This document shows positions 1 through 64,000 of a stretch of 64,000 nucleotides of DNA, piece by piece. The number at the start of each line of letters is the position of its first letter. Position 1 is the stretch's first letter. The stretch is from Seison nebaliae (taxonomy: Eukaryota), in assembly GCA_023231475.1 (NCBI GenBank), contig JALJEE010001644.1, positions 1-64,000 of the forward strand, read 5' to 3'. A program made the position numbers and the translations under genes. The notes beneath the pieces are model-generated. The model had not been told where the DNA came from. It did no database searches and was given only the letters and a program-made list of their open reading frames with translations.

Positions 1-56
1 AATATCTTCACTCGATCTCCCACATTAAATTTTGATGAAATGTCTTGAATCGACAT
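1..56 (-). CDS. Possible 5' end of a gene running off the left edge (MSIQDISSKFNVGDRVKI...)
   Basis: ATG at 56 on the minus strand, open to the window edge. 'FxVGDRV' resembles the start of CAP-Gly or Tudor/SH3-like folds, but only 18 codons are visible. Confidence 0.25.
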   Translation of the reverse strand, partial: MSIQDISSKFNVGDRVKI

Positions 57-2357
57 CTCTTTCTATTATTTCGTCAATGAGAATTAAATGAATCGATTGA
101 ATAGAAATGATGAATATGGGACATTTAATGGTCAAGTACAATCTTTCTTTTATTCACTCTTTTTATTATCTTTTTTATTAATCATTCACACAATCCTACC
201 AACACAATATCGACATCACATTTGTAAATAATAAGCTTCAATCCGTCCCTATAAAAGACACAAAAGTCGAAGTTATATTAATCATATTGGAACGGGAATA
301 ATAAAATAATTTCATTATTTAAAAATAATAATAATAAATAATTACTTAAATAATAATGAGCGAAAATCGATTTTTATTCATATTCATATTCACAATGTAA
401 ATTCATTTACATCTCACTCAATATTTCACAAGATTGAGACAGAAACGAACTTGAGAATATCAAGGTAATATTTGACGAAAATATTTTCGATTTTACTTCC
501 ACATGTATAAATGAATTTCAACTAACCGTTCAAATAACAATCCAATTAATTGCTTTTAAATAATTCTTATATTTCCGTCATTTTTTCTTCTTGTTCCTGA
601 AAGGAAAAAATATTTCTTTCAAGGAGAAAAGACATATCATCGTATGAGAGAATAAAATGTTTGAAATCCTGAAGAAGAATATCAGTGGGTAAATCTTAAT
701 AACGGATGGTATGAGAAAAAACAGACAATGGAATAGTACGCGTTCGCATGCAGATAGGAAAAATAAGGTTAAAGAGATGTGTAAATTTTCTTATCCGAAT
801 TTTCTTATTACGTTAGTCCAAGTATTACTCCCAGTTTGTGGTCTTTTTCTACTCTCTATGTAAATGAAGATGTTGGTTTTTTTTATACAATTTGTATATA
901 TACAATTATTTATTGTGAATAATTTTTTAATAATATAATATTTTTAAAATAATTATGATATCGGTATATTGACAATTTGATCACCTGAGTCAACTTAAAA
1001 CGTTCACTTTACTCCACTACCGAATCCGTCGTTATCTCATTTCCATTGTTACCAGGACAATTGACTGCTGAATTAAAATCAAACATGTCACAGAATGCAC
1101 AATAGAGTCGATCGTTTCTGGGATAAATTCCTTCTTTTCTTAATTTATAGATCTCACTATTTCATGAAACGAAAATTTAACACGATATCATTCCAATGGA
1201 AAGAGAAGAATGATTAATATTTAAATATGGAAAATATTGAATGACAAATAGATAAATATTGATCATGCTTATCAAATGGAGTTAAAACTTCCAATTATTC
1301 ATGAGCATAATTTAAATACTAAAGTGATTTAATGAAATTATGATTATGTGTATTTTAATGATTTTAAGTTTAGCATAAAATAAGGTGTTTAATTAATGTT
1401 CTTCTTTATTGAAGAATTGGTGATTATGATGAGGTGTATAAAGAAGAAAGATGAATAATCGTTATAGAATCATATTCGTCTATAAATAGAGAAAGGAATA
1501 AAACGAATTAATCTTATTCATTATGTAGTTTTTCTTAAAAGAATTCAACCGGAGTGTTGTTGTTTTGATTAATTGTTCAGTATACGACTGGATCATAAAT
1601 CGGTTTCACGATAAATTTCGGAATCTACTATTTGGAATCATCAGACATCACTAACTAAAGATATCCGAAACCAACACTATTAGTTTATCAACGATATATT
1701 TAAATTTTGTTAATTTTTATGTTTCTTCATGTATCTCTCACTTCTTTGAGGAGATACAAATAAATTTGTTTTTTTATCTGATATCGGTTAATACTTTTTT
1801 TACACCGGTAATACTGATCTGGCACAACTTGTTCAAAAAGACATTTTAATCACAATTGTCGCAAATTATCGATTTTGGAAATTACTAGAATCGTTTTTAA
1901 TTCTGAATATCACCATGTTCTCAAAACTTGAAATTCGAACCATCATTATCTGTGGAATATGGAGAATGAAAAAGTTCAGTTGAAAATGACGATTTTTCAT
2001 ATGTTAACAATCTAATGAAAAAATCGGATTGTTTTATTTTAAGAATCGATGTAAATTAGAGAAGCTGATCTTTTTAATTCCTGAAAACAGTTTTCCAACA
2101 ATAAGTTTTTGTCAATTTTGAATTTTTGTCAAAATGAACTAGATAATGATAATAAGATTTAGTTAATTTTATTGAGACATTTAAATATAAGTAAGTGATA
2201 AATTAACATAATATTTACATACGAGAATTTGATGAAAGTTGAAAGGTGATGATATGAAATTAGAGTGAAATATAATAGAAAACGATTGAATACGTATGGC
2301 ATGAATAAATGTTATCTTAAGAAGGATAAAAAATAAATTAGTTCATATAAATAGAAG

Positions 2358-5300
2358 TTATGTTGACAATTGATCATATTCATTTGAAAATAAGATACTA
2401 GTATTAGTATTGTTATTCTTATTATTGGTTAAAGAACAAGGGAGGACTTTCGTTTCATGTGATGAGTCAACGCTCGATAACAATTTACTCAACTTATTTT
2501 CATTTTCAGATATTTTGAATGAATTATCATAATTTCCATAATCTGATTTCGTTGAAGATGAAGTTGTTGGTATTGAATATACATTTGCCGCTATTGTTGT
2601 TATTGTTGTTGTTCCACACGATTGTGAAGTTGATGATGTGAGAATTGTGGAGGATATGGTCGTTGTTGAAATTGAAGATGATGTCGATGTCGATGATGCT
2701 GTTGTTATTGTTATTGTTGATGATAATTGATCTTTCTGATATGAACTATCATTAATTTTTTTCCTAAATAAATTTGGATGAGTATGTTCGTGTATTCGTG
2801 GATCATTTGGTGGTACTCCATTAGCACGACGGATTTTCAATCGTTTTTGTCGAATTCTGGAAGAGAGTTGCAAATTGAAATGAGACCACGGTTTCTCACC
2901 TGGACGTGCTATATCTGGATATTTGTTATACATTGCACGTCCAATCGATTGATAATGTTCATGAGTTGCCGTTTCAGGAAGAAGTTGCAAATAAAAACTA
3001 CAACATTCATTCATTAAATTATTCCAAATTTCAGCACTTCGATTTTCAATCAATGACGAATGAATCTCGTCGGTGAGAATTGGAACTTGCATCGTTTGCT
3101 CGTCTGATGAAGGATTGATAGGATTAGATGAAAGTGTTGAAGTTGATGATGTGATAGTTGAAGTGGAGGTGACAATGACAGAAGATGATAAAGAATTCCC
3201 AGTAACATTCGTCGTATTGTTGATCTGGGAAGTTGGTGAATCGAGACGATTCTTCTCATATTTCTTCTTCGATGATGATAAATTCGAATATTTTCTTTCT
3301 TTACTATTCACATAATCTTTATTATTTTTTATCATATTTTTGATTTTCGGAAGAAATTTATTATTTGGCGATTGAGAATCTGATAATTTTTTATTTTTCC
3401 CTTTTTTATTCACTTTCGCCGTTGTTGTCGATGTAGACGTTGTCATTATCGATGTCAATTGAGTTGTCGTCAATGTAGATGATACTGTGGAGATGGTTGT
3501 CGACATCGTTGTTGAAGTTATCGAAGAAACTATCGATGCTAATGTCGTCAATGAATTAGATGAACATTTTAGATCAGTTGTTGTTATTATTATTGATGCT
3601 GATGGAATGAGATGTGAAGAGAGAAGATTTGATGAAGATAAATTGGAGGAAGATATTTTCCAATTGTCGTTAACGGAATTGGATGTCGATATAGATGATG
3701 ATGATGATGATAAAAATGATGAAGTTATCGTTGTGGTAATAAGAGAATTTGAATTGGTGAACGGAGAATTTTTATTCGAAGTCCGATGATAACGAATTGG
3801 TAAAGTTGTGGAAATGACGTCTGTTGTGAGAACTTTATATTTTTGATTGGGAATAATTTGTGTTGATGTATTCAACAAATAATCATTCAATATCGATCGA
3901 TATGTCGAACGATTATCATCGGATAACGATGTTACGACAACTGTGGGAATTGTGGCGGGAGAAACAGATGACGATGTTGGACATAATCGACGCGAATTCA
4001 ACAAATCTGATGAAGACATCGAAGAAGATAATGTTCCTGATGGTACCGTTGAAATAGTATTGATCAATACTGATGATATCGATCGTTCTTTTGACATCAA
4101 CGACAATTGATGTAATCTTAATTTGGATGAATTTAATTGATATTGTTGTTGTTGCTGTTGTTGTTGTTGATGATGATGATTTTGTTGTGAAGGAATTGGA
4201 TGATATTGTTGTTGGGAAACAGTTCGCTGATGTGGATTATGTAAATAATTCGATTGTTGTTGTTGTTGTTGTCGTTCTTTCTCAATTAATAAAATCTTTT
4301 CACGATGAATTGATGATGAGGATGATGATGGTGGATGAATTAAATCGTTATGAATTTGTTGTAAATTCTGTTGATATGTTTGAGTCGATTGTTGATGTGA
4401 CTGATAAGGAATATTTGACAACGGAACATTTTGTAAATGACTCATCGAATTATTGATATTATGTGGTTGACAATTGCGAAGGGGAGGAGGATCATTATCG
4501 GAATTGAATTGAAGTGATGGTTGAGTGGTGGAGGAATAACGAGAATAAGTGGAATCATATGGATTTCGATGTAACGAAGTTGGACGTCCTAATTCAATCG
4601 AATGATTATTTGAAATTCGATTAAAATTATTTGTCTGATCTGTCAAATAATTCTGATGAGGCAAATCGGCCACTGCTGATTTCTGATTTTCTAAATATAT
4701 CGCCGATGTTACCGGCTGATAATTTGACATTGATGAGACGGAAGGAGTTGGAGAAACGGAAGAATCATAAGTACTTTGACAATCATTCTCTATCATATCA
4801 ATATCATAACCAGCTCGTTCTCCATACAAATAACCATTATTCATATTATCCGATTGATCATTTATCAATGACGCTTTTGATGTGATGATGGACGAGACTA
4901 TCGATGTTGCTGTCGACATTGTAGTTGTAATCGATTCTTGTGATGGAAATATTACAAGATAATTATTATCATTAATATTCACAATCGAATGTGTTGTCGA
5001 ATTCAAATGAATTGGCAATTGATGTTGTTGTTGTTGTTGTCCTTGGAGTAAGTGAGAGGAAGAAGGTGGAGGAGGTGATTGAAAATCGTTTTCATTAATA
5101 TCTGACGATTGTTTAGGAAGAAGAACATAATTTATTTTACCGTTATTGGTGGAAAAGAGATATGGTGATTGTTCGTCACATTCATTCGATAATGAAATCC
5201 ATTCATTTTCATTTGTCAATAATCCTTTTGAATTAATCAATTTAAATGTGGATGATGAAGATGATGATGATGATGACGGTGGTGGTGGTAGTAAATTTGT

Positions 5301-8300
5301 TGATACTTTTGGAATTTGTGAAGATGATGTTGTTGTTGTTTTAGTATAATCGATTAATTTATCATTTAACAATGAATAATAATTTGTATTTTGATTCTCA
5401 TTATTGTTCTTGTTGTTGTTGTTGTTGTTCATTGGGGTATGATGACGATGAATTGTAGAAACAGGATTAACTGTATCGACTAATATCTGTTTACCAGTTA
5501 CTGTTCGTCCTTTTGGAATGGAAGTGACAGATGATGATAATTTAATAGAATTTGTGAGAAAAGAGACTGATGTCAAATCATCAAATTGTTGATTATCGGT
5601 TCGGAGATCATCTTTCTCTTCATCATCATCTCCAACATTCATTTCCATCGATACTTGTCCATCAGTTCCCAAACTAGTTAGATTTGGTGATGTAGTTGTG
5701 ACGATTGAAATGTTATTATATTCGTCTTTCGATTTCTTCAATCGAACGAGCGATACAGTTGTCAAAATATCAATGAGATGATCTTTGAAAACGGAATATC
5801 GATTATAATATTCTTCTGGTACCCCTTCGTCTCTCGATGAAATACAAAGTAATGACATTCGTTGTTCAATCAACTTCGTCATCATCGAATGAATCACATT
5901 CGCCATCGGTCCTGGAATACTCAACTGAGACATAATACCATCATGTTCATCATATGGTAATTCTTTAGAAACGAAATAATTTTCTGCTTGATTCACATAC
6001 ATCGTCCAATAATCCTGTAAAGATTGACTACCATCATTATCATTCGTTATCGAATTTCGATTTGAAACAATTTCAATTGAATTCTCTAAATTTCCTCTCA
6101 ACGACTTCGTACCATCTTTATTAGAACGAACACCAGATAATGGTGGTGAGACTGTGGGTAGAATTGTGGAAGTAGATGGAGAATAGAATGTTCCTTCAGT
6201 TATATCGTTATTTTCTAATGGAATCGTAGAAGCGGTGGTAGTGATGGTGGAATTACCGTCAACTGTTCTCGTTGTTGTTAATGGTAATTTGTTGACGTAG
6301 ATAGATGAAGAAATAAAAGATGAAGAAATTGGAGGAATATTCGATGTATCATTCGTTTTACATAGTGACGAATGTAAACGAATTACTTCATCGATTTTCT
6401 CATTTCCTGAAAATGTGGTATCGGAATGAAAACGATTCGCAAATAATGAAGTTGTTGTGGTAGTTGTTGTTGTTGTTATTGATGTTGTTATTGGTGATGG
6501 TGTAGTTGATGATGTTTCAATGAATGTTGTAGATGATGAAGTAATTGGGAGAATTGTTGATGAGAGATATGATGGAATTGATGATAAATTTGTGGTATCG
6601 ATTAAATTATCAGAAATTTTATTTTTTTCATTTTGTTTCATTTCGTCACAAACGGATCTATTATGTTTTCTCTTATGTTGACGATGAAGATTATTACTCG
6701 TATTCGATTTATGGAAGAATAATGAATTATTTGAAATATCATTATCTGTTAATAATTTTCTCTTTTTCTTCTCAACAGGAATGACGTTCACTATCGAATT
6801 CATTTCATTCTCTTGTAACAATTTCTCATTCATCTCATTCTCCATCATCGACACATCATCAATTGTTTTCTTTTCTTTCTTTTGTCTTTTCCCTTGTAAT
6901 ATCATTTGTTGTTGCTCTTGTTGTTGCTCTTGTTGTTGCTCTTGTTGTTGTTGTTGTTGTATTTGTTGTTGATGTAATAATTGTTGTTTCCGTTCTTCAT
7001 ATTTAATATATTGTTGTTGTTGTTGATGTCGTTTTCGATATTTTCTTCGTCGCATCTTCTCCTGAAGAAGAAAACGGAGATTATTTGATGATTTCATTGA
7101 ATTTGACGATGATAATGAGACGAAGGATGATGCAACAGATGAAATTGATGATGGTGATGATTTACCAATATCATCTCCCTCATCTTCCAATGAGGAGAAT
7201 GATGATGAATTCGTTGAATCGCCAATAACTGATTCATTACTATTCATTGGACTCGTCTGATTATGATTATTATTATTATTATTATTATTATTTTCACTAA
7301 ATAAACTTTGAGATGAAAATCTTAAATTTTTCCTTTTTCGTTTTGAACTACTAATTCGACTATCTCTCTTCATTACAAACATCGTATCATCTTCATCCAA
7401 ATATTTCCCTTCACCACCACCATATGATGACCATAATTCATTTTTAATTTTATTCGAAATCGATAATTGTTGTTGTTGTTGCTTTAATTGATTACTAATC
7501 ATCATATTATTACTGTTATTGTTGTTGTTGCTGTTGTTGTTGTTGAATGAATAATTATTTGGAGTAGAAGAAATTTGAATATTACTATTGTTGTTGTTAT
7601 TGTTATTATTTCGATCAATTAAATTTAAATGACGATTACTCGAACGACTATTGTTGTTGCTGTTATTGTTGTTATGGTGAATTATTAATGAATTGAATCG
7701 ATATAATTTATAATGGGAAATATAATTACATTTCAAATGATGAAATAATCGATAGAATTTTCGAATACTTCGTTGATAGACTACTTGTAATTGTGCGATA
7801 GTCGTTGGAGAATTGACAAATTTCGATTTTAATGATTGTCGATCTTTCAAAATTATAATGAAATAAGGTAATAATGATATATCATCATTCCGATCGATCA
7901 TTGGATATGGTTCACAATATTTCAAGAATATTTCATTCGTTCTAATTCTACATGCGTCTCCATCATTCGTCAATAATTGAAAATGAGCGACGAGAAACTC
8001 TTTAAACATTTTCTTCACTTCTAACAACTTCTCTTCATTCAATTTATATTCAGCATATCGTCGTTGTCTTTGTTGTTGTTGTTGTTCGTCAGTGGTCCCT
8101 GTTTGACTAATTAACTTCTTTTGAGAATTCTTCAATTTCTTTTGATAATCATCGAAACATAACATTGATAATCGATAGAATGAAGAGAATAAAATTTGAA
8201 TCGATTTCAACAATGCATCATCTAATGACTCAACACACAATAATTCTACTCGTCGTTCTTGACGATGTTGTTCCAATGACGCCACTTTAATAATTCTCGA

Positions 8301-8306
8301 TGACAT
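2358..8306 (-). CDS. Large (~1980 aa) single-exon, low-complexity N/Q/S/T-rich protein of unknown function, probably nuclear
   Basis: A 6 kb uninterrupted ORF in AT-rich DNA; first ATG at 8306 (MSSRIIKV). Basic NLS-like tracts (KRKRK, RRRKYRKR). Three ordered islands, including the C-terminal WNNLMNECC...KYPDIARPGEKPWSHFNLQLSSRIRQKR. No family recognised. Confidence 0.85.
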   Translation of the reverse strand: MSSRIIKVASLEQHRQERRVELLCVESLDDALLKSIQILFSSFYRLSMLCFDDYQKKLKNSQKKLISQTGTTDEQQQQQRQRRYAEYKLNEEKLLEVKKMFKEFLVAHFQLLTNDGDACRIRTNEIFLKYCEPYPMIDRNDDISLLPYFIIILKDRQSLKSKFVNSPTTIAQLQVVYQRSIRKFYRLFHHLKCNYISHYKLYRFNSLIIHHNNNNSNNNSRSSNRHLNLIDRNNNNNNNNSNIQISSTPNNYSFNNNNSNNNNNSNNMMISNQLKQQQQQLSISNKIKNELWSSYGGGEGKYLDEDDTMFVMKRDSRISSSKRKRKNLRFSSQSLFSENNNNNNNNNHNQTSPMNSNESVIGDSTNSSSFSSLEDEGDDIGKSSPSSISSVASSFVSLSSSNSMKSSNNLRFLLQEKMRRRKYRKRHQQQQQYIKYEERKQQLLHQQQIQQQQQQEQQQEQQQEQQQMILQGKRQKKEKKTIDDVSMMENEMNEKLLQENEMNSIVNVIPVEKKKRKLLTDNDISNNSLFFHKSNTSNNLHRQHKRKHNRSVCDEMKQNEKNKISDNLIDTTNLSSIPSYLSSTILPITSSSTTFIETSSTTPSPITTSITTTTTTTTTSLFANRFHSDTTFSGNEKIDEVIRLHSSLCKTNDTSNIPPISSSFISSSIYVNKLPLTTTRTVDGNSTITTTASTIPLENNDITEGTFYSPSTSTILPTVSPPLSGVRSNKDGTKSLRGNLENSIEIVSNRNSITNDNDGSQSLQDYWTMYVNQAENYFVSKELPYDEHDGIMSQLSIPGPMANVIHSMMTKLIEQRMSLLCISSRDEGVPEEYYNRYSVFKDHLIDILTTVSLVRLKKSKDEYNNISIVTTTSPNLTSLGTDGQVSMEMNVGDDDEEKDDLRTDNQQFDDLTSVSFLTNSIKLSSSVTSIPKGRTVTGKQILVDTVNPVSTIHRHHTPMNNNNNNKNNNENQNTNYYSLLNDKLIDYTKTTTTSSSQIPKVSTNLLPPPPSSSSSSSSSTFKLINSKGLLTNENEWISLSNECDEQSPYLFSTNNGKINYVLLPKQSSDINENDFQSPPPPSSSHLLQGQQQQQHQLPIHLNSTTHSIVNINDNNYLVIFPSQESITTTMSTATSIVSSIITSKASLINDQSDNMNNGYLYGERAGYDIDMIENDCQSTYDSSVSPTPSVSSMSNYQPVTSAIYLENQKSAVADLPHQNYLTDQTNNFNRISNNHSIELGRPTSLHRNPYDSTYSRYSSTTQPSLQFNSDNDPPPLRNCQPHNINNSMSHLQNVPLSNIPYQSHQQSTQTYQQNLQQIHNDLIHPPSSSSSSIHREKILLIEKERQQQQQQSNYLHNPHQRTVSQQQYHPIPSQQNHHHQQQQQQQQQYQLNSSKLRLHQLSLMSKERSISSVLINTISTVPSGTLSSSMSSSDLLNSRRLCPTSSSVSPATIPTVVVTSLSDDNRSTYRSILNDYLLNTSTQIIPNQKYKVLTTDVISTTLPIRYHRTSNKNSPFTNSNSLITTTITSSFLSSSSSSISTSNSVNDNWKISSSNLSSSNLLSSHLIPSASIIITTTDLKCSSNSLTTLASIVSSITSTTMSTTISTVSSTLTTTQLTSIMTTSTSTTTAKVNKKGKNKKLSDSQSPNNKFLPKIKNMIKNNKDYVNSKERKYSNLSSSKKKYEKNRLDSPTSQINNTTNVTGNSLSSSVIVTSTSTITSSTSTLSSNPINPSSDEQTMQVPILTDEIHSSLIENRSAEIWNNLMNECCSFYLQLLPETATHEHYQSIGRAMYNKYPDIARPGEKPWSHFNLQLSSRIRQKRLKIRRANGVPPNDPRIHEHTHPNLFRKKINDSSYQKDQLSSTITITTASSTSTSSSISTTTISSTILTSSTSQSCGTTTITTIAANVYSIPTTSSSTKSDYGNYDNSFKISENENKLSKLLSSVDSSHETKVLPCSLTNNKNNNTNTSILFSNEYDQLST

Positions 8307-8981
8307 TCTATCTTTTTTGTTGGATATTCTGCTAATTTTTAAAAAGTTTATTATCGACAATTGATTCGATTAAGAAATGATTTTCTCATAAAAGACGATT
8401 CATACAATTTTTCCATTAAACAAACTATTTGATATTGTTCTAACAAAAGACAAATGAATTATTTCAAATTAGATCTGAATGAATGAAGAAATGAATGAAT
8501 TGTTCAAATTTGAAAAACGTTTTTTTTTTCTCCACATCCACACAATCGTTTAAACAATAGAGATTTGAATGAAGAAAAATGGGACGGGAAAAATGGGAAT
8601 GTGTAAAAAAAATGGAAAATCGAAATGTTGTGCCCTCTTCCTAAAATGATTGAATCTTTTCCTTCTGTAACACATCGTCATCAAGATCGTCTCCCCTCAA
8701 AATAACAATCATTGGGAAGATTATTTGTAGCGAATAATTATGTCCAGCTGCGTATACGCATCTCTATGGTGAGATGACGAAGAAACTTCTCATTATCAGC
8801 ATTACGATCATCTCTTCACAAAGTCCATTCATTCAACATTTGTACTTTCTCATTTTTTTTATTGTTTTTTTTCTTTAATAATAAAGAAGATTCCTTCAAA
8901 TTTATGTGAATATATTCTCCTCGTCGACCATTTCTGTGTAGAATACACAGTGTTATGTACGTGTGGGTGTATATATATTAA

Positions 8982-8998
8982 TGTGTGTGTGTGTGTGT
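8982..8998. repeat. (TG)n microsatellite
   Basis: tgtgtgtgtgtgtgtgt upstream of the large ORF; a CA-rich tract also lies at ~9496-9545. Confidence 0.8.
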
Positions 8999-11956
8999 AT
9001 GTTTTAGGGAAGAGAAAATTTTATCTAATTCTTTTCCTCAAAATAATAAAGATAAATAAGTAAATAAATAATTTATACATGTATTTCCTTCATTCTCATT
9101 TAGAGAATGCTAAAGAAAATAAATAAATTATTTGAAAAGAATGACAGTCTGTATGAATAAGACGTTAGCGAACGGTATTTTCTACATGAGAATTATTCAT
9201 TCAGTTTGTTTTTTCCCTTATTCATTCTTATTTTTTTTCTGACACATGCAAATCCATGTATGTCATTCATACATAAGTAGTATAAGTAAATAAATTTGTA
9301 TACGGAATTTGTATACAAAAAATAAATAATTCTTTCGCATACTTCTTGTACAATGTACAAGTGTATTGTCTATTGGTATTGTATAGTACATATTGTGTAT
9401 TGGGTCCGTTTGCCCTCTCACGCATAAAATTGTTTTGCATGTCGGAGAAAACTGGGATGGGAAACTAGGTCTCCACACTTGTATGCATCTTATCTACACA
9501 CACACAGACACACAGAATCACACACAAACACATATATATACACACAGTGACACGCAATAGTTTGTACATAGACCTCTCCTAATTAAATGTACTTGTTATT
9601 AGTAGCTCTCTCCGAAATTGGGTGGTCTTTCATTCAGAGAATTGGATGAGTAACACAAATAAAAATAATTGAAATATTTAATTAAAGGAATGCTTATGAA
9701 AATATTGAAGATTTTCATCTTCTAATATTATAATGAGAATGAATGATTAAATGAAGAGTAGTTGAAGGAATTCCTACCAATTCGTTCAATAATAATGACT
9801 AATTAAATCATTTATTCATGAATCTTTCACGAAAATTATTCGATTTATTGGAATAAATGCAATTTTGATGGTTGGAGCAATCAAATGTTGGTTTATTCTG
9901 CAGTTGAATGATGACGTTGAATTAGTAGAATTCTCCCTTGTACACTATAGAACAATGTGTTCGGAATGAGTAAGTTCACACATTATATATCATATCATAT
10001 CATATCATTACCCATTCCAACTCATCCGTTCACTTATACTTTCTTCCCACTCATCCACGTTTCTTCTCTCTTTTATTAATCCCACTCACTCATATCTGCT
10101 TTCATTGCTGCTATTCCTGAATAAAAGGAAATGAATGTATCAGCACATTTTCTCACTTTTACAACAATTTCTCCACTTTTACTTTACTTGTTTATCTTAG
10201 GATAAATGATATTTCCTTTACTTCTTGTACATTTTTCTCATCTAACAAGATGATAATCATCATTTTATAAATGGACCACAATTATTATGTCTCATCTAAT
10301 TGGCTCTTTTGACATCATCGCTTGTTTGATCATTGACACTATGTCATTACTCGTTTGCACTTGTCAGGAATGAACTCTAGGAAAATAAGTAATTCTATGA
10401 AAAAAATTCATTTCGTCCCTCAATTTGAAGGACAGGAATGACAAAGTCACTCTATTGTCATACTTGTATTCATCTTTTATATCATCAGGGATATTTGGAA
10501 TTATCGGTTGTGTAATTTAGAACTATTTTTATTTTGAAATGTCCTAAAAAAACTCTCACAAGCGTCCAACCAAACATATGAATCAATTTATCTAATTTCA
10601 ACTATCATCCTATCATTAGAGAGAAATCAACATTTTTATATCTTTCTACAATTGTTAGTTGTAGCGCAATTTTATAGTTTTGTTATTTGAATTTTTGCGC
10701 AATTTGTATAACAAAGTATTGTGTACTAATACAAAAAATGGTTAATGTTTAGACTGAAATAAATTTTATGTTTAATGAAACTGAAATTAGAGTGATCTCT
10801 TCCTTTAGTGATGAGAGAGAAATAGATTTTCTTTTCTCATGAAGAGAGCGAGTAAAGAACATGAGTCACTTTCTTCTATGAATGAATAAATGAATTTTAC
10901 ACAAAATTTCAGAAATAAATGAATGAATATTTTTGACATTTGGTTGAATGTGTCTGTTACTTGGATTTGTGTATTTTGCAACTGGTAGATGCTACATGTC
11001 TTAGCATGTATTTCAATTATTCATCTAATGTAACTTATTTCATTCAAGATGTAATATCTCATGAATTATTTACGCCTGCATTAATACGTGTTTTTTTTCA
11101 ATATTTTCCTTTTCTAAACACCCCCTAGAATTATATATTTCAACTAGTTTCCGGATATGCAAATTTCCCCATCCTATCACTCCAATCATTTGTAGAAGTT
11201 TCTCAACATTTTCTCTAAATATTATTTGATTTTGTATGTTTATTTTATTCTACATACTCGTCTACACTAATTCTATAATACGTATATGAATATGTTTCGT
11301 TCTTCTCCAATAAATTTCGAGGATATTCTTATTGATGAGACACGTGATAAACAATATTTCTGTTTTTCCTTTAAGGTTACATATAATTTTTCGGTTTTCC
11401 TGAAAAAGGCATTATTCGAAAAAATTCTGAATTAAGTTCATTTTCACTAAAATTCATAAGTTAAACAAATTTTAGCAATTAGTTATTTGAATTTGAAAGT
11501 TTGAATAGCAAGCGCTTCTTTTATTCTTCTGCTCAACTATCGAAATATACACATGTATATCTATCAAATATTGTAACTATTTCACTTAATAATTTTAACA
11601 AAGTAATTCCATCAAAAATAACTTGCACGTTTTTTCCAATGATGTGAAAGGGATTTTGGTTGTTTCTTAACATCAAATAAGAGAACATTAAAACACTTTA
11701 CGGTTCATAGAGAAATTCCGGTTGTCTTATAAAGTTTTTATTATTCAATAATTTTAAATATTTTAATTAAATAAATACTATATTAAATTTTGTTTAGCTA
11801 AAAACAATTCAAGCTGAAGGTCCAACTATAGAAATAATCCACAGATATCTATAGAAAAAAAATAATAATAAAAATTTTATTTTTTCAAATGATATTATTC
11901 TAATCTTAAGGAATTCAAAAGAAAATAAAATTTAATAGAATTACTCATTTAGAGAT

Positions 11957-12794
<838 letters not shown>

Positions 12795-13042
12795 TTTTCA
12801 CAGGAAATTAGAACGTGTTGTTATAGTCTCACGTGTTTCCTTTCTTGATATATAATAATGATGTTCTGATTGATTAGGAAATAATGACGAAGTTCTTCTT
12901 TTTTGGAAGATAGAAAAATTCCATGATAATTATCTTCTTACTCTTTTCAAATTATAAGTTTCAATTAACATTTCTTCTCGAAATGAAAGTTTAATATTTA
13001 CCATTCATCCAATATTTCGTCGTCTATATATTAATCGAAATT

Positions 13043-13543
13043 ATGTCGAATTTGACGAGAACAATTCCAATTGAACAACCGTCATCAAAATCGTCAAAGA
13101 GACATTCGATATCACATAAAAATACTAAATCATCAACATCGTTGTCCACAAAAGAACGAGTAGAGAAGAATACGTTAATCAATGAGGAATGTCGATATGA
13201 GAATCGACAATATTTTCAGAAAATCCTTCAAAATCTTTTTCGACTTCTCGATAATTTACGACAATCATCTTCTCGTTATGTAATCTGGCAACAGACGAAA
13301 ACCGAGAGGAAATCGATTGAAGGAAGAAACGAGAATTTGGAAACGGCTCTCAAACAAACCATCAAAATGGAAACATATTGTGACAATTCGAAGAGAAGTC
13401 TGAGAATTTCTGGATTATTATTTAATCAGATCGATCACCAATTCGATGTGATGAAACAATCATTAACACAAATATTTAATTTGCTTCATTATCATTTTTA
13501 TTCTTCTTCTCAGAATTCTCCATCAACTTCATCCAATTCCACC
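13043..13543 (+). CDS. BORCS7-like coiled-coil region, in frame with and lacking a stop before POLR3K
   Basis: ENLETALKQTIKMETYCDNSKRSLRISGLLFNQIDHQFDVMKQSL aligns by eye, without gaps, to the recalled BORC subunit 7 core (E.L..A.......E.....S..SLR...........Q). Assignment is tentative. Confidence 0.45.
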
Positions 13544-13879
13544 ATGTCTCTTTTGTTGTTTTGTGGAATTTGTGGGAATCGTTTGTCGATTAGTGAGAAT
13601 GTGGAAGGTGTGTGTTTTATGTGCCCTTCCTGCCCATTCAAACAGCCGTTAAGTCAAAGTGTCTCACAGAGACGTTATCCTCAAATGAAAGAAGTTGATG
13701 ATGTTATTGGAGGAAGTGAAGCTTGGAAGAACGTCGATTCGACTGAAGAGAAATGTCCAAAATGTGAACATGATCGTGCATTCTTCATGCAAATGCAATT
13801 ACGCAGTGCTGATGAACCGAGCACAACATTCTATCGTTGTTGCAATTCTGAATGTTCTCATCAATGGAACGATCAATAA
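13544..13879 (+). CDS. POLR3K: RNA polymerase III subunit RPC10/C11
   Basis: MSLLLFCGICGN...CPSCPF zinc ribbon, KEVDDVIGG..AW, C-terminal TFIIS-like ribbon CPKCEHDRAFFMQMQLRSADEPSTTFYRCC..C.HQW. ATG in an ACCATG context. Confidence 0.95.
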   Translation: MSLLLFCGICGNRLSISENVEGVCFMCPSCPFKQPLSQSVSQRRYPQMKEVDDVIGGSEAWKNVDSTEEKCPKCEHDRAFFMQMQLRSADEPSTTFYRCCNSECSHQWNDQ

Positions 13880-14051
13880 TTTTCTGTAATTTATTTAATG
13901 AATTTTCATAATTTTCTCGTGTTTAATAAGAGAATGTAATTTAAATGGAAATGATGGAAATTTCGAAATCTTTATAATTTCATTTTCATTTTCTTTTCTA
14001 TTATAACAATTAGAATTCTTTCACATTCTCGAGCTCTATCCGATAGATCAA

Positions 14052-15321
14052 ATGAATGGAGATATAGAACCGGAAAATCATGATGAACATAACAATTGGC
14101 TTGAGAAGGAGGTTGATCAAATCTCCATATGGAAACATCCGGTAACAACTCTTATTTTATCCATCAGATATATCTGCAATTATTTCATTTATTTGACGAA
14201 AAAGTTCCATCTCTCTCACCATTTTTTTTTATCATTAAATCCATTTCAGATTATTTAATTCAAGATTACTTTATTTGCTCATTATTTTCATTTCATTCGT
14301 TACATACATCGAATTATCTCCCACAAATCAATATGTCCATTATTGGTATCATTATATAAAAAATCCATCAATATGGTATTCGAAATGGATAATTCTCGGA
14401 TTCCTTTCCAGTTTCGGTTTTGGATGTGGTGTTCACACATTCCTCCTTTATCTGGTTAATTATTGACTTTTCATTCTTTAACAACATCGTTTCAGGGTCC
14501 ATTTGTCATGTCGGTCGTTTTAGCTGCTCAAGAATGTTCATCGATAGATTTCCCTTCACCACCATATCCACATCAAGTAATTTGTCCTTGTGAGAAGAAT
14601 GGAACTGATCATTGTGTGGATAATCCTTCAATCCAACTCTCACACGTTCCACTTATGGATATATTCTTCAAAATCGCTCTCGAATCATTTTTATGGGGAT
14701 TTGGAACGGCCATCGGTGAATTACCTCCATATTTGATGACGAAGAAAACGGCAGATCATCGTAAAGACCAAACCAGTTGGATGGGTCCTAAAATCGAACT
14801 TATTGTCCAGAAATTGGGATTTTGGGGAATACTCATATTTGCGTCAGTTCATATATCTTTTCATCATTTAATTAACGAAAATTTTCTTCCAGTTTCCAAA
14901 TCCATTTTTTGATTTAGCTGGAGTTATTTGTGGGACGAATAAGGTCAAATTCTCGACGTTCTTCCTCGCAACATTTATTGGGAAAGCTTGCATTAAAGTT
15001 CTCATACAAGTTCGTTTTTTATTTTTTTCCGTTTATTTCAATAATTTCTTTCAGGTCAGTGTTGTGATCTTAATGTTTAGCGAACATCATTTCGAACAAA
15101 TCATCACTCTGGTACCCAGCGACTTTGTAAAGGTAATGTTTGTCGATTGGTTAGATGAATTCAAAAAACAATTACATTCCGGTACTGTAGTCACAAAACA
15201 CAGTACCATTTCACAAATTATCAAATTTGGACCTCCTCTTGTGATCGGTTGGTCGGTGGGCAGTTTCCTTAACACACTAGCCAAAGAACAGAAACGTGAA
15301 GATCTTTTGAAAGACTTGTAA
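14052..15321 (+). CDS. VMP1: Vacuole membrane protein 1, 5 exons
   Basis: WKHPVTT, LGFLSSFGFGCGVHTFLLYLGP, ECSSIDFPSPPYP, WGFGTAIGELPPY, GFWGILIFASFPNPFFDLAG, FFLATFIGKA. Introns 14204-14249, 14455-14495, 14847-14892, 15010-15054, all GTT..CAG. Confidence 0.92.
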
Positions 15322-15677
15322 TATTTCTTTAATTATTATAAATCATTCCTCTGCCAACTCATATCGATACTTATAATTATTTATTAAAAATATTTTATTT
15401 TCAATCGAAAACATAATATGCGAAATTTCCGTTATTCTCTAAAAAATTTTAAATTAAACTGTTAATCTTGCCGTTAAATTATTTCGTTAAATTTTCCTTT
15501 CTTTAATTTCAATGTTGAGAATTTTCAATTGGTTATAGAAAAATTGATTGAATTATATAAATTTATTGAGAAAATGAATCGATTGATAATTGGATTTTCG
15601 ATTTTTCTTTTCTTATTCTTATTTTCTTTCTTAATAAATCAGTCGAGAGATCGAGAGAGAGAGTTTAGTAAATGTAA

Positions 15678-17752
15678 ATGAGTTCCGATGAAACATATTA
15701 TAGTGCCACAAACGAAACTTCTAAGGAGAACGGAACGATTTGTAATAATAAGAATAACAACAACAATAATCGAATTAACATAATTGTGGCACCAAATAGG
15801 AACAATAATAACAGTCGTTCGAAGAAACGAAGAAAAACTGTAGCGAAGAAACCTCCACTCAAAAAACATTTATCTTATATCGATTTGGTGAAAGAATATT
15901 CAGTGAAAATTGTTAAATTTCTCTCAATTCTTATTCATAATCTAATTTCTCTAACAACTGTAAGAATCGTCATGGTGTTGTAATGGATGTAAAAGAGAAT
16001 AATAATCATGATACGATAGGAAAGAAAGCATTCATTGAAATAACACGATCGCCATTAATGTTAGGTAGATTTTATAAAAATTTTACATGCTTTAATTTTT
16101 TTCATTTGAAGATTAACAAATGATTTGGATATAATCCATTTATTCTTCAATTCACTCAAATCGACGAATGGAAAAACGGCGAGTAATCGTTTAGAATTAT
16201 GGAATAAACAAACTTTATTAAACAGATCAATTTTATCGTCAACAATCCATCGATCTAATAAAGAAATTACATTTCGTGTTGAAGTTTTCCCCAAATTCAA
16301 ATTTCAAACTTCAAAATTTTGTTAAGATGTTGACGAAAAGTAGGAATATTAACGTCATCGATATCTTTGACGAGTTTTATGAGACTTATTCCGGAATTAT
16401 ATCGGCTGGTGGTCAGTCGTCAGCCGTTCGAATACCAGTCCTGATAAATCTATTAAATTATCGTCAAGCATTCACAGATCTATTACCATTCTCCACCGTC
16501 AACGAAAATGAGAAGATACAATCCATAATTCATCTATTACCATCAAACGCTTTCGATGGTTTATGGGAGAATTTACAATTTGAGTCTAATATCAAATCTG
16601 ATGTTTGTTTTTTTCTTTCAAATATTTTTATTAATTATTATATAAATATACTTTTCCATTCAGTTACTACAATATATGTATTCGGCTCTTGTATTCGCCA
16701 ATAAAGGCGTCAACAAAAATATAGTAACATGGAATCGTGCATTGTTATTGCATGGACCGCCTGGTACAGGAAAAACTTCGTTGTGTAAAGCTTTAGCACA
16801 AAAACTATCAATCTATCTCCATCAATATTATCAGAAAACATTTCTTATCGAGATTCATTCACAACGACTATTCTCCGAATGGTATTCTCAAGTTTTCATT
16901 ATATTTTTCTTCATTCAATTTCAACAAATCTATCGTAGAGTAGTAAATTAGTTGTGGAATTGTTTCAGAGTATTTATAAGTTAGCCAGCGAAAATCCTTC
17001 CTATTTATTCCTGGTGTTAATTGATGAAATTGAATCGATCTCATCGAAAAGAGGTTCGATGCAATCGGAACCGATGGATTCCATGAGAGTCGTCAATTCT
17101 TTATTGACACAATTAGATCAATTGAAACAACTGAATAATATTATGGTGATAACCACGTCGAATTTAAAGGATTCGATTGACGACGCTTTTATTGATCGTG
17201 TTGATCTAATACAAAATATTGGACGACCGTCAAGTTTCAGATAATTTTTGTTAAATGTTCAAAATTATAAATTTTTTCTTTTCAGTTTCAGCTATTTACT
17301 CGATGTTAATTAGTGGAATTATTGAATTACAAAGATGTGGAATAATTGTGGATGATCCTGAAATGTTACCGTATGATGAGATATGCAGAATATTACATAA
17401 CTGGATGATGAAACCAGCACCATCTTATGTTAAAGGACGAGAATTGGCGATTAGACGAAGTTTAAATCTCTTAAACATAGCTCAACAATATCCATCTGTG
17501 AGTGGGCGCACTTGGCGCAAATTACCACTAATTGCACATTTTCGAAGAAATAACAATTCTGCCTGTCTAACAACACAAGATTATATCAGATCGTTATATC
17601 AGAACATTACCATCATCGACAAAGAACAGAAATCGATTAAGAAGAAAGATGCGAATCAATTCATCTATTATCAGGACGCGAAAGAGTTTCTCGCCGATCA
17701 CGATCATGGAGATGTCACTCTTATGGATTCGGCAATCTCACTCATCAAATGA
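15678..17752 (+). CDS. TRIP13: Pachytene checkpoint AAA+ ATPase TRIP13/PCH2, 7 exons
   Basis: FDGLWENL, TWNRALLLHGPPGTGKTSLCKALAQKLSI (Walker A), LVLIDEIES (Walker B), EPMDSMRVVNSLLTQLDQLK, IDDAFIDRVD, SGRTWRKLP. Introns 15912-15964, 16060-16111, 16284-16326, 16603-16663, 16892-16938, 17234-17285. Confidence 0.92.
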
Positions 17753-17830
17753 AAAGTTTCTAAGATTTATTTTGTTGATTTCTAATTAACTAATAAAAAA
17801 GTAACAATTCCAACAGAAGAAATATTTTCC

Positions 17831-19033
17831 TTATTTCGTTTTGGGGAGAACACAACCTTCTTCTCCTAAAACGATTTTTGCCAATTCAATTCCCTTCTCG
17901 ATGTTCTTGTCGAAGGATTGTTTGAGGAAGAAACTTGCGAGAAATCCACCAACAAATGCATCACCTGCACCATTCGTATCGACGATATTATCCGCTTTTG
18001 GCACATTAAACCATTTCATTTGATTATTATGGAATGTGAGTAAACTCTTCTCCGATCTCGTAATAATTATTGTACGTTGTTTGATATTCATCTTCTTATC
18101 TAAATCAATTGTACTCAATTCACTCGCTATCTCTTCCAACATTTTCTCACTAACAATTTGTCCGTTTTCTATTTTCTTATTTAAATATGTTTTCCCCAAA
18201 ATTCCCATTTCATCTTCATTCCCAAATAAAATGTCGACGAACGGAAAGACCATTCGGAAGTTCTTTACGAAAAATTCACAAATAAATGGAGCACTAGTAT
18301 TGAGAATCATCGTTTGATTCTTATTAGTCATGGCCAATCTGCCGATTTGTACGACCGTTTCTGGAGAAACAGTTAGAAAGAAACCAGATAAATAAAATGT
18401 CTGAGCATGTTCTATGATCGACATAATTTTATCTTCTTTTAAATGATTCATTGAGAAGTCATTAGCTGCATCTAATTTTGTTATAAGTGAACGATGATTA
18501 TCTGTCACTAAAACGGCACATTTTCCTGTCGGTGATCTTTCACTTCTATCGTAATGAACATCAACACCAGCTGATTGAGCAATATCTTCCAATATCTTTG
18601 CTGAAGTATCTTTTCCGACACAACCGAAAAATCCAACATTCCCAACATATTCCTTCCCCAACACACCCTAATAAAATTTCATCAAAATGATAATTTATTG
18701 GAAATTGTTAAAATGAAAATAACAGCACAGATCCTCATGGAATTTTGTGTGGCACCACCAGCGATGTAATCAACATCATTTCTCTTCTCTAATTCTTCGA
18801 ATAGAGGCAAATGAGAATCATCAGCTAAAATTGCGTCGTTCGCTTTCAAGTTATATCTTTGACGAAATTATGAGAATATTCTCAAAGTTAATGAAACTTT
18901 TTCAATAATTTTTTTGCATCTTCTCCAGAAATACAGATGTCTAACAACGGATTCCCAATACCTACAATACTACACCTATAACTCGAACAACAATGAAATT
19001 TGAGTGAAAATGAAGGAAAAAGAACTTTGACAT
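17831..19033 (-). CDS. ADK: Adenosine kinase (PfkB family), 4 exons
   Basis: GIGNPLLDI, YNLKANDAILA, AGGATQNSMR, GCVGKD, PTGKCAVL, SGFFLTVSPE, DILFGNEDE, VDTNGAGDAFVGGFL. Three GTT..AG introns of 50, 41 and 56 nt near the 5' end. Confidence 0.93.
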
Positions 19034-19319
19034 TTTGAAAATTTTTTAAAAAAAAATCTTTTTATGATCGAATGATATAATTAAACAAATATGAGTCTCA
19101 AGAACAAATTAGTTTTCAAAGAGTCTTACAAACTCTACAATTGGATGACATGTTGTGTGAACATAAGCGATCAATTTGAATAAGAAAATCGTTTAAAATT
19201 CTTTCATTCGGGATAATTTCAAGTGAGAATTTCTAAAGAGAATTATGGTCGTTTAACCATCTTCCACTCGAATTATTTGTAATAATTAAAAGAAATAATT
19301 GTCATTCGATTTCATTGAG

Positions 19320-19790
19320 ATGATGCTACTTATCATATTATTAAATTGTCAGATAAAATTAGTTGACTTATTCTTATTCAAAAAGTATAAGAGAATTTAC
19401 CTCGACAACGGGAAAATGATCGAACCGAGTAACAGCAAAGCTAGTAAGAGATGGCAGAAGTTGTTGAATAAAGTTCAAGATGAAGATGAACCGACTCGAG
19501 CTTATCGGCTTCATCATAAACAAGATATGCCATTCATACCTCTATTATATCATCCGGGATATCCGAACAACCAGAAAATGAGACCGTATTATATGCCGAA
19601 TGTGATTTATAAAGGAAATAAAGTTCTCGTTCATCCAGAAGACTTAGATTTTATGCGTCTCTTCAATTACGACACAGAAGACTATCCTGATTTGGTGAGT
19701 AAATTGGGCGACATTTCAAGTAGTTACGCTAATTTCGATGTGGATAATCCGACGAGACCGGTCTTCCATGGTTTTATCGATGATTATTAG
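19320..19790 (+). CDS. Orphan single-exon protein with hydrophobic N-terminus, possibly secreted
   Basis: ORF of ~156 aa from ATG 19320 (MMLLIILLNCQIKL...) with coding-like composition; no family recognised. Confidence 0.6.
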   Translation: MMLLIILLNCQIKLVDLFLFKKYKRIYLDNGKMIEPSNSKASKRWQKLLNKVQDEDEPTRAYRLHHKQDMPFIPLLYHPGYPNNQKMRPYYMPNVIYKGNKVLVHPEDLDFMRLFNYDTEDYPDLVSKLGDISSSYANFDVDNPTRPVFHGFIDDY

Positions 19791-22615
19791 TGAGTGAGCA
19801 GTAGACACATTTAAAGTGGAATAATGATAGGATTGAAGAAAAATAAAAAAAATTGAAATGATTGATCGAATCAAATTGCACATCCGGAATGAAGAAAGGA
19901 ATTTAATATGAGTTAGAGTAAGAGAGTAATTTTTGAGTTTTTTCTTATTCCCTTCTCCCTTCCAATGAATCGAATTGCAATCGACGTGTAAGAAGTAGAA
20001 CTTAATTGCTGAGATTCATTTTACATCGATTGAGAACAGCAAAAATAATGATTTATACGAGTGTTCTTCAATCAATTTCCATTCATCCCTCCCAATATGG
20101 GGAATTTGAAGATGGAATACATCTGCGAGAATATAAACGAGAAAATGTTAAACGACATACTAAATAAAATGAATCGAATTCTTCATCTTCTTCATCGACA
20201 ACTTCTTCCATTTGGATGACGAACATCTGCTGTGCAAATGGAGGAGGAAGAGCTTCCATTCGTCGTCGTCATATTGAATTCTCTATACATGCGTAATAAA
20301 TACTTATAATTGAATTAGGTGATGGGAAGATATGATACGGTTTCGTCTTCCCATCCATAGAGATATCTGACTAGAATTCTCATCATCATCACCATCACCA
20401 TCATCGTCAACGGCATCCTGAACAACAAGAATTTTATGATCGTTTTCTTCATGATTTTCTTTTACTTATTTTCTTCTTTTTTTTCTCCCCTTCTCAAAAA
20501 ACAATATACGTACAAAATTCTCGATCTACGTAACGCAACTTTGGTTATTCGTTTGATGCAGTCGAACGAACAGTACATAGACGGTATCCCTCTCGTTCGA
20601 ATGGAAGGGGGAAGAACTGTCAATGATTCGCTGAACAAATGCACATAAAATTATTTTTCCCAACTACATCTATTCCTTCTTTTTCGTCTATTCACTTGTC
20701 AAAACGGTTATGTTGTGTACGAGAAAGTTCTTTTTCCGATTCGTCCTCAATCTGCTCATCGTTCGATAATGTTCAGGTGTGACTCAATTCGGTGTCGATC
20801 TGTTCGGATATTTTTCGATGTCACTACTAATTAACAATTAGTATAGCGATCCACTTCATTTTCACTTGGATGACACTACACAAGAGAAGAAGAATTCATT
20901 TTTCTCTTTAACTTCAACAAATCTTTTAATCATTTCTTCTTTTTTTTATTCGACAGAAAAAAGTTTGGGAGAATTCTTTCAAGAAGAACTCGGACCAAAT
21001 GAGATTCTCCTTCGTTTCTTATTTTCTTCTTTTATTCCATTTGCAATTAAACTTTCTTTTGTTGTGAGTTATAAGAAATTCATAGACATATAGACATCCA
21101 ACATTTCGCTTGTTCGCTCATCCCGTTAAATGTGAGATCAGTCAATTAACATAATAATGGAAAGTGAACGATTGCTTCATTTCTAATGATAATACTTTGG
21201 TTCGAGTGTTTTCCGCTATTTTCAAAAAAACTGCCCCGATAACATAAAGAATTGTTACTAATGATGCTGAATTCGTTATCTACTTAATGAGATTCATTCC
21301 ATTATCATAATATAACATGCATCCCAATTCCATTCCTCATCTATCGTCATGAGTTTCATCTTTCCCTAACAATTCCTTGATTTATCTTCTTCATCAATTC
21401 TTATGTTCCATTCTATCTTTTTGCGGTTTTCATGAAATTTGTAGTAATGTAAATTGATAACAAATTAATGTGGTGGTTAAAGTTATCCGAATCACATGTT
21501 CTAAGTTCTTCAATGAAAGAATGAAGGTTGTCAGAAAAAGAAGAAATAATATTGATTATGTTAATTCTGTTAATATTATTGTATTATATTACACAACATA
21601 ATTCAATTACCTATGTCATTATTATGTGGTATGATGATCTGATTAATTTAATTAATCTTAAACCTTCTCCAGACAATTTAAATCGTTTAACTTTTGTTCT
21701 TTTCCTTTCAGTTTCATTCGTAAATAAATTTTCTCTAATTTTGTTCAATTTATTTCGTATGAAAGAAAATTGGGAGAAAAACTTTTTTGGAAATTTCCAA
21801 AGATGAATTCCAATTTTTGGTCTTCCTTTCCAGACAAAGAACTGCAGAAATGATAACTAAATTAAAAACTATTCCTTGCAGTTCTATTATAAGCAGTAAG
21901 TTCTAATATGCCTCTAGATAAAAATAACACAAAGTTACTCAAAACTTTATTTTAAAGCAACAACAGATTTATTCATTTCACACAAGTTAAGTTGATTTTT
22001 TGAGAATAGTTATTTTCATTCGGAAATAGATTGAATTTTCCATTAGTTTCGTTAACTGAATAAAATTGGAATAGAATTTTCCAAGTTGTTTTATTCTTAA
22101 CTTTTACCGTTCTTCTTAATTTTGTGCAGAAAAGTAAAAATTGTAAATTTTTAGTTGGTTTATTTAGGAATTAGATTGTTGAGGACAAGTTCATTATGAA
22201 CATATACTAAATGCATAAAAGTGAATGTGGAGAGAATGAGATTGTGCAGAAAAAAGTTTAAGATGATTTTCGAGTGAACTTCGTTGTCATTGGAATAAAA
22301 GATAGGTATCCGGTTTGGTCCTAACACACAATACTGCCTGTAACGAAGTGCTGTCGATATTTTAGGATGGTTCGCGAAATTTGATTGGATGAGGGAAAGC
22401 TTCACATCCGACTGTCTATCTCCACTCATTTATTCATTTATTCATCCTTTCATTTAGTTTCTTTTCATCTCCTTAATTTCGCACATTATTCATGTAATGC
22501 ACATCGTTGTGTCGCTCATTTGCGGAAAATTTCTCATTAAGACTTTCATTTCTTTTCTGTTCCGTTCAAAGAAGAATTTTGGGAATTAAATACTTTGAAT
22601 TGTGTGAAGGGATTC

Positions 22616-25299
22616 ATGACAACGATAATGAAAGCAGATGAACTTTCTCTCCATAATAATACTTCGAATGATTATCATAAAAATCCGAAAGGCAACATGA
22701 TGAATAAACAGTTGAGTTTTCAAACCATTTCTGATTGTACAGACCAAAATGATCTTCTCACTAATCAATTGAAAACATCGAAAGATATGGTCGCTACTGT
22801 CTCCAATTGGTTATGTAACAACGAAATGAATTGTTATGATACGAATGCATTACCAATGAACAATACGAATAATAATGGTCGCAATATAATTAATAACAAC
22901 AACAACACTAATATCAATGAGCAGTTCGATTTAAGAAAATATTATGAAATGAATCAGATTAATCGATCAACTGAAAAGATTATTGATACACAAAAAATTC
23001 CTCCATTCATTTTTCTTAATCGTTTCAATGAGAATCAACCGACGAAATCATTGAAGGTCGATCAAAATATGTTACAACAAAAAAATGAGACTTATTGGTC
23101 ATCCGATCAACAACAACAAAGTTATTAGGAATATTAAAAATTTTCTTTCACTTTTTTCTTTTAGATCAGAATGAAACAGTTTCCGATGAACAATTAATTG
23201 ATAATTTCCAATCAATAATCGATAACGACAGATTATTGAATGATGAGAAGAATAATAAAAGAAGAAAATTGAATTCGAATTCTTCAATGAAAAAAACGAA
23301 AATTGAAAAGAAATCGAATAAAGATAATTCGCCCGAAAAAGACGAGATGGAGAAAGTTGTCGTTCATAATTTGCCACATAATGAAGAATCAGATATTGAT
23401 ACGAGTTTAATCGATTCGGAAAGCATGGAGGGAGAGATGGAACATGAAATTCTCGAAGATGATGCACCCAGTATGGTGGCTGGTTTATTAGGTTGTCCAA
23501 CACCCGCCAGACGTCGACATCGGACAACTTTCACTCAAGTTCTTTCCTCCATTTCAATTCGTTTTTACTTTTTTATTAGGATCAATTAAATGAATTAGAA
23601 GCTGCTTTTACTAAATCACATTATCCCGATATCTATTGTCGAGAAGAGTTAGCTCGAGTCACGAAATTAAATGAAGCTCGAATACAAGTTATATTTTGAT
23701 GGAAAATTGAACGAATTTGAATCATCTTCTTCTTTAATAGGTCTGGTTTCAAAATCGACGTGCAAAATATAGGAAACATGAGAAACATTTACAAAAAGCT
23801 TTAGTTGGTTGTGGTGGTGTTGTACCAGGAGGTTTGAACGCAAATTCGTTGATGATGATGACCGGTGCCAATTCGTTGGGAATTCCTTTCAGTATTCCTC
23901 AAATGAATGAGAATAATTGTTAATTTTCATTTCCATTCTACAAATTCATTCGATGTTTTTTTTAGTAACACATCCATATTTTGATAGTGCAACATTTAAT
24001 TCATTGTATGGTATTACATCGTCAACAGTAAGTTCTACTTCTAATTTTCCGACTTATCCTTCCACAAATTTCAATCAAAATGCAGCGGCGGCATTAGCTG
24101 CCGTTGTTGCTGAATTGAATACTGGAGATGTTGAGAAAATCGAGAAAAGTAATTTGACAAGAAAAGAGAATGAAGAGAAATGTCATCCAAACATTTTAGA
24201 TTCTTATATGGCCACACCACTTACCACCACCTCCACCACCATCAGTGGGACCAACCCCGAATTATCAGACGGACAAAAAATGATGTTTGATTATCATTTG
24301 AACAATCTGAAACATTTGCAAGCTCAAACTGAAATGTTGAATGCTCATTCGAATAATTTAGAAAGGAACATCAAAATGCTCTCACCATTCATTTCGAATG
24401 TGGATGGAAATACTCCAACATCTTCCGTCACCAATCCTGCAAACACATTAGCGATCTGTTCTTCCCAATCGACCTTATCTCCATCTCAAACAACCACCAC
24501 ATCCCAACAACATTATACGCAATCTCAACAAATTCAACATCAAACACAAAACTCTTCTCTTTTATATTCTCCTCACACGAATTTATCGGTCGATGCTAAA
24601 CTACAAATATTTCCCACTTCCAATAACTTAACTAAAACCACCCAACAACAACAACAACAGCATAGTGGGGAACATGAAACATTTTATACAACCAAAATCG
24701 AGAATCAGAAAACTGATAATTTAGAGAATAGTCAAAAAGTGAATGGAAGATCAGTAGAAATAGTTGAAATGGAGAAAATTAATAAAAATGATCAAAAATC
24801 AAAAAAAAAGAATAAAAAGGTAAAACATGATCAAGACTTATTAAAAGATGAACAACCAGAACAACACTTACAACAACAACAACAACAACAGAACACTAAC
24901 CAACAACAAAATAATAATAATAGTCATCATCAACAACAACAACAAGATGATAATTGTTTTAATTCGATGAATAATAAAATATTGACTGATTGTTTGACGA
25001 ACCAAACACCAAATTATTTCAACTATTATCCCAATACGACCATGTTAAAAGGAACCGAAATGACAATGAATGATAATTTAGATTACATGAAACAAATGTC
25101 TCACCAATATCTTCAAAATGAGAGATCGATGAATTATTATCAATCGCAAAGCGGTCCTTCTCATCTTCTTTCTCCTACCAACATCGAGACGAATAATGGA
25201 AATTTCTTACAGAAAACACCATCTCAACAAAACATTCTCAATACTTCCTATATCGAAGCGACAGTTCCATATTATTATTATCAGACGGAGAATATGTAA
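22616..25299 (+). CDS. PROP1: PRD-class Q50 homeobox transcription factor, Prop/UNC-42 family, 5 exons
   Basis: Spliced homeodomain [60 protein letters not shown] matches the recalled UNC-42/Prop homeodomain. Introns 23121-23164, 23539-23579, 23688-23740 (the typical PRD RIQ|VWF position) and 23919-23965. Start codon uncertain. Confidence 0.88.
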
Positions 25300-25706
25300 T
25301 TGGAGAATCTGATTTCATTTTATTTCAACCATTTCCTCTTCTAGTCAAAATTTTAGTGCGTTTGCTCTTTATTAAATTTATTAATATTTTCTTGTCAAAA
25401 GACAAAAAAAACAATCGGAAAACTATAAGAGTGTCACATTTTATTCATATATTCTTGTTCCCATGAGGTCATTCCATTACACATGAGACTTATTGATATG
25501 TGTTTCCTTTAAACTATATAAATATATGTCGAAGCAAAACTTGAGCGAAAATGTAAAATAACGTATAGGAATTTATTCGTAATCGAAAGTTTGTCGATTA
25601 CACAAAGAGGAAAATCGATAAATTTTATTAGGTTGAAGGATATGAATAATTTTCTTCATATTAAATTTTTTTATATTTTCCATTTAATATGATTTAAGAA
25701 TTGATT

Positions 25707-26697
25707 ATGGTTGAATCGACACGAGAAAATAATTACACTAAACAGATAAAAATATTAAGTCCGTTAAACGCTGCTTATGCTTCTTCGACTGATGCAATTT
25801 TCCTCCCACAATTGGCACCAACTGGCCTCATACTCGATTTACCTGACGAATGGTTATTAGAATCAGATTCCAATATATCGATCGATTCGATGTCAGTTAC
25901 TTCGGAGGATAAGCATAATATGTTCCATTTATTTGAGCAAACACGAAAACATTTAGCTCCTACACTTACTCCCAATTTAAGTAAATTTATTTGTTATACA
26001 AATTATATTTTACCCGGAATCGGTTAACTTTTACATTTAAAATTTATTTTTATTGGTTTGGTTAAAGGAACTCTCATTTCAGCTTTTGCTTCGTTTGGTG
26101 ATAAGAAATTGAAGAAAGAACAAAAATGTTGTAAGAATTGTGAGAGATTTTTCAATCTACTTCTCTTATCACTCGTCCAGATAATTTTAATTCCGATGCT
26201 TGGAATCGGATGGTTATGGAGTATCAATTATGGCACATATGTGAGAGAGCTATCAAAAGAATATCATATGAAGAAAGTGAAAACCGGTTTCTACACAATT
26301 TTTCTATTTGTCCTAAATTTCATGATATATAAGTAGGATTAACACGTATGTCGAATATGAGAAATTTAATGTTATTCTTTTCATCATTTCAGATTTAGAT
26401 GAAGAACAAAGGAAACATATGGCGATAAAAAAGTTTCAAAATGGCAATGACGACGGATTATTAACACTGAACATTCTCAGTATCGGACAATTACTCAATT
26501 CGAATTTTTCGAGAGTTGGTCGAAGGAGGAGACAATTCAACGCAATGGCAACATCATATTGTCGTTCAGCCATAGACAATCCCAGATCGTCAATGGAGAG
26601 TGGTGAAAATGGAACAGAAATTTTGAACATGGAAAATTTCCTCGAGTCTGTCATTCCTAATATCAGTAAACCAAGTCAAAGACTTCCCATTTCATAA
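25707..26697 (+). CDS. Stum/SPEC3-like membrane protein
   Basis: ICYTNYILPGIGTLISAF...QIILIPMLGIGWLWSINYG fits the stum/SPEC3 motifs (N..lPG.GT.isa; iGW.WSi.wG). Introns 26023-26067, 26287-26336 and 26346-26392, with a 9-nt exon between the last two. Confidence 0.75.
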
Positions 26698-26762
26698 AAT
26701 CAGTAAGAAATTAATTATTTGGAATGAAATTTATAAAAAACATTTTCCAATAAAAAATTCGA

Positions 26763-28361
26763 TTAATCGAAAGGATTATTTTTCGCATCATCACCATAAT
26801 ATGGTTTCCAATAATACCAAATATTAGGCGCGTGTGACACTTCTGCGATTTGAGGACGTCCTCCTGAATCATAGAATCTAATATCTGTTTGTGATTCTTT
26901 CAATCGACCAGCATCGAAAATTCCTTTAAATGCCTTTTAATATTTCCGAATTATAAATTATTGTAATTCGACAGACAAAATTAACTAATGCTGAAGCTTC
27001 ATCGAATTTGTTACCCCAAACATAAATATTGATTAATGTCGTATTGGATAATAACATTTCCGTTATTTTCCCCAAACCTTTCGTCGTTATATTATTACTT
27101 CTTAGAACTAATCTGAAAATTAAATTTTTAGAAATTGAAAAAAAGAAATAAAATTAACGAACGTTTCTAATGTTTTATTACTGAATTTCATTACATCGCA
27201 AATAAAATGAGTTCCTTGTGATTCGATGCGATTATAACCCAAATCCAACACTCTCAACGGGGGATCACTTTCCAAATAGATCGCTATACATCTTGCTCCA
27301 TCTCTAGTAATTTTATTACTAAACAATGAAAGTATTGTAATTCAAGTATTGTAATTATTAACCAGCTGAAATCAATGTGAGTCAGAAATATATTTTTCGA
27401 CAAAGCTTCGATAATTTGAGAACAACCAAAATCTTTAATATGCATCTTCTGTACATGTAACTCTTCTAAACAACAATTTATCTTATAAAATATTTTGAGA
27501 TGAAAATGTACAATTTTTTGTACAAACATTCAACATTCGGCCGATGTGAACCGGAATAATGTCGTTCGAACTTTCTAGTTCATTATTTGTAATTGGACGA
27601 TTAATATTTAGATACAACAAATTCTTATTCGTTCTTAAAGCAGTTGTAATGGCAATCAATGTTTCAATATGCTACTTTCAATATTCCATCAAGCAGGTTT
27701 TTTTTATGGAAATAACCAACCGAATTCGTGTCTGATAAATCCAAACTTTTCAGAGTAACGTTTATTCTTAACATTTTAGCAAAATGTATTCCACCAAATT
27801 TCCCTAAAGGATTCCCGTTCAAATTAATGAATATGACAGATCCGTTTTTCTTTAACATTTCAATGATTTTTGTCGATTATAAAGAATTTAAACTTCCAAG
27901 ACTATACCCAGTTCTCTAGCACCTTCTTCGCCGATATCATTCCCCATCAAATCTAAATGAGTAATACTTTTATCAGCCTTTTATGGAATGTAGTTATTAA
28001 ATAAGATAAATTAAGAGAAGAAACTTTTAAGAATTCTGCTAGCATTTGTGCACCCAAATCAGTGATTCGATTAAATCGAAGAGATAATCGTTTAATTTTC
28101 GTCTCTTCTTTTAGAACGTTTAATAAGAATTTCAAATCATCATCATTTATTCGAGGTCCTTCAATGAGCACATTATTCCCCGAAGCATCCAATGTGTCAG
28201 TCTCAAGTTTCCTTAAATGAACAAAGAATAACTAGGGAAATTAATTGGAATGGAAACGCTGTTGTTTGATTTTGAAGAGTATGGGCGATACGTTTGTTAG
28301 GTTGCACTTCATGCATTCGACACATATTGATGTAGTTCTCCAATAGTTTAATAGCTTCCAT
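26763..28361 (-). CDS. LRRC34: Leucine-rich repeat protein LRRC34-like, 9 exons
   Basis: RNI-like LRRs (LSLRFNRITDLGA, LDLMGNDIGEEGA, LNGNPLGKFGG, FSCNKITRDGA, LDLGYNRIESQG, IYVWGNKFDE) and C-terminal YYWKPYYG. Eight GTT..AG introns of 44-52 nt restore one frame. Confidence 0.8.
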
Positions 28362-28420
28362 GATCACCTGATCTATAATTGTGATCTGACTGTTCACAAT
28401 TGATTGATTTTAACTTATTG

Positions 28421-28434
28421 GTTGTCATAGTAAC
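28421..28434. promoter_or_regulatory. RFX-binding X-box upstream of LRRC34
   Basis: GTTGTCATAGTAAC matches the X-box consensus GTHNYY-AT-RRNAAC, 60 nt upstream of the LRRC34 ATG. Confidence 0.65.
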
Positions 28435-28653
28435 AAAGAGTCGAAATCAAACACTCAGAACGTTCAATAAGAGTTGTTGTTCAATTTTCTTTTTTTAACT
28501 TTAAGCTTCGAACAAATATTATTTTGTTCCATCTCATTAATTCTTCGTATTGGCTGATTCGAATAATTGAGGAAATCAGAATAGTTTAAAAATTAAAAAA
28601 TAATTTAAATTAAAAATTGTTAATAATTTAATAGAAAATTTGAAAAACTGCAA

Positions 28654-30018
28654 TTATTGAGGAGTAAAAAAGGAAATGAATTGGATGATAAATGCGGAGA
28701 ATAAGGAAATGCTACAAACTGATAAAATGAAATTGGTTGATGGATCTGTTAATAAAAATATGGTAATTGCTAAATTCACAGGAATTCTAATGTAATTCAT
28801 TAGAGTGGAACGGATCTCTTCTCTCATCTTACTACTTCGGTTATCGGCAATGAGTGCCCAGAAAATGCCGATACAGAATTCATAGACGAGAAATGCGATT
28901 AAAACAAACGGTTCGGTTGTCGATGATGGTATGGGCACAATGAGAGCAAAGGAAGCGAATAATGAAATAATTAAAAATAAATATTTTCTATAACATTTGA
29001 GTTGATTGAGAATGACAGCATAAAGTCCTGAACCGCATCCAGCGGATAACATGAAAGTGGTGAAAATGAGACCCATCGATGATTTGGTATGAATACGTTG
29101 CATGACAGGCGTCCATTGCATGACGAATAAGAAGAGTGATAATTCAAAAAGGATTTGTGTCAATGCTAAGTAGATGAAAGAATGTTTTTTCAATTCCTCC
29201 AATGTTAATTGGAATGAATTGGTGAAATTATTCGTTCCATAATTCTCTTCCCAGAGGAATAGTACGAGAATAATGACGAGAATGTTTGATATTCCACAGA
29301 GAACAAACGGTGTCAATATTCCGAATGATCGAACGACAATTGCGGAGATGATTCCGATTAAGATTCCCAGAATCGAACGAATTAATGCCGATCCACTTAA
29401 AATGTTATGGATATCATCATCATAATTGACATTATTATTATTATTATTATCATCATCATCATTATGATTATGTTGATTGATGGTGTAATAATTGAGGAGA
29501 CGTTGATTCGAATGATTCTCCTTCAATGAAGTAATTATCCACGATTCGAAAGCCGAATATAAAAGACACGTTCCCAACGCATTGAAAATTCGACTGATAA
29601 TCACCACATAATAATTGTCGAATAATACCAATGTACAGAATGTAATGTATGAAATGCTACAGAGAATAACGGACGAACGACGACCGAATTTATCCATTAA
29701 ATTGCCAAGACAAAAGTTGAAGATAGTAGAAGCGATTGCATTTGTTATATAGAAATTTTTTATTTGGATATCTGTGAAATTTCGCCATTCGAACAATTGG
29801 TAAGTGTATGGTTCCTTGAAATGAGGAGATTAATGGATTTAGAAGAAATAGGAAACTTGAAGCCAATCGCCAATGACGGCTAGAGAATAAACTATGAGAA
29901 ATTTATATTGGATTTTCCGTATAGTGGTGTCGAATGTGCAAATTAAGGAACGTGCAGTTAATAGAGACAAGACGAAATTTGGAATACCTAATAACCATAA
30001 TGTTGGAGTTAAATTCAT
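28654..30018 (-). CDS. MFSD5: MFS transporter, MFSD5/molybdate-anion transporter family, 2 exons
   Basis: FLIVYSLAVIGDWLQ|EPYTYQLF, DKFGRR, LLYSAFESW, WEENYG, LFELSLFLFVMQWTP, AFLVYEFCIGIFW, RSTLMNYIRIPVN. Intron 29815-29856 (GTT..AAG). Confidence 0.85.
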
Positions 30019-30399
30019 TTAGTTTGTTTTGAGTCATCCGCTCATTCAATTTCTATTCTCATTTGATAAGATTAATAATTTTTTCAATTTTTTTTCTTTG
30101 CTTATTACTCCGATTACTCTTCTAATTGGGAAGCTTTTTTTTATCAAACAATTTTTTCCTTATTCTATCTCTCTTCGAACTAACAATAAATTTTTCAACT
30201 TTTTATTTTTTCCTTCATAATTCAAATTTTTTTCTCAAACCATCTTGATGGAAATTAAACGATTTCAACTAACTATTGTAAAACTATTCAGTGTTAAGAA
30301 TAGGATAAAATTAAACATTTTAATTTGTGTCACCCGTTTAAATTTGTTAGGAAGAATTAAACTTTATTTGAATAAAAAGAATTTTTTTTTGGCATTTCT

Positions 30400-33300
30400 T
30401 TAACATAAAGTCATATCGATTTGATGACTGATCGGTAATGATTCGTAACTAGATAAATTCACGATAGATTCATTTGGTTTTGCATTCACGTTTGTTGGTG
30501 GTTCAATTCTAATAAATTCATCAGTCATTTCAGTAAAATGAGAAATAAATGATTAACCGATAAACTGCTCGAGTTGCATTTACTCTCATTGTTGTCGATT
30601 GTGAATTTTGTGATTTGAAAAATCGATTGTCATCCCCTTTTTGACAGGAGCATAAAGTAGTCGAATTATCTGATGTGATAGAAAAGGGAGTTCCAATGAA
30701 TAATTGATTCTCATTCGAGAAATCGGAAAGAGAAGAAATGAAGGAATTCTGTTTCTTATAATATTCTCGAAGGATTCTGGGCGATGCCATTTTAATATGA
30801 TTCCTTCTGGATCGTTTCCTCCGTTTAAACATTTTTGATTGTTTCTTCTTTTTATTTCGTCTTATCTCTCTCAATCTGTTACGATTGTTGTTGTTATTTT
30901 GATTTAAATTGAAATTATATGGAGAAATGGTGACACCAGTTGAAATGGAAGAAGATAAAGATGAAGGAGAAAAAGAAGAAGAAGGAGAAGATGTTGATTC
31001 AGATGATGATGAAGCAGTGAATGAATCTAAATAAATTGGAATTATTAAGAGAACTTAAATATATTTCAATAATTTTAACCGATTGTTCGATGAAATCGAT
31101 AAGAGAAATAATTTGGAGTTTGTGGAAAATTGTTGAAATGGAATTGATTGTTATTTATTTGTGGCGATAATGGTGATAATGAATGTCTATTCACTTTTTT
31201 CGGTTTTGTTAAAATGAAATTACTATCTTTATCCAAATCAGTGACATATGTTGATTTTAATGTTGATTTCTCCATCGAACGATTTTTGATGTCAGAAGAG
31301 TTTAAATCGTACGAATTCCTTTGGAATTGAGGACGAGCGTTCGGATATTTATAGGAATTGTGTGGTCGATTCCTAATGGATGAGATTGGAATTTGCGTTC
31401 GATTATTCGTTTGTTCGTTGAACTCATCTAAATTCTCCATCATATTCAACGAAATCAATTCTCTGTAAGAATATGGTTGATGGTTGTTCTGACGGTTTTC
31501 TACCATCTGATCATTCACATCAAACTGAGTGAATTGATTGAGAGAAATTGATGGTGTGAATGAAGAACATTTAGACGGAGTTGAATTAGATCGTCGTCGA
31601 GTAAAATGTCGTTGAATAATGGGCGAATTAATTAATTCAGACGAAGACGCTCCACTAATAAAGGGAGGTCGAGTTGATGATATGGAATGTCGCCATTTGG
31701 GAAGTAATTTAGATTTTTGTAAATTTTCACGGAAGAAATTATCAACTGATGATGATTTGAATGAAATTGAATGATCTGATGATTTCCTTTGACAATATCG
31801 ATCATCTCTAATATTTCTCATGAGAACATGATCGATAATTGAATGCTCCTGATTGGCTTCAATGGATTTTTCAGCTTTTTTAAAACTTCGCATCTTTCGA
31901 CATTTCACTCTCAAATAACTATTTCTCTTGATATAATGTCTCAATTGTGTGACGAAGATAATGCTCAACATGATGATAATAAGCAGAATAATTATAATGA
32001 TCCACCATTTCCTGGTAAGCACTAAATGGGATGAAGAATTGGCTGTGAAATTTTTGTTAGATAAATTCTCTTTTTTTATTAAGAAGGCTGTTTGATTGAG
32101 ATAATCATTCATCAATTTCCATCGATAACGATTCGTTCCGATACGACGTGAAGGAATAAATGGGAAACTGGTAATGGAATCATAATTATTTGTTATTATT
32201 GTTGGGGTGGTGGTGGTGATGGGAGATGTTAATGGAAAAGAAGAAAATAAGTTACTGTTCAATCGAATATAATCAACTAAATTAGTTGTTGTAATTCGTT
32301 CCGTTGAGAGTTGAAATATTGTTGTTGTTGTTGTTGTGGTATGTTCTGGATATTCCATCGATAATTCAATTGATTTTATGATTGTGGTAGTAGAAATGAT
32401 TCTCTTTCTAGTTGTTGTGATTTTTATTCTTGTTGTGGTAATTGGAATGGTTAAAGGTTTTTCAGTTTTTTCAAAATTAATTGTTGTTGTTGTTGTTGTT
32501 GTTGAGGATGGAAATATTGGATTGGAGGCTCGCATAAAATGTAACCAGTCGAGTGATAATAATGTTGTTCCAATGGAACTTGTAGTTGATGTGGACAAAG
32601 AGAATTTTGTATCAGAAAAAATTTGTCGATTTAATGAGGCAATTTTCGATAATGAAGATGATGGAATGGAAATTGAAGAATTTCCTTCTAGTCGTTTAAG
32701 GAACTCTTCCACACTTAGTTGCACGTCAAGGATCGTTTGCTGTTTATTGGGTGTGGTGTGTTGAATGCGAATGTTATTCCATTTATTAGTCAATTGTTGA
32801 TCATTTGCTCGATTGTGTAATTTGATTTGATTAACTTTCTTTCGATGTTTATTTGAAATCTTTCCAATCTTTCGATAAACTTTCTGCACATTCTCACACT
32901 GCTGCCCACTCAGTCGTGGAAATCGGTGAGAACATTCACATAATCTCCCATACCAGAACTTCCGGCAATAACTCGATAATTTCAATGTTAATCTTGATTT
33001 TCTTTGTTTCCCGATTAATTTGACTCGAAGTCTAATCACTTTGCGAATATCAGATAAACCTGGTGATATTCCATAAGCACGATGGAATGCATCTAAATGT
33101 TGGTAACGATTTTCTGATGATGCATATTCATAACTAGACGTCGGATATTCCAACCAAACATCAACAAAAACAACAATGGATCCCGGCCATTGTTTGAAGG
33201 GAAAATATAAAGAGGATAAAGGCAAATGTGAATTTTTCCTAGGGAAATTAATGAATAATTCATACTCATCATTCTCGTTCATATTAATCATTCGGAAATA

Positions 33301-33627
33301 CTGACGATTAGTAATATTTGATGGATCAAATGACTGATGGAAATATCCATAAGTACATTGAGAAATGGTAGTATCTCGATTAGCCAATTTCAATGGATTC
33401 AAACGTTTCTCCGTTTCGGATTGTGTGAGTGTCATAAGACAGAATTCAATGTGTAAATAACATGACGGTCTGATGATATTCCGTCGAAGAATCATCGTTC
33501 TATTGAGACAAGCTAATTCTTTTCTCTTCAATGAAAGTTTTTGAAATTCGATCTCAAATATACCTCTCATCATTGTCAATGAAATTAAGTGATATAAAAC
33601 GATAATAAACAAATATCGAAGTTGCAT
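30400..33627 (-). CDS. Divergent Delta/Serrate (Notch-ligand)-like type I membrane protein, 3 exons
   Basis: Signal peptide; MNNL-like motifs (GIFEIEF, CYLHIEFCL, CTYG, FPFKQWPGSIVVFVDVW); truncated DSL-like CRKFWYGRLC...SGQQC; Thr-rich stalk; TM WWIIIIILLIIIMLSIIFV; long cytoplasmic tail. Introns 31027-31079 and 30509-30557 join the 30530-30874 ORF. Confidence 0.7.
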
Positions 33628-36600
33628 TTCATTCAATCATTCATTTCATCAATCCATAAATTTCTTTTCAATTTCTCATTGAAATTTCTCTAATTATCTT
33701 AAAATCAAAATAAAAACTTGTATATTTTTTTTAATTCATCGAAAATCTTTGAAACTCGAAATATTAAAAATGATTTGATGAAATAAATCAGTTTAATTTC
33801 CATCAAATTATTTTTTCTGATCTCTTTAAATAAATGACTTACATAAATTTCAATAAGTGTAACAATTAGACGTTTGTTTTTTTTTACGAAGAACAAGGAG
33901 AAGATGATGGAATTGATAAGAGAGATCGAAAAAAAATTCTCATAAGATTGATAATGGAATCGAATGAATATGGTTTATTATCAAAAACGGAATATGAAAT
34001 GGATGAATAATTTATATTAAGAACAAATGATAATGAAGGTGATAAATAGTTAGAGGAGAAATGTAATCCTTTCGGATTCATCCGTTTTTTACTAAACAAT
34101 CGATGATATTTTGTTAGTTTTATTCTTCTCATTTATTCTCCTCTCAAATTTAAGGTAAACAATTCCAGTTAATATTATCCATGATTTAACTGTCAAGATC
34201 TCGAATTATCTCTCATTTCCATTCACAACTAATATTTGGGATTCTACTTCTTTTTCTGTAATGAACAATTGTTGCTTCCCGCCTACACGCTCTCATCACG
34301 ATTCATCCGTCGGGAAGTTGAGGAACATCAACGACAATTGTAAACAAAGTTACTCTAAGATGTACTCTCGTTACCGGTTTCAATGATTGTGATTTCCCTA
34401 AATCGTGTCATTTGGAGAGATCGTTTTGTGCGGAATTTTTCTCCTCTTCCGCATCATCAACAACAAACAACTCAATCTATTGATGGATATAACTCGAGTT
34501 GGATACATGAGGAAATTACTACACTTAATTGCTAAACGACGAATGATTCCTAATTCATATTTTATCCAGTAGGAAATAATCAATTTACTCTCATAACATC
34601 ATTCTTGCATCACAGAAGAACATTCTCCTTTTCGTTTACTTCGACAATTCTTTGAAGGGTTTGAAGTTGTTGAATGTGAAGAAATAGTTTAATGGGACAA
34701 GAATCCTGATTATTTTTTATCCTTATCAACATTCGACCATCGGAAACATATTCTATTAAATGAGCTTCTTATAATGTTGATACTAAAAAGAAAAAGAATC
34801 GAAGAAGAAGAAGAAGAAGATAGAATTAGATGAAGAGAGCTTCATTCGTTGAGCTTCATTCATTCATTTTCCATCGTAAGAGGATTATTCTTCATTTCTA
34901 TTTCTCTTGAATTCACTTACGGTAATGTACTTAAATTTGAATACATTATTTTACATGTCATAGCCATACTCCACATTACACCAAGAATTCTCTTATGACT
35001 CATCTAACTGCGTTAAGTCGAAAGATTGGATGGAACTATTCTTATAAAGAGTTCTCTTCTCTTATATATATGGAGGATTGGACTGCCAAGATTCTTTCTA
35101 TCTCGACAGCTACCTACAGTTCGAGCTAGCTCTCAGTTAGCCATCCATTCGTCGTGTTGAGAGATGTTCATGAAAGAAAGTGGAATGAATGTTTGATAAA
35201 TACATGTATATGAATAGATAGATGAGTTGAATAATAAGAGAAAAAATTCGATGAAATATTGAAATTAATGGAAATGTCGAATCTACTCGATCTGATCCAA
35301 CAACGCGTCGGAGATTGATGTTGTTCTTGTTCAAGAATAATCGATGCAACATTAAATGAATAAGTTTATTGCTCTAGTTTCTCCTAATTTTCTTATTGCC
35401 ACTACATGACGATGTAGTGAATTCTCTCATTCACTAACATCATAATCGTAGTATTTACTATTTTTAATATATTTCTAAATGACGAGATCTCATTCTTCCC
35501 TCCCAGTTGATATTCAATCGACATTTCTGTAAATAAATTCTTTCCATCATTCTATATTTATTGCAGTACTTCACACGTTCATCATTATCCAAATAGAGAA
35601 CACATAGTTCATACTCCACCTCTAATTAAAGGCATTAAAGGAAACGAACAACATATCCGTTACTTCCAATCGCCCATCAATCATTCAAATATTTCCTACT
35701 ATCTGTTTATTTAGCAATCGAACACTCTTGTAGCCTTCCCATAATCACATAGGATGTGGTCGATCGTTAATTATTGGAATAACTCTTCCATTCTTCCACT
35801 CAACTAATGACCATCATTATTTATCTCCGACTAAAAATATCATCACTTCTTTCATCAATTGGTTAATGAAAGTATCGTTTAATTCAATGTCTTTCAACTT
35901 CCATCGCGTTCAATCCGGAAAGAAATGATCATTTTTTTCATCAAAGTATATTATCAGGATCTTAACTGAAACTTTAAAGTTTTTTCCAAGTTCAAATTTT
36001 TTGAAAGTCCATGAAGATTAGATTATCAATTATATAAGATATAGATTAATGTTTAGGTAATATTCATCCAATTTCAATTTTAATTGATCAAATTTCTTCT
36101 TATTATTAATGTTTCTCTTGTTTCGGAATATCATTCATACAAATAAATTAGACTATTTAGAAATGTGAGAATATCGTCTAATTATTGTGTGAATAATAGT
36201 CATAATTAATTAAGTAAGTTTTCTCACTTATATGACCAGTTGTCATCTTCCTCAAAATATGGTAAATAAAAGTCGATAACAAAAACCGTAGAAAACCGTT
36301 GCATTAGAAAAAGAGAAGCTAAAATGAAAGTGATTTTGTGAAGGTATTTGGATAAATTGGTTTTCAGAAGAATCGGTAATTAATGAGAATAGCAATAATG
36401 ATGATAAAGTGAAGAATAATGAAAATAAATAATAGAATAAAATTCCATTGAATAATAGGAGTGCAATAGAAAAGAATGAAGCGACGACGTGAAATAGAAT
36501 GATGTATAATAAATGGAGAAGTATATAACCGAATTTTATAGGAAACAAAAATATTGATGATAAACATAATGGCTCAAAATTGCATATAATACATAGTATC

Positions 36601-36846
36601 TATATATTATACTGGATAGAATATTATTAGTTTTGTTGGAGAATAATATTATAGTAAGATGATAATAAAATGATATAAATGATAATAAAATATTTTTTCA
36701 TTCATATGGATAATATAGTGTTTATATAAATTTCATTTATCATATGTAATAAAATATAATAATTGTAGTAATATTCTCTTCAATTAACTAGTAAAAATTC
36801 TAATTCTCTTTAAACGTCAACTAACCGAAAGTGATTATATAGAAAA

Positions 36847-38452
36847 CTATCCTGAATACGAAACACCAGTTGGAGTCGGATGTTGAGTAGCTGTCTGTAA
36901 TGGAGCACCATTCACTACACCATTATTAGTCGTACTAATACCGATAGAAACGGATGGTGGATATGGATATGATTGAGGTACTGGATGTGGTTGTTGGGAA
37001 TAAGTGGGCCATGTTTGTGGTGGCGGATTCTGAAACAAATCAAATTTAATAACAAATCAAATTTAAAAATCATAATTGTGATATGATATGATACGATAAT
37101 TAGAAGATAACTTCATGATGATTTCGATTTTGATTATAACGACGATTATCCACTGGATAGCCATATGATGGTTGAGCTGCCGTTGGATGTGGATGTGATT
37201 GATAATAAGATTGATATGAATGATGGACATTCGATGGATTATAAGGTGAAATTTGATTTGATTGTAAATGATTTTGTTGTTGACAACCATGACCATTCAT
37301 GTTGTTGTTTTGTTGATGGTTTGTATTGTTGTGATGAGATTGTGGACCGTTATTGTTAGCTCGTTTAACTCGACATTTTTTATTATTAATAACATGTATA
37401 GAATATTGGAGTATGTCGTTAACCGTTCGACTCTCCGCAAATGTCACAAATGCATGAGGACGGAATGGTTCCGGTATGAACACATGAAGTACCGTCCCGA
37501 ATTGTTTGAAATAATCAAATAAATTATTTCTATTAATATCTTGTGTCATATCTCCAATATAAATTATTCGGCGATCTTGTGGCGACTTAATGGAAAATAT
37601 AAAAAATAAAAAAAATTTTAATTTGAAAACTTATTTAATTTTAACTTTATCATCTTGTAATCGAATAATAATGGAATTTCCTTCAACTGTATGTTCCTTT
37701 TGTAATAACAATTCCTCTTGTTGTTCGTATGTGTGAAGTCGAGCGAAACCATAACCTCTCGTCGAATTAGTCTGACGATTTCTCATCAAAGTCAACGAAT
37801 CGAGGAGACCATATTGTCCCAAATATGATCTCAATTGTCGTTCACTCGTTCTCGATTCGATCTGTAAAATGACGAGATCGGTAGCAACTCGTTGAGAGCG
37901 ACAACGTTTCGCATAACTTTCCAAGAATTGTTTCAATGATCCCACATCCATCGTATCGATATTGAGATTTGATTTTGGCGAGTTAAAGTCGTTCACACCG
38001 TTCGATATTGATGAACGATCGTTAGAGAATTTTCGATCTCTAAAATTACAATTATCATCATTATTTGGCAATTTCCGTTTCCTCGACGGAACAGTATCTA
38101 CCACACTGTCAATGTCATCATGGAGTGAGATAGATGTATCGATGTTAATCGTATAAATTCGTGTTTGCCAACCGTTATCTGGCGGATACAATTTCCCATT
38201 GGCTGATCGAACACCTCGCCAAATAGTTGATGTGGTCGATGATGGTTCATCTAATTCCACATCATATTTCATTCCAGTAGCTCGAGGAAATTGTGAGCGT
38301 AAGGAAGAAATGAGCACTGTATTATCATCTTCAACGGGAATCTCGATGATTTCATCATCAGATTTCGCCCGAACATATTTCATCAACATTTTCGGTTCAT
38401 TCGAATAAATCGGTTTCTCTTCACTTTTGATTGTTACAAATTCATTTTTCAT
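36847..38452 (-). CDS. TARDBP: TDP-43-like RNA-binding protein, 3 exons
   Basis: N-terminal domain EIIEIPVEDDNTVLISSLRSQFPRATGMKY...RGVR...LYPP..GW; RRM1 (TDLVIL, RGYGFARL); RRM2 (YFKQFGTVLHVFIPEPFRPHAFVTF); N/Q/H/P-rich tail. Introns 37586-37645 and 37030-37111. Confidence 0.85.
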
Positions 38453-39405
38453 TTTTAATGTTATAAAATACTCTGTTCAATCTCACTTTTATATTTTCTT
38501 TCAATTTTTTTATTATTTATTCATTAGATTTCTAATTAAAAAAATATGTAAACTGACCAAATTCTAAGTAAGAAAAAGATTTTGAAGTAATTTCTGAAAA
38601 GAAGAAATAGAAGTAGAGTAAATATGAATAAAATATTTAAAGTTATTAGCTAAAGTGCGAAATAGAATTGTTGAAAATTTAAAAAATCCAATAGAATAAA
38701 CTTGTGAATAAAATAGGAAAATAAAAGACAAGAGAAAACGATGTATACAAATTGTACATTCAATACTGCATAAAGTTGTAAATGAATGATAAAGGGAATT
38801 AGATAATGAAATAATTTTAAATTTCTAATAATCAGAATAGTTTTTTGAGTCAGAAAGAGTGATAATAAAATTCAAAATATAAGTTTAATAGATCGAAAAG
38901 TTTATAAATATTTATTAAACAATAAATAAAAGTAAATTATTAATAATAATAATTAATTTTAAAAATAATTAATGTTCCATTAATTTGTTAGGGAACAATT
39001 TTTTCGAAAGCCAAAACAACAACAACAAGTTATTGTCCTTCTAATCTGACCTTATGAATGAATACAATTGATGAAGCACAATCATTTCTTTTCTGTCTTT
39101 AGTTGTGTGTCTCGAAAAAAATAAAATTTTTTCTAATTTCCTCATTCTCGGGTCTCTATGTACACGAGTGTATTTATCTTTCCCTAATGAAGAAGAAAAC
39201 GCAAGACGAAAAACGGGGAAAAAATACAATAAGAGGAGGAACATTTAAACTCCAATCACACACTCCTGCTGTCCGTATTTATATAGTGGAATTTTTGAGG
39301 AAATTTAAAAAAAATAATTTTTTTTGAAAACTACTCTCTCCACGAAGAAAAGAGAAGAGATTGTCTGGAGAATGGTTGAGTGAGAAAAGTAGTCGCGACC
39401 CATAA

Positions 39406-43665
<4,260 letters not shown>

Positions 43666-44453
43666 TTCCCCCCCAACATATTTCACTTATATATTCCACT
43701 ACACAATTTTTCATAAAAGCAAAATAGTTTAATTTTTCGAAAAGTTCAAATCCATCGAATAATCACTAGTTCATCGAATGAGCACTATCGATAATCGATC
43801 AAATTTTTCAACAACATACTTTTTTTTATTTATGTTTCAACAAATTTTTAACTGATGTCTCAAGAAAATATATTCATCATTTCTCTTATTTCATCCAGTT
43901 AATCAATTTCTTTTTCATTCAATCAATTATCAATTGTTAACAAATAATAATCATTCAAGAGATAATCCAACTCTTTTTCTTTAATAAAAAGAATTTTTTA
44001 ATTTTTAATGTTCAACTTGAAAGAATATTCCGAAAATTCCAAAATTAAATTTTCTTTCTATTAGTTGTCTCATTGAATAGAGATTTATTGAATAGATTGG
44101 AACTCCCACTCATCGTTTCAACACGATAATTTTGATAATTTATTATCTCAAAATTGTTAGCAATCTGACACATAAATTGGTATTGTGCAAAGAAAGAGAA
44201 ATTTTTAATGTTTTCCACAGAAATTGTCCAACGGTCCAATTTTTTTAGGAGAAGGCTATTATTGAAATGGAAAGAAGGATTACTGTATTTAATTAAGGAT
44301 TGTTAGGGGATTTTAGACCGGAACATTTTTTAGTTGTCGGATTTTGTTAAATTTCATTAAAAAGTTTATTGCCCTTACCATCAGTAATGGTGGGAAGGAG
44401 AATAGTTGATTGTTTAGTTAAAGTGCTCGTGTGTCAATGGGATAGAGTACTTT

Positions 44454-44480
44454 GAGAGAGAGAGAGAGAGAGAAAGAGAG
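44454..44480. repeat. (GA)n microsatellite
   Basis: gagagagagagagagagagaaagagag in the PKN to G-alpha intergenic region. Confidence 0.8.
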
Positions 44481-47400
44481 TGCATGTTCGAAGATGAATT
44501 GTTTAGCTCTCTATTTCTTTATGTTTGTGTTGTGGAATACATAACGGGAAATAAGGACATTGATGATAAACATGCAACAAATGTACAACTTATCGTTGGA
44601 ATGGTACACACATGTCAATTCTACAAATGGAATCGACACAGAAGTATACAAATAAATCATGAAAAGACTCGCGAATGGAGAATGTTCACATAGACATTGA
44701 ATAACTATTCATTATCTTATGTAATATTGGATGAAGGAAAGGAAGAAAATTGACGAAGAGAAATTCCTTCCTCATTTCCTTTTGATAGTGAACGGAAAAT
44801 TTGTGTCGGAAGAAGGATTTTATTCTACAAGAAAATTCTAGTGGTAAAAGCCTCTTTTATGTCAATTTATTTTGGATAGAGCCACTTTCCTCTTGAACAT
44901 GATGATGTGAGAATATGGAAAAGTTTCTCGTAGCACGAATATTTCGATTCCTCTTCATATTTATTATATTTTCTATCCAATTTGAATATTAATGATTTGG
45001 AATTGAATGAATTATGCTAAAGATGAAAAGAACAATTTTTTTTCGGAGAGTAAACTAAAAAAAAAAGAAATTGAGAAACGATATTTTTATGATTTTCTCC
45101 TACACCTCTTCCAATATCTCTCTCAGATTCCCATGAAAATTGCCATTAGTCGTTTAATGGTGCAGGAGAACAATTTCAATTTTATTCTGTCGACAATTAT
45201 TCGAAATGAATCTTCAATATTATTATCTTTTAGGATGATGGTAATTTGGTGGAATATAAGTCATTTTATTGATATACTTATCAAATGAAAATGTAATTTA
45301 CCGAGAAAATTTATCGATTTGTCTTCTTTCTTAACAGACAGTCTTGTTTATTATCAACAACGACATTTCTGACGGTAATGACAACGATAAGTACGATGTC
45401 AAAAACAGAGATGCCATAAATGATGGTAATCGACCCAAAAGAAGAAAGAATCCGATGACATAATATAATGCGCAGTTTATAGGGGACGAATGTCATTCAA
45501 GCTCATTACGCTTTTCTTCTTTCCTCAACACATTCTAACATTTCTGTCTCCTAACTGAAAAGTTGTCTGATTCAATTCCATCAGTTTCAATGAACTATGT
45601 TCGGTTGGTGGAGACACCGGGTCCAATTCTTATTTATGGACTTAATAATTCGAACATATTTTTTTTAAGAGCAGTTCAATTTATTTCTGTCATTAATTTT
45701 CAGTACAAACAAGAAATGAAATGATGTGCAACATCGAATGAAAAATATTTAATTAATTAACATCTCAATGCGAAGAGCACAATGGTTTTGAGAGACGGTG
45801 GGAACTTGTAAATAAAATGATCAAACGCATTTGTTTTCAGTGGAAGGATTTAATTTAGTTTCTTCGAATTTCCAACACGAGATAAATTGCGAGAATGCAC
45901 AGAAATTGAGAGTTTCGGAAATCGTGTTGGGAAGGAAAAATTTTCTTATAATTTATCTTGCAATTAGTTTAATAATCTTTATATATTGGAGGGAATGATT
46001 GACATTTATAAATTCGTCGAATAATTCACATTACGGAAATATTAAATGTAGATTGGCATAATGCGTAAATCATTGTTATGCAATAGATGTGCTATATACG
46101 ATTTTGGATATTATATAATGTATTGGAGAGATGACAATATTTTATTGATGTATCGTTATCTGTTTTCCTTATTATTTTGATAAGAATTTTATTTAAAACT
46201 CCCATTCTTCTGTTCCCCTATGTCTATACCATGCGAAATAAGACATCTCTATGCATTATTCGAGTGAACATTTCCTCGAAAATAAGCAAACTATTGATGG
46301 GCAAGACAATGGGATAAGAGTGTATTGTATGAAGAATATTATAGACTTCTTTGCAGAAAAACAAGAAATTATTATTTATTTCAATTATCAATTATATTCC
46401 ATATTATTCTCCTCTATTATTCTAGTTCAACTTTTCCAAATTTTATGTTTTCTTTCAAATAATTAAATTTATTAGAAATCACAAAGGAAAACCTTTATAT
46501 GAACGATGGGAAATGAAGTTTACTGTTGACTTCCCTACTTCTTACGTTAGTTATCCAGTCGTCCAAGTCTAACCTATCCAGTAAAAGAGAAAATTATATA
46601 AAAGACAGTTAAGAGGAAGAAGTGGTGTAGAAAGACAAGCAATTCTTCCATTTCAACTTGAGTTGATACCTAACAAGAAGGAGGCAAGGTGAAACTTTTA
46701 TTTGGAACTCAAGGATCATGAAGGATGAAAGTAAATTAACCAAATTATTCTATCCAAAACTTTCAGATATGAATGAAAACTATCAATCTATCTCTTCTCG
46801 TCCATCCAAATACTATATAGTCCTCCCATTACACTGTCTGCAACTGCTGCGCACTTACCATATTAATGTATAATAGGAACTAATTGTTCTATTATTTTAG
46901 AGTATTAATATGTGTCTGATAATAATGAATGTTAGGGAAGAAATTAAGATATATGATACGTTTAAGGTTATTTCATGTAGTCGAATGTAGAGGAAATGTA
47001 TTTGGCTCATCCATTCAAAATTTCATATCTCAATTTTTTGTTTAGCTTAAGACCAAACAAGACCAGGCGAATTCTTCTCCATATTCTATGGAAATTTTTT
47101 ATATTTTTATACGAATTCTATATCCTCCACTGAAGTTGATATTTCGTTATTATTATTTCAAATTATTATATTGATAATTTTTTTCGGTTAATTTAAAACT
47201 GTTCTTTAGTTCTATGTATTAAACTGTGTTTATTTTAATGCTCCTCCCAACCATAAGAGTTAAGTAGATGAGGATAGATAAACAAATCGATTATAATCCG
47301 AAATTCTACTACAGTTTTCCCAAGGTTCTATGCAATCAATATATTCAATCCACTTCATAAAGATCTACTTCATGTTTCATTTTAAATATATTTATAAGAA

Positions 47401-49287
47401 AAATTTATCATTTTTTATCATTAGAAAAATAATGGTGACCATCATATCATAATCTGTTGGTGATAAGTAATTTATTAAATATGATCATTCCAATTTTTTA
47501 ATAAATAAATTTCATGTTGGAACAATCGTATTCTTTTAACATGTATCTGTTGAACACGTTTTATTTCTTGAAGAACGATTTCCATTAAAATCTTTCTTAT
47601 ACCATATCTCCTGTTTATTCTATTATGTAGGCGTGATGGATAACATGCTAAGTTAAAACGAAGGAGTTGATGGAAGAAATTCGTTTATTAATAAATTCTG
47701 AACATTTATTTGTTTCATGAATATTTTACTAATTGTTATAAACAAAAACGAGTCGTGATATCAAACGTACTTCCTTTTCTTGCATTTTTCTTCTCCTACA
47801 TCGTTTTCCCCAAAACCTACGACAACATCTGAATAATGGCTAACAATAATTGTAAGAAGGATAAAATTTAATTTTGCTTCCAATTTTTTCCTAGTTCTAA
47901 TAATACTCTTTCTTTATTTTAATCACAAAATGTTATAAGTTTCAAAACTTTTTTTTCCCAAAACATTTTTTTCTCAAAAATTGAAGTTTTGAGAATTAAT
48001 TTAATTTTTTTTATTTATTTTTAATTTGAAAATGTAAATGTAGTTGTATGAATTTATTATTTCTGAATAAAAGTACCAATACATGTTAACAATAAGGTGC
48101 AGTGGAATATTGAGGGGAGGAAAACGGTTGTTTTTCAACCGATTTCTGTATATCGGATATTTATGTCATAAACATTAATCTTATTAATAAAACATGTAGT
48201 TGGATATTATTATTATTATTGGTGTAATAATAAAAGAATTGTAGATAAGTGGAGTGGAGAGACATCTCTCCATGACATAATCAGCATAAAACGAATAATG
48301 ATTATGCAATAATTGCATTCAGTTTCCCAGTTTTGAACGAAAGTAGAGAATTTTTATTATTTTAAAAATAATTATTCTATGAAGATTGCGTAGAAGAATT
48401 CTTGTTTTTCTCTTCCACCAAAATGAATTTCCTTCCGAGATATGCATCGTTCGATTAATCTTCATACTGCCCACCATTACATTAGGTAGTTAGTAGTGCA
48501 CAAAACCTAGAGTTATTATTATTATCATTATCATTCTCCTTTTTTCACTTAGATGGAGATAAAGAAACATTCGATGGGGAAAGAGAAGAAGAAGAAGAAA
48601 TAATAAATCGTGCTAATTGTTGTTTGTGTTGTACGGAGTGTAGCTAGGAATATGCAACAAATGAAGTGAATGTTCGAAGTGGAATGAAGTGGATTTCATA
48701 TTATTATGAAGAATTTCTTTTTAATAAAAATTTCCATGGAAAATAATTATGTAATTTATCGCTTCTTCTCTATGTGTCTCTCTAAATGATCTGCCCCTCT
48801 ACGAGCGATCGATTGTCTATGAAAAATAATTAATTCTTCATTTTCTCCAAAGTAACCAGATGCTGAAATAGGCGAAGAAAATAAAATAGTTTCTCAAATT
48901 TCTTTCATTAATTTCTTATATACTCATCAGATGACTATGCATGTGAATCTATTTTATATTTGAATGAGTGATGCATAAAAAGGACATCTCTTTCTCCACA
49001 TAAACACACACGTATAAAAATATACTTATATAAATGCACATATATATCTCTATCACTACCACAACAGAGATGAGAGAATTCTCTTTTTAAATTTTAGTGC
49101 ATTACACGTCTGACATTTGGAATCTGGCAACCACTTTGCTATCTGGACGAGAAAAAATATAAAGAACTTTCCCTACCATTCTATTCTCTATATTAACATG
49201 TGTGGAGAGGAATAGCGAGCATGTAGCTAGATGTTATGTATGTGCATTTGCCAATTGCTATGCGAACTAAAATTATTCTATAACTTC

Positions 49288-49397
49288 TCTCTAGGAATAA
49301 AATGTTCGGTGAATTCTTCTCTAGGAATGAAATGTTTAATGAATTTGTCTCTACGAGTAGAATGTGCTATAAAATTTTCTCCCAGTAATAAATTATT
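49288..49397. repeat. Degenerate 30-bp tandem repeat, about 3.5 units
   Basis: tctctaggaataaaatgttcggtgaattct / tctctaggaatgaaatgtttaatgaatttg / tctctacgagtagaatgtgctataaaattt / tctcccagtaataaattatt. Confidence 0.7.
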
Positions 49398-50371
49398 CCA
49401 TCTGTTGGAATCTCTGTATTTCTACTGATATCCATTCACCTACAGGAATATATACAGAATAATCAATATTTTATTTCACAGATACTGGAAATATTTCAAT
49501 AATAAACTAAAATTAACATAATATTATTCCGTTTAACTACCATGTACGTAGGAGAATAGGTTTGTGTATGTGCATTTTTTATTATATAAGATTCCTACAA
49601 TCCTACACATTCTTTCCAGATAATTCCATATTTCATTTACTTTATTTTGATATGCATATACAAATATTCTTCATGTTGTGAAGAAGGAGAAATTTAATTC
49701 AAAACTGAATCGGAATTACTAGTTGCACATCATAACGTATAATTGACTGGTGTGAATTGAAGAAACCGTTTTATCTTCTCAATACCTTCCGATCATGCAT
49801 CTAAGATTGTCATTTATCGATTTTTTATATAATCGATGTATCTTCTTGTATGTTTTAATTATATAATCCATATATTTCTTTTAATTATCTTCACATTTTA
49901 CATAACATTTCATTTATGTTTAGTATTACTAAATTTACTTTCCAATTGAACACCCGGACAGCACAAATGTTGTGAATAAGATGGGAGAGTGAATATATTC
50001 TCACAACCAAAAAAGAAATTGATATGAGACATAATTTAGATTAGACTTATTCTGAGGACATACGTGCATAATTCAGTTGTATTCACACCTGGACCATCTT
50101 TCTCCAGTAATCTTTCAAATTATCATTTATTTCCTTCCAACAATTTGCTCCTTATCACCATTTTATTAAATCGTCGTCTGATTATTATAGATAACTAACC
50201 GACATTTCTATTACTCCCCACATTTAGAGAATTGCTCTCAGGACGTCCAATTAGATTTTTCCTTATTACTTTTGCTCAAAACAATTTCTCCTTTTTCTCG
50301 TTCATCCAAACCTTCAAACGGATTAAAGAGAATTGTTTGCGACCATTGGAAAAAATTATAAATTATCAATC

Positions 50372-51688
<1,317 letters not shown>

Positions 51689-52896
51689 GGGATTTTCTTC
51701 AAAGTTTTCCCCGGCCAAATATATTTTCAAAGAACACGAACGAATGATAACAAAAAAAAGATGCACAAAACTAATTTCTATTCAGCATTAACCAAAAATT
51801 ATTTTTTCAAAAAAAATATTATCTAGTCATGACAGAACAGTATCCATCATCGGTACCATCATATTTCCGTTCGAATGGAATTCTTCTCAAAACTTTTTTC
51901 CAAAGTGTTTGGGAGAGACACTGAATGAAGAGAAAAGTATTTTCTGTCTTATAATCTCATCACGTAATTTTTGAATGAATATGAGCAGTAAGAATCTCGC
52001 AATGTCAGAAACGTCACATCATAAGAATGACATCCCAAATCTCCTCCACAGTGAGACGAATTCGAATTATTTATTTTTATTCTCGTCAATCCATTAAAAC
52101 AATCTATTTTTCAATTTATTCATCTTCATTCATCATCATGGATTCTTGCAGATGTGATTGATTGACGGCTTCTTTAATTTTATTTATAATTAATTTATTT
52201 TCGTTCGTTTTACCGGAAACCATCTGACAATCCGTTCAAGTTTCCTCTTCACCTTTTCTCATTTTTCGATTGTACAATTCATTTCTGCTTCAACATTTCT
52301 TTGAATGATACAGAAATTTTCATGTCGACTGGAAATTACATTTGAATTCTTCTTTTCGCTTCTTTCCAATCCATCTTCATCAAGTTGACGACGATAAAAC
52401 TAATCGTCGAGTTATTATCAAAGACACCGACGTCATCTTCATGGAGGAATTGGAAGAAATATGATTCCATTTTTTCCCACTACTTCTACTACCACTACTT
52501 CTCCTTTTCACTACTTATTCTTCATTCATTGTATCGATTTCTTTTATTTACTCATGGAAATGAATCACATCCGATTTACATTCTAAACAAATTCAACCAA
52601 TTTCTATATTTATCAACAGTAGAAAAAAAGATTTACTGTTTCTGTTCATCATCGTTTCGATGTTCATTTGAATATCTATTGCTTCATCTATTCTACTTTA
52701 ATGAACAACGACAAATCATACAAATGACAATAACAAAAATAATTAATTTGTTCAGTTTTTTGTTTATTTTCTTTCAAAATTTATATAAAGAAATTTTTTC
52801 TTATAATCTTCTTATTCTAAATTATATTCTAATTAAAATTTGAAGAATATTCAAAGAATGACATAAGAAGATCAATAAATAATTTTTTTTAATAAT

Positions 52897-53709
52897 TTAT
52901 CCGGATGATATTCTAAATCGAGGACGTTTCGTTACTTTGTTCTTCGACCAGAAACCTTCATTCGTTCTTCTATATTGTTTCGGTTCGAGTAAATCACCAT
53001 TTCTAACTGCTTTCCATATTCCTCGAAGGGAACTTTTGGCAGCCGCTTCGGCAGCTAAATATGGTTTCTTAGCACAACCAGTTGGCATTCGTTTATAAGT
53101 AAATGCCTGACCTTGTTTCACCATGAGATAATTATATGGAATCGGAATACGTTTCTTATATTCATTCTTATCACCCGGAAACACTTCGGCTAATATTCGT
53201 CCATAAATATCACGACCACTTCCTTTCAGCATATTTCTTAAAATTACTACGTCTCCTCTATCTATCATTCTCCTTGAAAATTGAAAATTGAAATTAAAAA
53301 AACCGTTTAATAATAAAAAGGTGTCAAACCTCAAAGCAACTTTCGATCCTTCACCGTATGGTTTTTGCGCCATTTCTGGTGTGTCGATACAAGCAAATCT
53401 GATTATTCTCGTTTCCAAAGCATTACTGTAATCACGCACTTCAATCGTATCTCCATCTTTAACTCGAACGACTACCCATTTCTTATCTGTCGCTTTGGGT
53501 AATGGAGGGATGTATGCTAATAATGACAATAAGATTTTAAGTTTGGAACATAAAATTTAGAGAAAGACCAAACACTTTTTCTTTTTATAATTTCTATATT
53601 TTCGATACGGTTTTTTATGTTTTGAAATACGACCTCTGTCTTCATGTGATCGACAATCGACAAGAAGGAAAAAGAGGAAGAGGCTGAAGAAAACGAAAGA
53701 TAGTTTCAT
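52897..53709 (-). CDS. Secreted thermonuclease (staphylococcal/micrococcal nuclease family) of bacterial type, 3 exons
   Basis: Signal peptide MKLSFVFFSLFLFFLLVDC, basic linker, then VVRVKDGDTIEV...IRFACIDTPEMAQKPYG...RDIYGRILAEVF...MVKQGQAF...YLAAEAAAKSSLRGIW with the SNase catalytic residues intact. Introns 53517-53573 and 53273-53329, both 57 nt GTT..AG. Confidence 0.88.
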
Positions 53710-53922
53710 TTTTTAAAAAAAAATTCTCTTATGAAGAAACTGGATGGAAAAAATTCAATAAAATGATTTATTCTTCTAAATCATCTGAACTTTGAACTGC
53801 CTTTCTCAATTAAATGCAACCTTGTCAAGTCATATCAATGTCATTTTTACAGTTGAATTCGAAATGTTTCTCATTCACTTAAAATTTCTTTTTTTCTTTC
53901 ACCAATAATTCCCATTCCAATA

Positions 53923-54487
53923 TCAAACAATATTATTCGGATCCACTGGACGATAGGGTCGACTGACTGAAAAAAATGTATAATGAATTTGTGAAAAAAA
54001 AATTTAACATTCTCTTCCTGGAATATTGTACGCTAGAAAATAAATTAAAGTAATAATTAAAAAGATAAGAAAATATCTAACGATGAATTCCAGATGGTTT
54101 CACTAAAAAATAAAAATAATTATTAAAATAGATGAAAGATGAGTGGGATAAACCTTGTTTCAGCACGAAACAGTAAAGTATTCCAATTCCTATTAAGACA
54201 GTAGATATTATGATTGAAACAAGAATTCTTAATAAAATTTTAGAAGGTGATGCTTGTGGATATATTTTACGCGGTTCTGGTTTCTTCGATCTCTTCTGTA
54301 GGATTTCTAAACGCTTCAAAATTTTCCCTTGTTTAATTAGTCGTGTATTCTTAGGAACTTGTGCCATCAGCTTAGTTATTCTACCTCTCTTGAATAAAGG
54401 ATGATAGAAATTTAGTTTCTTAATATCTAAACATGAAGAAGGGATTGGAAGTAAATTGGAAAGAATTATTATTGGTATAATATCCAT
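53923..54487 (-). CDS. Orphan membrane protein with 21-nt and 24-nt micro-exons
   Basis: Hydrophobic N-terminus, basic middle, TM segment ILVSIIISTVLIGIGILYCFVL. Phase-1 GTT..AG introns 54103-54153, 54033-54081, 53967-54008. An alternative last acceptor 4 nt further on would move the stop to 53871. Confidence 0.6.
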
Positions 54488-54816
54488 TAATAATTAACGT
54501 TCAAAACCGAATTAATTAAAATTATAAGTTCAATTTTCTTTTCAGTTTTATATAACAAATTTTAAATTGTTAAATTATTTTACTTATTTTGGAGAAAATA
54601 TTTGATTTTTAAAATTGTACCATCAAATTATATCTATTAATATCAATAGAAATAAATCAAAAAATTAATTCATTATTCCAATTGTGGACTTAACAAGCTT
54701 ATGACGATTAAGCTTGAAATTTAATAATGAAATTCAGTTAAACATGTTTCTTATTTTACTTTAAGGAGTATTAAAATTCGGTAACTTTAGGAACATCAAA
54801 ATTCAATAGTGACATC

Positions 54817-55290
54817 ATGTCTGATTTGGATGACATTCCTGATTTGGAAGATCCTTATGAGAATAAAGAATCATTGTTCGATGAAGATGGTTTAAGAATA
54901 AAAAATGAAAATAAAAATTGTCTCAATCATGAAAAAGTATCGACAACAACGACAAAAACATCAAACGCATTAGATGAAGGTTTACTTATTCGTGAAATTC
55001 AGAATAAGAATAAAGAAGAAGAAAGTAAGAAACGATCGGAAATAGAGAACATGCAAAATAAATTATATTCATCCAACGAACAATTTTTTTCTCAAATTTT
55101 TCAAGATCCAGAAATGGTGGAAGCAATCGATTTATTCCAGAAGGATCCTGAATTGGCTAAGACTAAATATGGACGGAATGAAAAAATTACTCAAATGATG
55201 GTATCAGCAACGAAGTTGATGGGTTAGTACGATATTTCTTCTCACTGAAACTATTTCATCGTATTCGAAGGTAATGTTTTGTTCAAATGA
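54817..55290 (+). CDS. Small STI1/DP-domain-like protein, 2 exons
   Basis: MSDLDDIPDLED start; FQDPEMVEAIDLFQKDPELAKTKYGRNEKI resembles an STI1 (DP) motif. Intron 55223-55270 (GTT..AAG). Confidence 0.65.
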
Positions 55291-55380
55291 TGATGACGTC
55301 AAGAAAGGAAGAAAAAATTTAACAAAAAATTTTTGACTTCATAATTTTTTTTTATTATCTATTTCTTCAATTGAAAGAAA

Positions 55381-55974
55381 ATGAGAATAAATTTTTTTTC
55401 CAGAACTATTTTTCATTCAGTTTGTTCTCTCATCTTGATCGTTTATTATTTTTATCAACGTTTTACTTTTCAAAGACCATCGGATGGTTCAGTTAAAAGA
55501 TATACTATATTCAACGAATCTCATTGTCTATTGTTGGAATCGAAAGAATTAAATTTCATTCTCATTCATAACTCTTTCATTCCATTATCCCATCACTGCA
55601 ATGATTCCTACCAGAAATTTCAAAAGAAAAGTGAAATGACCAGAAAGGTTATCAGTTCTCATCAATTACTGTTGAAGACTATGAGGAATGGTTATTACAG
55701 TTTCAATTTCAATCAAAAAGTGAAAAGTGGAATGTTGAAATGTATAGGTCTTCAACAAATTTTCCTATGGAATAAAAACAAACAATTTCCTTATATCTTA
55801 AAGAATCAAAATGAATTCCAACAATTTTATTATTTTTTTAAATCACATAAAAATATCAAATACACCTTTCTTCCAAATTATCAAACATTCCGTATTAATA
55901 TGAGATTTCCATCAGCATTAATCCAATCGGCCGAATGGAAAATTACTGAACTTTGTAAATTGTTTGAACTTTAA
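55381..55974 (+). CDS. Orphan 197-aa protein with an N-terminal membrane anchor
   Basis: ATG-initiated ORF with hydrophobic IFHSVCSLILIVYYFY; no family recognised. Confidence 0.55.
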   Translation: MRINFFSRTIFHSVCSLILIVYYFYQRFTFQRPSDGSVKRYTIFNESHCLLLESKELNFILIHNSFIPLSHHCNDSYQKFQKKSEMTRKVISSHQLLLKTMRNGYYSFNFNQKVKSGMLKCIGLQQIFLWNKNKQFPYILKNQNEFQQFYYFFKSHKNIKYTFLPNYQTFRINMRFPSALIQSAEWKITELCKLFEL

Positions 55975-57073
55975 TATTTAATTTGATCTCATTTTAATTT
56001 AAGAATTATTCATATTTTTAATTAAACTAATTTTATTATATTTCACTGTTTCATTTCAAAAATTTCCGTTCTATTCGATTATTTCTATTCGGTTAATTTA
56101 ATTTGTTATTAAAGAAATTGGAAATTATTGTGTCTTTTGAAATTGTATAATAGTTATAATTGTAATTATTTGTATATCGAGAGAAAGCATATTTTCAGAG
56201 AGAATTAATGTTACAGACTTCTTACATTCATTGGCAGTAAAGTCCAAAAATGTCTAATGAAAGAATAACAAACATTTTTTGAAGAGAATATGTATGTATA
56301 CCATCGAATAATATGATTGGTGTATATGATTATACATACCATTTTCGATTATATAATAATATACACATACATAACAGAATTAGTGTTGTATACAAGTGGA
56401 GAGACAAAAATTTACTCGTCTAATTCGCTAGATTTGAAGTTGGGTATGTGGTGAGGAAGAATAATTATCTCTCTACTCCTGAACATTTTAGTCAAATAGA
56501 ATGATGCTATTGAAGGTCAAGGAAATTTTTTTTGAAAAATTTTTTATTGTTCTCTTTTAAATTCATGTTCAATTTTTAAATAGTTCTCCAAATTTTCTTA
56601 ATGTGAAAAAGGAGAAAAGATGATGGAAGAAAACAGATAAGTAATTTGACCATATGGAAATAAAGTTGTTCATGTAAATATGGAATTTCACTTTAGATTA
56701 TAGGATTGTCAAGGATATATATTTAGTTTACAGCAATTTCCATGAAAATGGTAGTCAATAGTATATTGCGATAGTAAATACGGAAACGAATATTTTAGTG
56801 ATGATGAAAAAATTTCCGGTGAAATATAGAAATTATCATGAACAGATAGCGACAAGAATAGGGAACAGATCGATTACGTGTTACTCCCCAATACTTTCTT
56901 CTTCTCTCATTACCGCTTGAAATAAGATATTTCTCTCATTTTTCTGTCTACATTTATCTCCCAATCCATTTTTTAACATTTGCACTTCATTTCGATCTTC
57001 CAATTTTTTATCTCTCATTCATTTTTCGATACGAATAGTCTTTCTTTTCTCTTGTTGGAGATTTAGTTCCATC

Positions 57074-58903
57074 ATGCTCTCCATTTGCAAACAATCAAGT
57101 TATTTCTATTTATTATTCGGTTTGATGAATTTTATTTGTTCATTAAAGTAAGACCATTCAGTGCTACCGCTTGTTTAGCGAGTAAAAATGAACCATCATC
57201 TCCAATAATTAAGACGAAAATTCCCGGCCCACAATCCTTGAAATTACGAGAAGGATTATCAGATATTTGTGTTAGAATTGTCTTTTACGATCGATAATCA
57301 TTCCATTCCAGAGTACACGTACTCCACATTTCTTTGTTGATTATAAAAAATCGTTAGGGAATTATATCGCCGATGCAGATGGAAATATGTTATTGGATAC
57401 GTTCTGTAACATTTCAACAGTTCCGCTGGGTTACAATAATCCCGCCATCATAAAATCCGTTCTGGATCCAGCAAATTTGGTTTTAATTATAAAATTTAGA
57501 AATTTCTTATCTTTTTCTTTTATTTTAGCATTTATTTGCTAATCGACCATCATTAGCAGTTAATCCACCGAAAGATTATGTTGACTTAATGAACAGTACA
57601 TTATTGAAAGTTTTTCTTTACTACTAATAATTAAATTTTCAATTCATAAGATCGCCCCAAAAGGTTTGAGCAATGTCCAACCAATGATGTGTGGTTCGTG
57701 TTCGAATGAAAACGGATTGAAACAAATCTTCATCACTCATATGAGAAAACGGAGAAATGGTAAAACACCAACAAACGAAGAAATGAAATCCGCTTTATAT
57801 TCCCAATCACCAGGAACGCCAGAATTATCTGTTATCACTTTCAATCATGGATTTCATGGACGAACAATGGGACTCTTAAGTTGCTCACATTCGAAAGCTA
57901 TTCACAAATTAGATATACCTGGATTCCAATGGCCGGTTTGCGAGTTTCCAATTTACAAATATCCTTTGGAGAAGAATGTGTCGTATAATGAAGAACAAGA
58001 TGCGAAGTGTTTGAAACAATTACGTGAATTGTTAAAGGAGAATTGTGAGAAGAATGAAGGAGTAGCAGCAATTTTAGTTGAATCGATTCAATCTGAAGGT
58101 GGTGATAATTTCGGTTCACCCTCATTCTTTAGAAATGTACAAAAACTATCAAAAGAAGTTCACTAAAACTCGTTTTGATATTAAATTCAAAATTTTCTTA
58201 AACAGTTTAATGTTCCGTTAATGTTTGACGAAGTACAATCTGGTGGTGGTAACACCGGAACATGGTGGGCACATGAAACGTTCGATTTGCCCGAACCGCC
58301 GGAAATGGTGTCTTTCGGTAAGAAAATGTTAATTGCTGGTTATTATTGTAAACCGGAATTTATGGATATTGAAGTTAATTTGAATATAAGTTTCTTTTAT
58401 TTTCCAAATTACAATTTAGGCATTCCGTATTCTCAATACTTGGATGGGCGAACCAAGTAAGATGTTAATGTTGAAGAATGTGATGGAAGAAGTCGAAGAC
58501 AAGAAAATTTTAGATCAAGTCCAAAAATCAGGTTCCATTCACTTAACATAGAAAACGACTTCATTAAAATATTTATTTATTAAAGGCAAATTATTATTAG
58601 ATTCTCTAAGTGATCTATGTGTAAAGTATTCAAAAATTATCAATTCAGCTCGAGGACTGGGCACATTCTGTGCAATTTCGTGTCCTTCCACTGAAATCCG
58701 TAACGAATTGTGCGAGAGAACTAGAAATCTTGGTGAGAAATATTTGAAATTTTTTTCTTATTTAATTATTTTTATTTTAAGGTGTCAATGTTGGTGGTTG
58801 TGGTGATTTATCTATTCGATTTCGTCCGTCACTCACGTTCACTGAGGATCATGTAAAAATTACAATAAAGATGTTGGACAAAGCATTACGTCAAATGAAA
58901 TGA
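57074..58903 (+). CDS. ABAT: 4-aminobutyrate aminotransferase (GABA-T), mitochondrial, 9 exons
   Basis: EPSSPIIKTKIPGPQS, FVDYKKSLGNYIADADGN, PLGYNNP, MMCGSCSNENG, GFHGRTMG, SKAIHKLDIP, IQSEGGDN, DEVQSGGG, SFGKK (PLP lysine), NTWMGEPSK, RGLGTF, IRFRPSL. Eight introns of 41-54 nt: seven GTT, one GTGAGA (58733-58781). Confidence 0.95.
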
Positions 58904-59065
58904 AAAATTTATAATATATAAACGTTGATCGAAAATTTATAGAGAATTAATTATAGTATAGGAGTTTATGAAAACTGGAAAAGAAAAGTAGAAAATTCTT
59001 AATGAATATCATCTCGATGAAACGAATTTTTATTAAATTATTTTGAGATTAATAAAAATTTATAA

Positions 59066-59728
59066 TTAATTTCTTCTAAGATTCTCCAATCTTGCTTCTA
59101 AATCAGCATCGGCCGTATTCATTGATGGTTTTTCAGTTGCTTTTCCTGGTACACCAACCGTCTCATTTGGTGGTTGTAATCCGGCCATCTGTTCTGACAT
59201 TTGGATACCCAATTCATCGAGAACTTTGTTAACTAATTGATCAGTTTCTTCTTCGTCATCATCGTCTCCCAATGCGTCATCGATTGCGTCGTCCATCATC
59301 TCTTCTTTCATATCCATCATTTCTGATTGTTTTTCGAATTCCATCATAATTTTTTGGATTTCAGGAAGATTCATTTGTTTATTCATTCGACCCATCGCTT
59401 GTGCAACTCCTTTCATTGCTTGTGCCATTTTATTACTCGATTTCATTGAAACGATTTTGAGAGAAATGGCTTGAATATTCGCTTTCATTAACATAAATTT
59501 CTTTATTGTTCTCCTCGATCTAGCCACATCTTTCGCTAGAACTTTCACCGCATCCATTTGTCCCGCTTTTGCCATTTTCTTTATATCAGCTATCGTTCGT
59601 TTCTCTTGTTGTTCAATTCTCATTCGTTCTCGATCCAATTCTCTTATGGATCGATTAAGCATTCGTTGATTCTCTTTCAACAACTCATCGGGAGTCTTCC
59701 GATGTCCAAAAAGATTTGATAAAGGCAT
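59066..59728 (-). CDS. CHMP2A: ESCRT-III subunit CHMP2A/Vps2, single exon
   Basis: LFGHRKTPDELLKENQRMLNRSIRELDRER, KKMAKAGQMDAVKVLAKD, MAQAMKGV, MEFEKQSEMMDMKEEM, C-terminal MIM DADLEARLENLRR. Confidence 0.95.
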   Translation of the reverse strand: MPLSNLFGHRKTPDELLKENQRMLNRSIRELDRERMRIEQQEKRTIADIKKMAKAGQMDAVKVLAKDVARSRRTIKKFMLMKANIQAISLKIVSMKSSNKMAQAMKGVAQAMGRMNKQMNLPEIQKIMMEFEKQSEMMDMKEEMMDDAIDDALGDDDDEEETDQLVNKVLDELGIQMSEQMAGLQPPNETVGVPGKATEKPSMNTADADLEARLENLRRN

Positions 59729-61328
59729 TATCAGTTGACAGAAAAATTTCAACTAAAATTGAATGGGAAAATTTGCGATTTGATGAATAATGAAATTTGT
59801 AAAAGTTTCCTTCCTTGATATGACGATTCTATAAAAGACAGAATTTATTAGTAATTATTATTTACTTATTTTCTGATGTTTATTGTGTATTTAGTTCCCA
59901 TTAAATTTTATTTTATATTCAATGAAGCTCTCACTTCATAATTATTACCTCCATAACTCCAATACTTATAGAAATTTGACTTTGAAATGTTTTTGATTAT
60001 AGAATTGATAAAATTCTTTGTCTTTTCTTTTCTCATAAAGAACACATCGGAAGAACTTGATTTGATCCGAGAATATTAGCACATTATACATATAAAGTAT
60101 TTCTATCGATAACCGATAAAATAAAATTTATTCAAGTTAGAGATTCAAACAAAAAACAAAAGTACACCTTCTTTATTATAATTCTATTATATAATCATCC
60201 AGCTAATATCAAAATATCATATTACTATGTCAGTTCTGTTTATGTTATTAAATGATAAGGCGTAAGATAAATTCAACAATAATTTTGTTACTAGAATATT
60301 GCAGAAGAATTATTAAGCACTGCTTAATAAGCAGTTTTTCCACTTGCCAAAATGTCGTAGGTTCATAAAATCAATTTTTTCTCACTCTATATCAGATGAT
60401 ATTGAGAGAAGGTATTGGGAGGGGAGGAAAATCTAATCGGTTTATCATTTAATGCCGATGAAGATAGGTATTGAAGAGTAGAAAAAATTTTAATTGAAAT
60501 TCTGTTAAGAAATTTGAAATTTTAGAACAATTTTAATTTTGTAAAAACTTCAAACTGACAATTGTAAGATAAGTTGCGCAAGAAAGTTTGAAAAAAAACT
60601 TCGCAAATTAATTTTTTAAAATTTATCTTTTCAAAAGTAATTAGTATGTTAGATCTTAAAAAATAAAAAATATTTGTTTTAAAGAAAATTTTGGATTTAT
60701 TTTTGGATTAGGAAAATAGTTAAATTAAATTTGTGTTTTCTCTTGTTTGTTCTCATCAAAATCAATAAATTTTTACTTTGAAAATAGAAAGCCGATTATT
60801 TAGAGAGAATCGCAACATATTTAATATTCAAATTAAGGAAAAGTTGAACTAATTGAAATTTAGGTGATATAGTTCATGAAAATTAATGAGAAGTAAGGCG
60901 ACTATACAAGTCTAAATAAGAATTATGTTATATTTGATGGTGGAGAAACAGATGTGGAACGAATGAATAGAATACGTCGAAGAATTAACTTTGAAAATAT
61001 TGCAAAAGAAATTTCATGTTATTCCTATTTCACTGTCTCCAATTTGTGATAAGATCGATTTGGAGCGCATCCATTTTTTTTCAATTTTATTCAAGAAAAA
61101 CTTCTATATAAAATATACAGCCACGAAACATACTCCCACACACTCACACGTATACACATAAACATATAGAAAAATATATTCATATTTCAAAAAAATTTTT
61201 GATTTATCTCTTTCTCTTTTTTCTTTCTCCTTTTAAAAAAATCTACTTTTTCACAAACTTATCTATTTATTCACACCGTCAATTTCGATTATCCATTCCA
61301 ATAAAACATAAAATCAATTTGTCACAAT

Positions 61329-62226
61329 ATGAGTAATAAGGAACAATATGCTCCATTACAATTGAGATATCAATCAATTTTAAGTAATCTCCTCAAATCG
61401 GATGATAATAAATATTGTGTTGAATGTGATGGGAAAGGTCCCAGATGGGCGTCATGGAATCTTGGCATTTTCTTGTGCATGAGATGTGCAGGAATTCACC
61501 GCAAATTGGGTGTTCACATTTCCCGAGTGAAATCGGTCAATTTAGACACGTGGAAACCACAAGAAATTGCTCAAGTTCAAGATATGGGGAATTCGAGAGC
61601 TCGCGCTGTATATGAAGCACGATTACCAGACAACTATAAGCGACCGCAGACAGATATGGCGTTAGAGCAATTTATTCGAATGAAATATGATCATAAAAAA
61701 TGGATTGCTTCTGAATGGACTGGTGGTATGGTTGAACCGTCACCTGATCTATTCATTCCACATTCTACCAATAATAAATCGTCTAAATTCAATAATATTA
61801 CAAGTAAAAAATCGATGGGATTAGGTCCGATTCGCGCACCAGATACCAAAATGAAAACAAATCAAATTTCAACTCCAACTCCACCGGCGAAAGAAGTGAA
61901 TCTTCTCGACTTAGGTGAGTTTTTTCTTTATAGTTTTTGAAATGAAATAAATTATTTTTATAGATTTCTCTGATAGTCAACCTGCGAAGAGTTTTCAGTT
62001 TCATGATAAATCAAAAGATCATCTATCGATTAGTCAACACACAAAATCATCATCTATTGGAGGAATCACCAATAACAGTTTTGATCCATTCGCTAACACA
62101 GATATGGGAACGAATAAAGTTGAATCGAATAAACAATCCAATAATCAAATGTTGGATGCATTATTTAATAGTTCGAATGACGGGACGAATCACGGATCAT
62201 CATCTCTAAACGATTTATGGAATTAA
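61329..62226 (+). CDS. SMAP1/2-type ArfGAP, 2 exons
   Basis: [50 protein letters not shown] zinc finger, [20 protein letters not shown]. Intron 61915-61963 (GTGAGT..TAG) creates the clathrin box LLDLD across the junction; a DPF motif follows. Confidence 0.88.
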
Positions 62227-62569
62227 ATGACATTTCAAATAAAGGAGGGTTGAATTAAATATCATTCCGAAAAAAATATTATTTTCATTTATTTTAATTA
62301 TTATTGTTGTAATAATAATATATCGACTCTTTTAATTATAACTTCAAACTTATATTGTTAAAATAACATTTTAAACAAATAAAATTTTAATCTAACGGAT
62401 TTCTAGTTTTATATTGTTCGACTAATCATCTATCTGTTGATTGTTAAATAATTCTCTCTATATTTCAAAGTCTATTCTCTACAAAATACATTGCGAACGT
62501 TAATTGTGTCTGTGAGCAGATAGTGTGCATATTCCGTGCACAAAATATATTTTATTAAAATTGAACGTT

Positions 62570-64000
62570 ATGAAGAAAGAAATTAATGTTGATGATGATG
62601 ATGATAATTTTCTTACCTCATCAACGACTACTTCGTCATCCGTTAATGTATTGCATGCAGTCGACGATACGATTTATTATCTGTATGATAAACTCAAATT
62701 GAGATTTCAAAGGAAAAAAACGAAACAGAGAGACGAAAGTAAAAAGAAATATCGGAGAGATGATAAAGATCAGACTTATGCTACTGAATTATCAGATCCA
62801 AACATTAGAGGTGGTGGGAGTGGCGATGATAGTCGTCTGGTAATCGATAATAATGAAGTGACTTATAAGAAACCGGGACGAATAGTAATGCGTCCGAGAA
62901 ACACATTGAGATTTATTGATGAATTACATGAAGCTCAATCACAAATCCAATCAGGATTTCGACATTATAAATATCTCATATTATTTTTCGCTACATTAAT
63001 CGTATTATTACTTCTGATTACCATATTTGCATTTCTTACTTATTATTATGGTGGTTTTGGTGCTGAAGGTTATTTGAATGAAAAGAAAGAAATAGTTACC
63101 GAATTTCTCATATTTCTTGATAAGGATGATATTAATGAAACGATATCGAGGAATATGTATCTGGTGTCATGGAAACCGGAATTCCGTCCTCAATGTGTCA
63201 GTTTATCGGAAACGCGACGTCCCAAAAGTACAAATTTTGCGAGAAAAATTAAACAGTTCGATGAATTGTTTATGGATCGACCGAGTTCAGTAGACGATAA
63301 TGAGAAATTAGTGAAGAACTTTTTAATGTTCTCTTGTTATGGATCGATTGATGAAACGGGTTTAAATCAGAATCTTGAAGAATTAAGTGACACATATAAA
63401 ATATTTGAAGTCAATCCAACTTCTCAATTGTTACGGGCAAAATTCAACGTAATCTCTTTACAAATGAGTCAACGAAAATTATTCGGTCCGATGATCGACA
63501 ATTTCGTCGATGTTCTACAAAGTTCTTATGAAAGTCTTCGATTGAAACATTTCAGACCAGATATTGATCAGTTTATTGAAGAGAAGGAATCGTTCAGCGA
63601 ATACATATCGCAACCATCCGATTATATTGATGAGTTTCCAAAAATATATCAGAAATTAACTGCTTTGTATCAAATGTGTCAATATTCGTTGAAAGATCAA
63701 CATCAACATCATTTAAGAACGAATGATAATCATTTATTGTTATTGAGACGATTGCAATGGTATTTGAAACATGAAGTATTTGACATGAAAGAATTCGTCA
63801 ATGACAATAACGATAAGGAGAATGATTTAACGAAATTAATTAAATCATGGACAATTAATAATGACGAAGATGAAGAAGATAAAGATAATTTATTTGATCT
63901 CATTGGAATTGATGATGAGACGGCAAGGATTTTTTTAAACGATGTTTTACTCAAAAGAAATTTAGGCATTGAATCGATTGATGATTTGAAGGGTTATGCA
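62570..64000 (+). CDS. Partial type II membrane protein, possibly a divergent M13 (neprilysin-like) peptidase; absent from the ORF track
   Basis: Open frame of 477 codons from ATG 62570 to the window end with no stop. TM YLILFFATLIVLLLLITIFAFLTYYY, then PQCV, NFLMFSCYG and KLTALYQMC, which loosely echo M13 N-terminal cysteine motifs. The catalytic region is not visible. Confidence 0.7.
   Translation, partial: MKKEINVDDDDDNFLTSSTTTSSSVNVLHAVDDTIYYLYDKLKLRFQRKKTKQRDESKKKYRRDDKDQTYATELSDPNIRGGGSGDDSRLVIDNNEVTYKKPGRIVMRPRNTLRFIDELHEAQSQIQSGFRHYKYLILFFATLIVLLLLITIFAFLTYYYGGFGAEGYLNEKKEIVTEFLIFLDKDDINETISRNMYLVSWKPEFRPQCVSLSETRRPKSTNFARKIKQFDELFMDRPSSVDDNEKLVKNFLMFSCYGSIDETGLNQNLEELSDTYKIFEVNPTSQLLRAKFNVISLQMSQRKLFGPMIDNFVDVLQSSYESLRLKHFRPDIDQFIEEKESFSEYISQPSDYIDEFPKIYQKLTALYQMCQYSLKDQHQHHLRTNDNHLLLLRRLQWYLKHEVFDMKEFVNDNNDKENDLTKLIKSWTINNDEDEEDKDNLFDLIGIDDETARIFLNDVLLKRNLGIESIDDLKGYA

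Follow-up and report, generated by a model that had tools for sequence, protein, structure and literature searches.

The chemistry of the nuclease of Staphylococcus aureus is established, being a Ca2+-dependent cleavage of phosphodiester bonds in DNA and RNA. The usual animal member of its family (SNase) is the cytosolic Tudor-SN, and fungi have a eukaryotic single-domain SNase with the full catalytic set, LCL3. Catalytically complete single-domain SNases have been described from bacteria, where they are small, heat-stable, Ca2+-dependent and secreted, and from plants, where the eukaryotic single-domain enzymes CAN1 and CAN2 are Ca2+-dependent, have the full catalytic set, are myristoylated and palmitoylated and have an insert of ~55 residues in the domain (PMC3505149). 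Tudor-SN has been described as a series of tandem SN repeats with a Tudor domain (PMC2441809). Bacterial enzymes are also known to have been kept in animals, including foreign genes of bdelloid rotifers, the DNA ligase of Adineta and the insect DNase cdtB (PMC3499245, PMC10665377, 10.1101/544197). The gene described here, from Seison nebaliae, a seisonid rotifer that lives on Nebalia (PMC8351084), is an addition to two known kinds, the bacteria-to-animal enzyme transfers and the SNase family, and its enzyme chemistry is textbook; it differs from the bdelloid, Adineta and cdtB cases in coming from another enzyme family. Seison nebaliae is reported to be strictly sexual and to have a reduced gene set from which many core genes have been lost (PMC8351084; PMC12256650), and an intron-bearing, predicted secreted SNase in such a sexual, gene-poor seisonid would mean that, among rotifers, bdelloids are not alone in capturing foreign genes.

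The nuclease gene is on the minus strand of the window (the whole stretch of 64,000 nucleotides that was analyzed) at positions 53709-52897, with a start ATG at 53709 and a TAA stop that ends at 52897, and has three exons (136, 187, and 376 nt) and two introns of 57 nt. Exon 1 (53574..53709), which equals that of the NCBI model, encodes residues 1-45, comprising a hydrophobic leader and a Lys/Arg/His-rich segment; exon 2 (53330..53516) encodes the N-terminal half of the SNase domain; and exon 3 (52897..53272) encodes the C-terminal half of the domain, a basic tail and the stop. An in-frame stop within intron 1 (53517..53573; GTTTGG..TAG, phase 1, 75% AT) forces some intron there, and four splice options in this region would keep the frame. 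Intron 2 (53273..53329; GTTTGA..AAG, phase 2 in codon R108, 79% AT) is open in frame, which is not unusual, as 32% of its 5000 shuffles are likewise open. Its removal is supported by the lack of a counterpart to its 19 codons in 34 aligned relatives and by better PDB matches once it is spliced out: a PDB sequence search with intron 2 retained gave no matches at E<=0.001, whereas the best match of the spliced protein had E=3.9e-5. A further sequence search with intron 2 retained returned only the gene's own record (one of 130 candidates). Both splice sites are predictions from genomic DNA. The two 57-nt GTT..AG introns that had been proposed in the initial annotation of this minus-strand gene were both recovered, and the spliced product of 232 residues is identical to the NCBI protein SNEBB_008204 of S. 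nebaliae (model P0002).

The protein, with its own start and stop, contains a single SNase domain (PF00565, E=9e-10, 39.4 bits vs. a cut-off of 21, obtained with a query that had intron 2 in frame). In having one OB-fold domain, a full D/D/R/D/E/R set and an N-terminal leader it resembles the staphylococcal nuclease/thermonuclease family (S. aureus Nuc and the YncB type of B. subtilis). By alignment to PDB chains, the DGDT motif was placed at residues 66-69 (53446..53457), where D66 and D68 are part of a Ca2+ site by homology and D66, G67, and D68 are invariant across 35 aligned sequences. The same alignment placed the motif R85..C88.D90.P.E93 at 53374..53400; it includes the first of two cysteines typical of a subfamily, and its residues 89-93 (IDTPE) align with the S. 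aureus nuclease, as does the DIYGR motif (residues 129-133, with R133; 53197..53211). All six catalytic positions (D66, D68, R85, D90, E93, and R133) align with the PDB thermonuclease and are invariant in the 35 rows, and we take their S. aureus equivalents to be D19/D21 for D66/D68, R35/D40/E43 for R85/D90/E93 and R87 for R133. The intact catalytic set in one SNase domain, which had previously been read from the letters, was therefore confirmed by both Pfam and the PDB alignment. The second subfamily cysteine, C174 (53074..53076), was recognized from its co-occurrence with C88: among 401 scored domains (of 465) both cysteines were present in 280, the first only in one, the second only in 18 and neither in 102, although related sequences share traits and these counts are not independent. 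A disulfide between C88 and C174 is likely from this pattern.

A structure model with a mean pLDDT of 83.5, confident over the domain, had staphylococcal nuclease as its best Foldseek match (E=3e-10, TM 0.83), and structural comparison to SNase gave a Z score of 16.1 and an rmsd of 2.2 over 130 aligned residues, consisting of an OB-fold barrel and three helices. Tudor-SN (SND1) shares the SN fold, with Z scores of 13.4-15.1 in the same comparison and an identity of 16-18%, and no Tudor-SN was found among the 24 PDB sequence matches at E<=1; together with the single domain and the full catalytic set, these values bear out the earlier view that the protein is not of the animal Tudor-SN type. The equivalog cut-offs of NCBIfam were missed, with 30 of 250 bits for NucI and 35.5 of 180 bits for EcnA. 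Relative to the S. aureus nuclease, with which it has 22-24% identity, the Seison protein is the product of a nuclear animal gene with two introns and has the Cys pair, basic flanks and loop insertions near residues 121-127 and 140-153. The flanks are very basic, as had been noted from the sequence: residues 21-46 have a pI of 10.6 (12 of 26 residues K/R) and residues 191-232 a pI of 11.6 (12 of 42 K/R). Residues 1-19 (53653..53709) are a predicted signal peptide based on hydropathy (MK followed by an h-region at residues 3-17), with a helix at residues 4-17 in the model. Cleavage after C19 is possible, and the hydrophobic residues 3-17 may alternatively represent an uncleaved membrane anchor.

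The gene is embedded between animal genes. On one side is a G-protein alpha subunit (50372..51688, plus strand) with five GTT..AG introns of 46-50 nt, and on the other an open reading frame (54775..55227, plus strand) with a weak match to the STI1/HOP DP domain, below the Pfam cut-off; other Pfam-matched neighbors in the window are an Snf7 protein and a class III aminotransferase. We compared contigs assembled from the reads of four runs representing two samples and two studies, three of the runs being from one sample. The nuclease was linked to the STI1-like gene in all four runs and to the G-alpha gene in one (the X1 contig, 50580-53185), the contig from the second study, X2, spans 52778-56000, and the bridging contigs from the two studies had no differences and a flat depth. 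The third-position GC content of the nuclease (0.28) is close to that of host open reading frames (0.31), and the loci of 15 bacterial matches have values of 0.34-0.87. The twelve introns of two neighboring genes are 41-54 nt in length, 11 of them with GTT donors and one with GTTTGG as in intron 1, so that the 57-nt nuclease introns exceed all twelve in length and their donors fit. The host 5' splice consensus is itself odd, as 11 of the 12 introns in the genes at 50372-51688 and 57100-58903 start with GTT and not GTA or GTG.

What can be said for a contaminant or chimeric assembly is that the evidence consists of short-read contigs, none of which covers the entire 6.5 kb, and that three of the four runs are from one sample which may be the source of the assembly. 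Against it are the predicted spliceosomal introns, the host-like GC3, the X2 bridging contig, the flat depth of the contigs, and a second, diverged copy whose contigs have the depth of diverged G-alpha contigs. We consider this explanation extremely improbable and all but refuted, in agreement with the initial annotation, which had disfavored contamination because of the introns. As the contigs join the nuclease to animal neighbors at flat depth, its GC3 is host-like and a second copy is conserved, it is almost certainly a real host gene.

The second copy was recognized from an X3 contig of low depth, which over 52893-53093 has 31 differences and no gaps in 201 nt relative to the 3' part of the nuclease, and from a diverged X2 contig with seven differences in 40 nt, also in the 3' part of the gene. 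The diverged nuclease contigs, which come from both studies, match the diverged G-alpha contigs in their low depth, and the reported existence of two lineages within S. nebaliae (PMC8351084) would explain them. For 18 of the 31 differences (the 13 near contig ends were left out) we obtained a dN/dS of 0.14 over 46 codons, with 11 synonymous and seven non-synonymous changes (Fisher p=1e-4), a value that pertains to the non-catalytic third of the protein and to one contig of depth below 5 which may contain errors. Judged by these substitutions, the second copy is under purifying selection. A 30-nt AT-rich stretch (52778..52807), 90-120 nt past the nuclease stop, is common to the main and diverged contigs, and the letters separating it from the gene differ between them (85 vs. 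281); it is possibly an element of the 3' UTR.

A search of 1.84 billion representative sequences returned 1949 matches at E<=0.001, the best of which, other than the protein itself, scored 76.5 bits at 41% identity; at 1e-30 the protein matched only itself. The top-scoring relatives are bacterial, mostly cyanobacterial, with ~40-47% identity over the domain. Two of the best 10 clusters have an organism name, both Synechococcaceae; 74 of the 80 genome loci among the matches listed are titled Cyanobacteriota, a count biased by the search patterns; the best plasmid matches are from Synechococcus elongatus and Nostoc; and the Atlas neighbors of the nuclease are bacterial clusters. Both cysteines and the motifs Q.P.G and Y....C....Y..AE..A...G.W are held in common with the cyanobacteria-rich R-L-A-C-I-D-A-P-E subfamily (Synechococcus, Cyanobium, Nostoc), in which V-N-L and A-F-V/A-Y stand where Seison has Y-N-Y and A-F-T-Y. 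Further differences of Seison from that subfamily are a PG loop and the lack of an excalibur domain. Relatives also occur in viral contigs, including metagenome-assembled genomes (MAGs) of giant viruses, in 73 of 600 candidate stretches, mostly at 25-36% identity. Some giant-virus MAG (GVMAG) contigs, e.g., L001 and L012, encode distant SNases, which the trees separate from those of rotifers. A phage donor was considered and rejected, as one of 50,697 records matched, at 52 bits.

In all four trees the Seison nuclease was nested among bacterial rows. The backbone of these trees is weak, being based on 144-148 columns with 21 of 43 forks open in the careful tree; the trees of 160 and 93 rows were quick searches. 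They were built without fungal LCL3, plant CAN and Tudor-SN sequences, most rows are without an organism name, and L112 (which failed the profile search) and L103 (which had no DGD motif in its frame) were left out. The sister of the Seison nuclease is a pair of metagenome proteins, P0145 and P0156, encoded on contigs of 120 kb and 452 kb, with SH values of 87 and 88 from the quick searches and 98/94 in the careful tree, where the bootstrap had not fully settled. Of 62 residues that are rare elsewhere and present in Seison, P0145 shares 13 and P0156 12, and other rows share 3.1 +/- 2.1 with a maximum of 9, which argues against long-branch attraction alone as the cause of the grouping. Both proteins also have the Y-N-Y, A-F-T-Y and the PG loop of Seison; both are without a leader and without the two cysteines, and have a hydrophobic C-terminal segment. 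Together with P0196, which is likewise encoded on a large metagenome contig, they make up a set of leaderless, tail-anchored SNases that are the nearest kin of the Seison gene. For P0145 and P0156, all Atlas matches were under 0.9 and viral and plasmid matches were distant; at E<=1e-15, a set of 401 genomes from one phylum gave no match, whereas five of 401 from the cyanobacterial phylum matched, all at 31-39% identity. When the pair was removed from the tree, Seison grouped loosely with picocyanobacteria (91/84). The cyanobacterial-type resemblance suggested in the initial annotation holds; as the sister group is P0145 and P0156 and not cyanobacteria, the resemblance does not show the donor to have been a cyanobacterium.

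We are confident that the gene is of bacterial origin, short of certainty. The competing possibility of no direct bacterial transfer, whether as a single-domain SNase of old eukaryotic descent that most animals have lost or as a gene acquired via an alga, protist or giant virus, could draw on the eukaryote-looking relatives P0035, P0075, P0089, P0090, and P0038, on the viral and giant-virus relatives described above, and on approximately unbiased (AU) tests of hand-chosen subsets of 46 and 38 of the 93 rows (the smaller one omits eight long or distant rows, P0145 and P0156 among them), in which uniting all the eukaryote-like rows in one clade was not rejected (p=0.055 and 0.091). In the free trees, however, the eukaryote-like rows are scattered among bacteria, at three or four points, the viral matches are weak and group apart, and the hallmarks of plant CAN, Gly2 myristoylation and the insert of ~55 residues, are absent from Seison, which starts MKL and has 15 residues separating T69 from R85. 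We regard this indirect route as improbable. P0035, P0066, P0075, P0089, and P0090 form a separate clade of eukaryote-looking SNases with the Cys pair, in most of which a leader is combined with a hydrophobic segment at the C terminus; this clade may go back to a capture by algae or protists.

Genes of this type are not confined to the Seison lineage. A profile search identified a similar nuclease in the rotifer Brachionus plicatilis, RNA18301.1 (P0203), and five further relatives, which with P0064 and P0160 form a clade of eight members (SH 100; 100/99 for six members). The seven members other than RNA18301.1, all encoded on contigs 0.9-1.4 kb long, are assumed to be from rotifers. Members of this group bear leaders and basic tails, and the complete ones have the Cys pair. 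RNA18301.1 is like the Seison protein in its leader, single SNase domain and basic tail, and unlike it in its clade and in a missing R..D..E segment; the group has ~31-37% identity to Seison and is placed elsewhere in the tree. From the public RNA18301.1 model ~30 residues are missing, among them the catalytic R, D, and E, and an overlooked exon is the likely cause; the column where its alignment picks up again is that of Seison R108, in whose codon intron 2 lies. This coincidence, noticed after the fact, may represent a shared intron or chance. A metagenome scan with an alignment of the Brachionus group found 63 loci from 178 stretches, every one of them distant (mostly at 23-38% identity) and none of that group.

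The Brachionus homolog makes one old gain vs. several a question that can be tested through intron position. Under one ancient transfer into the stem of Syndermata, the Seison and Brachionus genes would be fast-diverged orthologs, lost or not detected in bdelloids and acanthocephalans, and the enzyme would work in the same way. Both proteins have the Cys pair, a leader and a basic tail, no other named animal occurs in the 120 rows listed (12 have an organism name: two rotifers, eight cyanobacteria and two Cetobacterium), and the point at which RNA18301.1 resumes would fit an inherited intron. In addition, a clade of Seison, P0145/P0156 and the Brachionus group was not rejected by the AU test (p=0.154). 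Set against this, Seison and the Brachionus group alone were marginally rejected as a clade (p=0.039 and 0.046), the Brachionus group shares 0-5 of the 62 rare Seison residues, compared with 3.1 +/- 2.1 for unrelated rows, pairwise scores of Seison to this group are 16-60 bits vs. 75-81 for the best bacterial rows, and there is no named bdelloid among the 120 rows listed. We therefore find a single ancient transfer rather unlikely, and lean toward the Seison gene having been gained separately from that of Brachionus. We put forward more tentatively, as a reading on the doubtful side of even, that two or more captures of bacterial Ca2+-dependent thermonucleases took place in rotifers and that each enzyme was rebuilt alike with a eukaryotic leader, disulfide, polybasic flanks and introns. 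It is about as tentative that the two sources were a lineage of the P0145/P0156 kind for Seison and one near the cyanobacteria for the Brachionus group. If true, such repeated capture would be convergent and would define a class of secreted animal nucleases that is so far undescribed; under this reading the enzyme of Seison, with its loss of many core genes, may act on the biofilm of the host surface or on extracellular traps.

Taken as a whole, it is reasonably probable that the Seison protein is a nuclease transferred from bacteria, secreted and active; of the separate parts, activity is highly probable, and secretion is only a little less so. The leader would route the protein through the endoplasmic reticulum and out of the cell, and C88 and C174 would form a disulfide. 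D68 and D90 would hold Ca2+, and R85, R133, and E93 would hydrolyze phosphodiester bonds as in the S. aureus nuclease. The basic flanks might grip nucleic acid or anionic surfaces, the Ca2+ and pH of seawater should be suitable for the enzyme, and the nucleic acid degraded could be that of food or biofilm. We marginally favor this digestive role.

S. aureus deploys its nuclease against extracellular traps. A gene of the same bacterial origin could instead be directed at the host, with a product that is released onto Nebalia, where it would cut wound clots or the extracellular traps of haemocytes, or that enters host cells by means of a basic segment like a nuclear localization signal. The segment KHKKPYRKYRNYKKKK does resemble an import or cell-entry signal, an inference from sequence. 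Seisonids are restricted to leptostracans, and haemolymph may be part of the diet of some; they are described as probably commensals that share the food of the host (PMC8351084). Moreover, free-living Brachionus and its relatives have the same protein build with basic flanks, for which reason trap evasion is a poorer fit than the digestion of food or biofilm nucleic acid, and we judge a host-directed role unlikely.

In the open full-text literature we found no paper on transfer of a thermonuclease-type gene to rotifers or other animals, and the terms "HGT" and "nuclease" are absent from the main text of PMC8351084 and PMC12256650. The foreign-gene lists in the supplements of rotifer genome papers may already contain these nuclease genes.

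Several other features of the window were observed. Just upstream of the nuclease on the minus strand (~53930-54484) is an orphan open reading frame that runs for 138 residues between stops. Its central part is basic, it includes a hydrophobic segment, it has no Pfam match, and it is likely spliced. At 55375-55974 on the plus strand, a frame of 199 residues, likewise unmatched in Pfam, has a hydrophobic stretch at its N terminus. Finally, there are very long single-exon frames in what is an intron-rich genome: 2358-8369 (minus strand, 2003 residues), 31075-33636 (plus strand, 853 residues) and 39406-43665 (plus strand, 1419 residues), which by eye we take to encode a low-complexity protein, a Delta/DSL-like membrane protein and a PKN-like kinase, respectively.
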